The notes beneath the pieces were generated by a model. It was not told the DNA's origin, ran no database searches, and saw only the letters and a list, made by a program, of their open reading frames with translations. Positions 1 through 64,000 of a DNA stretch of 64,000 nt are shown piece by piece. The position numbers and the translations under genes were made by a program. How positions within the stretch are numbered: position 1 is the first letter of the stretch; the number at the start of each line of letters is the position of its first letter. The DNA lies in contig CAJBMM010000005.1 of the NCBI GenBank assembly GCA_903954185.1, positions 1,768 to 65,767 on the forward strand. The letters are read 5' to 3'. The DNA is from an uncultured Candidatus Berkelbacteria bacterium. GTDB lineage: Bacteria > Patescibacteriota > UBA1384 > CAJBMM01.

Positions 1-224
1 AGTAACCGTAATTGCCATATTTTCCCTCCTATTGGTTACTTATAGTATAACTGTTTCTGTGGCGATGTTACAACAGGATATTTGTAAGGAATACGTCGCC
101 TCATTACCACACTGTGGGCGGACGCATAGGTGCCGCCCCTACAATCGTTTATACTACACGGCTAACTTTTAGTCATTAGTCCTTAGACCTTAGTCATTCC
201 TATTCCTACAAGCTACTCAGTCTT

Positions 225-3218
225 CTAGACAGCTGTTTCCCTTAACACCTCGTCCACTGTGGTCATACCCTCTAGAGCCTTTAGCAAGCCGTCTTGCTTC
301 ATGGTTATCATACCCTCGATAATTGCTTGTTTCTGAATTTCGCTAGTTGCTGCCTTTTTAATTGCCAAATCTTCGATTGCATCACTCATTGACATAACCT
401 CATAAATTCCAATACGTCCTTTATACCCGTTTTGGCATCGCTCGCAACCCTTGCCATGATAAAACACCAACTCGGACTTTATTCTTGCTCTGTCTTTAGG
501 ATTATTTTCGGGAATTTTATTAAGTTCTTCTTGAATTTCGGCAATTACTGCCGGTGGAATTTGAGCAGGCTCTTTGCAACTTTGACAAACTCTACGCACC
601 AAACGTTGACCCATGATAGCATTTATCGATGAAGTGATAAGAAAAGGTTCTACTCCCATATTAATTAAGCGCGGCAACGCTCCGGGAGCATCATTTGTAT
701 GCAGGGTAGAAAGCACCAAATGTCCTGTTAAAGCAGCGTGTGTGGCCATATTAGCGGTTTCAGAATCGCGAATTTCTCCAACCATCACCACATTTGGATC
801 TTGCCGCAAAACAGAACGTAACCCCTCTGCAAAGGTAAAACCAATTTTTGGCTTAATTTGGGCCTGATTTACACCCGCTATCTCATACTCCACAGGATCT
901 TCTAGCGTAATAATATTAACAGTGGGTGTGCTTATACGATTTAAAATTGCATAAAGTGTTGTAGATTTTCCAGAACCAGTCGGTCCAGTAGAAAGTACAA
1001 TGCCATATGGACGTTTTATTCCCTCGATGATTATATCAAACGCGCGTCCAACTACGCCTAAATCTTCTAAAGACAAGATACCATGTGTTTTATCTAAAAT
1101 ACGAAGCACTATCTTTTCACCGTGAACCGTAGGCATAGAAGAAACACGTAAATCTACTGCCCTATCCTTAAACTTCACATCAAATCTGCCATCTTGAGGA
1201 ATGCGGGTTTCATCAATTTTTAATTTGGCTAATATTTTAATGCGGCTAACAATCGCGGCGTGCTGCTCTAATGGCATTCTTATAACATCTTGGAGCATTC
1301 CGTCTACTCTATATCGGATACGTACATCATTAAGCTCTGCCTCTATGTGCACATCAGATGCCCGCAATGTAATTGCGTAACTTACTATTGCGGCAACCAT
1401 CCGCGGAATAAAACCTTCAACGATAATTTTTTGAAGTTCTTCTACTGTTTGCACGTCTTTATTCAATAATGAACCGAGGTCGTCTTCTTCTACATTTGCC
1501 TGTGGAAGCGTTGGTGGAATAATTGGATTATTTTTATCTGATTGTATTGGAATATTGACTTTTGAGGCCTGTGCGATAGGCGCAGCATTAACGGGTGGAA
1601 TTGGCGTGGGCGGAATATTAACATTCTGAAAAACATTAAAGGTGCCCGAACCCAAACGCGCAGAAGCGGAATCGTCTTTCTCTATAGAATGTGGTGTTAC
1701 TGGCGCTGGCGCAGCAACTGGCGCTGGACTTTCAGATGCATACTGAGTTATTACAACATCATCTTCTTTTTTAACCTGGGCTTTAATTTCTGGTTCAATA
1801 TTCGCCTCGGAACGGTTTGCATGCGCAAGCCCAAGCGAAACCATCGCCTTATGAAAGCCAGACTCTGGTTTTATCGCCTTGGTCTTGATAGCTGATTCGT
1901 TTACAGAATCGGGTTTCTGAATAATCTGTTTGTTTTTTTCTGTTGGAGTTTTTACATTTTCATCATTAAATGGTATAGAGACTTTCTTTGGAACAATTTG
2001 AGGTGATGTAGGTACATTTTTTGGCGGAATCGGTAATGCAGAAACTGGCAATGAATTATGAACGCCTGCAGGAGCATGCACAACATTTGTTTCTGTTGGC
2101 TTGCCAGGTAAGTTATGTGGCATCGACATCGGCGCAGGCAATAGCCACTTTGCCACATTCGCATCTGGTAATTTTAACTTTTCTGTTTCTTCATCATATT
2201 TTGCGATCCACTTATCTAAAATGCCCGAATCGTGTTTTTCGATTATCAATAGGACATTATTATGTTCTTCAATAAAGTGCCAAATACGCTTATCTTCCTC
2301 GCGCTGGTCCCTATCGGTTGCAATGTAATATTTTGGCTTCTGGTTAGGCAATTTTTCTAACTTATATACAACAAATCGATATTTACTGGCAACAGCTTTA
2401 GGAATTTTTAGCATCGCGCTTCGATCTGGGTTTTCTGGCAAGTCCTGGATTCGCTTACCATCATATAGGCTTAGACCGTAATCTATATTGACACTGTCAA
2501 ATTTTTTAATTATAAACTTTATTTTATTATTATCACTAATAAATTTTATAGCTGATTTTACTTTTTCAGAATCAGGATCTTCCGCTGCTAACAAATAGCT
2601 TTCTCCAACCTGACCGTAAACTAACATACGATATTTTATAGCTATAGCGACAGGTATTTTTTGCAGTAACTTGGCATCAACAGTTAGCTTTTCACTCTCG
2701 TTTTTAACTTCTTTTGGCATTGCGGGCGATGAATATTCAGATTCGTTCGGATAAACACTAATCCAACGGTTAAATGAATCTGGCGAAGTAACTACAAGAG
2801 TAAATTGTAGTTTTTCTCTACCCTTAATTTCCGATAACACGCCACGCTTATTTTCTTTAATACGAGCAGGATTTGCCACCGCAACCGTAACTTTATTATT
2901 TTCTTTTTTACAAGCTATAATTTCGTACGAAACACATGCAGATTTAGGAATAATTGTCATTACCGCTAAATCTGGAGTAATTGATAGCTCGGTAAATGGT
3001 AAATTCAATACCTTAGCCATTGCAATATTTATAGCCAATCGATTTACTATATTATGAGACTCTAGATAAGTTGCTAAATCTTTAAGCTCTGGCCAATTGG
3101 TAATTTCATTCTTAATGCCCTGAAGCACTGTGTCATTAATAGAACCAGCCAAACGTAAAAAATCGAGCAAAGATGCTTTCTTTTCGGCTTCAGATTTAGT
3201 AAGCACAGATAAGGCCAT
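225..3218 (-). CDS. pilB: Type IV pilus / type II secretion assembly ATPase (GspE/PilB family), unusually long (997 aa), with repeated GspE-N-like N-terminal domains and a Pro-rich linker
   Basis: C-terminal half carries Walker A GPTGSGKSTT, the conserved Asp/His boxes and the CQSC...CERC tetracysteine motif typical of GspE/PilB. The N-terminal ~500 aa contains three segments resembling the GspE N-terminal domain. A Pro-rich stretch (PAPVAAPAPVTP...) links them to the ATPase. Confidence 0.85.
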   Translation of the reverse strand: MALSVLTKSEAEKKASLLDFLRLAGSINDTVLQGIKNEITNWPELKDLATYLESHNIVNRLAINIAMAKVLNLPFTELSITPDLAVMTIIPKSACVSYEIIACKKENNKVTVAVANPARIKENKRGVLSEIKGREKLQFTLVVTSPDSFNRWISVYPNESEYSSPAMPKEVKNESEKLTVDAKLLQKIPVAIAIKYRMLVYGQVGESYLLAAEDPDSEKVKSAIKFISDNNKIKFIIKKFDSVNIDYGLSLYDGKRIQDLPENPDRSAMLKIPKAVASKYRFVVYKLEKLPNQKPKYYIATDRDQREEDKRIWHFIEEHNNVLLIIEKHDSGILDKWIAKYDEETEKLKLPDANVAKWLLPAPMSMPHNLPGKPTETNVVHAPAGVHNSLPVSALPIPPKNVPTSPQIVPKKVSIPFNDENVKTPTEKNKQIIQKPDSVNESAIKTKAIKPESGFHKAMVSLGLAHANRSEANIEPEIKAQVKKEDDVVITQYASESPAPVAAPAPVTPHSIEKDDSASARLGSGTFNVFQNVNIPPTPIPPVNAAPIAQASKVNIPIQSDKNNPIIPPTLPQANVEEDDLGSLLNKDVQTVEELQKIIVEGFIPRMVAAIVSYAITLRASDVHIEAELNDVRIRYRVDGMLQDVIRMPLEQHAAIVSRIKILAKLKIDETRIPQDGRFDVKFKDRAVDLRVSSMPTVHGEKIVLRILDKTHGILSLEDLGVVGRAFDIIIEGIKRPYGIVLSTGPTGSGKSTTLYAILNRISTPTVNIITLEDPVEYEIAGVNQAQIKPKIGFTFAEGLRSVLRQDPNVVMVGEIRDSETANMATHAALTGHLVLSTLHTNDAPGALPRLINMGVEPFLITSSINAIMGQRLVRRVCQSCKEPAQIPPAVIAEIQEELNKIPENNPKDRARIKSELVFYHGKGCERCQNGYKGRIGIYEVMSMSDAIEDLAIKKAATSEIQKQAIIEGMITMKQDGLLKALEGMTTVDEVLRETAV

Positions 3219-3228
3219 ATTTTAGCCC

Positions 3229-3489
3229 CTATTCTGATGCGTTAAATAGTTGCGCTGGGTTTTTAGAGAGTGTGTCTGCATTAACAGGCACTTGACCAGT
3301 TTTCTTTAATTTGGCGACATAAAGCGCAGCCGTATCAGAAGCACCCTTTATTGCTGCAGGGTCTGCTGAAACAGTGCTGTTCATCGTCTCAATAACCTCA
3401 ATTTTATAAAGGTTTCGATGATAAATAAAACCACCAATTACTGCCCCAACTAAAGCTAATGCAGCTAATATTGGTCCTATTTGCCTCAT
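3229..3489 (-). CDS. small membrane-anchored protein in the pilus operon (function unknown)
   Basis: N-terminal hydrophobic helix ILAALALVGAVIGGFIY. It overlaps the upstream ORF by 4 nt and lies 10 nt from pilB, suggesting co-transcription. Confidence 0.4.
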   Translation of the reverse strand: MRQIGPILAALALVGAVIGGFIYHRNLYKIEVIETMNSTVSADPAAIKGASDTAALYVAKLKKTGQVPVNADTLSKNPAQLFNASE

Positions 3490-4088
3490 TTTACCACCTC
3501 CGGTGCCATACTACTATTAGTATTATTCTGATTTGTCACAACAACTTCAGAGCTTCCGCTTCCGTTAAAAGTCACCATAGATAATGCAATATTTACACTC
3601 GTAGAACCAGCGATGGGTGAAATTATTAGGTTTTTAACATACATTGGTCGAATACTCGATGCAAAAGCATCAAAAAGATTATTTAGCTTAGCAGGATCGC
3701 CCGATACCGAGAGTGTGAAATCATTTTGGTTAGATGCCACGCCACCCGCAATAGATTTAGTTAATGTTGGGCTAAAGCTTGTTACCGTAAAACCCTCAAC
3801 AGTTTTCATTAATGATTCAACCTGTTCAATAGTTTCGGGTAATGCATCGCCCTGTGGCAACCCTGCTAAATCTATTTGCGCCATAGCAGTTTCTAGCGTC
3901 GTCAAAGGTGAGATTATATTATTAATACTCTCTAGCCGAGATTTTTTTGTTTGATTATCCAGCTCTAAAGTTTTTTGAGCCGTCTTAGTATCTTGATATT
4001 TTTTACCGAATAAAAACTGCACGGATACAAAGCAAACCGCAATAATTATAACACATATCATGATAACATTTTTTTGTGCCCCGTTCAT
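3486..4088 (-). CDS. PilO-like pilus assembly protein (N-terminal TM helix, coiled coil, periplasmic domain)
   Basis: Topology (TM IMICVIIIAVCFVSVQFLF followed by coiled coil) and operon position only. The 4-nt overlaps with neighbours are typical of pilMNOP operons. Confidence 0.4.
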   Translation of the reverse strand: MNGAQKNVIMICVIIIAVCFVSVQFLFGKKYQDTKTAQKTLELDNQTKKSRLESINNIISPLTTLETAMAQIDLAGLPQGDALPETIEQVESLMKTVEGFTVTSFSPTLTKSIAGGVASNQNDFTLSVSGDPAKLNNLFDAFASSIRPMYVKNLIISPIAGSTSVNIALSMVTFNGSGSSEVVVTNQNNTNSSMAPEVVK

Positions 4089-4792
4089 TGCATTCCTTTA
4101 TCTGCCTGCACGGCTACAATAGTTGCTAATTTAAGTAAATCGGGGTTTAGTGAAAAACTAATAGAAAAATTGGCTAAATCGCCTCCTAATTCTGCCACTT
4201 TAGCGTTTTTACTAATAGAAGACAGCGAAACTGCAGAAAATACTTTTACCTTTGTGCCAGTTTTTGTTGTGTCGTCGTTTGGATAAATTGTTGTTTCAGC
4301 ATCACGATAAGATACTAACTGGCGAGCGGCCATACCGTAAGCAGAAATATCATCGGTCTCGTTTTTCACCGATGTTGCCTGACCATCTATCTTAACCGCC
4401 AGTTTTTCATCAATACTCATACCAGTAATCGAAACACCGCTTAAAGTATAGGAAGATATTGTAGGCACCACTTTTACCCACGCAGTTCTTCCATCAATTA
4501 ATTTTTTATATGTTTGATATTTAGAAAACAGTTCGACTGATCTAGATTCAACTGTGCCCGTACTCCATTTATTTACGGTTGCGATTTGAGAATCTAACGA
4601 GTCAGACTCAGTTTGCAGGCTTTTTACTCTAGCTGAAGCACGCGTTGAGCTAAAAATGTACCAACCAACCTCGCCAACTGCAACTGCAGCGCAAATAATA
4701 GCCACAATAACCACACTGCCCCATATTGACGCACCTTGATATGGCTCTGGCACCCTTGGTTTTGTAATAAAGTCATTATTCATTAAGCTCAT
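4085..4792 (-). CDS. PilN-like pilus assembly protein (N-terminal TM helix plus periplasmic domain)
   Basis: TM helix SVVIVAIICAAVAVGEVGWYIF and operon context. No PilM/PilC/PilT is present in this window. Confidence 0.4.
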   Translation of the reverse strand: MSLMNNDFITKPRVPEPYQGASIWGSVVIVAIICAAVAVGEVGWYIFSSTRASARVKSLQTESDSLDSQIATVNKWSTGTVESRSVELFSKYQTYKKLIDGRTAWVKVVPTISSYTLSGVSITGMSIDEKLAVKIDGQATSVKNETDDISAYGMAARQLVSYRDAETTIYPNDDTTKTGTKVKVFSAVSLSSISKNAKVAELGGDLANFSISFSLNPDLLKLATIVAVQADKGMQ

Positions 4793-4903
4793 GCCCCTTA
4801 AGCATTAATAATCAATCTATTATAAGTATAAATAAACGCTTACCACAAGTCAACGAACTTCGCGCATCGCACAACTTGTAACGCGTATCGGTATAAAGGA
4901 AAA

Positions 4904-5257
4904 TTATAGTTTAGATATAATGCCCCAAAGCATTGCTCCGATACGATTCGCAACCTGAGCATATTCATCAAAGCTCTTTTTAGGCAAATACCCCTCTTTT
5001 AAACTAAAATCTAATAGATATTCTGACTCTTTATGCGAACCACAAGAAATTTCTAAAAAATTCTTATTCACTTTAGTTTTTACTCGAGCAAGGCCTTAAG
5101 CATAATTCAACATCACCGAAAGCGCTGAACATCTCAATAGAGAAGTAACGCCATATATTTCCTCCTTGGGAAAACTTCTTGTTATGGCATAAATACCGTG
5201 GGCGTAACCACCGATTAATGATTTTAGCTCTTCATGAAATTTGGAAGTGCTATCCAT
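4904..5257 (-). pseudogene. four-helix-bundle protein (23S rRNA intervening-sequence protein / DGR Avd-like family) interrupted by an in-frame TAA at 5096..5098
   Basis: Minus-strand translation MDSTSKFHEELKSLIGGYAHGIYAITRSFPKEEIYGVTSLLRCSALSVMLNYA*GLARVKTKVNKNFLEISCGSHKESEYLLDFSLKEGYLPKKSFDEYAQVANRIGAMLWGIISKL shows the family hallmarks (G.YA.GIY.IT..FPKEE.YGLTSQLRR ... FL.IA.GS..E). Reading continues in frame through a single TAA. It is not in the ORF track because each half is short. Confidence 0.6.
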
Positions 5258-5309
5258 AATAAAATTCCTTTAAAACGATGTGCGATGCGTCTTACACGAT
5301 GCGCAACCC

Positions 5310-7076
5310 CTAGGGGTTATCTGAGACGCTAACCGTTGGAGAAAGCTTAGCCATCCCTGGAGGCGGATTTTGAGCTAGTGAAGAATCGTAGCTAACAGTT
5401 AAATTAACACTATCGGCCGAATCGGGCGTTGACACTCCAGAAAAATCGACATTTTGCCTTGCTACAATTGCCCCCAATAAACTTAAAGATTGACTGCCGC
5501 TAGATGTTAGCCCTATAAAATTATGATTGGCAAAGACAGCGACAGATTTTAAATTCGAATTACCAGATACGTTAGTTTGCCAAGCTACATCTTCGCTAGC
5601 AATTAAACCCAGAGCTGCACCAGAAGATTTTTCTATACTTATGTTTTTTATCGTTAATTTGCCGTTAACATAAATTGTTCCAAGCCCAACATTTGTGAGT
5701 GTTTTTATCGCCGAATCAGATTCGATAGCCAAATCCCCATCTATAAACCAAACGTAACCACCTTTTTTCGGGTTTTTAACAGATGCAGAGCTGTTTGTTA
5801 AATTTTGAGCTGATAAATCTAAAATACCAGACCCACTAGTTAATGGTTTTAGATGAAATACGGGGTCTGCATCACAGCTACCATCACAAGTTAAATCGAA
5901 AGCCTGATTTGCCCCAGAAATAATATTTTTAATACTATGAAAATTTGATTTACTTATTACGAAATCTGGATTTTTGCGAACAAGAGCCAAATTTACATCT
6001 AAATATACATTTCCAGACGCGCTAGAACTTAAATCGGTATTTAAACCGGTTACAGAACCATTATCAATTGAATAACTAACATTTTGATTTGCCGTAGATC
6101 CTTTAACTCCACTCGCAATGTGATCACCTGGTAAAAGCACGTTGGACACATTTGATTGATCTACAGTTATTCCCGAGCCAATTTTAATACTGCCTATTAC
6201 AGCGCTTGCAGGAACAGTCATTAATAATGCGCTTGCCGATGCAACCTGAGATCCGCCTACAGATACGGTAGCCTTTGTGTTATACAAGCACACGCCGCCA
6301 CGATTATTTGTATAATTACCATTACACGATAACGAATTATCATTCACAGGCGTACCCACCATAGATCTTAAACCAACCGTATCACCACTTGTAACAGTAG
6401 TATTGCCAACACTAACAGTTACTCCTGGAATCATAAACGCCATATCATATAAATCTGTGTCGCCAGTTTTCTTTACAAACGAACTGGCTACACTATTTTC
6501 TGTTGGAGTATCGATATTTGGTGTAAACATAATATAACCGATGTTAAAAATGTAGTTACTTTGACCGTTATAAACATCGGCCGATGTAACAGGAAATGCA
6601 ACTAAGCGTGATTTATTGCTTGGCATATTTTGAGCCCCAGTTACGGTATAACGCATTTCGGCTTGTTTACCCGCTTCAATTTGCGGTGAAACTCCGGTTG
6701 CCAAACCGTTCGCAAAAGTAACCGAGCCGCCCAAAGCCTCATTAGTTCCAACATTATACCAACCTCCAGCAGAAGGTGTAGTAAAACCATATGTATCTGA
6801 AAGATATGAATCTTTTAATGATATTGAGCCTGTAGACGCGCCAAAATTGGTTACTACGATAGATATTTTAACAACATCGGTTGGTCTAATTACAGTGGCG
6901 CCAATATTTGTCGATACTGCTTGCCCAGCGACAACTTTAGAAGTTGTGCTTTTAAAGGTTTTACTAGCAATAAATGCTGTGGAATTTGCAGCTTTTATGC
7001 GAAACGAACCAAGAACAACCATGGTAAATAACAATAACGCGCAAGTTAGAAAGTATGTTAAATTTTTTCGATTCAT
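5310..7076 (-). CDS. secreted Ser/Thr/Gly/Asn-rich protein (588 aa) with signal peptide; possible pilus-associated adhesin
   Basis: N-terminal signal peptide MNRKNLTYFLTCALLLFTMVVLGSFRIKAANS. Low-complexity beta-rich composition. No recognisable catalytic motif. Immediately downstream of the 953-aa surface protein on the same strand. Confidence 0.55.
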   Translation of the reverse strand: MNRKNLTYFLTCALLLFTMVVLGSFRIKAANSTAFIASKTFKSTTSKVVAGQAVSTNIGATVIRPTDVVKISIVVTNFGASTGSISLKDSYLSDTYGFTTPSAGGWYNVGTNEALGGSVTFANGLATGVSPQIEAGKQAEMRYTVTGAQNMPSNKSRLVAFPVTSADVYNGQSNYIFNIGYIMFTPNIDTPTENSVASSFVKKTGDTDLYDMAFMIPGVTVSVGNTTVTSGDTVGLRSMVGTPVNDNSLSCNGNYTNNRGGVCLYNTKATVSVGGSQVASASALLMTVPASAVIGSIKIGSGITVDQSNVSNVLLPGDHIASGVKGSTANQNVSYSIDNGSVTGLNTDLSSSASGNVYLDVNLALVRKNPDFVISKSNFHSIKNIISGANQAFDLTCDGSCDADPVFHLKPLTSGSGILDLSAQNLTNSSASVKNPKKGGYVWFIDGDLAIESDSAIKTLTNVGLGTIYVNGKLTIKNISIEKSSGAALGLIASEDVAWQTNVSGNSNLKSVAVFANHNFIGLTSSGSQSLSLLGAIVARQNVDFSGVSTPDSADSVNLTVSYDSSLAQNPPPGMAKLSPTVSVSDNP

Positions 7077-7092
7077 GCCATTCCTTTACTAC

Positions 7093-9954
7093 TTATTTAA
7101 CTTGGGTAGCATACTCAACCACAATAGTTCCGTTTGCAGGTACTGTTAGGGGTGATATTGAGATGGTACTAGTATTAACATCGTTTATTGCTAATTCAGT
7201 ATTGTTACCGCCGCTTACAACTACAATATTTTTGTCTCCATTATATTTAAACAATGTCATACCATCTATCGGCAAGGTATCAGTAACTGAAACACCTGTC
7301 ATTGCACTAGATGATAGATTAGTTACATATATTTTAACTCTAATATATTTACCAGTTGTAAGAGTCAGGCCGTTATACCAATTTCCGTCACTGGTAATTG
7401 AATCTCTATTTGATGGACTACCAGTATTATACTGTTGCACCTGCTTTGAAATCTGCAAATTTGATCCGCTAGATTCGCCACCGCTACAATATGTTGCCCC
7501 TAAATCGATAATTCCCGGTTCCCCACCGCTACCCCCAGCACTAATTTTTAGATTGTTAGAGGAGTTCATAAATCCACTAGGCTTACAAAAATCTACGCCT
7601 TTTGGCCAAGCGCTCGAGTCACCAACGTTAACTAGCGTAGAAGTATAACTAGAAGCCGAAACCCTAACTAACCCACCACCCCCATTACCAGGGACTGCAT
7701 AACAATCCAATGATGTGCTTGGACAATCTGTGCCGTCTGTCCATTTTTGACCAAAACTACTTCCGCCAACGGCGTATAGGTTTGAATTTGACGATAAGTC
7801 AAACACACCAGTCACTTTTACATTTATACTTCCGCCACCGCCCGCTCCTGCTCCAGATGAACCAGAGACACCCGATGCAGATATTGTAGAACTATTCATG
7901 GTTAAATTACCACCAACTGTTAATTTAACAGACCCCCCGCCTGATCCGCCAATTTCTATAGGGTAAGCTGAGCTAGTCGCACCGCCACCACCCATTGCCA
8001 TCGCAACTGCATCAAAAGCAGCTCCATTATACGCACCGCGATACGATGTGCCATTTAAAGTAGCAGTCTGATCCCCTGGACCCGCAATCCCAGGTGCATC
8101 CCCGCCGCTATCGATACCTCCACCATAGCCCAAATATCCTCCACCACCCAAACCGGGCCTACCCATGTTACCAACTGAGTTATTACCCACCCTCACGTCA
8201 GCAATAGATGCGGTATATGATCCGCCACCATAGCCTATCACTCCACCGCCACCACCACCAGAATGCTGAGGTGAAGCATGGCCACTATGTCCGCCGCCGC
8301 CACCATTTCCTTCTGCCCAGTTTGAACCAAATTCAGTCCAATCGTTATGCAATATTGGATAGTAACCAAATAAAGTATCTTTTGCTTTTCCACCAATACC
8401 CGGCACAGAAACTCCATTTAATAGGTAATTCACTCCGCCAGGTAAACCTTTTCCGCTAACATCAACTGAACCACCGCTTGCAATATTTACATTTCCCGAT
8501 GTTGCTAATCTTATACCGCTCTTTATGCCAGTACTGACTGCATCACTATGGTTTTGTAATTTATAGTTTTGCAAGTAGTGAGGTTGATACTCTACAGCGC
8601 CTTCTATAAATAACCCAAAGCTATACCCCGAGCCATCACCACGCACGGTATTAGAAAATGGATTTCCCGCAGTATCTAACGCACCCCCACCTGGCACTCC
8701 GTAATTGAATACAAATTTTTGGGTGGCTGCACCCCTAGCCTGCATAAAGCCACTAAATGTACCATTATCCATCAAATTTACACGTGAGAAAAAGTGATAA
8801 TCTGGAGGTTGAGCTAAACCATAACCACTACCATTCCAAAGATAAGTTTTATCCAAAGTATGGTTAATTACAGCTGCTCTTTGGCCAGTGGTCTCTTGAG
8901 CGTATTCAAATCTACTATATCCAGAGCCAGCAATATCTACTTTCCCGACATTTACTCCACTTTCTTGTGGTGCAAATAACCACGCTACGGGTAAATATCC
9001 ATCATAAATAATTTTAACAGTACCACCTGTTGCATTTTGATCAACCACTCTTATCCATAATGAAGCAATATGATCGGTATCTACGTCTGCCGCACTGATT
9101 CTTATTGGCATATACTGTGCATTACCGGCATAAGTAGTGCCAACATAAAGTGTCTTTTCACCACCATTTAATAATGTGCGATCTCCTCCGCAAGTATCCG
9201 TTGTTGTTCTAAATGAAGAGTGTAATTTTTCACAATTTCCGTTTGCTAAGCCGTTACCATAAACACTCTGTGACCAAGTAACAGCATCAATTGCAGGCCC
9301 ACTATCACTCGCTACGCTTCCAATATCAACGGCAGTAGCATCATTGTAACCGGATGCTCTCAGTAAAAATGCCCTCTTAGTAGCGCCAGCAGTTTGAACT
9401 TGCATGTCGAAGTATAAAAACCCAGTATATCTACTTACAAAGTAGTCACTACGTGAAGCGTATGGCACTGCATTACCACGAGAATCGGTAGGTGCAGAGG
9501 TAACCTTGGCATTATTTTGCACCAACATACTTTTCACAGAGACATCGCCAACTAAAGTTAGGGTAGCACTGTCGTTTACTGTAATTTCTAAATCGGTAGG
9601 AGTAGTTGTGCAAGCTTTGCCCCTATATGGCGAAACAACTGTATTATTAGCAAAAGTGTATTTAAAATTATCTGCAGACCAGCGGTTCATTGGCCACAAA
9701 CAGGTACCGTCTACTGTACCATTATTTATAAGCATGTAGCTAGCCTCGGACCCAACAATATTTATTGAGTTTCCGGCCCAACTTCCGTCTGCTGCAAAAA
9801 CTTGTTTTTGCACATTATTAAATGAGAAGAATGTCAAGCCCACAAGTACAGCAACGATGGTCGTTATTGAAATATAGCGCTGGGCATGTACATGACGTAC
9901 TTTCCACCACCAAAAGCGCAAATCTGCCTTAACCTGATTTATTCGATCGTTCAT
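7093..9954 (-). CDS. large membrane-anchored glycine-rich surface protein (953 aa) with C-terminal DUF11-like 'conserved repeat domain'
   Basis: Single N-terminal TM helix (ITTIVAVLVGLTFFSF). Extended Gly runs (GGGGGHSGHASPQHSGGGGGGVIGYGGGSY; GGGGYLGYGGGIDSGGDAPG). The C-terminal ~90 aa (IRVKIYVTNLSSSAMTGVSVTDTLP...) resemble the DUF11/CARDB-type repeat of cell-surface proteins. Confidence 0.55.
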   Translation of the reverse strand: MNDRINQVKADLRFWWWKVRHVHAQRYISITTIVAVLVGLTFFSFNNVQKQVFAADGSWAGNSINIVGSEASYMLINNGTVDGTCLWPMNRWSADNFKYTFANNTVVSPYRGKACTTTPTDLEITVNDSATLTLVGDVSVKSMLVQNNAKVTSAPTDSRGNAVPYASRSDYFVSRYTGFLYFDMQVQTAGATKRAFLLRASGYNDATAVDIGSVASDSGPAIDAVTWSQSVYGNGLANGNCEKLHSSFRTTTDTCGGDRTLLNGGEKTLYVGTTYAGNAQYMPIRISAADVDTDHIASLWIRVVDQNATGGTVKIIYDGYLPVAWLFAPQESGVNVGKVDIAGSGYSRFEYAQETTGQRAAVINHTLDKTYLWNGSGYGLAQPPDYHFFSRVNLMDNGTFSGFMQARGAATQKFVFNYGVPGGGALDTAGNPFSNTVRGDGSGYSFGLFIEGAVEYQPHYLQNYKLQNHSDAVSTGIKSGIRLATSGNVNIASGGSVDVSGKGLPGGVNYLLNGVSVPGIGGKAKDTLFGYYPILHNDWTEFGSNWAEGNGGGGGHSGHASPQHSGGGGGGVIGYGGGSYTASIADVRVGNNSVGNMGRPGLGGGGYLGYGGGIDSGGDAPGIAGPGDQTATLNGTSYRGAYNGAAFDAVAMAMGGGGATSSAYPIEIGGSGGGSVKLTVGGNLTMNSSTISASGVSGSSGAGAGGGGSINVKVTGVFDLSSNSNLYAVGGSSFGQKWTDGTDCPSTSLDCYAVPGNGGGGLVRVSASSYTSTLVNVGDSSAWPKGVDFCKPSGFMNSSNNLKISAGGSGGEPGIIDLGATYCSGGESSGSNLQISKQVQQYNTGSPSNRDSITSDGNWYNGLTLTTGKYIRVKIYVTNLSSSAMTGVSVTDTLPIDGMTLFKYNGDKNIVVVSGGNNTELAINDVNTSTISISPLTVPANGTIVVEYATQVK

Positions 9955-10159
9955 AACTTACCCTCCTAATATTTACTTACGTATGAGCAAGGTCATCTAT
10001 TGAAATCGACAGGATCTCTCGCCCCGCTAAGCGGGGCATACGAGACGCTTAGCGTTTCGTCGAACTCGAGATGACATTGAACGAGTATCTTACGATACGC
10101 GTTTCATGCTTCATGCTATACAAAATATGCCTTACATCTATTATATATTATCGATTAAG

Positions 10160-10370
10160 TAGTACAAGAGCTGGGGGCATAGAGCATGAAACATTGTGCT
10201 TGATTCCAGCCAGACTAAAGTCTGTGCTCCGAGTTAACCCCGAAGAACACACTTTAGTGTCGTTTGCCAAGCTCCCGTCCTTCACTAAAGTTACGGAGGG
10301 CAAGAAAGCTTGTACTCCGTCGCCGTTTGGAGAACATACTTTAGTGTGGCCACGTTAAAACGTGTTCTAC
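10160..10370. repeat. dispersed repeat family B copy (modules cagacTTTAGTCTGg, cccgtccttcactaaagttacggagggcaag, agcttgtact)
   Basis: Closely related copies at 23991..24100, 26386..26565 and 28600..28705. Confidence 0.7.
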
Positions 10371-10508
10371 AAGAAATTCTTCCACAATTCTCCATTCTGC
10401 ATTCTGCACCCGTGGTGAGCCTGTCGAACACATTCTTCATTTTCCATTCTCTCCCTACTTGATACTTGCTCTTTAAACGGCTTAAATTAATAGTAAGGAG
10501 ATAAATTT

Positions 10509-11891
10509 ATGACAGATAAAATACCTCGTTACAATACTGCTGAAAGAATTGTTGAATCACCAGCACGCGCGCTAGAAAAAACTGTTGATGCAATTGGTGT
10601 AGCCAATAGATACGTAACCTCTAATGGCCCAATAAAAAAAGCCAAAGAATACTGGCAAACTTTAGGGCCTGGGCTAACCACTGGTGCCGCAGACGATGAC
10701 CCGTCGGGAATTGCTACGTATTCACAAACTGGTGCAAAATATGGCTTTCAACTAATTTGGCTAGCAGGCTTTACATATCCTTTAATGGCAATTATTCAAG
10801 AAATGTGCGCTCGAATTGGCATTGTTACAGGGCGCGGTTTAGCATCTACAATTCGCCATCAATTCCCTAAACCCGTACTTTTACTTTGCGCCACTCTACT
10901 TTTTGCCGCTAACTCTTTTAATATTGGCGCCGATTTAGGCGCAATGGCTAAAGCTATTCAATTATTTAAACCAGAGCTTAGCTATAATTTGCTCATAGTA
11001 TTTTTTGCACTTATAAGTTTAAGTTTGCAAATTTTTATTCCTTATAAAATTTATTCAAAATATTTGAAATGGTTAGCACTGGTTTTATTTGCCTATGTAC
11101 TTTCTGCCTTATTAGTCGGCCTAGATTGGCATGCTGTACTTAAGGCTGCCGTAATTCCTTCTCTAAAAGCTGATAAAGATCAAATTATTTTGATTTGCGG
11201 TATTTTAGGCACCACAATATCGCCATATTTATTCTTTTGGCAAACTTCGCAAGAAGTTGAAGAAAAAATAATGGGCGGACAAACCTCTATCAAGCTTCGT
11301 AAAAGCGATGTTACCAACGAGGAAATCAAAAAAATGCGAATTGATATTTGGTCTGGAATGCTGCTATCTAACGCCGCCATGTTCTTTATTATTGCTGCGT
11401 GTGCCGCAACATTATTTAACTTTGGCAATACAAACATTGGCACAGCTGCCGATGCAGCCGAGGCATTAAGACCACTAGCTGGTGACGGAGCTTTCTTGTT
11501 GTTTGCTTTAGGCATTATTGGGGTGGGGCTTTTAGCCATACCCGTGCTGGCTGGCTCTGCTAGTTACGCAATTGCAGAAAGTTTTGGTTGGAAAGAAGGA
11601 TTATTTTACAAGCTTAATGAGGCATATGCATTTTACGGCGTCATTATCATCTCTATGCTATTTGGCCTTGGTATTAACTTTTTTGGACTAGATCCAATAA
11701 AAACGTTAATTTATTCTGCCGTCGCAAACGGTTTGGTTGCCCCAGTTATATTAGTTATAATTGTTTTGATAAGTAGCAATAAAAAAATCATGGGAAGCAG
11801 AGTTAATCACCCAGTTACCACAATAATTGGGTGGCTAATTACCGCTGGCATGATCATCGCAGGATTAGCCACAATATACTCATTCTTTTAA
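10509..11891 (+). CDS. NRAMP-family divalent metal cation transporter (MntH-like)
   Basis: N-terminal GPGLTTGAADDDPSGIATYSQTGAKYGFQLIW resembles the NRAMP signature (GPG...DPGN-IAT...GA.YG..LLW). About 11 predicted TM helices. RBS AAGGAG precedes the ATG. Confidence 0.6.
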   Translation: MTDKIPRYNTAERIVESPARALEKTVDAIGVANRYVTSNGPIKKAKEYWQTLGPGLTTGAADDDPSGIATYSQTGAKYGFQLIWLAGFTYPLMAIIQEMCARIGIVTGRGLASTIRHQFPKPVLLLCATLLFAANSFNIGADLGAMAKAIQLFKPELSYNLLIVFFALISLSLQIFIPYKIYSKYLKWLALVLFAYVLSALLVGLDWHAVLKAAVIPSLKADKDQIILICGILGTTISPYLFFWQTSQEVEEKIMGGQTSIKLRKSDVTNEEIKKMRIDIWSGMLLSNAAMFFIIAACAATLFNFGNTNIGTAADAAEALRPLAGDGAFLLFALGIIGVGLLAIPVLAGSASYAIAESFGWKEGLFYKLNEAYAFYGVIIISMLFGLGINFFGLDPIKTLIYSAVANGLVAPVILVIIVLISSNKKIMGSRVNHPVTTIIGWLITAGMIIAGLATIYSFF

Positions 11892-11899
11892 GGAGAAAA

Positions 11900-13867
11900 G
11901 TGAACACTTCTGAAACAGAAAGCGCAGCAAGATGGATGAGATATTGGATTTTAAAGATGACCACTCGGGCTGAATCTGGACATGTTACATCATCTTTATC
12001 TGCTGTTGATATTTTAGCCGCCATAATGGATAGCGGTTTTATTTACGATGTAGAAAACCCGCATAACCAAAATAATGACCGATTAATCTTTTCTAAAGGC
12101 CATGCAACCCCGTTATATTACTCTTTTTGGGCACTGACCAGTGGTATCGAACCCGAACAATTGCTTGAATATCGTCAGTTTGGCTCTATATTAGAAGGCC
12201 ATCCAACACCGCAATTCATCCATACTATTGCGGCAACTGGTTCTTTAGGAATGGGGCTTGGGATAGGCACAGGAGTAGCTTTAGGATTTAAAAAATTGAA
12301 ATCTACAGGAAAAGTTTGGGTGTTATTAGGTGATGGAGAGCTAGCAGAAGGTTCGGTGTGGGAAAGCGCAGCCTTCGCATCGCAAAACAATCTTAACAAT
12401 TTAATCGCTATTGTAGATATCAATCGGCTTGGCCAATCTGGCGAAACTGCATATGGATGGAACGATAGTGTGTATAAGCAACGTTTTGAGGCATGGGGCT
12501 GGAAAACCATAATTGTTGATGGTCACAATATCAAAGATATTAAGCGAGGCTTGCATGAAGCGTCTCAAATTAGCAATACGCCAATTGTAATTCTAGCGAA
12601 AACTATTAAAGGTAGGGGCGTGTCTTTTTTAGAGAATATCGAAGGGTGGCATGGTAAGGCGTTAAATGAGGAAGAATGCAAACGCGCTTTAGCCGAACTG
12701 GGTGATATAAAACATAATTTACAAATAAAGTTAACAGCACCAAAAACGACGATGCATATAAATCGGAAGGTGGCTCCCGAAATACTGTCATCCTCGACTA
12801 GCCTATTCGAGGATCCAAAAACTAATAATTATGTGGATTCCTGCTTTCGCAGGAATGACGGCCAAAAGAATGGCGATAATTCAAATATAAAAGAACATAT
12901 TCCAAATCCTCTACAACCTACAACCCACAACCCACAACCTGACATTTCGCCTCGTGAAGCAATAGGCCATCAACTTGCCATCGCTGCAGAAGATGATGAT
13001 CGGCTACTCATTATCGATGGTGATGTAAAAAATTCCACACATTCTGAAATTGTCAGCCAAAAAACTCCTGAGCAACTTATAGAATGCTATATCGCCGAGC
13101 AACAAATGGTCGAGCTAGCCATTGGACTAGATAAAATTGGTTTTGCGCCTGTAGTAGATACATTCGCAGCATTTTTAACCAGAGCTCATGACCAAATTCG
13201 CATGGCTGCAATCTCTAAATCGAATATAATATTTATTGGCACTCATGTTGGTATTTCCATTGGAAAGGATGGTCCAAGCCAAATGGGTTTGGAAGATATT
13301 GCTATGTTTCGCCCGTTAGTCGATTCCACCATCGTCTCCCCTGCCGATACTCATAGTGCAATCCAGCTAACTACTCAATTAATCGGTTGTCGCGGAATTA
13401 GATATATTAGAGCCTTACGTGAAGTAACGCCTTGCATATACAATCAAAAAGACCAAATTGAGGTTGGCAAATGGCATGTCTTAAAAAACACATCTAAATC
13501 GCAAGTTGCCATTCTTGCTACTGGCATATCTGTACACAGCGCGCTTAAAGCACATGATAAATTGCTAAGCGATAACATTCCCACTATGATTGTGGATTGC
13601 TATAGTATTAAACCGCTGGATAAAGATAAACTAATAGAAATTGCTACCAAATTTAGACATATAATCATTGTCGAAGATCATTATTATCAAGGCGGGCTAG
13701 GCGATTCAATACTAGAGGCATTAAGCGAATTAAACATCGTTATACCAAATGTTTACAAGATAGCCGTGCAAAATATACCCAGATCTGGCACACCAAAAGA
13801 TTTGATGCAAAACGAGGGTATTGACGAAAAAGGTATAATAAAAAAAGTAAAAATGATTGTAAAATAA
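11900..13867 (+). CDS. tkt: transketolase with N-terminal (TPP-binding) and C-terminal (pyrimidine-binding) halves fused through a ~55-aa linker encoded by a dispersed-repeat insertion
   Basis: N-terminal half: ESGHVTSSLSAVDILAAI, GHATPLYY, LGDGELAEGSVWE. C-terminal half: IAEQQMVELAIGL, GTHVGISIGKDGPSQMG, and C-terminal domain. Likely start is GTG 11900 preceded by AGGAG; the ORF track begins at 11831 and overlaps mntH. Linker 12780..12945 contains the intergenic repeat motif tatgtggattcctgctttcgcaggaatgac. Confidence 0.8.
   Translation: MNTSETESAARWMRYWILKMTTRAESGHVTSSLSAVDILAAIMDSGFIYDVENPHNQNNDRLIFSKGHATPLYYSFWALTSGIEPEQLLEYRQFGSILEGHPTPQFIHTIAATGSLGMGLGIGTGVALGFKKLKSTGKVWVLLGDGELAEGSVWESAAFASQNNLNNLIAIVDINRLGQSGETAYGWNDSVYKQRFEAWGWKTIIVDGHNIKDIKRGLHEASQISNTPIVILAKTIKGRGVSFLENIEGWHGKALNEEECKRALAELGDIKHNLQIKLTAPKTTMHINRKVAPEILSSSTSLFEDPKTNNYVDSCFRRNDGQKNGDNSNIKEHIPNPLQPTTHNPQPDISPREAIGHQLAIAAEDDDRLLIIDGDVKNSTHSEIVSQKTPEQLIECYIAEQQMVELAIGLDKIGFAPVVDTFAAFLTRAHDQIRMAAISKSNIIFIGTHVGISIGKDGPSQMGLEDIAMFRPLVDSTIVSPADTHSAIQLTTQLIGCRGIRYIRALREVTPCIYNQKDQIEVGKWHVLKNTSKSQVAILATGISVHSALKAHDKLLSDNIPTMIVDCYSIKPLDKDKLIEIATKFRHIIIVEDHYYQGGLGDSILEALSELNIVIPNVYKIAVQNIPRSGTPKDLMQNEGIDEKGIIKKVKMIVK
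12826..12859. repeat. dispersed palindromic repeat family A core (ttatgtRgattcctgc-ttcg-gcaggaatgac) located in frame inside tkt
   Basis: Near-identical to intergenic copies at 20607..20640, 24224..24256 and 24183..24207, and to reverse-orientation copies at 19249..19325, 29667..29745 and 59288..59435. Confidence 0.8.
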
Positions 13868-13878
13868 CGGAGGAACAA

Positions 13879-14289
13879 ATGCGCAAACTATACCGTAACC
13901 CAAAAAATGCCATTTTAGGAGGCGTTTGTACGGGGATTTCAGATTATATTAAAACAGATGTAACTATTATCCGAGTTTTATTTATCATATTCGCTGTTAT
14001 AGATGGGCTTGGAGTTCTTGTTTACCTTGTATTATGGATATTACTCCCTGTATTGCCTAATAACACAAAAAATACATCGGAAGAAGAGGTTGCTACTGAA
14101 ACTACAGTAGCCATCTCGCACAAAACTACCGAGTACAATTATCTCATTGGTATTGTTTTAGTCACAGCAGGAACATTACTTTTAATTGCCAACTTTATTC
14201 AACAATTTTTAATTATCGAAAAATTATGGCCACTAATATTTGTTGCTTTAGGCATTGGCATCTTATTAAATAATAAAAATAAGGAGTGA
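13879..14289 (+). CDS. PspC-domain membrane protein (phage-shock protein C family)
   Basis: N-terminus LYRNPKNAILGGVCTGISDYIKTDVTIIRVLFII is the PspC domain signature, followed by TM helices. RBS GGAGG. Confidence 0.7.
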   Translation: MRKLYRNPKNAILGGVCTGISDYIKTDVTIIRVLFIIFAVIDGLGVLVYLVLWILLPVLPNNTKNTSEEEVATETTVAISHKTTEYNYLIGIVLVTAGTLLLIANFIQQFLIIEKLWPLIFVALGIGILLNNKNKE

Positions 14290-14290
14290 T

Positions 14291-15187
14291 ATGAATGTTA
14301 GATTCTCGCTTGCAGGCTTAATACTTGTCGCGTTAGGAGTGTTATTACTCTTAGGCAACCTTAATTTATATCATTTTGATTGGAACTTTGTTTTAAGACT
14401 TTGGCCAATTTTGTTAATACTTTTTGGTCTTAAATATATTTTTGGCGAAAAAGGCGCTGGCTGGGCATCAATAATTGCCATAATTTTAATACTTGGTTTT
14501 CTATTTATCGTTGATGCATTTGGGCTGAACAGTGTTTCGTTAATTACCAAGCCAGAATTAAAATCGCAAACCATAACCGAGAATTATAGCGCTAGCTACG
14601 AAACAGCCAAATTATCACTTAATTTAGGCGCAGGCAATTTTAATATAGAGAATTCAACGAATAATCTAATAGATATTAATTCAGAAACTACGTTAGGCGA
14701 ATACAACCTAAATAAAAACACATCAGACAAGAATATTAATCTAAATTTAAGTTTAAATTCCAAACGTCATTTTTGGCTTAGCTCAATTAATAACGAAAAT
14801 AGCGCGATAATTAATTTAAATACCACACCAATTTGGACAATAGATAGTAAAATTGGTGCGTCAAATGTAAACTTCGATTTTTCTGAATATAAAATTTCCG
14901 CTTCATCATTCGAAATTGGCGCAGCCAATGCCTACATCAAATATGGTGATAAAACAAACGTTTCTTCTGCAACATTTGATACTGGAGCATCTAAAGTAAG
15001 TATAGATATCCCTAAAAGCTCGGGATGCGAAGCCAAATTTGATGTTGGCATTTCTGCAAAATATTTAACTGGTTTTGAGCAAAAAAGTGACAGCATTTAC
15101 CGCACGACTAATTTTGATTCCGCCACAAATAAAATATATCTAAATTTTAAAGCAGGTGTATCTAGTTTAAACATAGATCAGTACTAA
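14291..15187 (+). CDS. membrane protein, possibly LiaF/toastrack-like partner of PspC
   Basis: Three to four N-terminal TM helices, then a beta-rich Asn/Ser-rich C-terminal domain. Adjacent to and co-oriented with the PspC gene. Assignment is by context and composition only. Confidence 0.3.
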   Translation: MNVRFSLAGLILVALGVLLLLGNLNLYHFDWNFVLRLWPILLILFGLKYIFGEKGAGWASIIAIILILGFLFIVDAFGLNSVSLITKPELKSQTITENYSASYETAKLSLNLGAGNFNIENSTNNLIDINSETTLGEYNLNKNTSDKNINLNLSLNSKRHFWLSSINNENSAIINLNTTPIWTIDSKIGASNVNFDFSEYKISASSFEIGAANAYIKYGDKTNVSSATFDTGASKVSIDIPKSSGCEAKFDVGISAKYLTGFEQKSDSIYRTTNFDSATNKIYLNFKAGVSSLNIDQY

Positions 15188-15209
15188 ATTAGGTTTTAGG
15201 TTTTAGCTG

Positions 15210-15668
15210 TTAGCTTTTAAGATTATTTAAGAGATTCCTAGCTTTAATTATAAAGCTTAAATCGCGATTGTGAATAATTTTTTCAATATTGTCTTGTGGG
15301 TTTATGCGCTCAAAGGTGGTTATTGCCTCATCTACTGGCATCCAGATGACTTTAAAATTCCGCTCTATTTCACGCTTATCAAAGTTTGGCTCGCCTTTTT
15401 CTCCAACTAGCTTGCCAATAAAATATTTTGAGTGATAAGTGCGATCTTTTAGTGGGTGATAGAACGAAAAATCACCAATACATTCGCCCACGACTATCTT
15501 ACAACCCGCTTCTTCTAATACCTCACGATTAAGCGCTTGCATTTCGGTTTCACCTTCTTCAATGGTACCTCCCGGAATTTTATAGTACACCCCATTTTGC
15601 ACACTTAAAATGGGAGTATTCTTTTCATCGTCAAATATTATTGCCCTAACGGCAAATTTATCTTTCAT
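15210..15668 (-). CDS. NUDIX hydrolase
   Basis: Nudix box GGTIEEGETEMQALNREVLEEAGC (GX5EX7REUXEEXGU). Confidence 0.8.
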   Translation of the reverse strand: MKDKFAVRAIIFDDEKNTPILSVQNGVYYKIPGGTIEEGETEMQALNREVLEEAGCKIVVGECIGDFSFYHPLKDRTYHSKYFIGKLVGEKGEPNFDKREIERNFKVIWMPVDEAITTFERINPQDNIEKIIHNRDLSFIIKARNLLNNLKS

Positions 15669-15699
15669 AAAATCTCATTTGTTTGTAATAATCATATAA

Positions 15700-22959: not shown

Positions 22960-23889
22960 ATGTCTTTATCCACATCACAGCTGCAAGCCAAGCAAGCTAC
23001 ATTAATGCAACACATGCCTATGCCCAAAGAGGTGTTAAAGCATTTAAACGACTGGTATAAAATTGAGCTTTCATACACTTCTTGCGCTATAGAGGGCAGT
23101 GCCCTATCGCGCGCCGATTGTGCCCTGGCTATCGAAAAGCAACTAGCCTCTGGGGGTAAAAAAATATCCGATCATTTGCAAGTTATCGATAATGCCAAGG
23201 CTTGGGAGGTGGTACGCGATTTGGGCGCAAAAAAATCTGATCACGAAATTGACGCATCGGTAATCTCCACAGTTTATCGCCTACTTTCATCGCAGCCGTT
23301 AGATAAAGGTAAGCTCAACAATGTTTTAGCAAGCAAAACGAGTAACGATTTAGAGGCAATCATTAATTGTCATTTTCAATATCTATCACAAAAACCTTTT
23401 CCTGAGCAAAACGGACAAATGGCTCGCCTACTCTTGAACCTCTCTTTAATGCAGGCCGGTTTTACACCAGCAGTGATAGAGACTAGGGTTAAACCCCGCT
23501 ATATTAAGGCAATAGCAAACTATGCCGCAAGTCCAGCGCAGTTGCAGCAAATTATTTACTACGCTATTGCAAAATCTTTAGATATTTTTATTAAAACAGC
23601 TGAGAATGGCGTGAGTTCGCTTTCGCATACAAGTAAACAACCTGTTAAAATTGTGGCTAAGCAAGGTTTGTTAAAAATTGGTGAGTTGGCGGCCGTGGCT
23701 GGCGAAACGGTGCCAACAATTAGATTTTGGACCAAAGAGGGATTACTTGCTGTTCAAGAGCTTTCTCGTGGTGGATATCAACTTTACGATCATTTTCAAA
23801 TTGCCAAAGCGCAACAAATTAGGGCGTTGCAAAACGAACAAAAGTTAAGCATTAAAGAACTAAAAGCCAAGTTAGCTGGTAGCTTGTAG
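22960..23889 (+). CDS. Fic-family protein with degenerate active-site motif fused to a C-terminal MerR-type HTH
   Basis: Fic N-terminal motif SCAIEGSALS. Core motif reads KPFPEQNGQMARLL in place of the canonical HPFxDGNGRxxRLL (His to Lys, Gly to Gln, Arg to Gln). C-terminus LKIGELAAVAGETVPTIRFWTKEGLL is a MerR HTH. Confidence 0.7.
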   Translation: MSLSTSQLQAKQATLMQHMPMPKEVLKHLNDWYKIELSYTSCAIEGSALSRADCALAIEKQLASGGKKISDHLQVIDNAKAWEVVRDLGAKKSDHEIDASVISTVYRLLSSQPLDKGKLNNVLASKTSNDLEAIINCHFQYLSQKPFPEQNGQMARLLLNLSLMQAGFTPAVIETRVKPRYIKAIANYAASPAQLQQIIYYAIAKSLDIFIKTAENGVSSLSHTSKQPVKIVAKQGLLKIGELAAVAGETVPTIRFWTKEGLLAVQELSRGGYQLYDHFQIAKAQQIRALQNEQKLSIKELKAKLAGSL

Positions 23890-23990
23890 CGAGTGTGTCG
23901 TAGGGGCATAACCCACGTGTCCGCCCAATTCATCAGTAGGAGGTTGTGCGATGAAGTTGTAGAGGTAATTTTTTGAATATATTATTTTTG

Positions 23991-24100
23991 CCAAGCTAAA
24001 GCTTGTTCTACGATTATTTGTAAAACAGACTTTAGTCTGGAACAAACCAAGCTAAAGCTTGTGCTACAAGACACCTTTCGTAGAGCACACTTTAGTGTGG
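23991..24100. repeat. dispersed repeat family B copy (ccaagctaaagcttgtNctac ... acagactttagtctgg ... cacactttagtgtgg)
   Basis: Matches 28600..28705, 26386..26565 and 10160..10370. Confidence 0.7.
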
Positions 24101-24441
24101 CTATTAACAAACTACAACTTGGATCCAGTGAGGTATTTGAGCTTGTGTATTCCAAATTCCAGATCTGCAGAGTATTTATCGTGTCATTCCTGCGAAGGCA
24201 GGAATCCAGTCTATCATAAATTTATTATGTAGATTCCTGCCTTCGCAGGAATGACAATGTGCAAAAATATTTAATTAGCAGTTCTATATTTTGCCACTTC
24301 CGTTACTTCTGCTACTTATTCTCTTTAGTCATTAGTCATTCGGATTTTTTGATTTCTGCCGTGCCGTCCGCTGTGCCATCCGTAGCTTTAGCGTAGGATT
24401 GGTAGCCTTGCGCGAAGGATCGGTAACTTTATTTACTTCTG

Positions 24442-24753
24442 CTATTCTGTCGCTTCTTCTTTCGCAGCGGGTTGGCTTGTTATCATATTTTGTCGCTTTT
24501 GCTGATAACATTCATCACACAAAATATCATTTGGGTTATTTGGTTTAAAACCAACTGTATCTTTTTTGCCACAAGCTTTACAAATTATTTCGGTTTGTTG
24601 CTCAATTTTGCGCTGTTTAATAGCATTGCGACATTCTTTGCATTTAGTTGGATCGTTCGAAAATCCTTTAGAAGCAAAAAACTCTTGCTCACGAGCGGTA
24701 AAAGCAAACTCTTTACCACAATTTTTACAGATTAATGTTCTATCGATAGACAT
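24442..24753 (-). CDS. zinc-ribbon protein with two CxxC...CxxC units (zf-trcl-like)
   Basis: CKNCGKEFAFTAREQEFFASKGFSNDPTKCKECR repeated as CKACGKK...CDECY. Confidence 0.55.
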   Translation of the reverse strand: MSIDRTLICKNCGKEFAFTAREQEFFASKGFSNDPTKCKECRNAIKQRKIEQQTEIICKACGKKDTVGFKPNNPNDILCDECYQQKRQNMITSQPAAKEEATE

Positions 24754-24826
24754 ATGTTCTCCTTTGTTGTTAAAAAATTATGTAAGGATAATCCCCTGTT
24801 TTCGCTACTTCCGCCCTTTCCCCCAT

Positions 24827-25675
24827 CTATCTGGCTGTCCGTAACCTTCTTTCTCTATCTTTAGCATCGTCTAACATCTCTTTATACTCGTTATTTTGTG
24901 GCTCTAAAGACCATGCTTTAGAAAAATTGCGCACCGCTTTGCTATATTGTCTTAGCGATAGATAACACCTGCCAATATCAGCTTGCCATTCAGCATTCTT
25001 ATCATCAAAATTTGATGCATCTTCATAAAACTTTACGGCTTCGTTATAATTCTCGCGTAAGTAAGAGATGTGCCCTAAAGAATTTAAAATATATCCATTA
25101 CCTGGTAAATATTTTAGTGCTTGTAAAAAAGCTTCTTCAGAATCGTTTAGCGCCATATTAGGCTGCCCTGTAATTTGAGCAACTTCTTTATGCACGGGCG
25201 AAGTTGCGCGGCGTAAAAATATTTGACCCAGTTTATAATAGGCAACAGCGCATTTTGGCTCTTCTGCCGCAATTTGTAAATACAATTTTTCCGCAGTATC
25301 TAACTGGTGCATATCAAAATGCTTCCGCGCTTCTTCCAAAGGTTGTACAAGCTTCGGAAATTTAAAACCAATCTCCTCTAGATTATCTCCTGGTTCTGCA
25401 AATTCGTTTGGTCGCACTATCTTCGGAGGATCGTTAAAAGCAAAATCGTCATCTATTGTCTTCTGGGGCAATTTAATGCTTGCTATTTTAGGAATTGCAA
25501 ACTTAAATTTTGGAATTTTTAACCAATTTATCTTCATCTCATCTCCATTAGCTGTTTCTGGAAATCTTCTAATTATTATGATAAAAACAACCGCAGCTGC
25601 TACTAGTATGATAATTTCATATATTCCCATGATCCCTCTTTTTTGAAACAACATTATTTGGCAATTCAGCGCCAT
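24827..25675 (-). CDS. membrane-anchored TPR-repeat protein
   Basis: N-terminal TM IIILVAAAVVFIIII, then TPR-like helices (AVAYYKLGQIF, AEWQADIGRCYLSLRQYSKAV). Probable start is Met-16 at about 25630. Confidence 0.6.
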   Translation of the reverse strand: MALNCQIMLFQKRGIMGIYEIIILVAAAVVFIIIIRRFPETANGDEMKINWLKIPKFKFAIPKIASIKLPQKTIDDDFAFNDPPKIVRPNEFAEPGDNLEEIGFKFPKLVQPLEEARKHFDMHQLDTAEKLYLQIAAEEPKCAVAYYKLGQIFLRRATSPVHKEVAQITGQPNMALNDSEEAFLQALKYLPGNGYILNSLGHISYLRENYNEAVKFYEDASNFDDKNAEWQADIGRCYLSLRQYSKAVRNFSKAWSLEPQNNEYKEMLDDAKDRERRLRTAR

Positions 25676-26312
25676 CTATTAAGTGAAGATAAGTAACTTC
25701 TAGCATTGCCTGCGCATTAATAGCGGTTGAGCTTAACATATTTCTCGCATCAATAATCCATCGCACTGGTTGAATATTTTTTCTGTCTATCAACTCACGC
25801 GTCCACTGATCTAGTAAGATGCCAGACTGGTTGCTTTCAACTATTTTTCCAATCTTCAAGCTCACTGTAGCAAAATCCTGAGCCTTATCAAGTGGTAATA
25901 AAATTTCGATAATATCTGCAACTTTTCTATTGCTCCATTCGCTGCAGCGAGAGCGTATTGTTGGTAGTATTTGCTTGGTTTTTGCAAACAACAATAGCCG
26001 CGTGCATTTTGGCACCTCTTCTAGTATTTTTAGCATTGCATTAGCCGCTGAATCACTACTATTATCAATAAATTTTATCACCGAAAGCCTAACCTTACCT
26101 TGCGACGGAAGGTGACGCGATATTTCTTCTATTTGCCTCGATTCTTCTATACTCAAAACACTCTCCTGGCCGACTTCTGCATAATCAAATTTAGATACAG
26201 CAAATTCAGTTATAGCTTGATTAATAATTTCTTCCCATGTGTTTTCTGGAGCAATAATTAAAAACGATTGTCCGGTGTGCCAAAATGTGTTAGGTGGGGT
26301 GTTGGATTTCAT
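25617..26312 (-). CDS. holB: DNA polymerase III delta-prime-like clamp-loader subunit lacking a canonical P-loop
   Basis: SDSAANAMLKILEEVPKCTRLLLFAKTKQILPTIRSRC matches the delta-prime (HolB) sensor region ...NALLKTLEEPP...TI.SRCQ. No Walker A was seen, as is common in delta-prime. Confidence 0.5.
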   Translation of the reverse strand: MKSNTPPNTFWHTGQSFLIIAPENTWEEIINQAITEFAVSKFDYAEVGQESVLSIEESRQIEEISRHLPSQGKVRLSVIKFIDNSSDSAANAMLKILEEVPKCTRLLLFAKTKQILPTIRSRCSEWSNRKVADIIEILLPLDKAQDFATVSLKIGKIVESNQSGILLDQWTRELIDRKNIQPVRWIIDARNMLSSTAINAQAMLEVTYLHLIDGAELPNNVVSKKRDHGNI

Positions 26313-26385
26313 AATTACACCCTTATATTGCAGAATTTATCAGAACTATGCAAGGCTAACGTAAATGAATTATAACCTCGCATAC

Positions 26386-26565
26386 CAGGCTTTAGTGTGA
26401 TGACAGCCAAGCTCCCCGTCCTTCACTAAAGTTACAGAGGGCAAGAGAGCTTGTACTACGGCAGACCTATTGTAGAACAGACTTTAGTCTGGCTTTGGAC
26501 AAGATCCCGTCCTTCGCATCCACCAGTTGGCCGGAGTTCCCAAGGGCAAGAGAGCTTGTAATACA
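26386..26565. repeat. dispersed repeat family B copy
   Basis: Contains ctttagtgtga, cccgtccttcactaaagttacagagggcaagagagcttgtactac and acagactttagtctgg modules shared with the 10.2 kb, 24.0 kb and 28.6 kb copies. Confidence 0.7.
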
Positions 26566-26602
26566 TCTAGGTTTTTCAACTCAAGATACAATAAATTATT
26601 GA

Positions 26603-27271
26603 TTAAATAATAGTAGCACGCACAATAAAGTTAGCTATGGCAATTAGTGGATTCATAACCATGCTCAAAACATTAATTGAACCGCCTGTAAAATTGCTTG
26701 AGAAAACAAGTGCAATAAGTAGAAATGGCCCAATTCGTTCGAACGATTCTTTTGCATCGCTTGCCAAAAAATAATTGAGAACTTTAGACCCATCTAAAGG
26801 TGGAATAGGGATGATGTTGAATACAGCTAAAATAATATTTATAGAAACTAAGGCATCTAAAAATAAATATCCCAGCGAGTGCGTTACATCAATTCCAAGC
26901 ATTATCATGATTCTAGCAGGTAAAAACAAAATTAATGCAGTAACAATATTAGAAATTGGACCAGCTAAAGCAATTTTTATCTCATCTGTATCGTGTTTTA
27001 ACGCATGATCATTATAAGGAACTGGCTTGCCAAAGCCAAAACCAGCTATTAGAAATAAAAATATTCCTAAGGGGTCTATATGCGCAAAAGGATTTAAGGT
27101 TAGCCGACCCATTAATTTTGCCGTGTCATCACCTAGACGAGTTGCCATCCATGCATGAGAAAATTCATGAATACCAATCGCCATTAAAATACCAAAAATA
27201 ATTCCAAGTATAACCGCAATTGCCATTGTGGGCTGATTAGTATATTGCTGCCAAATTGAAATTAATAACAA
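26603..27271 (-). CDS. site-2 protease family (peptidase M50) integral-membrane zinc metalloprotease
   Basis: HEFSHAW HExxH motif in the first TM region. Multiple TM helices. LDGS motif near the C-terminus. Confidence 0.75.
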   Translation of the reverse strand: MLLISIWQQYTNQPTMAIAVILGIIFGILMAIGIHEFSHAWMATRLGDDTAKLMGRLTLNPFAHIDPLGIFLFLIAGFGFGKPVPYNDHALKHDTDEIKIALAGPISNIVTALILFLPARIMIMLGIDVTHSLGYLFLDALVSINIILAVFNIIPIPPLDGSKVLNYFLASDAKESFERIGPFLLIALVFSSNFTGGSINVLSMVMNPLIAIANFIVRATII

Positions 27272-27422
27272 CTCACAACTCCTTTTTGCTTACTACTCAC
27301 TTCCAGCTACCCAATAAACTCTGTACTCTTGAATAATTCTCTAAAATAGTATAAAATAAATAAAGAATTGTTTCGCATGCATTAATCTTAATGAAAATAT
27401 ACCAATAGGTAAAGGAAAAAGA

Positions 27423-27584
27423 ATGTCTGTTTGCAGCCTCTGCTTAAAAACTCCAGCCGTAGCTAATAATGTACCAAAATCCGTGCATAAAACCAAGAGA
27501 TCAACAAAGCCAAATTTACAAAAAATAAGTGGCATTTTGGTATGCACTCGTTGCTCTAGAACTATTAAAAAATATCAAAGCTAG
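27423..27584 (+). CDS. rpmB: 50S ribosomal protein L28
   Basis: 53-aa product MSVCSLCLKTPAVANNVPKSVHKTKRSTKPNLQKISGILVCTRCSRTIKKYQS with L28-type Cys pairs and PNLQ motif. RBS AAAGGAAAAAG. Below the ORF-track length cut-off. Confidence 0.8.
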   Translation: MSVCSLCLKTPAVANNVPKSVHKTKRSTKPNLQKISGILVCTRCSRTIKKYQS

Positions 27585-27872
27585 TCGAATAGTCTCACTT
27601 GGACAGCCGATCGCCAGATCGTATCTATATATGTAGAATATTTAGATTCCGGATCACCCGTCCGAAAATGACATTTTGTAGGAACAGATTGCCGCGCTTT
27701 AGAACATTGGGTGTTCTTTCAATCGCAATGACATATAAAAAGATATTCCACAACTTAGCACATCTAGTCAGCCTATCGAACCTATTTTGACTTTTGAATT
27801 ATCTTTATATATCTTGCCAATTTTAAAGATAAACGCTATTATCCTTATCATAACTAATTTATAAGGAACTGA

Positions 27873-28589
27873 ATGAATATTACAATCGAGAATATTAAAT
27901 CTGCAACAGCTAAACTGCCCGTGGCAGTTTTTTGTATGGATGGACGCATGCGTCCGAATAACTCTGAATTAAGACCATTTATTGGATTAGCTGGCAGTGG
28001 CGTTTTGTGGGACGATGAATATGTTGCTCTTTTTGTACAAAAACTAAAAGATGCCAAAATTGACACCAGCTTAATTACTGTAACTTGGCACGAATTCTGC
28101 GGTGCTTGCAATGTTTTTAAATCAAAAAACCCAAACGATAATCGATCTCAGAATGAAATTGCCCAGTGGGGCGCTGAAAGATTAGCAACTGCGCTAGGTT
28201 CTGTAAAACCGATACTAAAAGTTGGTTGGAGTGAAAATTGCGATATCGCAGCTATGGGTAACCCCGATCATCATAGTGAACCCGCAATTATAATTGACGG
28301 TACAGGTAAATTGGATACTGAAAAAATTGATTTAGATAATGCATTTTTGCTTTCACATGCGTATGCTCCAGATGGTGATTGGATGCAACAAGAGTGCGAT
28401 ATTGCCTTAAATATTGCCATGGGTGAGCACGGCCCCGGAAAAGAACATTTTACTCAAAATCCAATGCCCGTTTATATTATCGGTAACGACAAAGAACAAG
28501 CCGAGCACAATCACGAAATTTTATCTCATGTTTTCGAAAACCACAAGACACAAATTAATCCGATAAAACTTGCAATCTCCGCGAAGTAA
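27873..28589 (+). CDS. hypothetical protein with beta-carbonic-anhydrase-like CxDxR ... HxxCG motif pair
   Basis: VFCMDGRM at residue ~20 and WHEFCGAC about 52 residues later reproduce the spacing of the beta-CA zinc-ligand motifs (CxDxR ... HxxCG). The rest is not recognisable. Confidence 0.3.
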   Translation: MNITIENIKSATAKLPVAVFCMDGRMRPNNSELRPFIGLAGSGVLWDDEYVALFVQKLKDAKIDTSLITVTWHEFCGACNVFKSKNPNDNRSQNEIAQWGAERLATALGSVKPILKVGWSENCDIAAMGNPDHHSEPAIIIDGTGKLDTEKIDLDNAFLLSHAYAPDGDWMQQECDIALNIAMGEHGPGKEHFTQNPMPVYIIGNDKEQAEHNHEILSHVFENHKTQINPIKLAISAK

Positions 28590-28599
28590 AAACTTCATA

Positions 28600-28705
28600 G
28601 ACCAGAATTTAGCCTGATTATAACCAAGCTAAAGCTTGTACTACAGCAGACCCCGTAGAACAGACTTTAGTCTAGTAAGACCAAGCTAAAGCTTGTGCTA
28701 CAACG
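28600..28705. repeat. dispersed repeat family B copy (two ccaagctaaagcttgtRctaca units flanking acagactttagtcta)
   Basis: Direct comparison with 23991..24100. Confidence 0.7.
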
Positions 28706-28793
28706 AAATATTTTCACGCTCATTTGACCTAATTTGAAACATTGAGCAATATATATCTAAAATTATTCCGAAAAATTGTATCTTCGCACCTTA

Positions 28794-28958
28794 TTGACAT
28801 GAAACTACCATATATAGTATTATTATTAATGCCCTGTTAGTGAGGACATTCCTGTGCTCGTTAAATATAGGGGGCATAACAGGTCAATTCGCGTCTCCAC
28901 GTATAAGCAGACGCCATAGACGTTCACCTGAAATTGGGAGCTAGTTAGCTCCCTTTTT
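28794..28958 (+). ncRNA. candidate small RNA (~130 nt) with sigma70-like promoter and intrinsic terminator; family not recognised
   Basis: TTGACA at 28794..28799, 18-nt spacer, TATTAT at 28818..28823. Three predicted hairpins, including gcgtct...agacgc. Terminal GGGAGCT-agtt-AGCTCCC followed by TTTTT (28936..28958). No ORF. Confidence 0.3.
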
Positions 28959-29127
28959 CATTGCAAAAAATCAATCGCCTCACCCCCCTGAGGCGATAAA
29001 AATATTGTTGAATGCATAACCTTCACACGATTTAGTGAAAAGTTAAAAGTTAAAAAGTAATGGAATAAATTTATAATAATATTTCCAAAAACTATTCACT
29101 TTGCACTGCTCACTTTTCACTTATATT

Positions 29128-29652
29128 TTACTCACGGCAACAATCAATAGCATGTTTTACCATAGCACCCAGTTTGGCAAATACACCCGTTTTCTTAGTG
29201 TCTTTAACATCTAGCTGATCTTCTTGTACCGCCTCAACGCCACCCATATCTATAACATTTAAATTAAGCCCCCAAAATAATGAGTACAAATTATACGCCT
29301 TCTCAAACATATCGTGAGCTTCTTTTTTGCGCCCAAGCCCTTGCTGTTTTGTGCCAACTTCTATTAAGCGCATGCTGGCAGAAAGTAAATGCTTAGAAAT
29401 ACACCAAACTTCGCCTTCGTAATCTTTAACAATTTTTTTAAGCAGATCTTTGCGCATCTCACGAACTTCGCCTAACATATCAAAATACTTTGGTTTACCA
29501 GTTTTAGCCCCAGTAAAAAAGAAGTGCTCTTCGATACTGATTAAATTCATGATAGCTATCGATAAATCTTCGTCCGAAGATAAATCTAGCTCACCCTTTT
29601 TGCCTTTTGCTACTTTTTCCAACAATTCATTTACTTCTCTATCATCAGTCAT
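29128..29652 (-). CDS. hypothetical protein (174 aa, charged, C-terminal CC pair)
   Basis: ORF with reasonable codon usage. No recognisable motif. Confidence 0.4.
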   Translation of the reverse strand: MTDDREVNELLEKVAKGKKGELDLSSDEDLSIAIMNLISIEEHFFFTGAKTGKPKYFDMLGEVREMRKDLLKKIVKDYEGEVWCISKHLLSASMRLIEVGTKQQGLGRKKEAHDMFEKAYNLYSLFWGLNLNVIDMGGVEAVQEDQLDVKDTKKTGVFAKLGAMVKHAIDCCRE

Positions 29653-29880
29653 AGATTCTCCTTAATGTGTCATTCCTGCGTAGGTCGTTCGATTGCACTC
29701 AGACCCTGAGCCTGTCGAAAGGGCAGGAATCTATCTAATACGTTTTGATTATTATGCATCCATCTTCGCACACCTCCGATATGCTTACCCCGCTAAGCGG
29801 GGGTCTACATCGCAGGGGCGCTTCATTCATTTATAAAACAGATATTCCAAAACTTTTAACTTTGCACATTTCACTTTTAA

Positions 29881-30393
29881 CTATCTTGTTACAAAGTACA
29901 TTGCTGCACTGGCAATAATCAACGATGATAGTGGTATTACCACACGCTGAAAATCAAAATACGATTTACCGCCATGTCGTTTTTTTAGAAAATTATGTAA
30001 CAAAACGGCAAAAATAAATGTGGCTATACCTAAAAGTGATCCAAATAATAATTTATCAATTCCTACAATTTTATTTAATGGATGGCCAATTAAATCTTTC
30101 CAGTACATTGGACCGACAATAATTAAAAAATACAAAACTGTCATGATTAAATTAGACATTGGAAAAGTAATTTTCTTTTTTGCTAACCAATTTACCGTCC
30201 ACATAGCCGATGAAATAATTAACGCACCAATCCAAACACCAGCGACGGTATCATCTACCCCTAAATAGCGAGATAGTCCAACACCCGCAGCTACTGCCAC
30301 AGTACAAACTGGACACATGGCATATGCGTGAGCCGTACTAGTAAAAAAGCTAACGATAAGTATTGGTAGTCCGAATAATATTTTTTTCAACAT
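29881..30393 (-). CDS. hypothetical integral membrane protein with signal peptide and CPVC motif
   Basis: Signal peptide ending AHAYA. CPVC immediately after. Three further TM helices. Confidence 0.4.
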   Translation of the reverse strand: MLKKILFGLPILIVSFFTSTAHAYAMCPVCTVAVAAGVGLSRYLGVDDTVAGVWIGALIISSAMWTVNWLAKKKITFPMSNLIMTVLYFLIIVGPMYWKDLIGHPLNKIVGIDKLLFGSLLGIATFIFAVLLHNFLKKRHGGKSYFDFQRVVIPLSSLIIASAAMYFVTR

Positions 30394-30454
30394 TCCTCCT
30401 AAATTTATTGATAGCTCATTGTATCAGCAAAAGATACAATTTCAAAATATAATA

Positions 30455-30531
30455 TGGTCGGAGTGGTGGGGATTGAACCCACGACCCCTGGACCCCCAGC
30501 CCAGTGCGCTACCACTACGCTACACTCCGAC
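30455..30531 (-). tRNA. tRNA-Pro (anticodon GGG)
   Basis: GTCGGAGTGTAGCGTAGTGGTAGCGCACTGGGCTGGGGGTCCAGGGGTCGTGGGTTCAATCCCCACCACTCCGACCA. Anticodon loop CTGGGGG with G37. Confidence 0.8.
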
Positions 30532-30934
30532 TATCCTTTGCTCCTATCGGCTACAAACTGCAAGCTGCTAACTATCGTTTTTGTCTCCTTAAGCAGATCG
30601 GTCCATTAGGCTCCTAGTCACCCAAGTGGTGATCCGCACGCGCTAACCACGGTCAGCGCAAATATAGGAATACCTAATTAAAAGTAAGAAGCAATGAACA
30701 GATAAGTTAAGGAGACGATTTTAAATTATCACAGTTTGAGGCGAAATTCAAAAATGCAAATGTCAAATCATAAAAATCTTAAAATTCAGAAATCCCTACA
30801 TATATATGCTCGGGCAATCATAAAGCCAACCGACAAAAGGCTACTGCAAACTACTCACCGCAAACTACAAACCAGCGTATCCTTTGACTAAATTCTAATT
30901 CATTCGTAATATAAGAATAGGCTTCGAAATAATT

Positions 30935-33067
30935 ATGGAGAACGTTTTGTCGTATTCAATTGCTAAACTAACTTCTAACACAAATACAGAGCGATCACTC
31001 TATTCTGGAATTGTAGAGCACGATCTAGATCCAATGTATGGCCAAATTATCTATATAATAGATATTCCGCTCCCGCCGGTAATTTCTGAACCAATTGTCA
31101 ACGAGATAATAACTACAATTAACGAAGAGTATTTTGGAGTAGAACGTAAAACTGCCATCTATCAATTTGAAGACTGCATAAAACAAATAAACGCCGCCCT
31201 CTCTTTTATTGCAGAGCAAGGAAACAATGAATGGATTGGTCACATCCATGCACTTGTCGCACTTATCGTTGGCGATGAAATTTATATCTCTAATTCTGGT
31301 AGAGCAACAGCCGCCGTCATTCGCGGTTCGCTTTATACACCAATCATTAGTTCTGTCCAAAACCCAAATCAACGCGTTTTAGCTCATAAAACTTTTGCGA
31401 ATTTAGTAAGTGGCCAATTATCAGAAAACGATTTTTTAATTTTTGGAAATAGCGAAGTGAGTCGCCATTTTTCCCCACAATTCTTAAGCCAAGCAGCCAT
31501 AGAAAGCCCAATATCAACAATTCAATCTATGTACCAAGCCGGCCGAAGATTAAACTTACGAAACATTGCCGTAATAGTTGCAAAATTAGAACAAGAAGAT
31601 ATTGGAGTGCCAACAAGCCCTTACTCGATTACACTAGACCAACCACTCGAAGTAACCAATTCATCAATTATTCCCCAAATACCATCCACAAAAAAATATC
31701 GATCTATTGTGATTGGTCAGAGTCTAAAATTTATTACCAATTTTCTGTGGCGAGCAATTAAGACCGGGATTAGATTAATAAAATCTACATTCGAAAAGCC
31801 AAGCACTAACTTAGAATTTCAGAAAACTGAGGGCGAGATTGAAGTTAAATCTTACCATCACTCTAACCATACCTTATTAAAACGCACTCCTGGACAACGA
31901 TTGGTAAATAATTTTGAGCACTGGCATGGCGCTTCAAACAAATATATGCAAATATTACGTACTTTTATGAAGAATTTGTCGCCTCGATATTTAATTACCG
32001 TGGGTGTAATTATAATGGCTATTTTAACCTTAACCATAACTCAAAGAATTGTGAAACATGATTCTGGTAGCTTAACCGAAGCCGAATCTGCAGAGCAAAT
32101 AAACCAAATTACAGCTCTATTTACTGAAACTATTGCCGTAAAAACAAGCAACCCAGAAAAGGCCCGCGGTAATCTTTCGCAGATAAACACAATTTTAAGT
32201 AAACTTGCTAATAGCAATGATCTAAAAGTTAAAGACGCTCAAAATCAGTATTTTTCCCTTGTATCCGAGATTAACAATATAACAAACATTGACGATAAAA
32301 ATAAAATTTTAGTAGCTAAAGATACTAACAATATTCTTGCTATTGGCCAATATTTATTTACTACAAAGCAAAATAGTGGCGATATTTTTAGGTTAACCTT
32401 GGGTAAAGACGAACCAGCAGACAAAATATTTTCAACCCCAGATAACGCTGCTATCACATTTGTAAGCCTGAATGAACCAACCAGAATTCTTACCCTACTA
32501 ACCAAATCTAATCATCTTTATATTTACTCGCTAGATGATCAAACCACCAACTCCATCCTTACCCCACCCCAAGGTGAAAGTTGGCCAAACATAAAGTCAC
32601 TCACTTGGTATCAAAAAAATCTTTATATTTTAGAAAACAACACAGGGATAGTATACAAATATTCGTCTACAGATGGAATAAAATTTTCAGCCAAAAATCC
32701 GTATCTTGCAAGTGAATCTTTTAGTAGCCCAGATGCCCAAAGTATTTCTACCGACGGCTCGATTTACCTACTTTTTGGTTCTGGCGATGTTTCAAAAATT
32801 GTTAAAGGCAACAAACAAAGTTATGGCCCTTTAGAATTGCCTTTGCCAGACAATAAATGGGATAATCCCACGGCGCTATTTACCGGAACAACGACTGGGC
32901 ATCTTTATATTCAAGATAAATCGCGCATCACCGTAACCAACCAAGACGGTACATATCGATCTCAATACAAATTTATATACGGAAATATTGATAACTGCTA
33001 TATTTCATCTATCTCAAAAAGAGGTTGGATATTATCTGGCGAAGTTGTATATCAGTTTAGTCTTTAA
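30935..33067 (+). CDS. membrane protein with N-terminal PP2C-like (probably inactive) phosphatase-fold domain, one TM helix and a large C-terminal extracytoplasmic domain
   Basis: GHIHALVALIVGDEIYISNSGRATAAVIRG resembles the PP2C motif ACVALI.GD.LYVANVGDSRAVL with the GDSR aspartate replaced. TM helix YLITVGVIIMAILTLTI at residues ~355..375. Confidence 0.35.
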   Translation: MENVLSYSIAKLTSNTNTERSLYSGIVEHDLDPMYGQIIYIIDIPLPPVISEPIVNEIITTINEEYFGVERKTAIYQFEDCIKQINAALSFIAEQGNNEWIGHIHALVALIVGDEIYISNSGRATAAVIRGSLYTPIISSVQNPNQRVLAHKTFANLVSGQLSENDFLIFGNSEVSRHFSPQFLSQAAIESPISTIQSMYQAGRRLNLRNIAVIVAKLEQEDIGVPTSPYSITLDQPLEVTNSSIIPQIPSTKKYRSIVIGQSLKFITNFLWRAIKTGIRLIKSTFEKPSTNLEFQKTEGEIEVKSYHHSNHTLLKRTPGQRLVNNFEHWHGASNKYMQILRTFMKNLSPRYLITVGVIIMAILTLTITQRIVKHDSGSLTEAESAEQINQITALFTETIAVKTSNPEKARGNLSQINTILSKLANSNDLKVKDAQNQYFSLVSEINNITNIDDKNKILVAKDTNNILAIGQYLFTTKQNSGDIFRLTLGKDEPADKIFSTPDNAAITFVSLNEPTRILTLLTKSNHLYIYSLDDQTTNSILTPPQGESWPNIKSLTWYQKNLYILENNTGIVYKYSSTDGIKFSAKNPYLASESFSSPDAQSISTDGSIYLLFGSGDVSKIVKGNKQSYGPLELPLPDNKWDNPTALFTGTTTGHLYIQDKSRITVTNQDGTYRSQYKFIYGNIDNCYISSISKRGWILSGEVVYQFSL

Positions 33068-34761
33068 AGCTTTTCGGGTGGAATTATTCCCAAAACATCG
33101 AACATAATTTTAAGTTGTCCTTGAACTAATTTTACAATTTTTAATCTGCGTTCTTTTACGTGTGCATTAACTTTAATAATTTTATCCGAGTTATAGAATC
33201 TACTAAATGCGCTTGCTAATTCGTAACAGTGTTCTAACAAAAAGTGGGGATCGTAATTTGTTACGCATTTTTCAATAGCGTTATTCAGCTCTAATGAATG
33301 CAGCACAACCTTTCGCTCGTTTATTGTCCATGCTGTTGCATCGTCAGATTCATCACTTGTTTCAGCCGTCTTTGCAAGTAAGGAATTGCATCTAGCATTA
33401 GTATAAAACATATAAACTATCGAATTGCCGTCTAGCGCAAACATGCGCTCCCAATCAAATACAACATCGGTGTGCCTATCATGCACTAAGTCAGTATATT
33501 TAACCGCGGCTACGCCCATTTCCTCTGCCAAATTATCGATATTAGCTTGATTCAAATCTTTATTTTTTTCGTTTAGTAATTTTTTTGCGCTATTTACCGC
33601 CTGATCTAAGACATCATTTAACCGAATTAATTCGCCTTGCCTGGTACTCATCTTACCAGTGCTAAGTCTAAAAAAACCGTAAGAGACATGAGTAAGTTTT
33701 GGTAATTGAAAATCTTTACCGTAAACACCAGCTTTGGCTAATTTTTTCGCCGCTGCAAATGATTGTTGCATATGCAATGTTTGCTCATTGCCCACAACAC
33801 AAATAATTTCTTCAGGATAAAAATGACTAGTACGTTCTTCTACAGAAACCATTTCGGCTGTAGCGTATAATGTAGCACCATCAGATTTACGAATAAGATA
33901 TGGTGGCAAATTCTCATCATCTAGCGAAATAATGACCGCCCCATCGCTTAACTTTGCCGCTTCTTTTTCTAAAGCATCGTCTACTAGTTTTTGAAGTTTA
34001 TTGTTATATTCACTCTCGCCGCGCCAAATATCAAATTGTACTTTTAATCGCTTATAAGTTTCGTCAAATTCCTTTTGACTGTATACCGTAAATTCTTTCC
34101 ATAATTTAACCGCTTCTTTATCCCCATCTAACAGCGCTCGAAACATCGCTTTACCATCTTCATCAAGTTCAGGATTGTCTTTCGCCTCTGCATGGAATTT
34201 GACATAAACTCTCAGTAACTCATCGATAGGGTTTTTCTCTAAGGCGCTTTTATCTCCCCATTTCTGCCATCCCACAATTAACTTTCCAAATTGCACTCCC
34301 CAATCACCAGGGTGTGACCATGCACAAACATCTGCACCTAAGATACGATATAAATTGACTAAAGACTGGCCCAGAATTGTGGTGCGCAAATGACCAACGT
34401 GCATTGGTTTAGCAATGTTTGGGCTAGAATACTCGATAATGAATTTGTGATCAGTTAAAAATTTTTCAACTAAGCGAGGTATATGCAATTGATCATCTAG
34501 CCACTCGTCTGAAACCCTAATGTTAATAAAACCCGGCCCGGCAACCTCTGCTGTTGCAATCCCCTTTTTGGTTTTAAGACTATTAACAATTCTATCAGCA
34601 ATTTGGTGCGGACTCATTTCACAATCTTTAGCCAATTGCAGTGATACATTAGTTGAAAAATCTCCAAATTCTTCATTAGGCTGTGTAATAAGCAAATTAT
34701 TAACATTGCTAAAACCTGCCTCGTTAATAGATTCGGTTAATATTTTTTGAAGTGAATTCAT
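33064..34761 (-). CDS. argS: arginyl-tRNA synthetase
   Basis: Class I HIGH-type motif PMHVGHLRTTILGQSL, ArgS-specific N-terminal domain and C-terminal DALR anticodon-binding region. 565 aa. Confidence 0.9.
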   Translation of the reverse strand: MNSLQKILTESINEAGFSNVNNLLITQPNEEFGDFSTNVSLQLAKDCEMSPHQIADRIVNSLKTKKGIATAEVAGPGFINIRVSDEWLDDQLHIPRLVEKFLTDHKFIIEYSSPNIAKPMHVGHLRTTILGQSLVNLYRILGADVCAWSHPGDWGVQFGKLIVGWQKWGDKSALEKNPIDELLRVYVKFHAEAKDNPELDEDGKAMFRALLDGDKEAVKLWKEFTVYSQKEFDETYKRLKVQFDIWRGESEYNNKLQKLVDDALEKEAAKLSDGAVIISLDDENLPPYLIRKSDGATLYATAEMVSVEERTSHFYPEEIICVVGNEQTLHMQQSFAAAKKLAKAGVYGKDFQLPKLTHVSYGFFRLSTGKMSTRQGELIRLNDVLDQAVNSAKKLLNEKNKDLNQANIDNLAEEMGVAAVKYTDLVHDRHTDVVFDWERMFALDGNSIVYMFYTNARCNSLLAKTAETSDESDDATAWTINERKVVLHSLELNNAIEKCVTNYDPHFLLEHCYELASAFSRFYNSDKIIKVNAHVKERRLKIVKLVQGQLKIMFDVLGIIPPEKL

Positions 34762-35973
34762 TTACTTATCCTTATATTTAATGGTAGCAAGGCACTTTTT
34801 TCCAATGCGCACTTTTAGGCCGGCATTCTCGATGTTGTAGACTTTTAACATTCCCACAACTTCAACTAATTTTTCATCAACTTCTACAGCGCCCCCCTCT
34901 ACCAACCTACGGAGCTCACTATTCGAAAGTTTTATCACATTATTTAATATATGCACAATCTCTGGTAAAGTAATCGTTTGCTTATTGTGGTTCACAGTTA
35001 TAACCGAAGCACTGCCTTTAGAAAACGCATTTAGCCATCGCTCTTTTGATAATTCACCCATCTTTGCATAGTATCTCTCAACAACTCGTGATGCTAAATC
35101 TAATTTAATATTGCGAGGATTTTCATTCGATTTTAATCTTTTGGCTACGTTTAATAACTCTTTATCATCCATATCGGTACATAGCCTGGCGTATTCATAA
35201 ATTAATTCATCATCTATTGCCATTAATTTGCCAAACATATCGTCTGCACCCGAATTTAACGAAATGATGTTACCAGCAGATTTTGACATCTTAGAGCCAT
35301 CAGAACCTGTAAGTAAATCACAAACTAACACAACTTTCTTCTTATTTTTCACTTTTTCCATTAAAGTACGGCCCATCTTAATATTGAACAACTGATCGTT
35401 ACCCCCCACCTCTACATCAACGTTTAACTCAATACAATCGTATCCAACCAAGAGTGGATAAATGAATTCATGCAAACCAATTGGCTGGCCTGTTTTTATA
35501 CGCTCTTGAAACATATCTCGCTCAATCAACTGCTGAACTGTTAAATGTGATGCAAATTGAATCAAATCTTTAAGTGTTAACTTGTTTAACCAAGCGCTAT
35601 TAAACAACATTCGAGCAGGATTATTTCCGTCGAATTTTAGTATTTTTGCTGCTTGTTCTTTGTAGTTTCTTGCATTATCTAATACTACTTCGTGACTTAA
35701 AGGAACGCGCTCTTTGCTCTTGCCCGTCGGATCACCTATTTGTGCCGTAAAATCGCCTAGGAGCAATATGACTTCATGACCCAATTCTTGAAATTGTCGC
35801 AACTTCCATAAAACTACTGCATGTCCCAAATGAATATCTGCACCAGAAGGATCTACCCCCAGGTAAACTTTTAGTCTTTCGCCCAAATTAAGCTTTTTTT
35901 CAAGCTCCGACGCTACAATAATCTCTGAAACATTGCGATGAATTAAATTGTGAATTTGTTCTGTTTTACTCAT
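34762..35973 (-). CDS. tyrS: tyrosyl-tRNA synthetase
   Basis: GVDPSGADIHLGHAV (HIGH), KMSKSAGN (KMSKS), C-terminal S4-like domain. 403 aa. Confidence 0.85.
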   Translation of the reverse strand: MSKTEQIHNLIHRNVSEIIVASELEKKLNLGERLKVYLGVDPSGADIHLGHAVVLWKLRQFQELGHEVILLLGDFTAQIGDPTGKSKERVPLSHEVVLDNARNYKEQAAKILKFDGNNPARMLFNSAWLNKLTLKDLIQFASHLTVQQLIERDMFQERIKTGQPIGLHEFIYPLLVGYDCIELNVDVEVGGNDQLFNIKMGRTLMEKVKNKKKVVLVCDLLTGSDGSKMSKSAGNIISLNSGADDMFGKLMAIDDELIYEYARLCTDMDDKELLNVAKRLKSNENPRNIKLDLASRVVERYYAKMGELSKERWLNAFSKGSASVITVNHNKQTITLPEIVHILNNVIKLSNSELRRLVEGGAVEVDEKLVEVVGMLKVYNIENAGLKVRIGKKCLATIKYKDK

Positions 35974-36138
35974 TTCACCCTCTTAATAAATTATTCTTGA
36001 TTATCACATTGGCCTAGCTCAATTGCATCTTTAAGCTAAATAACTATAAAGTGAACTATTTTCCAAAATACTGCATTCAGCATTATCCAATAGTTTGGAC
36101 AACATTACAAAGTTAGAGTATCATAAAAACCAGATACT

Positions 36139-39003
36139 ATGAAGCAATCCAAATTTTTAAATCGCATTTTTAACCCACTGGGCATCAAATCCGGTGTAAA
36201 ATTCTTAACCCAAAAAACCAAAAATCCTTGGGTTAGAGTTTTTCGCATTTCCGGAGCAATATTAGCACTGATAATCACCATATTTATTACCCTGGTAGTT
36301 TACTACGCAATTTTCTTACCTAAACCAGGCGAACTGGCGCGCTTCAATTCTGTTGGATCGTCCAAGATATACGATCGCAACGGTATTTTATTAAAAGATA
36401 TTTATAACGAAGAAAAACGCACTGTTGTTGAAAGTCAAAACATCCCCCAGGCAGTTAAAGATGCCACAGTTGCTATAGAAGATAGGGGTTTTTATCAACA
36501 TCACGGCATCTATTTACGATCTATCGCCAGAGCAATTTTTGTGGATATTATACGCGGCAAAAGCTCTCAGGGAGGGTCCACAATTACTCAACAACTTGTT
36601 AGAAATGCGTTCGATGAAATAGGTACCAAAAAAACTATCGCCCGAAAAATTCGCGAGGTTGTAGTAGCCATGCAATTTGAACGCATCTATACAAAAGATC
36701 AAATTTTAACGTTCTATTTAAATGAGATTCCGTATAGTAATAATAATTATGGCATCCAATCTGCATCAAATAGCTACTATAATAAAAATATTTCTGACCT
36801 AGATCCATCAGCCACCGACGATCAAGCCGAAAAAGCCAAAAGGTTTGCTCAAATTGCCACATTAGTTTCTATCCCACAATCACCAACATATTATAACCCA
36901 TACGGAAACCATACTGATAAGCTAAAAATTCGCCGCGATACTGTTTTGCAAAAAATGGTTGAACAAAATTATATCACAAGTGATATGGCTGAAAGTGCAA
37001 AGGGTACTGAAATTGCAGAAGGTGTGTCTAGAACAAAAAGCTCTACTATTGCTCAACATTTTATATTCTACATTCGTGAACAAGTTGTAGAATTGCTAGG
37101 AGGCGGACAAGAGGGAGAGCGAAAACTTGAAAACGGCGGATATAAAATCACAACAACTCTAGACGTTGAAAAACAAAAAGAAGCTGAAAAAATTATTGCT
37201 GACAAAGCATCATCTATCTTTAAAAGCACAGGGGGGAGTAATATTGCCCTTGTATCCACTGATGCTAAAAATGGACAAATATTATCTATGATTGGTTCTG
37301 TAGATTATTTCGAAAAAAACTTTGGCACTGTAAATATTGCCACATCGTCGAGACAACCCGGATCTAGCTTTAAACCTATTGTCTACGCAAGTTTATTTAA
37401 AAAAGCCGGATGGGGCCCAGGAAGCACTTTATTCGATCTTGAAAGCACGTATGATCAATCTAGGCCTAACGACATTTGGCCACGCAACTATTCTGGGGGC
37501 GGCCGCGGACCGGTTACAGTAAGAAACGCACTTGCCCAATCGCTCAATATATCAGCAATTAAAGCTCAAGCAATTTCTGGCACTGATAATGCTGTATCAA
37601 CTGCCAGAGATTTAGGCATAAGCACGCTGCAAGACCCAGATAAATACGGACTTGCAATGGTGCTTGGCGCCGCTGAAGTTAAAATGGTAGATATGGTGGC
37701 AGCATACGGCGTTTTTGCCAACAATGGTACACTGCACCCAACTTCGAGTATTTTAACAATAGAAGACAAAGCTGGCCAGAAAATTTTTGAATGGAAAGAT
37801 GACCCTAAAAAGGTCATTGACCCAGCAATTGCCTACGAAATTACTTCAATTTTATCAGACAACGAAGCCAGAAGTGCCACTTTTGGCAGCCGTTCTGCAT
37901 TATATTTTAGCGATCGAAAAGTTGCTGTTAAAACAGGTACCACCTCTAGCTATCGCGACGCTTGGACCATTGGTTACTCCCCACAGATTGTAACCGCTGT
38001 ATGGGTTGGTAACAATGATAATAAAGAAATGACGCACTCTGGAGCAGGCGCTATGGCGGCAGCTCCCGTATGGCATGACTATATGGCAGAAGCCCATAAA
38101 TCTTTGCCTAAAGAAGATTTTTCCAGGCCAGACAATGTCAAAGACTGCTCAATAGCAAAATATTCAAATAAAAAACCGACCGATAAAACGTCTTCAGAAA
38201 ACATCGTAAGAGATCTTTGTGCCGATTTTCAACTGTCTGATCAAGCTGACGATACCAGCTTTGTCGTTAAATTATACAAACCAGATCAAACTAAACTAGC
38301 TACAGACTCTACTCCTTCGGGGCTAGTGTTTGAAAAAACCTTTTTCAAGATTCGTTCTGAAAGACCAAACGATCCCATTTGGGAAAACCCCGTTCAAAAA
38401 TGGGCGAGGGATAACGGAATTAACCAAGACCAAGTACCCACTGATAAATATGACGAAAACACCTCAAATGATAAGCTTGATATTTCCATCTTATCACCAC
38501 TAAGTGATGCGACGGTTTCTGGAACAATTGGCCTCCAAGCATTAACATCGTCACCTTTTGGTGTAGATTTAATGACCTTTTATCTAGACGATATTCAATT
38601 AGCTCAACCGGAAGCCCCTTGGATTTATAATATAAATACTCTTAATTTTACTAATGGAAAGCATACTTTTAAAGCAACGTCTCACGATGCACAAGGACAA
38701 GAGGCTTCGGCATCGGTTTCTTTCACTATTGCCAATACTACAGGATCGCTTTCTTTATCAAGTATTACAGCTCAGCGCTCTGGCACATCGGTTGTACTAA
38801 CTTGGACATCTAGCGATTTAGCAGATGGAACTGTGAAATATGGCTTAACTAATGCCTACGGAAGCATTCAAGCCGAAGGAAAAGGACAGCTAACGGCTCA
38901 CTCGGTCACCATTGCAGGATTGACAGCAGGCACCACCTATCACTATCAAATTGTCTCCACTAATTCAACTAGCTCAGCTCAATCTGCCGACCTCACGTTT
39001 TAG
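36139..39003 (+). CDS. mrcA: class A penicillin-binding protein (GT51 transglycosylase + transpeptidase) with C-terminal Fn3/Ig-like extension
   Basis: N-terminal TM helix. GT51 motifs EDRGFYQHHGI, GGSTITQQL. Transpeptidase SSFKP (SxxK), SLN, KTGTT. About 250 extra C-terminal residues with beta-sandwich-like repeats (GTTYHYQIVSTN). Confidence 0.9.
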   Translation: MKQSKFLNRIFNPLGIKSGVKFLTQKTKNPWVRVFRISGAILALIITIFITLVVYYAIFLPKPGELARFNSVGSSKIYDRNGILLKDIYNEEKRTVVESQNIPQAVKDATVAIEDRGFYQHHGIYLRSIARAIFVDIIRGKSSQGGSTITQQLVRNAFDEIGTKKTIARKIREVVVAMQFERIYTKDQILTFYLNEIPYSNNNYGIQSASNSYYNKNISDLDPSATDDQAEKAKRFAQIATLVSIPQSPTYYNPYGNHTDKLKIRRDTVLQKMVEQNYITSDMAESAKGTEIAEGVSRTKSSTIAQHFIFYIREQVVELLGGGQEGERKLENGGYKITTTLDVEKQKEAEKIIADKASSIFKSTGGSNIALVSTDAKNGQILSMIGSVDYFEKNFGTVNIATSSRQPGSSFKPIVYASLFKKAGWGPGSTLFDLESTYDQSRPNDIWPRNYSGGGRGPVTVRNALAQSLNISAIKAQAISGTDNAVSTARDLGISTLQDPDKYGLAMVLGAAEVKMVDMVAAYGVFANNGTLHPTSSILTIEDKAGQKIFEWKDDPKKVIDPAIAYEITSILSDNEARSATFGSRSALYFSDRKVAVKTGTTSSYRDAWTIGYSPQIVTAVWVGNNDNKEMTHSGAGAMAAAPVWHDYMAEAHKSLPKEDFSRPDNVKDCSIAKYSNKKPTDKTSSENIVRDLCADFQLSDQADDTSFVVKLYKPDQTKLATDSTPSGLVFEKTFFKIRSERPNDPIWENPVQKWARDNGINQDQVPTDKYDENTSNDKLDISILSPLSDATVSGTIGLQALTSSPFGVDLMTFYLDDIQLAQPEAPWIYNINTLNFTNGKHTFKATSHDAQGQEASASVSFTIANTTGSLSLSSITAQRSGTSVVLTWTSSDLADGTVKYGLTNAYGSIQAEGKGQLTAHSVTIAGLTAGTTYHYQIVSTNSTSSAQSADLTF

Positions 39004-39137
39004 TAAGTAGGGATATTGAGTATATAACACAGAACATAGAGCATAGAACTTATAAAGCAAAAGGCGACACATCACACGATGCATCGCCAATTGCGTTAAG
39101 CCAGAATGCCCAGAATGCTTTGGGCGCTAGCAGGGCA

Positions 39138-39656
39138 TTACAACGCCCCTACGTTCGTCCATGACTGACGTGCTCCTTCGAGGAAGCCGCACAGTCGTTT
39201 ATGCATCACGCCAAGCATCGCCCGATATGTTGCATCCCGAATCGTATACGCTGCAGTCACCGCTTCTATCATCGCGGTATAATGCAACATAAACACCAGG
39301 TTAGAGGATGCGACCTCATGCCCATCGAGCCCGACAAGACAGCACGCACGGCCTACGCACCAATTCGGGTGGAATTTCTGCCAGCCCTCCAAGTTAGCCG
39401 TTATCAGCTTTGCCTGGTCTGTTTGAATTCCCGTCCAAACTCTAGCAGGCTGCTGTCTAATCGAATCACGCAGCTCAGATGGGGCCCACTTGTAATGAAC
39501 ATCAACCATGGTGCCGGCGTGTATTGTGAAGGCATGTAACACCACACAATCACCAACTACAACTCCACGCACAACTACAGACACTCTCGCAAATTCAGCC
39601 AGCTTGTTAGCAATCCGATCAAGGTCTGCTTTTTCCATCGCGCTACATCCTTTCAT
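39138..39656 (-). CDS. hypothetical protein encoded in a GC-elevated island
   Basis: ORF fills the ~52% GC segment 39125..39665, flanked by imperfect inverted repeats (see findings). No family recognised. Confidence 0.3.
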   Translation of the reverse strand: MKGCSAMEKADLDRIANKLAEFARVSVVVRGVVVGDCVVLHAFTIHAGTMVDVHYKWAPSELRDSIRQQPARVWTGIQTDQAKLITANLEGWQKFHPNWCVGRACCLVGLDGHEVASSNLVFMLHYTAMIEAVTAAYTIRDATYRAMLGVMHKRLCGFLEGARQSWTNVGAL

Positions 39657-39823
39657 TGCCTATCGCTTTAGCGAATTGGCTAGAAGTAGAAGAGTTTTAT
39701 GTGAAATCCCTCAATCACCAATCGCATAAGCGAATCGGCTATGAGGAGATGTGAAAGAGCTACTCACGCTTAACGCGCCTAGGCTATATCACAATTTTGA
39801 GTACGTGTCGACAATAATTAATA

Positions 39824-40753
39824 CTAGCGTTCAAGCTCGACAAACAACATTCGCCCAGATGTAGTTTGAAACACGCGAGAAACTATACAATTTACAGTTT
39901 TGCCAACTTGTTTTCTGCCATTTTCCACCACCACCATAGTACCATCTGATAAGTACCCTATACCCTGCCCGTCACCTTTGCCAATTTGAACTACTTCAAT
40001 ATTCAACTTTTCCCCTGGATAAATAAGCGGCTTTAAGGCTATTGCTAACTCATTTATGTTTAAAGTTATCACGCCTTGGATGGTTGCGGAGCGATTAAGT
40101 GTATTATCAGTCGTTAAAACCCTGCCACCACGCTCTTTTGCCAACATAATAAGCTTATTATCCACATCAGTCTTATTTGAATAGTCTTTTTCGATAATTC
40201 GTAATATTATGCGTGGATTTTGCTTCATCGCCTCTAAAGTCTGCATGCCTAAAATTCCTTTTTGTTTTTTAATTGCATCTTTACTATCTGATAATTTATG
40301 CAATTCTTCGATTACAAAAGTTGGAACAGCTAGTGGCATTACAATAAAACCGCTTTTAACTATTTCTAATATGCGCCCATCGATTAACGACGAGGTATCG
40401 CATAATACGTCTGGTAGTAAATTCAGATCTACCGATGTAATATCGCCTCCGCCAAAAGCCCATTTTTGAAAAAAATTGGAAAATCTCTTAGCCTGGGCCA
40501 TAAATAAATCGAGTACTGCTACAACAGAAAATACATTTACAATAACCGGCAACCAACGCCCATATTGTCCAGGTAAGCCAGAGAAGGATTCGGCTAATAG
40601 TTGCCCAACAATTAATCCCAATATCAACCCAACAATGATAAAAAAAACATAAGGGAAAGAAGTTCGCATCAGCTTTCGCGTAACTATTAACGCACCCAAA
40701 GAAATACATAAAATTATTAAGAAAATTAAAGACTGCGTATTATCAAACACCAT
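39824..40753 (-). CDS. yacL: YacL-like membrane protein with PIN and C-terminal TRAM domains
   Basis: N-terminal TM helices, a PIN-like core and a C-terminal TRAM-like beta barrel (GKTVNCIVSRVFQTTSGRMLFVE). Sits immediately downstream of radA as in Bacillus (radA-disA-yacL). Confidence 0.65.
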   Translation of the reverse strand: MVFDNTQSLIFLIILCISLGALIVTRKLMRTSFPYVFFIIVGLILGLIVGQLLAESFSGLPGQYGRWLPVIVNVFSVVAVLDLFMAQAKRFSNFFQKWAFGGGDITSVDLNLLPDVLCDTSSLIDGRILEIVKSGFIVMPLAVPTFVIEELHKLSDSKDAIKKQKGILGMQTLEAMKQNPRIILRIIEKDYSNKTDVDNKLIMLAKERGGRVLTTDNTLNRSATIQGVITLNINELAIALKPLIYPGEKLNIEVVQIGKGDGQGIGYLSDGTMVVVENGRKQVGKTVNCIVSRVFQTTSGRMLFVELER

Positions 40754-42053
40754 TATTCTCCTTTGACGGTAAAACTCGGCTTATAGCTTCTCCGATCGAC
40801 TTTGCCAAAACTGCTTTTGTAAATCCTAATCTTTTAGCTTCTTTAAGTCTGTCTACTTGCTTTGTTACTGGGCGTATCTCTCCTAATAATCCGATTTCAC
40901 CTACTAAAATATATTCACGGTTAATGACACGATTGTAAAACGCCGATGTGATTGCTAAAGCCACAGCCAAATCAGCCCCCGGATCTTGAACTTTGATGCC
41001 ACCGACAACATTTATATATATGTCCGTACTTTCAATTTTTAACCCTACGCGGCGCTGCAGAACAGCAATAATAATATTTAAGCGATTTGGATCGTAACCA
41101 ACTGTGGTTCGCTTAGGATAGCCATACCCACTTGGCACGGTCAGGGCCTGAATTTCTACTAACAATGGCCTTCTACCCTCCATAATAGAGGTTACGGCAC
41201 AACCAGGGACTGCTACAGGATGTTCTGATAAAAATAAAGCCGATGGATTTTCAACGGTCTCTAATCCTTTTTCGGACATGTTAAAAATTGATACTTCATT
41301 AGTCGCGCCAAATCTATTCTTTACGCCGCGAAGTATTCGAGAGCTTTGGAATGCATCTCCCTCAAACGACAATACTACATCAACAATATGCTCCAATGTT
41401 CGCGGCCCTGCAATTGTGCCTTCTTTGGTCACATGTCCAACTAAAATAATTGCAATACCATTGTTTTTGGCTAGTGATTGAAATTTTTGCGCCGCGCCTC
41501 GAACCTGAACTATACTACCTGGGACGCCAGGTAAATCTGGGTCGATAGTTGTTTGGATCGAATCGATTATAACTAATTGGGGCTTGCGCTGCATAACAGT
41601 TGCAATAATCACGCCGAGATCAGTTTCTTGAAGAATGTCGATATTCGCACCGATTTTAAGACGATCGGCCCTGTGTGATATTTGTTCCAGAGACTCTTCA
41701 CCTGATATATATAAAGTGTCCGATACTTTTGCCGAAATTTGCAAGAGCAAGGTAGATTTTCCGATTCCCGGCTCTCCCCCCAATAATATAAGAGACCCAG
41801 GAACAATCCCACCACCAAGCACATTATCTACTTCCAAATGTCCAGTTATAATTCGCGTTAGTTTACTTCTAGAGATGTCTTTGAGCGATACGGGTGTAGC
41901 AGCTGCGCTGTTTACTATACGCTCAGATGATTTACCTCTCGCCACTTCTTCGACTAAAGAATTCCAAGCTCCGCAAGAGTCGCACTTACCCTGCCATTTA
42001 GACATGGTTTTACCGCATTGTTGACAAACATATATTAGTGTATTAGCCATCAA
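40743..42053 (-). CDS. radA: DNA repair protein RadA/Sms
   Basis: N-terminal zinc finger CQQCGKTMSKWQGKCDSCGAWNS, RecA-like Walker A GGEPGIGKSTLLLQ, KNRFG motif and Lon-protease-like C-terminal domain. Confidence 0.9.
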   Translation of the reverse strand: MMANTLIYVCQQCGKTMSKWQGKCDSCGAWNSLVEEVARGKSSERIVNSAAATPVSLKDISRSKLTRIITGHLEVDNVLGGGIVPGSLILLGGEPGIGKSTLLLQISAKVSDTLYISGEESLEQISHRADRLKIGANIDILQETDLGVIIATVMQRKPQLVIIDSIQTTIDPDLPGVPGSIVQVRGAAQKFQSLAKNNGIAIILVGHVTKEGTIAGPRTLEHIVDVVLSFEGDAFQSSRILRGVKNRFGATNEVSIFNMSEKGLETVENPSALFLSEHPVAVPGCAVTSIMEGRRPLLVEIQALTVPSGYGYPKRTTVGYDPNRLNIIIAVLQRRVGLKIESTDIYINVVGGIKVQDPGADLAVALAITSAFYNRVINREYILVGEIGLLGEIRPVTKQVDRLKEAKRLGFTKAVLAKSIGEAISRVLPSKENNGV

Positions 42054-43705
42054 TTCTCCAAGTATTCACGAACCTCTTTAATATCAAGCTGAATCTCATT
42101 TTTTCCCATCCAATTATTTTCGCGCACTGATGCAGCAACGTCTAATCGTGGCCAAGTTAATATATTTGGATGATTACCCAATTTGAAACCAACAAATGGT
42201 ATAACTGTGCCCTTTTGTTTTACCACACCTCGCAGATGTTTGCCACCACCCATTTTTTGCACCCTCTCTACCGTTACGTCGCTAATATAAAATAGTGGCT
42301 TGGCGTTTCCGTGGCCATACGGTTGCATCTTATTCAGTCTATGTACTAATTTTGCCTCAATTTCTGAAACTTCTAATTCAGAATCAAGTAATAATTGGCG
42401 ATTATTATCACCCGCAGATCGTAGTTTGGTAAATGCAATAATCTGTTGGCAAAATTTATCATAATTATCTACTTTAATAGTCAGTCCTGCAGCATAGTTA
42501 TGGCCGCCCCATTTATCCAACAGCAAAGTAAACTGACTCAAAATTTCTGGTAGTTCATATCCTGGTAAAGACCTAGCGCTACCCTTTAATAAATCACCAT
42601 CCTCGCAAAAGCAAATGACTGGCTTACAATATTTTTCCATCGCTCTTGCTGCTATTAATCCAACAATGCCAATACCCCATTCTTTGCTTTTAATAACAAT
42701 TATTGAGTTGTTGGTAAAATTTTCTGCTAAAATTTGCTCTTCTGATTGTTGAATAGCCTTCTCTAGTTCTTGTTGACGCAACAGATTTCGTTCATTTAAA
42801 TCATGAGCAATTTTGCTTGCTTGCTCTTTGCTTTCCGTAGTCAATAAGTGAAAAACATCTTCTGTATTTTTAGAAACCCTACCCGAAGCGTTTATTCTCG
42901 GACCAAGTATATATCCTACTTCATAGCTTGTAATTGTGCTCACATCAATACCGCTAACCTCTGCTAATGCACATAAACCAATATTTCGACTTTTGCACAA
43001 GACTTTCAATCCGTAATATGCTAATACCCTATTTTCATCAACCAATGGCACAATATCGCATATTGTCGCAAGCGCGACTAAATCTAATTGCCATAATAGC
43101 CATTGTTTTGATAACTGGGCCTGCTTTGTTGATAAGGATTCTAAAAACTTATAAACAATCGCAGTAGCGCATATTTCTGGAAATGGATATGTTGTACCCA
43201 CAAGTTTAGGATTGACGATAATCGCTTTCGGTAAATTTTCTTGCGGCTCGTGATGATCTAATATTATTACATCCATTTGTTTTGATCTGGCATAATCTAC
43301 TTCTTCAATTGCATTGGTTCCATTGTCAATTGTAATTAGCAATTTCACACCTAAATCGGCAAATTTATCAATTCCGTCTTTGCTCAAACCATAGCCAGAT
43401 TCACGACGTGGAATATGTACTTTTGCCTCAACCCCAATCTGTTTTAATCCAAGATATAATAACGCCGTCCCAGGTATACCATCTGCGTCATAATCACCAA
43501 ATAATCCAATTGTCCAATTATATTTAATTGCATCTAATACTTTATTTGTAGCTTCCTTTATGTTTGGTAACAGCTCAAATAAATGACGGTGTTTGTTAAA
43601 ATCTGGATCTAAAAATGCTTCATAGTCTTTTATGAATCTTTTAACCAATAGATCGCGAATTAAATCTTTATCTTTACGAGAAGCAATTATCCAATTTTTA
43701 TCCAT
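42050..43705 (-). CDS. recJ: single-stranded-DNA-specific exonuclease RecJ
   Basis: DHH family motifs GDYDADG, ILDHHE and the DHHA1 region. 551 aa. Confidence 0.9.
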   Translation of the reverse strand: MDKNWIIASRKDKDLIRDLLVKRFIKDYEAFLDPDFNKHRHLFELLPNIKEATNKVLDAIKYNWTIGLFGDYDADGIPGTALLYLGLKQIGVEAKVHIPRRESGYGLSKDGIDKFADLGVKLLITIDNGTNAIEEVDYARSKQMDVIILDHHEPQENLPKAIIVNPKLVGTTYPFPEICATAIVYKFLESLSTKQAQLSKQWLLWQLDLVALATICDIVPLVDENRVLAYYGLKVLCKSRNIGLCALAEVSGIDVSTITSYEVGYILGPRINASGRVSKNTEDVFHLLTTESKEQASKIAHDLNERNLLRQQELEKAIQQSEEQILAENFTNNSIIVIKSKEWGIGIVGLIAARAMEKYCKPVICFCEDGDLLKGSARSLPGYELPEILSQFTLLLDKWGGHNYAAGLTIKVDNYDKFCQQIIAFTKLRSAGDNNRQLLLDSELEVSEIEAKLVHRLNKMQPYGHGNAKPLFYISDVTVERVQKMGGGKHLRGVVKQKGTVIPFVGFKLGNHPNILTWPRLDVAASVRENNWMGKNEIQLDIKEVREYLEN

Positions 43706-43706
43706 T

Positions 43707-44564
43707 TTATTTTATGTATGCCTTACCCAAAACTCTTAAATCTATATATTCTTTAACTTTATCTGGATGTGATGTCAGTACAATTTTCGCTGCCTCTAAT
43801 TGAAGTTTACCGTCTCGCTGCGTGTTAATTAATAATTTAGGGCCAGTCTTACCAACTACCGAAACCTCAAAAGTGGTGACGCCCACTTCAAAATGATCAA
43901 TTGGTACGCCAATAATACTTTCGTATGCATTGGCAACTTCAACCACAATAGAAATAAAACTGGGACTGGCAACATTGTCACTCATTTTTACCGATATACC
44001 AGAAGTATCTATAATTAAAGGCACGGCATAGTCTTTATGGGGATTCATTATCGCATCGCCATCCCTGCCCACGATAAACTTTGTTTCACCACTTTGCCAA
44101 ATAACTGCAACATTTTTTTCGGCTAAATCAATTTTAATCGTATTTGGCACTCCACGATAAATTGCCACATCGGAAATTAGAGGCGATACTTCTTTTACTT
44201 TTCCTACTACTTTACCCGTAGGATATCGCCATAAGTTAAGATTAGTCGGCACAACTGCACTAATATTTTCTGAGCCAACATTTATGTTGCCAGTAATAAT
44301 AACTTCATTTACAGTAAAAATTGGGGAAAATAAAACCCAAGCAAACAAACCTATGCTTAATACAATAACTAAAACACGCATTATTGGACGCATAATAGAA
44401 GGCTTTTTCTCTACTACTTTCTCCGTTAGTCCGCTCATCTTAGCGTGCTTACGAATTGTGCCACGATTTATCGTTTTGTTTATTTTGGGAGTCGGTTGTG
44501 AAATTAATCGCATCAAAAATCCTAACTTATTTCGCCCAGATACCAAGATATTCAACTTTATCAA
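43707..44564 (-). CDS. ftsQ: cell division protein FtsQ/DivIB-like (TM + POTRA)
   Basis: Single TM helix VLVIVLSIGLFAWVLFSPIF, then a POTRA-like region. Position downstream of murB in the dcw cluster. Confidence 0.5.
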   Translation of the reverse strand: MIKLNILVSGRNKLGFLMRLISQPTPKINKTINRGTIRKHAKMSGLTEKVVEKKPSIMRPIMRVLVIVLSIGLFAWVLFSPIFTVNEVIITGNINVGSENISAVVPTNLNLWRYPTGKVVGKVKEVSPLISDVAIYRGVPNTIKIDLAEKNVAVIWQSGETKFIVGRDGDAIMNPHKDYAVPLIIDTSGISVKMSDNVASPSFISIVVEVANAYESIIGVPIDHFEVGVTTFEVSVVGKTGPKLLINTQRDGKLQLEAAKIVLTSHPDKVKEYIDLRVLGKAYIK

Positions 44565-45477
44565 CTATTTTAGCCCTGCCGCTATCTTTGATCGCTTTTG
44601 TAATTAATTCTTTCAATTGAAAAATTTCACTTGCTGATGCGTTTCCCAAGTTAACGATAAAATCTGGATGGTCTTTAGCAACAATCGCATCTCCAATATT
44701 CAATTTTTTATTAATTAGATCTTTCAGAAGATTGGCAATATTAACATCTTCTTCCGGCGCAATATGAAAGAAGCTACCGGCAGAGTGATGTATGTCAGTC
44801 AAATTATAGGGATAAAACTTTTTAGATGACTCTTGCATTCTCTCCATTATTTCATCGCGGCGCTGTTGACGCAACTGCAATAGCACCGTAAGTATTATAG
44901 GTTTTGGTTGCTGCCATTCTCGTAATTTTGAGGTATGTTCATGATAGTTCATCCAATCTACACTGACCTGTTTAAGCTGTGCAGGATGTTCATCATCGGG
45001 AGGTAAAATTAATGTAATGTTTTTCACAACTTCGTCAATATTGTGATTTGAGACAGATGAATTATTATACACCGCACCACCAATAGTGCCCGGAATTCCG
45101 TACCACCACTCCAGACCAGATAAACTACGCGAGGCAGATTCGGTGACAACCCTAGAAAAAGTACAACCACTATCAACCATAACTTGATTTTTCTCTGTTA
45201 AAAACGAGATTCTTGAAGTTATGTTATGAATGACCAATCCGGGAAACCCAGCGTCAGAAAAAACAATGCCGCTACCTCCCCCAATAACTAAATAAGGCAC
45301 CTTGTTTTTATGACAACAATCTATCGCAATAATTAATTTATCGATTTGATTCGTTTCATAAAAAAAATCTGCCACGCCACCCACTCTTAAAGTAGTGTAA
45401 TCCCGCATTGGTACACTTTGACGGACTTCTTCGCCAAGTGCATCCTCTAATTTTCGTTTAACCGCATCGTGATCCAT
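44527..45477 (-). CDS. murB: UDP-N-acetylenolpyruvoylglucosamine reductase
   Basis: FAD-binding TTLRVGGVADFF ... GGGSGIV and C-terminal MurB domain. dcw context. Confidence 0.85.
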   Translation of the reverse strand: MDHDAVKRKLEDALGEEVRQSVPMRDYTTLRVGGVADFFYETNQIDKLIIAIDCCHKNKVPYLVIGGGSGIVFSDAGFPGLVIHNITSRISFLTEKNQVMVDSGCTFSRVVTESASRSLSGLEWWYGIPGTIGGAVYNNSSVSNHNIDEVVKNITLILPPDDEHPAQLKQVSVDWMNYHEHTSKLREWQQPKPIILTVLLQLRQQRRDEIMERMQESSKKFYPYNLTDIHHSAGSFFHIAPEEDVNIANLLKDLINKKLNIGDAIVAKDHPDFIVNLGNASASEIFQLKELITKAIKDSGRAKIVDKVEYLGIWAK

Positions 45478-45582
45478 GCTGGCATTATAACATGATTATG
45501 CCCAATATGAGTACTACAAATATTGAAGGCGTAAAATTCAAATGCACAATTGACGAAGCCACGTTCAATGTGTAGTAATTAG

Positions 45583-46866
45583 TTACTTTAGTAATAATTG
45601 ACCGACTTTATAAACATCTGTGGCGCCCATGGTTAAAATTAATGTCCGGCTTTTAAGATAATTACGAACTTTATTAGCTGCTTCTTCGTTGCTCTGCGCC
45701 AATTCAACATCTTGCCCCAACTTAACCGCGCGATACATCAGTTCTTCACTTGTAGCTACCTCTACGTCTTCATCACTTTCTCTGCCAGGAACTTTATAAA
45801 CAGGCAATAATATAACTTTATCAGCAATATCTAGGGCGCTAACCGTTTCATCCATTTGATGCCTAAGCCGCCCCGCTTGATGAGGCTGGTAAATAAGTAT
45901 TAATTTCATATCAGGAAAAGTCTCTTTTGTTGCTTCTAACGTAGCCCTCAACTCACTTGCGTGATGCCCATAATCATCGTATATCTTTGTCTCCCCAACG
46001 CTACCTATATATTCGAATCGTCTTTCAATCCCAGGAAATGACTTTAGCGCGTCAATAATAATTGCATGAGGCACTCCTAATATACTTGCCATTTCATAAA
46101 CCGCAGTTGCATTTAACAAATTATGTTTTCCGGGCATATGTAAAGTTATACCTGCTAGTGGTTCGGTGTATTTTATTAGGGTACCATCAAAACCCTTGAT
46201 GATATTATGCGACATTGGATACTGGTAATTAATCACTAAAGCGTGCGTGGTTAGATTTACCAACTTTTTAAAAGCATTCTCATATTCTAATGCTGTTGGA
46301 TAAGTATCAAAGTGATCTTGTTCAACTGATGTAATAATTGCATGAGTAGGGTTATATTCCAAAAAACGACGCGCATATTCATCTGCTTCTATAACAAAAA
46401 TACTCTCATCACCCAACCTCGAATTTCCACCCCATTCCCCCAGTTTTGCGCCCAATGCCACGGTTGGATTAAGCCCTGCTTTCTCTAATACCCAACCCAT
46501 CATGGCTGTAGTAGTAGATTTACCATGCGTACCAGCAACAGCAATGCGAATGTTAGCGCGATTAAAAAAACGTGCCGCCACTTGTGCAAAGGATAAACAT
46601 GGAACATCAAATCTCTTAGCTGCTTCTATTTCAATATAACCACTCGAACTGTTAGTAATCGCTGCGCTATACCAAATTTCATTTATATCTTTAGAAACGT
46701 TTTCCGCACGATGCGAATTAAAAATTCGAATACCCATATTCTCCAATTTATGAAAATCATTTGTGCTGGAACTATCCGATCCGGTGACAACATAGCCATT
46801 ATTAATCGCAATATCTACTAGATACGCTGCGGCCGTACCACCGATTCCGATTATATGTACTTTCAT
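45583..46866 (-). CDS. murC: UDP-N-acetylmuramate--L-alanine ligase
   Basis: N-terminal HIIGIGGTAAAYLVDIAINNGYVVTGSD and P-loop GTHGKSTTTAM (Mur ligase). Confidence 0.9.
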   Translation of the reverse strand: MKVHIIGIGGTAAAYLVDIAINNGYVVTGSDSSSTNDFHKLENMGIRIFNSHRAENVSKDINEIWYSAAITNSSSGYIEIEAAKRFDVPCLSFAQVAARFFNRANIRIAVAGTHGKSTTTAMMGWVLEKAGLNPTVALGAKLGEWGGNSRLGDESIFVIEADEYARRFLEYNPTHAIITSVEQDHFDTYPTALEYENAFKKLVNLTTHALVINYQYPMSHNIIKGFDGTLIKYTEPLAGITLHMPGKHNLLNATAVYEMASILGVPHAIIIDALKSFPGIERRFEYIGSVGETKIYDDYGHHASELRATLEATKETFPDMKLILIYQPHQAGRLRHQMDETVSALDIADKVILLPVYKVPGRESDEDVEVATSEELMYRAVKLGQDVELAQSNEEAANKVRNYLKSRTLILTMGATDVYKVGQLLLK

Positions 46867-47984
46867 ATCTTTACCTCATTTAAAATAATTTCGGCCACGC
46901 TTTCCGCTGCTTTGATAGGATTCACAGTAGCAATATCAATCGACATTTTATGTAATTTATTTTTGTCTTCTGCAATATTTTTTACAGTATTAAATAGTTT
47001 TACGCCCGTAAGATCTGATTGTTCATAATATTGTGCGCCACCACACTTTTCTACATACCTCGCATTCGCCCTTGCATGATCGTTGGCACTAGTTGGAAGA
47101 GGTATAAGGATCGCAGGTAGCTTAAAAAAAGATAAATCAGTAATTGTGCCTGCGCCTGTACGCGATACGGCTAATTTACTTTTACCCATAATAACGGCTA
47201 ATTCTGTTTGGGATAAATATGCCACAGGATGATAAAGCAATCTTTCCCCCAAATTAAGTTTATTTTTCTCTCTTATTGCTTGATCAATATTATTTGCGCC
47301 CACTTGATGAACCACGTTGAAAAAATTTACATATCCGTTAAGTTCATCCCAAATCAATTGATTGATAGCTGCCGACCCCTGGCTTCCCCCTAAAATGAGT
47401 AAAGTATTTTCTTTAAGATTATACTTTTGAAATATTTTTGCTGATACTTCGCTTGAAACATTATGACGCTGAATTGGATTTCCTGTATAGATAGCGATTT
47501 TCCTAACCCAGCTAGGATAATATCTAACTGGAAAACCACAGCATAGTTTTTTAGCCATTCGCAGCAGCAGCCGATTAGTCAACCCTAAAACAATATCAGA
47601 TTCGTGAATTACTACCGGTATTCCCAATAATTTCGCTGAAAAAACTACGGGTGCAGAAACAAAACCAGATTTAGAAAAGACAACATCTGGCTTTATTCGT
47701 TTTAAAATTCGCAGAGATTGTAATACGCCCCCGATGGTTTTTAATATATCGCTAATATTGTCAACTGAAACGTAACGACGGATTTTTCCAGTATCAATTG
47801 GATAAAAATCTATATTGTTATCTCGAGCGACTATGTTCGCATAACCATCTATCATTCCAATCCAAGACAAATTAACATCGGGATGGTTTTGCAACACTTT
47901 CGCCACAGCTAGCGCTGGCTCTACATGCCCACCAGATCCACCACCTGTTATAACAATTTTGATTTTATTGTGATTTTGTTTCAT
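46863..47984 (-). CDS. murG: UDP-N-acetylglucosamine--N-acetylmuramyl-(pentapeptide) pyrophosphoryl-undecaprenol GlcNAc transferase
   Basis: GT28 N-terminal ITGGGSGGHVEPALA motif. 4-nt overlap with murC. Confidence 0.9.
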   Translation of the reverse strand: MKQNHNKIKIVITGGGSGGHVEPALAVAKVLQNHPDVNLSWIGMIDGYANIVARDNNIDFYPIDTGKIRRYVSVDNISDILKTIGGVLQSLRILKRIKPDVVFSKSGFVSAPVVFSAKLLGIPVVIHESDIVLGLTNRLLLRMAKKLCCGFPVRYYPSWVRKIAIYTGNPIQRHNVSSEVSAKIFQKYNLKENTLLILGGSQGSAAINQLIWDELNGYVNFFNVVHQVGANNIDQAIREKNKLNLGERLLYHPVAYLSQTELAVIMGKSKLAVSRTGAGTITDLSFFKLPAILIPLPTSANDHARANARYVEKCGGAQYYEQSDLTGVKLFNTVKNIAEDKNKLHKMSIDIATVNPIKAAESVAEIILNEVKI

Positions 47985-48038
47985 TTCACCTTTGAAAAAT
48001 ATTCTTTCAATAATTCATCATTATTAATTTTAAATTCA

Positions 48039-49148
48039 TCATTCTTTTTCTATATACCTTGATATATTCAATATTACTCCTGTTGCCATAAATAGTGCCA
48101 CCATTGCCGATCGGCCATAACTTACAAACGGAAGTGGCACACCCGTCATTGGAATCAATGAAGTCATGGAGCCAATATTAATTAATGCCTGGCCAACAAA
48201 CCATACAGTTATGCCAATTGCCAAAAGGGATCCAAACATATCTGGCGCAAATTTAGCAATTCTTATGCCTCTTACTCCAATAAATCCATAGACCAATATC
48301 AAAGCCGAAGTTCTGAAAAATCCCAGTTCTTCAACAATAATCGCAAATATTGAATCTGTATGCCCTTCTGGCAAAAAACCCCTCTTTTGTACACCTTTAA
48401 GGAAACCCTTTCCCCACAAACCACCTAAGCCAATAGCAATCTTTGCCTGTACTGCATGGTATCCTGCCCCTGTTGGTGAATTTTCGGCATTAATAAATGT
48501 TGTTAATCGTTGCAAACGATAAGGTGCAATTTTTATTGCCAAAACGACCATTCCAATTAAACTACCAATTACCGCCGATATTTGTGTTAGTTTTGCACCT
48601 CCGCATATGTACATTGCTAATGCGACAATCATCATCACCCCGAGTGAACCTAAATCTTTTTGGGCAAGCATTAAAGCACCAATTGCCGAAATAATTATTA
48701 CAAACCAACTAAATCCTTTCCAGGAATGCATCTCTTCACGTTTTTGGCTAAACCAGCTGGCAAGAAAGAGAATGAATGACAATTTTGCAAATTCAGATGG
48801 CTGAAAAGTTTGCCCTGCAATGCTTACCCACCGATGCGCGCCCTTTGTTTCACCCTTAGATAGCAAAAATACCGAAACTAATAATATTACAGTTATTAGC
48901 ATCCATGCAACTCCGTATTTTTGATATCGCCGATAATCAATTTGCTGAATGATTATCCAAGCAATAATACCAATAACGTACGAAATTAATTGTAGAAATA
49001 AATAATAAGTAGAATTCTCTGGATTATTTGTAGCAACGCGAGAAAGTTCTGCAGAAGCCGAGTACAACATTAATAAACCAAAAACCGACAACCCAAATAT
49101 GGCTATCGCTAATTGCATATCAATTTTACCTTTGTCCCGAAATCTCAC
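48039..49148 (-). CDS. ftsW: SEDS-family peptidoglycan glycosyltransferase FtsW
   Basis: About 10 TM helices, SEDS conserved motifs and dcw position between murD and murG. Confidence 0.85.
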   Translation of the reverse strand: MRFRDKGKIDMQLAIAIFGLSVFGLLMLYSASAELSRVATNNPENSTYYLFLQLISYVIGIIAWIIIQQIDYRRYQKYGVAWMLITVILLVSVFLLSKGETKGAHRWVSIAGQTFQPSEFAKLSFILFLASWFSQKREEMHSWKGFSWFVIIISAIGALMLAQKDLGSLGVMMIVALAMYICGGAKLTQISAVIGSLIGMVVLAIKIAPYRLQRLTTFINAENSPTGAGYHAVQAKIAIGLGGLWGKGFLKGVQKRGFLPEGHTDSIFAIIVEELGFFRTSALILVYGFIGVRGIRIAKFAPDMFGSLLAIGITVWFVGQALINIGSMTSLIPMTGVPLPFVSYGRSAMVALFMATGVILNISRYIEKE

Positions 49149-49164
49149 CTAAATCTCCAGTTTT

Positions 49165-49236
49165 TAGTCATTAGTCATTAGTCATTAGTCATTAGTCATT
49201 AGTCATTAGTCATTAGTCATTAGTCATTAGTCATTA
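49165..49236. repeat. (TAGTCAT)n heptanucleotide microsatellite, ~10 tandem copies, in the ftsW-murD intergenic space
   Basis: Direct reading: ttagtcattagtcattagtcattagtcattagtcattagtcattagtcattagtcattagtcatta. Shorter tracts of the same unit at 171..200 and 24305..24325. Related heptamer tracts at 57351..57412 and 58381..58410. Confidence 0.9.
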
Positions 49237-49310
49237 TAATGAATTATTCCATAATTCTGCACCTGTAGTGAGCTTGTCGAAACTATTCTGCATTCTGCAA
49301 TCTCCATTTT

Positions 49311-50750
49311 TCACCCATGAAGAGAATGCACCGATTTTTCAAACTGCCCTGCTCTATCATAAACATTTTTAAACATCCCAAAACTGGCACAACCGGGTGA
49401 AAATAGTACATAATCACCTTCGCTCGTTGATTTTTCCGCTAAACGAACTATTTCGTTCATACTATTGGTATTTTCTAAAATTATTTCAGGGGTAGTTGCT
49501 TTTTCTTTAGCAGACACATCTTCAATACATTGTTTGATTTCTTTTGCAGTATCACCCACTAACAAAACTTTAGATATTCCACATCTAATCAACTGTAACG
49601 CCAAATTTTCAAAGCCATATCCTTTAGAGCTACCCCCAATTATTACTAGCGGATTATTAACAGCATAAGCCTGAATAGCCGCTTCGGTGGAATCTGGGGC
49701 AGTAGAGAATGCATCATCTATCCAAATCCTTCCAGAGAACTTTCCAATTTCAACCAATCTGTGGGGTAAACCAGAAAAACCACCCAGTGTTTGCCTAATC
49801 GATTTATAAGACACCCCATAAGAAAGCGCTACCGCTATCGCTGCACAAATATTGGATAAGTTATGCTCACCCCGTAGCTTAATACTTCTGCTATTAATGA
49901 TTTTTTTATTGATTAACATCCCACTCTCAACTATCCATACGTTACCATTATATTTTTTTACAAAGACCCCAGGATCGACATATTTTCTAGTCGAAAACCA
50001 TGTAGTGCAAGCTTGGGTTAACATTGCAAAATTAACCGAGGTTAATGAATCGGCATTTAAAATTGCCAAATCTTTTTTATATTGGTGTTGCACGATATTA
50101 GATTTTGCCTCCACATATTCGTCTAATGTTTTATGATGATTAAGATGCTCGACTGTTATATCTTGTACTACAGCGACGTGTGGGCTTATTGACAAGCCTT
50201 GCAACTGAAAACTAGATAACTCCAGTACTGCTAACTCATTCTTATCAATATCTACCAACCAATCGATAAAAGACTCACCGATATTGCCTCCATATCGAAC
50301 TTTTTTGCCACCGTCTAACAACAATTTGTAAATGAGAGCTGTTGTAGTACTTTTACCTTTAGTGCCCGTAACAGCGACGGTATGATGCGCGTAATATTGT
50401 AAAAAAATCTCAGTTTGACTAGTCACCTCTACGCCATTTTTTTTAGCCTCTTGTATTTCTGCAGTTAGATACGGAATTCCAGGACTGCGCACAATAACAT
50501 CAACCTCACCCAATCCACTCAAATAATCAACACCGCCAATAATAGATGTTTCCTCTAATTTAGAAATTAGGAATTCGTCATTAGAAATTGCGGACTTTAT
50601 CTCACTCGCACTCTTTTTATCTCTAAGATCGATCAGCGCACCGTATTTCACCAAAAACCCGGCTACCGCTACCCCTTCTTTTCCGCATCCCAAAATTGCT
50701 ACGGTTTTACCCGAGAATCTTTTTTTCAGTTCATTATTAATATTCATCAC
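49311..50750 (-). CDS. murD: UDP-N-acetylmuramoylalanine--D-glutamate ligase
   Basis: N-terminal KTVAILGCGKEGVAVAGFL Rossmann region, Mur ligase P-loop GTKGKSTTT. Positional assignment between mraY and ftsW. Confidence 0.85.
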   Translation of the reverse strand: MMNINNELKKRFSGKTVAILGCGKEGVAVAGFLVKYGALIDLRDKKSASEIKSAISNDEFLISKLEETSIIGGVDYLSGLGEVDVIVRSPGIPYLTAEIQEAKKNGVEVTSQTEIFLQYYAHHTVAVTGTKGKSTTTALIYKLLLDGGKKVRYGGNIGESFIDWLVDIDKNELAVLELSSFQLQGLSISPHVAVVQDITVEHLNHHKTLDEYVEAKSNIVQHQYKKDLAILNADSLTSVNFAMLTQACTTWFSTRKYVDPGVFVKKYNGNVWIVESGMLINKKIINSRSIKLRGEHNLSNICAAIAVALSYGVSYKSIRQTLGGFSGLPHRLVEIGKFSGRIWIDDAFSTAPDSTEAAIQAYAVNNPLVIIGGSSKGYGFENLALQLIRCGISKVLLVGDTAKEIKQCIEDVSAKEKATTPEIILENTNSMNEIVRLAEKSTSEGDYVLFSPGCASFGMFKNVYDRAGQFEKSVHSLHG

Positions 50751-50804
50751 ATCTTAATGATACAGAAAAACCGGAACTAAATCGAGGCTCTGGCAAGTAC
50801 ATGC

Positions 50805-51191
50805 CTAAGGGTTTTCTAGCGTTACATCATGCGATAAAAAAGTCCCATTTAAAAATACTTCAGCATCATTTTGATTAACAAACCTTAAGATTGCATCATT
50901 ATTATTATAGAACTCGATATAATGATTGCCTGCACCATAACCAGTTATCTGGTAAGAACCGCCACCATCAGTCGTAGCAATATAGCCATCTAAAACCACC
51001 GTCAACCCAGATGCTGAAGCACCATTCTTATATTTTGCTTTTCCAGCGATGATAGTCGCGTCAATTGCAGAGGTAAGTTTGTCTGTAGTATCAGCAGACC
51101 CGTGCCTATTAGAGGTAATGAAATATATGCCAAATCCTAATAACAATACTACTAGAACGGCGATAATAGAAATATTTAGTTTATTCATCAA
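50805..51191 (-). CDS. small secreted/anchored protein with carboxypeptidase-regulatory-like beta-sandwich domain
   Basis: N-terminal hydrophobic segment IIAVLVVLLLGFGIYFI. GLTVVLDGYIATTDGGGSYQITGYGAGNHYIEF resembles the CarboxypepD_reg fold signature. 4-nt overlap with the upstream metalloprotease gene. Confidence 0.4.
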   Translation of the reverse strand: MMNKLNISIIAVLVVLLLGFGIYFITSNRHGSADTTDKLTSAIDATIIAGKAKYKNGASASGLTVVLDGYIATTDGGGSYQITGYGAGNHYIEFYNNNDAILRFVNQNDAEVFLNGTFLSHDVTLENP

Positions 51192-54142
51192 AGCACTTTC
51201 TTGCCAATAGTTGTTAACATTTTTTTCAAGAAAGGATCGGTCGTATTATTTACCCTTCTTTTATATTCATCTGGATACATATTAACCGCATGAAATACCG
51301 AAGCGAATAATTCATCATAGTTATCACGTGGGTGACCGCCAGATGCGTCTGGATCACGCATGAAACTGCTGTCTTTAAGTTTCCCAAAACAATCCTTGTT
51401 ATCATACTTTCCACACAAACTCCAAGCATTCTTCCAATATTGTGTAATTTTATTTGGTTGCAGGTTAACAGTGCAATATTTATTCTGGCCCTTATTCTTC
51501 ATCAAAACCGTATGCCCAAATTCATGAGTAAATACATCCTTAATCTCGAGAAGAGCGTTCCGATATACCAGATAATCGATAAATGAGCTCTCAGCAACAA
51601 TTTCATATTGCTTCACCTGGGGGTCAATTTGAATCACTGGCTCAATACATGACACGGCGTGTGCATTGCTTGTATAACTTTGCAGAATTTTCACCTGCGA
51701 AGGTAATTCCGGATAACGCTTTTGGTACGTTTTTGTCAACAGAGCATATTGTTCCTCAATAAGATTGGATACGTTTTCTAACAACACCTGATTGTCATTT
51801 AAATACTCATTTCTTCCAATCCAAAATAGATTTGCCAATAAACCCTGAGGCTTATGTTGTGATTCGAGTGATTCCCGGTAAATTCTTCCTATCTTTATAT
51901 CGTTTTCACCCCTCCAATTAGATTTTGTGTACAAATAAAGTGGTTCAACCTTCATTTTTTCTGGATAATAATTGTTTCCCCCAGCATATACAACAAAATA
52001 AAAACTACCAGCAGGGAGTTCAACTAATTTATCTAGTATAATGTGACCTTTATCGTCTGAGATATAATCCCTTATCTTCGTAATTTGATCAGTACCAGAA
52101 AGGTTCTCGACTACACGGTATAGAGTAAACGTGTCATTCTTGATCGGTATAACAATTCCTTCCGCATCTTTCACTGTTTGTAAAAGCACTATTAGATCGA
52201 CATTATATTTTTGGATAGGTGTATCTTCAACAGTTAAGGGGAGGGTGATCTCTTTTGTTTGATCATAGTTGTCAGAGAAACTAAATTCATCTGAAAAATC
52301 AGAAACGTATCCTGAATCGTCATCGTGATAAGTCGCATACACATGATAGAAGTACCCTGGGACTAGTTTTGTTTTATCATCACGATATTCATTACTAATC
52401 TCAAAATTACCATCAATATTATTAATTAATTCAATTATTCTGGTTTCCGCTTCCCACTCAGAGTTGCCAAATTTACGACGGTAAACTCTTACGTCGTAGC
52501 CGATCAAATCATTCTGATTTGTTTGAGGATCGATATATAATTTACCAGTAATTTTGTTAGGCTCTTTTTGCTCTGCTTTAATATCATTTTTTCCTAAATT
52601 CGTTGTATTCAAAACAGTAGTACCCCCAGATAACGAGTAATTAATTCGCCCAGAATCTGCACGAACTAAATCGTAAGCAGGGCTCACATTTTTGTCTGGG
52701 TTTAATTTGTAATTAACCTGGGTTGGTTGCAACAATTTTTTTGATACATCATACGAAGTGTTAAAACGGCAAGTTGAATTCGGGTCACGTTGGTCTGGCT
52801 GATAATTGCAGATTTGTATATTTTTACGTAAATCAACAGAATAATACGAATAATTTGTGTTAGCGGGCATGTAACCTGGATATTGCCATTGAAATCCAAA
52901 GTTTGAGCTTATCCACTGATAATTTAGATGATAAACTCCATCTGCTCCCGTTTTAACATTTTCATCGAAAATAGTTTTAGTTGCCGAACCTTGTGTAAAA
53001 TTAATATCAATACCAGGTAATGGCAGATCTGTACTAGTTAAATTCACATGCCCGCATATTAAGGGTGCCTGCAAGTAGACATCGAACAGGTTGCGACCTG
53101 CAACAATTGTAATTTCTTTCGTATATTTATAGTTATTATAATACTTAACAGTTAGCGTTGCTTTCCCAGTATGAATTGTAGAATTATTGTTAGTACCCGA
53201 AAAAGAATAGTTCCCCGCAAAGTCGGCAAGTCCATTTCCAACATAAGTATTGTCTGATTTATGTATTTTTCCGTCTTGAGTAAGTGTTACTTCTGCGCCA
53301 GGTAACCGATAATTCGTGCCTTTAACCGTTACCGTACCCATTACTACAAAGTTTGGTCCGATATCAAAGTTAGCATTTAATAAATCTTGATTTTCTCCAT
53401 TAGAATAGCCCGCATTACCTCTAAAACTTTGACTTACGTATTTCTCTTTACCATCTGGACTGGTGTATTCAACTAAGAATCGGTGCCCAGTAATATAATC
53501 AACCGTTGTCATAACAGCCTCATTAGACCATCCAAATGAGAGTGATTTCTTTGTAATTTTCCCCGTACGTAGCACGGTATTAGTATCAATATCAATGAGC
53601 TGGGTAGTAAAGCCTATGTATTGTCTTAAATCAGCATTCAGACAGCTAGAGGAAGAACACCTACCAGCATAAGCAGTAATTGCCTTGGGTGATGAATCCA
53701 TCATTATTGAGGCACGAATTCCTGTTGGGCCGTGTACTTGGTTTTCTCCATCACTAACTAAAACCGTCTCTTCATAGCGCGACATGCCTTGCCTGGTTAT
53801 TACTAATTTTGCAATGGCTTTTTTTGTATCAAATGTTAGGTGCGGAAAAGTAAACTTACCATCCGCGTCAGAAACAGCATTAAATTTGTTTCCGTTGCTA
53901 AAATCTAAACTCAATTGCGCTTTTACAACTGATTTATTGCTATTGCTAGTAGCGTCAAAATATTGCACTAAACCTGAATAGTCGGCCCCAAATTCTCCCT
54001 TTTCCCACAAAGGACATGTGACCAAAGCATCAGCGGCATGAACATTGCGCTGACTATAAATATGCTGAACCGTAAATATGGAAATAGATATTAAAACTAT
54101 CGAAAGTAGCACGTATTTAGTTGATATTCGATAACTGGTCAT
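51188..54142 (-). CDS. large secreted multi-domain protein (984 aa) with C-terminal HExxH zinc-metalloprotease motif
   Basis: Signal/anchor VLLSIVLISISIFTV. Several CarboxypepD_reg-like segments (GTVTVKGTNYRLPGAEVTL...). HEFGHTV near the C-terminus. Inserted between mraY and murD. Confidence 0.55.
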   Translation of the reverse strand: MTSYRISTKYVLLSIVLISISIFTVQHIYSQRNVHAADALVTCPLWEKGEFGADYSGLVQYFDATSNSNKSVVKAQLSLDFSNGNKFNAVSDADGKFTFPHLTFDTKKAIAKLVITRQGMSRYEETVLVSDGENQVHGPTGIRASIMMDSSPKAITAYAGRCSSSSCLNADLRQYIGFTTQLIDIDTNTVLRTGKITKKSLSFGWSNEAVMTTVDYITGHRFLVEYTSPDGKEKYVSQSFRGNAGYSNGENQDLLNANFDIGPNFVVMGTVTVKGTNYRLPGAEVTLTQDGKIHKSDNTYVGNGLADFAGNYSFSGTNNNSTIHTGKATLTVKYYNNYKYTKEITIVAGRNLFDVYLQAPLICGHVNLTSTDLPLPGIDINFTQGSATKTIFDENVKTGADGVYHLNYQWISSNFGFQWQYPGYMPANTNYSYYSVDLRKNIQICNYQPDQRDPNSTCRFNTSYDVSKKLLQPTQVNYKLNPDKNVSPAYDLVRADSGRINYSLSGGTTVLNTTNLGKNDIKAEQKEPNKITGKLYIDPQTNQNDLIGYDVRVYRRKFGNSEWEAETRIIELINNIDGNFEISNEYRDDKTKLVPGYFYHVYATYHDDDSGYVSDFSDEFSFSDNYDQTKEITLPLTVEDTPIQKYNVDLIVLLQTVKDAEGIVIPIKNDTFTLYRVVENLSGTDQITKIRDYISDDKGHIILDKLVELPAGSFYFVVYAGGNNYYPEKMKVEPLYLYTKSNWRGENDIKIGRIYRESLESQHKPQGLLANLFWIGRNEYLNDNQVLLENVSNLIEEQYALLTKTYQKRYPELPSQVKILQSYTSNAHAVSCIEPVIQIDPQVKQYEIVAESSFIDYLVYRNALLEIKDVFTHEFGHTVLMKNKGQNKYCTVNLQPNKITQYWKNAWSLCGKYDNKDCFGKLKDSSFMRDPDASGGHPRDNYDELFASVFHAVNMYPDEYKRRVNNTTDPFLKKMLTTIGKKVL

Positions 54143-55162
54143 TCAACCTCGGCCAAGTAATGCAACTACAATTCCAACCAATGCACAAACGCCACCGATA
54201 ACCCAAAAACGCATTGTAACCTTTGCTTCTGGCCAACCGATAGCCTCTAAGTGATGATGAAGGGGAGCGGAGAGAAATAATTTTTTTCCGCCATGTGTCT
54301 TCCTATATAAAATCTGGACTATTACCGATAAGGTTTCTGCAATAAACACCGCGCTAATGATTATCAATACAATAAAAGTGTTGGTAAGCATTGCAATAAC
54401 CCCCAATGTAGCCCCCAGTGCCAATGCGCCCGTGTCTCCCATAATAAATCTTGCAGGATAAATGTTAAACCACAAAAATGCCAAGAGTGCACCGACAACT
54501 GTTGCACAAAAACCTGCTATACCAAAACTGCCATTAACAAAAGCAATAATACCATAAGCCGAATATGCCAACGCCAATAACCCACCAGCCAACCCATCTA
54601 AGCCATCGGTAATATTCACAGCATTTGACATTCCTACTATTGCCAACACAAACAAAGGAATATACCAAACACCAATAGTAAAATCTCCTACGGCAGGAAT
54701 GTGAATACCATATTTCGTTCCCCATTCTAGTTTGCAATAAAACCAAAGCGCTCCAATAATAGCAATAATTAATTGCCAAATGAGCTTATGCCTTCCACGT
54801 ATCCCCCCACCATTTGGCCCAATACGAAAAATATTATAAAGATCGTCTGCCAAACCTAAAATAGCAGTAGTGAGCAATGTAAACATCAAAAGCCAGGTTT
54901 GGTTTCTAGTACTATTAAAAAGTAGGGACAAAATTAACACCGGAACCCACACTAAAATTCCCCCCATAGTCGGTACATTCTCTTTTCCTTTATGCAACTG
55001 ACTAAATACTGGGGTAGAACCTTGTCTAATTTTTTTACCAAGCTTATAACGATATAAAATATCGGTTAAAATAGGAGTGAACAACATTGCAAGCGAGAAA
55101 GAGGCAATTGTAAGCCAAAATAATTTTTGTAATGCTCTAAAATCAATGGCGATGGTTTCCAA
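54143..55162 (-). CDS. mraY: phospho-N-acetylmuramoyl-pentapeptide transferase
   Basis: Ten TM helices. Conserved NAVNITDGLDGLA and the DD/HHH catalytic motifs. Confidence 0.9.
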   Translation of the reverse strand: METIAIDFRALQKLFWLTIASFSLAMLFTPILTDILYRYKLGKKIRQGSTPVFSQLHKGKENVPTMGGILVWVPVLILSLLFNSTRNQTWLLMFTLLTTAILGLADDLYNIFRIGPNGGGIRGRHKLIWQLIIAIIGALWFYCKLEWGTKYGIHIPAVGDFTIGVWYIPLFVLAIVGMSNAVNITDGLDGLAGGLLALAYSAYGIIAFVNGSFGIAGFCATVVGALLAFLWFNIYPARFIMGDTGALALGATLGVIAMLTNTFIVLIIISAVFIAETLSVIVQILYRKTHGGKKLFLSAPLHHHLEAIGWPEAKVTMRFWVIGGVCALVGIVVALLGRG

Positions 55163-55222
55163 TAAATCTCCTTATTCTCTAACTATACTTTTATCTAAGT
55201 TATTGAGCAATAATTGAATGCA

Positions 55223-56962
55223 TTATTTATTAGGTGCTATATGAAAATAATTCTTTAATAAATAACTTGCAATTTGACCCCATAATGGAGCTGCCGAGCT
55301 TTCAGCGAATTCAACACCCTGCGGCTCTTCTAACGTAACAAACATGGCAAATTTTGGATCTTCTGCGGGAGCATAACCGGCAAATGACCCATTATTCTTA
55401 TTCTCAAGATATCCTTTACCTTCAGGATCTGCAATTTGTGCTGTTCCCGTTTTCCCTGCGATATTATATCCTGCTACGCCAGCCTTTTTTCCATGTCCTC
55501 GAACAACTACTTGCACCAACATTTCAGTTACTTCTTTTGCCACTTTTTCGCTAATAACATTACGAACTTGTACAGGTTGAAATTCCTCTATCTGCCCATT
55601 TGGCAATTCAATATTTGCAACGGAATACGGTTGCATGTAGCTGCCATTATTTGCAATTGCTGCATATGCCATTACCATTTGCAAAGGAGTAACCGTAACA
55701 CCTTGCCCAAAAGCAATAGTTGCAGTATTAACAGCTCTCCAATTCTGGATAGACGGAAGCTGGCCAGTACTTTCACCTTCTAAATCTATACCTGTTTTAT
55801 CACTAAAACCAAACCTAGAAAGATAGTCGTTGAATAACTCTCGACCAAGTTTATTACCTATATCAACCATACCAACGTTATCAGAATTTACCAACACGTC
55901 GGTCACAGATTCGCGCCCAAACGCTTTATCCTCTGCTGTATGAATATCATAACCATCAACATTAACCGATGCAGCATAAGTATTTTCATAATCTGCAGCC
56001 ATCTTTCCCGAATCTATAGCAGATGCAATAGTAATTGTCTTCATAACACTTCCGGGCTCGAAAGACCTAGATATGCACGGATTCTGAAATATGTTTTGTT
56101 CCCCAGATTTAACTTCGTTATATTTATTTGGATCAAATGTTGGCGCGTTTGCCATTGCTATTATCGCGCCGGTTTTAGGATTTACAATTATTACCGAAGC
56201 ACTTTTTGCAGTGAATTTGTTCATTGATTCAGCCAACATTTGCTCTACCGTTGCTTGAACATCTCTGTCGATTGTTAAAACAATATTAGCGCCTTTATTT
56301 TGCCCCCCTGAAGAATCGTTTAGATATACATTTCCAAATCCATCCCTAGTCGCTTTTTGGTCAGAGGCAAAACCTTGCAACTGATTATTATAATATCCTT
56401 CCACTCCGTATTGACCATTACCCTCTGCATTAACGAATCCTAATAGCGAAGCAGCTAGCGATCCCTCTGGATAACTACGAATATATTCGTTGCTCACACT
56501 TACTCCAGAAAAATTAAGGGATTTAATTTTCTCGCCCACTTCGATAGATAATTTTCTTGCCACAGGCGGTATATAAGCTTTATCATTATTTATTTTGTTA
56601 AATAATTCTTCTTTTTCAACACCAATTAAAGGGCTTAAACTATCTGCAACTTTTCTTACATCTAATATGTTACGTGGAATTACCTCTACCATCACTTTGG
56701 GTTCATTCAAAGCAATTTCAACATCGTCTTCGCCAGGCTGGCCATTAACCAAAATTTCGCCCCTATCTGGGTTAACCGTAATCGATACAGCTTGTTGCGC
56801 CCTAGATCTTGCTTCGGCTAAGCCATTACGAAGAACTGATTTTGTAAATAATTGTATTATAAGCCCAAATATAAAAACCAAAATCACTATCAAAATAACA
56901 CTGGCACGCTTAGACGTCCGGTATGTGCTATCAATCGCGCCAGTTAATCTATTTGGTTTCAT
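55223..56962 (-). CDS. ftsI: class B penicillin-binding protein / peptidoglycan D,D-transpeptidase FtsI
   Basis: N-terminal TM, dimerisation domain, transpeptidase motifs SVMKT (SxxK), SDN, KTGTAQ. Confidence 0.85.
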   Translation of the reverse strand: MKPNRLTGAIDSTYRTSKRASVILIVILVFIFGLIIQLFTKSVLRNGLAEARSRAQQAVSITVNPDRGEILVNGQPGEDDVEIALNEPKVMVEVIPRNILDVRKVADSLSPLIGVEKEELFNKINNDKAYIPPVARKLSIEVGEKIKSLNFSGVSVSNEYIRSYPEGSLAASLLGFVNAEGNGQYGVEGYYNNQLQGFASDQKATRDGFGNVYLNDSSGGQNKGANIVLTIDRDVQATVEQMLAESMNKFTAKSASVIIVNPKTGAIIAMANAPTFDPNKYNEVKSGEQNIFQNPCISRSFEPGSVMKTITIASAIDSGKMAADYENTYAASVNVDGYDIHTAEDKAFGRESVTDVLVNSDNVGMVDIGNKLGRELFNDYLSRFGFSDKTGIDLEGESTGQLPSIQNWRAVNTATIAFGQGVTVTPLQMVMAYAAIANNGSYMQPYSVANIELPNGQIEEFQPVQVRNVISEKVAKEVTEMLVQVVVRGHGKKAGVAGYNIAGKTGTAQIADPEGKGYLENKNNGSFAGYAPAEDPKFAMFVTLEEPQGVEFAESSAAPLWGQIASYLLKNYFHIAPNK

Positions 56963-56982
56963 ATTAAGTTATTATATGTGCT

Positions 56983-57321
56983 TTATTGGTTCACGCCAAG
57001 CTCGGTGGCACCCTGAGTCAAACCTAATCCTTCAGCTTTCTTTTTAGTCTCATTCGCAGTTCTATTCCTAGCTTCTTCTGCTTTTAAAACATCAAGTTGG
57101 TTTACAAGTTGCTCCTTTTTGTCGCTTATCCCACGAATTACTGCTTCACTTTGATTGGTTTTAGAAACATTCAAAATATACAAAGATAACAGCACCCCAA
57201 TAGCTAAGATAGATATCATTTTAAACGCATTTGGTCCGATATATGCCTGCGCACTAGAACTTCGTCTTTTCGTTCCGTGACGATAATATCGCGTACCAGA
57301 ATAAATAACTCGACGCCCCAT
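56983..57321 (-). CDS. ftsL: cell division protein FtsL-like (TM + coiled coil)
   Basis: Topology and position between rsmH and ftsI. Confidence 0.45.
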   Translation of the reverse strand: MGRRVIYSGTRYYRHGTKRRSSSAQAYIGPNAFKMISILAIGVLLSLYILNVSKTNQSEAVIRGISDKKEQLVNQLDVLKAEEARNRTANETKKKAEGLGLTQGATELGVNQ

Positions 57322-57411
57322 TTAACTCCCTCCTTGACTTTGTTGCTCGGTGATTAGGTGATTAGGTGATTAGGATTAATTCCTAGTCAACTAATGACTA
57401 ACGACTAACAA

Positions 57412-58332
57412 CTATATCTTTTCTGCCACTCGCATTTTGGCACTACGGCTACGTGGATTTCCTTTAATTTCTTTTTCGCCTGCAATGATTGGTGATTTAG
57501 TGATAATTTGTAAGGATGCCTTATGATTGCATTGGCACACTGGCATATTTGACGGACAAATACAGTCCAATGCCTCATTTCTAAAAAAGTTTTTAACAAT
57601 TTTGTCTTCGCCAGAATGAAAGCTAATAACTACAATTCTTCCGCCCTTAGCCAATAAATCTGTCGACTTTGCTAATCCAGCCATTAGTTGGCCAAACTCG
57701 TCATTTGCTTCAATTCGTAAAGCTTGAAAAACTTTGGTTGATGGGTTAATACCATGCTTATACGGAACCACCGATTCTATCAAAGTTCTTAATTGCTCCA
57801 CGGTTTTAATGCGATTTTTTTGTCTTTCGCTAATTATTTTATCTACTAAACGGTTTGTGCCCTCTTGACCATTCTCGGTAAATAATTGTTTTAGCTCTTT
57901 TGCCGTCCAATTATTGATAATATCTGCCGCACTCTTTCCGTTTACCCCAATTCGCATATCAAGTGCTCCGGTGCTTAAAAAACTTAAACCGTAGCTTGCG
58001 TCATCTAGTTGCACAGAGGAAACACCTAAATCCAATAGAATAAAATTAACAGATGAAAAATTGTTTTCGGCAGCTATTTGATCAATTTCGCCAAACATCC
58101 CTTTGGCCAATATAAGACTTGGATTGCAAATATGGTTTTTGCAATAATCTAAAGCTTTTTCATCTTTATCAATACCAAGATATTTCCCTGAATTTCCGAT
58201 GATATTTAACAGTGCCAAAGCATGACCACCAAAGCCAATTGTTCCGTCGATAACGCTATCGCCTTCTCGTAAATTACTTTGTTCTATAACGTGTTGTAAA
58301 AGTACTGGAATATGTGGGGAGTTATCTTGCAT
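57412..58332 (-). CDS. rsmH: 16S rRNA (cytosine1402-N4)-methyltransferase
   Basis: HIPVLLQHVIE...DGTIGFGGHA SAM-binding motifs of RsmH/MraW. Confidence 0.9.
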   Translation of the reverse strand: MQDNSPHIPVLLQHVIEQSNLREGDSVIDGTIGFGGHALALLNIIGNSGKYLGIDKDEKALDYCKNHICNPSLILAKGMFGEIDQIAAENNFSSVNFILLDLGVSSVQLDDASYGLSFLSTGALDMRIGVNGKSAADIINNWTAKELKQLFTENGQEGTNRLVDKIISERQKNRIKTVEQLRTLIESVVPYKHGINPSTKVFQALRIEANDEFGQLMAGLAKSTDLLAKGGRIVVISFHSGEDKIVKNFFRNEALDCICPSNMPVCQCNHKASLQIITKSPIIAGEKEIKGNPRSRSAKMRVAEKI

Positions 58333-58415
58333 TGCAGACCTTTGCGATTATTATTTTGCCCCCAGTTTTCAATTTTTAATTTCTAGCGACTAGAAACTAA
58401 AAACTAACAACTCTA

Positions 58416-58847
58416 CTAAACTCCAAAATCAATTAACTTTTCGGCGATTTCATCACTGTGTGATTCTACATCGGCCTGTTGTTCTGCCCAAACTTTGTTA
58501 TCCCAAACTTCAATGCGATTAAATAACCCTGCAACGACCACGTTGGTTTTTAGTTTGGCAAAATCACGTAAATAGGCCGGCAATACTACCCGCCCTTGTT
58601 TGTCTAATTCTATTTCCATTGCTCCTGCCAACATTAATCTCGAAAACTGTCTGGCATCTTTTTGGCTTAATGGTAAATCGGAAAGTCTTTCAATTAAAGA
58701 TTGCCATTGGGACTTAGTATAAATAAACAAACAACCATCTAAACCACGCGTAACTATTGCACCTTCGGTTAAAACACTGCGAAATTTAGCAGGAATTTGT
58801 AATCTGCCTTTTTCGTCTATGTTGTGATTATATTGTCCAATAAACAT
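58416..58847 (-). CDS. mraZ: transcriptional regulator MraZ
   Basis: Duplicated MraZ domain with DEKGRLQIPAKFR and DKQGRVVLPAYLR motifs. First gene of the dcw cluster. Confidence 0.9.
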   Translation of the reverse strand: MFIGQYNHNIDEKGRLQIPAKFRSVLTEGAIVTRGLDGCLFIYTKSQWQSLIERLSDLPLSQKDARQFSRLMLAGAMEIELDKQGRVVLPAYLRDFAKLKTNVVVAGLFNRIEVWDNKVWAEQQADVESHSDEIAEKLIDFGV

Positions 58848-59287
58848 CTATCGCACCTTCGGCTTGAGTGCAAAATGCAAAGTGCAAAATGCATAATTAT
58901 GGAATTTTTTGAAAATTGAAAATTGAAAATTGAAAATTCTGTTATATATGGCCTCTCCAACGGCCAACTGGAATCTTTATACAAGAAACCAAGCTGACCG
59001 TTGGATCTAAATTTCGGCCTTTTGCCCCTCCTTAAAGCCCCATAACAAGCGAGACGCTCGTAAATAGGGTGGCTTACAAAGTGTCTGCGGCTAATAAAAG
59101 TTATCCACAGGGTTATCCACTTTTCCCCACTTTGCCCCACTTTTAAGGATCTAGATTGATATTAGCCCCACATCTACCCACTGTCAATACAAACAAAACC
59201 CGAAAGTTTGCATAAGGATGTGCGAAAAGCACCCAATAAATTGAGCACTTCGCCTTTATAATGAGCATTTCAACTCACATACATAGT

Positions 59288-59435
59288 TGTTATTCCTGCG
59301 CATGCAGGAATCTACATAATAAATCGGATAACTGGATTTCTGCCCATTCGACAAGCTCAGGGTCTCTAGTGCAATCGATTGACCTTCGCCCGTCTCGTTC
59401 GAGGCGAACAGCCGAGGTGGACAGGAATGACAGTG
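59288..59435. repeat. dispersed palindromic repeat family A, long composite copy
   Basis: attcctgcgcatgcaggaatctacataataaat ... cattcgacaagctcagggtct ... gacaggaatgaca. Same modules as 19249..19325 and 29667..29745. Confidence 0.75.
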
Positions 59436-59453
59436 AGTAAGTTTAAAAAATAT

Positions 59454-60806
59454 TTATATTTGATCGGCTATTTTATCTATTTTGATGCGGGATTGTTCCA
59501 TTGTATCTCTGTCTCGCAGAGTAACCGTTTTATCTTCTAAAGTTTGAAAATCGATAGTTACGCAAGCGGGAGTGCCAATTTCATCTTGACGGCGGTAGCG
59601 TTTGCCAATAGAACCACTTTCATCATATTCCGTCATAAGACCAGTAGTCTTAAGATCGTGGAAAATGCCTTTGGCAACATCAACTAGTTCCGGTTTGTTT
59701 TTTAAAAGTGGCATAACTGCTACTTTTATTGGTGCAATACTTTTATTAAACCGCAACACAGTTCTGCTTCCACCCTCATCGGATTTTTCGCCATCCTGCT
59801 CCCTGCTCCCTGCTTCCTGTTCCCTAATTTCCTCTTCATCATAAGCATCAAAAAGTGCCATCAAAGTAGCTCTATCTGCGCCAACAGACGTTTCTATTAT
59901 ATATGGAGTGAATTTTTCACCCGTAGATTCATCAAAATAACTCAAATCTTTACCAGAAAACTGAGAGTGACGCGAAAGGTCCCAATCGCCACGATTGTGA
60001 ATACCCTCAAATTCGTCCCAACCCCATGGTGTTTTATATTCAATATCTTCAGCTGCTTTGGCATAATGTGCCAACTTATCATGTGGTAAGAAATGTATGT
60101 TTTGCAAATTAATGCCAATAGCCTTATACCAATTCAAGCGCGTCTCTTTCCATTCGGCAAACAATTTGTCAGCTGACTTTGGATTGCAAAAATATTGCAT
60201 TTCCATTTGCTCAAACTCACGCGTTCGAAAAATAAAATTTCCAGGTGTAATTTCATTCCTAAATGCTTTACCAATTTGCGCAATACCGAAAGGAATTTTC
60301 TGCCTGCTGGTATTTAAAACATTCTTAAAATTAACATAAATTCCCTGGCATGTTTCACCGCGAAGATAGATTTCAGATTTTTCACCCTCAATAGTACCCA
60401 AATAAGTTTTCATTAAAATGTTAAAATTTTTCGGATCGGTAAAGTTGTCTTTTGTTCCGCAATTTGGACAAACTAGTTTACCATCTTTCGCCTTTGCCAA
60501 TTTATCTTCTCTAAATCTGTTATGACACTGCTTACACTCCACCAAAGGGTCAGTAAAGCTATCCACATGCCCACTGGCTTCCCAAGTGCGTGGATGCATT
60601 AAAATGGCAGCATCTAAGCCTACAACGTCATCACGCTCTTGCACCATTGCCTTCCACCAAGCTGCTTTAATGTTATTTTTAAGCAATACACCATACGGAC
60701 CATAATCCCAAGTACTAGCTAGCCCACCATAAATCTCGGACGATGGAAAAACAAAACCACGCCGTTTGGCTAAATTAACAATTTGATCTAGGCTTTTTGC
60801 ACTCAT
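59454..60806 (-). CDS. glyQS: glycyl-tRNA synthetase (alpha2 GlyQS type)
   Basis: Class II motifs (FRNEITPGNFIFRTREFEQMEMQYF, motif 3 GADRATLMAL) and C-terminal anticodon-binding domain. Contains a low-complexity acidic insertion (EEEIREQEAGSREQDGEKSDEGGS). Confidence 0.9.
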   Translation of the reverse strand: MSAKSLDQIVNLAKRRGFVFPSSEIYGGLASTWDYGPYGVLLKNNIKAAWWKAMVQERDDVVGLDAAILMHPRTWEASGHVDSFTDPLVECKQCHNRFREDKLAKAKDGKLVCPNCGTKDNFTDPKNFNILMKTYLGTIEGEKSEIYLRGETCQGIYVNFKNVLNTSRQKIPFGIAQIGKAFRNEITPGNFIFRTREFEQMEMQYFCNPKSADKLFAEWKETRLNWYKAIGINLQNIHFLPHDKLAHYAKAAEDIEYKTPWGWDEFEGIHNRGDWDLSRHSQFSGKDLSYFDESTGEKFTPYIIETSVGADRATLMALFDAYDEEEIREQEAGSREQDGEKSDEGGSRTVLRFNKSIAPIKVAVMPLLKNKPELVDVAKGIFHDLKTTGLMTEYDESGSIGKRYRRQDEIGTPACVTIDFQTLEDKTVTLRDRDTMEQSRIKIDKIADQI

Positions 60807-60989
60807 AAAATATTTAAATAATCATTTAATCGACTTATTAAGATTGAGTATACCACAATTAGGATTCTTGCACTAATAGCTAATGTGCCCACACGCATAG
60901 TTTTTGATCTTAATTATCAGCCGAAACGGCGCGCCCATCACCTGGGTGCGCCGTTTCACTTCACATTGAAAATATATTGATTCTAATTC

Positions 60990-61436
60990 CTAAACAATAT
61001 CATCTACAATACACTTTTGAACCACCCAATCTGCCCATTGACTGAATTGTTGCAACACTTCTAAATTACCCGCTTGCGCCTGCAGCGCGTATGTATCGTA
61101 TTTATTATTTATCGCCATTTCTAGATTTGCAACTTGAGTTAAATCTACACGGTTTTGCCTCATTTGCGCCAATTCTTGACTACGCGTTAATCCAATCAGT
61201 TCAATAGTTGCTTTCTGAAGTCGCGAAGTATCCCCCGCCGCAACTTCGGCCACCAACCTATCTAAAGCATTATGTTGTTCATTTCGCCTTTGAGCGTACA
61301 TTAAATTCTGTGCGTGCCCTTGTTCTGTTGCAGCATGTGATAGTCTTAAATTTACGCCATATTTGTTAATTGCTAGCTTTACGTTAGCAAGTGGGTCTCC
61401 GCCCATCGCTTCTGGACGTGATAATCTTTCACCCAT
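60990..61436 (-). CDS. hypothetical protein (148 aa, Ala/Gln-rich helical)
   Basis: ORF with slightly elevated GC. No motif recognised. Confidence 0.35.
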   Translation of the reverse strand: MGERLSRPEAMGGDPLANVKLAINKYGVNLRLSHAATEQGHAQNLMYAQRRNEQHNALDRLVAEVAAGDTSRLQKATIELIGLTRSQELAQMRQNRVDLTQVANLEMAINNKYDTYALQAQAGNLEVLQQFSQWADWVVQKCIVDDIV

Positions 61437-61491
61437 ATTCCCATCCTATCCAAAATTATAATATTCTAATAACACATTAAGTATAAAACAA

Positions 61492-62598
61492 TTAGCTGGA
61501 TAAATAAATTCTTTTTACAGATTCTGGAATGCGCGTTACCACTTCGTAAGTATTTGTATCTAAAATTTTTGCAACCTCATCAACCGTAATTTCCTGCCTA
61601 CCCTGTTTACCAATTACCACCACTTCTTTGCCTATGTGCAATTTAGAACTTATACGAACTGAGGATAAATCTACGATAGTTTGCCCCATGCATATTCTAC
61701 CAATGACAGGACATTTCCACTCATCGATTAGAACATAACCCTTGTTAGAAAGGCCCCTGTCGTAACCATGAGCGTAACCTATTGGCAAAATACCGATATT
61801 CATATCGGCAGCTGCGGTAAAGGTTTGCATATACCCCACCTTGGCACCTTTTTTAATACGCTTAATTTGTGCAAGCTTTGTTTTTAATGATAACGCAGGC
61901 TCTAACCCTTCGCCATTTGGCTTATAGCCGTAAAGGGCAATTCCAGGACGCACGGCGTCAAAATGATACTCATTTGATTTAAATAGAATACCAGATTTGG
62001 CCATATGGACAGCAGGCACTAAAAACCCATTCCTTTGCAAATCAAACAAACACTTTTGCATAGAGCTAAATTGCTCTGCGACAAAACTCTCATCGTCTTC
62101 ATCGGCAAAGTGAGAATAAATACCATCTACTCGTAAATATGGCAATCGCATAATTTGCGGCACAACTTTATCTACATCTTCGGCTGCAATACCAAGCCTA
62201 CTCATTCCTGTATCAATTTTTATGTGAACCCGAAGTGGTTTCTTTATTTTAGATGCGGCGCTGTTCAGTGCCTCTGCTTGCATTAAATCGTATACCGTGA
62301 TTGTGACTTTTTTATCAATACATATTTCAACGTTCTCAATGTCGGTATAACTTAAATTAAGGATGGATTTTGAAATTCCATTATTACGAAGATCTAACGC
62401 CTCAGCGATGCTAGTCACCGCAAACATATCTATTCCAGATTTTTCTAGTACTTTCGATACTTCGATCAAACCATGTCCATAAGCATTAGATTTAACCACA
62501 CCAATAACCCCAGTGCCTGATAATAATGATTTATTAATAACACCAAGGTTATTTTGTATTGCTAATAAATTAATCTCTGCCCATACGTCACTATTCAT
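61492..62598 (-). CDS. alr: alanine racemase
   Basis: PLP-lysine motif VVKSNAYGHG. TIM-barrel plus C-terminal beta domain. 368 aa. Confidence 0.85.
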   Translation of the reverse strand: MNSDVWAEINLLAIQNNLGVINKSLLSGTGVIGVVKSNAYGHGLIEVSKVLEKSGIDMFAVTSIAEALDLRNNGISKSILNLSYTDIENVEICIDKKVTITVYDLMQAEALNSAASKIKKPLRVHIKIDTGMSRLGIAAEDVDKVVPQIMRLPYLRVDGIYSHFADEDDESFVAEQFSSMQKCLFDLQRNGFLVPAVHMAKSGILFKSNEYHFDAVRPGIALYGYKPNGEGLEPALSLKTKLAQIKRIKKGAKVGYMQTFTAAADMNIGILPIGYAHGYDRGLSNKGYVLIDEWKCPVIGRICMGQTIVDLSSVRISSKLHIGKEVVVIGKQGRQEITVDEVAKILDTNTYEVVTRIPESVKRIYLSS

Positions 62599-63329
62599 AA
62601 TTCTACCTTCATTTTATTTCCTATTATTTCATATCTTTGTAATTTTGCGACTTTATCTAACTCTATAACTAGATTATCATCTAATTTAATTCGCTCAAGC
62701 ATATTAATATCACATTCTTGAATTAAACGTAGTAATTTTATTCCGCTAGCACTAATATTAATGCATATTTCACCCCTATTATGATTTTTGCAGACAATCC
62801 CGCCTAGTCTAATATCAATAAAATTATTAGTTTCCACCAGTTCTTCTCTACCAACTACGCATTTTTGCACTTCTAGTTGATAGCCGCTAGTACTATATAG
62901 TTCTAACTCATATATTGCTAATCGACTATAAGTACCTTGCGCGTTAATTGAGCTCAAACCCTTTATAATCACCTCGTAAATGTTAAGGTTACGCTCTGAA
63001 TCGTGAATAATTTTATCAATAATCTCTAACCATAGAAAAAGTTTTCGCATAACAATTAGGTCTTTGTAGTCATAGTAAGTTTCTGTTTTCGCAACTGTCA
63101 TAATATACAAATCTTTACCTGTTACAAATTCAAAGTTAATAATATTGCCAACTTCTAAATGACCAGATTTACGGCTGGTTGATTTTCTTGAACCTTTTGC
63201 TATAGCAGAAATCTTACCCAATTCACGAGTATAAATGGTCAAAATTCTATCCGCCTCACCATATTCTGTGCGTTTTAAAATTATTCCAGGAGTTGCGATG
63301 TTTTGCATAGCCATAACATACCAAACCAA
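62595..63329 (-). CDS. recO: DNA repair protein RecO
   Basis: N-terminal OB fold GIILKRTEYGEADRILTIYTRELGKISAIAKGSRKS and C-terminal Cys/His-containing domain. 4-nt overlap with alr. Confidence 0.8.
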   Translation of the reverse strand: MVWYVMAMQNIATPGIILKRTEYGEADRILTIYTRELGKISAIAKGSRKSTSRKSGHLEVGNIINFEFVTGKDLYIMTVAKTETYYDYKDLIVMRKLFLWLEIIDKIIHDSERNLNIYEVIIKGLSSINAQGTYSRLAIYELELYSTSGYQLEVQKCVVGREELVETNNFIDIRLGGIVCKNHNRGEICINISASGIKLLRLIQECDINMLERIKLDDNLVIELDKVAKLQRYEIIGNKMKVEL

Positions 63330-63520
63330 TCAGCTATTTAACACCCCTCGGATGTTTGTTTTGTACACCTTAAAGGCGGGTTCTACCTGACACCTTTAAG
63401 GTGTAGAAATTTAAGGCAAAAGAATAGGCCGGCTCCGAGTGGAGCCGACCGTTGGTCAGGCCATGGCAGTATCACTGCCCCAGACTGCGCTTAAGCTCGG
63501 GCTTAAGAATATAGAAGGGG

Positions 63521-63931
63521 CTATGAAACCGCCAATACTGGCTTGCTGCCTATCGCTTTTTCAACGTTGGCAATCTCAGCAAGCACTGCCCGGGCTATTG
63601 TAACCAAGGCATCATCTCGATAATCCGCAAGCAGCCTGATTGCATCAACCGCCTGCGTATACACTTCGGCGTCATCAATCGGTCGCTGCTTGTTGAACCG
63701 ATCGAAATAATGCAACCGGCGCGCCAATGCCCGCAAGACGTATTGCGCCTTTATATAGTCCGAGCTACACCCAAATTTCGTCGGTAGGTTGTTGACAGAA
63801 TCAATCAATCCCGCCGTCCCCATTCGGTTAACCTCACATGCATGAGGTATCGTCGCTACTTCGCAAATTGTCAACGCATCTCCCCTTCCATGTTTTTTCA
63901 GGTACTTAGGGTAGTGGGCCCTAAAAAACAA
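63521..63931 (-). CDS. hypothetical protein in a third GC-elevated island
   Basis: ORF sits in the ~50% GC segment from ~63385 to the window end. Left flank carries the gcgcttaagc motif shared with the other GC-rich islands. Confidence 0.3.
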   Translation of the reverse strand: MFFRAHYPKYLKKHGRGDALTICEVATIPHACEVNRMGTAGLIDSVNNLPTKFGCSSDYIKAQYVLRALARRLHYFDRFNKQRPIDDAEVYTQAVDAIRLLADYRDDALVTIARAVLAEIANVEKAIGSKPVLAVS

Positions 63932-64000
63932 AAATCCTCGAATCTTTTCGAGGAGTCATGCTTTTTTATTTCCCACCTAAATCTTCTTAAAGCAAAACTC

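Follow-up and report, generated by a model that had tools for sequence, protein, structure and literature searches.

A candidate horizontally acquired orphan gene at the tail-to-tail junction of PBP1A and yacL in a Patescibacteria genome

Between PBP1A and yacL, the 64-kb window (the whole stretch of DNA analysed here, 64,000 nt; 38.9% GC, or 0.389; a segment of a Patescibacteria/CPR genome) carries a GC-rich islet with one open reading frame (ORF) that belongs to no recognizable family. Taking composition, synteny in relatives, and coding statistics together, we consider it probable that this islet is a single orphan protein-coding gene (166 to 172 aa) that was acquired horizontally and sits where the recJ-radA-yacL operon and PBP1A meet tail to tail, a permissive spot. 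An earlier note had read the same segment as a small cargo-carrying transposable or integrative element bounded by an imperfect terminal inverted repeat. The resemblance to a transposon is an artefact, in which a terminator stem and a leader palindrome were taken for "ends."

The PBP1A/yacL junction and its orphan ORF

The spacer (39004 to 39823; 820 nt) has the convergent stops of PBP1A and yacL at its edges. PBP1A (mrcA; 36139 to 39003, plus strand) encodes a class A PBP with Transgly and Transpeptidase domains and a Big_7/fn3-like C-terminus, and yacL (39824 to 40753, minus strand) encodes a PIN/TRAM YacL-like protein; these domains confirm the flanks between which the ORF had originally been placed. 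On the minus strand, yacL is the last gene of the run murC-murB-ftsQ-recJ-radA-yacL, and the genes neighbouring the spacer comprise this run, PBP1A, tyrS, and argS. The nearest named homologues of YacL and PBP1A come from "Patescibacteria group bacterium" and, more distantly, from Berkelbacteria, which places the host in the Patescibacteria. The same arrangement was present in 14 contigs derived from independent samples and from independent assemblers and pipelines. Because these 14 independent contigs carry an identical layout, the arrangement is real and not an assembly artefact. Three of the loci (L001, L010, and L011) were 99.85 to 100% identical to the window, with zero substitutions in the island.

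As proposed in the earlier note, the mrcA-yacL spacer was compared among relatives, across which the C-termini of both PBP1A and YacL are conserved. In the nearest relative (P0002/P0131, a contig of 11,154 nt from IMG 3300059473; 92 to 93% YacL/PBP1A identity), the junction measures 315 nt and holds no called gene, being too short for the 519-nt ORF; the PBP1A of this relative was found on that single contig. The junction was empty at 80% identity, where PBP1A and yacL overlap tail to tail by 25 nt (L004), at 78%, where they overlap by 11 nt (L005/L006), and at 62%, where 42 nt separate them (L013). Other relatives carry cargo at the same place: a GC-rich 204-aa orphan (GC3 0.75) together with a transglutaminase-like gene at 63% identity (L012), two family-less genes at 60% (L014), and seven ordinary accessory genes at 65% (L009). 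None of the cargo in these three relatives showed similarity to the orphan ORF of the window. One further locus (L015) was left out of the comparison owing to a scaffold gap. These comparisons show that the segment is a lineage-specific insertion at a conserved syntenic site and that, in this lineage, the yacL/PBP1A tail-to-tail junction is a permissive, recurrently variable place where accessory DNA has landed. Without the ORF, the spacer of the window would measure 301 nt. The nearest relative has only slightly more (315 nt), a hint that the leader and terminator described below may be native and that only ~505 nt were incoming.

The orphan ORF (39138 to 39656, minus strand) is 519 nt long in the 172-aa version of the ORF listing. 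Both the 172-aa and the 166-aa starts are in use in public gene calls; the ATG at 39638 to 39636 (166 aa) is the likelier start, because a Shine-Dalgarno-like AAAGGA, read from the sequence (39648 to 39653, minus strand), sits 9 nt 5′ of it, inside the proximal copy of a leader repeat. The GC content of ~52% first reported for the ORF was borne out by measurement (0.51 to 0.52, against 0.389 for the window; GC 0.514; GC1, GC2, and GC3 of 0.59, 0.44, and 0.51, respectively). Compared with the ORFs listed for the window, its GC3 (0.52) lay well outside the range of 0.24 to 0.38 seen in the 48 host ORFs that are not outliers, and it was among the 4 of 52 ORFs with outlying GC3 (>0.42). The composition of the orphan ORF is therefore foreign to the host.

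Several statistics bear on whether the ORF is coding. An ORF of at least 172 codons appeared in 9 of 2,000 shuffles of the spacer (P ~ 0.005), and base usage in the orphan ORF was heterogeneous with period 3 (chi-square P = 0.008), its codon-position bias (G-rich first positions, G1 = 0.39; G-poor second positions, G2 = 0.21) running in the universal direction. The predicted protein contains 3.0% W, 3.0% C, and 4.2% H. By our own estimate, these levels look high and nearer to those of a random translation than to those of typical proteins, and given this random-like content the ORF could be decaying or never-functional foreign DNA. An AlphaFold single-sequence model reached a pLDDT of 40, too low to be informative. 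Reading the sequence by eye revealed no signal peptide or membrane segment, and the protein looks cytoplasmic. Its sole known variant carries one nonsynonymous change (L120M).

The ORF had been described as having no recognizable family, and the profile searches agreed: there was no match in Pfam, NCBIfam, PHROG, or PADLOC. Among ~15 billion proteins, searched via cluster representatives, no credible homologue was found outside the ORF's own cluster. A word-indexed search of 5.8 billion clusters returned that cluster only, and an exhaustive phmmer search against 1.84 billion representatives returned it together with two weak matches. Both weak matches were rejected as artefacts, being internally repetitive proteins in which the score was summed over several short stretches. 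Sequences in the PDB gave no credible match to the orphan protein (one marginal match, E = 0.049). No match was obtained with tblastn of the protein against phages and plasmids, in a search of IMG/VR, or when the entire spacer was compared by blastn with plasmids and phages, and alternative ORFs on the plus strand of the island likewise yielded no family.

Putative ends, terminator, and leader repeats

The strings that had been quoted as the ends of an element are present in the spacer, although the positions given for two of them were off by 2 to 3 nt. The left string catcGCCAATTGCGTTAAGCc lies at 39082 to 39102, with its core at 39086 to 39101; the right string atcGCTTTAGCGAATTGGCta lies at 39662 to 39682 (39660 to 39680 in the earlier note), and the second copy atcgcataagcgaatcggcta lies at 39721 to 39741 (previously 39718 to 39738). 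The left arm (GCCAATTGCGTTAAGC; 39086 to 39101) matches 39665 to 39680 in inverted orientation at 12 of 16 positions. We scored repeats in the surrounding kilobase without gaps (match, +1; mismatch, −1.5) and compared them with dinucleotide shuffles of the same 1 kb (n = 60). The inverted match scored 6.0, whereas the best inverted pair in the shuffles averaged 12.1. Even the best inverted pair observed in the kilobase (11.0) was reached by 40 of the 60 shuffles, and 18 inverted pairs of comparable quality to the proposed one were found there. With gaps allowed, aligning the two flanks to each other gave a similar picture: 112 of 300 shuffles were as good in inverted orientation and 60 of 300 in direct orientation. 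The terminal inverted repeat is thus a real 12-of-16 match, yet one at chance level in both the ungapped and the gapped comparisons, and the left arm is a chance match and no functional end.

Two further checks that the earlier note had named speak in the same direction. No target-site duplication is visible directly outside the arms (left, ...gatgcatc; right, tagaagta; second copy, tatgagga); the only flanking direct match between 10-mers, at 39013 and 39794 (9 of 10 positions), belongs to a class for which our calculation gives ~15 occurrences in every kilobase. When further copies of the 16-mer were sought with up to 3 mismatches, only the two adjacent leader copies were found in 64 kb, and the palindrome that contains it was absent from the fetched loci of relatives and from IMG/VR. 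Both arms coincide with parts of other structures: the left arm shares 3 nt with a terminator stem, and the right arm forms half of a palindromic sequence in the 5′ leader of the ORF.

The structure at the left is a predicted intrinsic terminator (39053 to 39088, minus strand) composed of the hairpin GGCGATGCATC-GTGT-GATGTGTCGCC followed by TTTTGCTTTA. The hairpin (39088 to 39063; 11 pairs with a 4-nt loop) lies 50 nt downstream of the ORF stop. It was the sole match of the terminator scan in 38900 to 39950, and it recurred in both the minimum free energy (MFE) and the centroid folds of the minus strand from 39004 to 39140 (z = −3.7). A simple consensus scan of 38900 to 39950 found neither a sigma-70-like promoter nor a second terminator. 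From this layout, the orphan gene is probably cotranscribed with yacL: most transcripts would reach it by reading through from yacL, to end at the terminator at 39088 to 39053, which would now close the yacL operon.

The structure at the right belongs to the leader, 167 nt long, that separates the ORF from the yacL stop. The earlier note had pointed to an extra direct copy of the right repeat, and this observation held up: the leader contains a significant two-copy direct repeat (39659 to 39690 and 39718 to 39749) that scored 14.5, above all 60 shuffles (mean, 10.1; maximum, 12.5). The repeat can be extended to 44 nt at 73% identity with a period of 59 nt. Each copy contains one 23-nt imperfect palindrome. 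In the proximal copy (39647 to 39690, minus strand), which contains the right "arm," the palindrome is GCCAATTCGC-TAAA-GCGATAGGC (39658 to 39680); in the distal copy (39706 to 39749, minus strand), it is GCCGATTCGC-TTAT-GCGATTGGT (39717 to 39739). The proximal palindrome is degenerate and, taken alone, folds weakly (−11.1 kcal/mol; z = −1.0). The distal palindrome sits within a longer hairpin, CCTCA...TGAGG, of −20.9 kcal/mol (z = −3.9; 1 of 200 shuffles as stable). A candidate third copy downstream of the ORF (39081 to 39115 against 39653 to 39685; ~25 of 34 positions, gapped) was rejected, since 60 of 300 shuffles equalled it.

The two leader repeats may have arisen through local tandem duplication and could serve in regulation, whether as an mRNA hairpin that influences transcript stability or translation or as paired operators bound by a dimeric DNA-binding protein. 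Like the operator pairs and 5′-leader hairpins of small autoregulated operons, they present two imperfect palindromes ~5.6 helical turns apart that lie immediately upstream of, and overlap, the ribosome-binding region. Unlike those systems, the islet has no detected promoter and its ORF no recognized DNA-binding domain, and no other copies of the palindrome were found in the 64 kb searched.

Origin of the islet

We weighed the acquisition of a single gene against readings that make the islet a mobile element, a cassette, an RNA gene, or a relic. A cargo-carrying transposable element (nonautonomous, MITE-like, or IS-derived) would have its terminal inverted repeats at 39086 to 39101 and 39665 to 39680 and an extra right end at 39724 to 39739. 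Its arms would fall near the edges of the GC-rich stretch, the segment is missing from close relatives, and an ORF with an HTH_38 (IS30-like) domain lies 17 kb away (21312 to 22367). However, the proposed arms score below the best pairs of shuffled sequence and remain at chance level with gaps, they lack a visible target-site duplication, neither was found elsewhere in the 64 kb or in any fetched locus, and both are shared with the terminator stem or the leader palindrome. No copy of the islet motif was found near the HTH_38 ORF or elsewhere in the window beyond the leader, and the orphan ORF has no transposase domain in Pfam, NCBIfam, or PHROG. If the 595 bp from arm to arm were excised, ~225 nt would remain, against 315 nt in the nearest relative, a weak point given that other indels are possible. 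The islet resembles MITEs and IS-derived elements in its size (0.6 to 0.7 kb) and in a superficial inverted match near its composition boundaries, but it differs from them in having a chance-level inverted repeat, no target-site duplication, a single copy, and no transposase; moreover, MITEs normally have no ORF inside. We therefore regard transposition as highly improbable.

Integration by site-specific recombination fares little better. For an integrative element, there was no integrase among the neighbours from murC to argS, there were no flanking att repeats above chance, and no tRNA gene was found within 8 kb of the islet. A gene cassette inserted by integron-like or att-based recombination, with the leader palindromes or a 9-bp inverted pair as its sites, would explain a single-gene orphan cargo of atypical GC whose own promoter was not detected, as in typical cassettes, and imperfect palindromic repeats do adjoin the ORF. 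The 9-bp pair is perfect (GCGTTAAGC at 39092 to 39100 and GCTTAACGC at 39765 to 39773), matches GTTRRRY/RYYYAAC, and closes the MFE fold of the islet, and elsewhere, at the first GC-rich island of the window and at the L012 junction, GC-rich orphans have flanking direct repeats of 60 to 90 nt. Yet by our calculation chance alone should give ~2 perfect 9-mer inverted pairs in each kilobase, and a GTTRRRY heptamer about once per kilobase on each strand. Both leader repeats lie on one side of the ORF, 59 nt apart, and none flank it. All genes from murC to argS belong to housekeeping Pfam families with no tyrosine or serine recombinase noted among them, and a scan of six more ORFs in the window revealed no recombinase domain. 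Compared with integron cassettes (ORF plus attC), the islet is alike in its single orphan ORF, its undetected promoter, the nearby imperfect palindrome, and the GTTRRRY/RYYYAAC-like heptamers. It is unlike them in having no integrase among its neighbours, no cassette array, and palindromes that are duplicated and upstream in place of one attC downstream. A cassette origin is, in our view, very unlikely. By the tests run, the islet can be assigned to no transposon, integrative-element, integron, or Rfam family, and the case for a small transposable or integrative element falls with its chance-level inverted repeat, missing target-site duplication and further copies, and lack of a transposase or recombinase in or adjoining the segment.

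Two other readings concern the ORF itself. In AT-rich genomes, islands of high GC are a classic signature of noncoding RNA, and the islet could be the gene of a large structured RNA in which the 172-aa ORF is incidental. In favour of such an RNA, the minus strand from 39060 to 39800 folds with a z score of −4.4 to −4.8 (plus strand, −1.85), the other GC-rich island folds more strongly still (z = −6.5), no homologue of the ORF was found anywhere searched, and the amino acid composition is, by our own estimate, partly random-like. However, the ORF segment alone reaches only z = −2.0, a value that falls inside the spread of 741-nt control segments drawn at random along the sequence (mean, −1.5; SD, 1.8; 4 of 28 at −4 or below), and it is the terminator hairpin and the pair of leader palindromes that account for most of the extra stability. 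ORF length and period-3 bias both point to coding, and a Shine-Dalgarno motif is present. At gathering score, Rfam matched only tRNAs in the window; within 38950 to 39900, relaxing the threshold to an E value of 10 added one spurious miRNA model (E = 1.2) and no genuine Rfam match. An RNA gene thus seems quite unlikely. The islet might instead be a relic in decay, a piece of foreign DNA such as what is left of a larger insertion, with an ORF that is nonfunctional now or always was. The failure to find a homologue among ~15 billion proteins, the low-confidence structure prediction, and again the partly random-like composition (our estimate) are consistent with a relic, and the gene-less 315-nt spacer of the nearest relative could be a further-decayed version of it. 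Against decay, the reading frame is uninterrupted and occupies the GC-rich segment (P ~ 0.005), it retains a Shine-Dalgarno motif and a terminator, and its sequence is identical in all sampled populations save for one substitution. Streamlined CPR genomes are, in addition, generally thought to purge useless DNA fast. We judge a relic unlikely.

The preferred reading, a horizontally acquired single gene, keeps the part of the earlier interpretation that proved sound, namely, a foreign, lineage-specific insertion between mrcA and yacL, as supported by the relatives and by GC3, and gives up its transposable or integrative architecture, the ends being at chance level. Because no end signatures are present, transposition and site-specific integration were set aside, and the incoming DNA would have integrated by illegitimate or homology-poor recombination. 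The high GC content of the islet is atypical, since an AT-rich composition is commoner among bacterial ORFans and newly acquired DNA. Patescibacteria genomes are documented to have gained both islands and single genes horizontally (PMC12455944). The islet is like the horizontally acquired ORFans and islets of this group (PMC12455944) in being lineage specific, of nonhost composition, and family-less, and in occupying an intergenic spot that varies between relatives without a mobility gene of its own; it is unlike them in being GC-richer than its host, in its duplicated palindromic leader, and in having no donor found. Close relatives lack the segment at the syntenic site, and its composition deviates from that of the host, but no donor or homologue elsewhere was identified in clusters, representatives, phages, plasmids, or IMG/VR.

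Other GC-rich orphans in the window

The earlier note had also related the islet, by its terminal motifs, to a GC-rich island at 19.7 kb. Comparison of the two did not bear out this kinship: the best DNA match had an E value of 0.32 (blastn with word size 7 in a tiny search space), and the best protein match had an E value of 1.0. No alignment was obtained between the orphan ORF and the third GC-rich ORF (63521 to 63931). The window holds three family-less GC-rich ORFs, at 19757 to 20398, 39138 to 39656, and 63521 to 63931. The boundary repeats of island 1, at 19.7 kb, are genuine (a 62-nt direct repeat at 74% identity and a 23-nt inverted repeat at 91%), and the islet at 39 kb (island 2) has nothing comparable.

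Taken alone, the islet matters little, as one more singleton gene in a CPR genome, and the main value of its analysis is negative, in that an apparent transposon architecture is explained away. That unrelated GC-rich orphans recur in a streamlined, AT-rich genome, some of them with long flanking direct repeats, would merit a systematic survey, as it bears on how streamlined, episymbiotic bacteria gain and retain novel genes. Rather doubtfully, the islet could be one of an unrecognized class of GC-rich single-ORF cassettes that repeatedly enter permissive intergenic sites of this Patescibacteria lineage, either captured via local repeats or hairpins without a transposase or representing structured RNAs with incidental ORFs. 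Direct repeats of 60 to 90 nt flank two of the four GC-rich orphans, those at island 1 and at the L012 junction.

Repeats and folding at island 1

Island 1, the other GC-rich island of the window (19250-20640), carries on the minus strand a family-less ORF of 213 aa (19757..20398; GC 0.63, GC3 0.71). Three repeat pairs flank it: a direct repeat of 62 nt (19484-19545 and 20530-20591; 74%), an inverted repeat of 23 nt (19306-19328 and 20601-20623; 91%) and a perfect inverted repeat of 12 nt, GTCATTCCTGCG at 19250 and CGCAGGAATGAC at 20628. These flanking repeats are genuine, in contrast to those of island 2, the GC-elevated segment between the PBP1A gene and yacL. Minus-strand folding of island 1 reached a stability z-score of -6.5. 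Next to the island, on the plus strand, an ORF of 351 aa (21312-22367) encodes an HTH_38 domain, a domain typical of IS30-family transposase N-termini; a domain search of this ORF detected no rve/DDE domain at E 0.001.

Short motifs of the GTCATTCCTGCG / CGCAGGAATGAC type recur at 20600-20760 and 19249-19261, and the motif GCTCGCAATGAC(A/G) occurs in three copies across the same two segments. Both motif types are possible members of a family of REP-like intergenic repeats, one that is also present in L012, a 63% relative.

The orphan at the yacL/PBP1A junction of L012

The yacL/PBP1A junction of L012 (7915-9200 of that contig) holds an orphan of 204 aa with a GC of 0.58 and a GC3 of 0.75, compared to a locus GC of 0.44. 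Direct repeats of ~90 nt and ~80% identity lie on either side of the orphan and include a hairpin, GTCATTCC...GGAATCC, the stem of which shows compensatory changes between the repeat copies (CCGGA/TCCGG in one versus CCCGC/GCGGG in the other).

Further repeats and a third GC-elevated ORF

Two of the 741-nt control windows used for folding z-score calibration, 9887-10627 and 23966-24706, themselves folded unusually strongly on both strands (z-scores of -4.1 to -6.05), which suggests DNA-level palindromes or repeats in these segments. Downstream of the island 2 ORF (ORF172), the spacer contains two micro-tandem repeats, ATAGAAC in four copies (39022-39049; 76% matches) and CCAGAATGC in two perfect copies (39101-39118).

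A third GC-elevated ORF (63521-63931, minus strand; 136 aa, GC 0.50, GC3 0.53) lies directly past the ORF at 62595-63329. A Pfam search assigned it no family, and comparison with ORF172 showed the two to be unrelated. Its upstream flank is incomplete because the ORF sits at the window edge.

The end of the L011 contig

Positions 1-377 of L011 could not be aligned to the window, while the rest of this contig is 99.85% identical to it. The expected counterpart of the unaligned segment is the continuation inside yacL (window 40454 onward), and the mismatch may reflect a rearrangement at the strain level or chimerism of the contig end.
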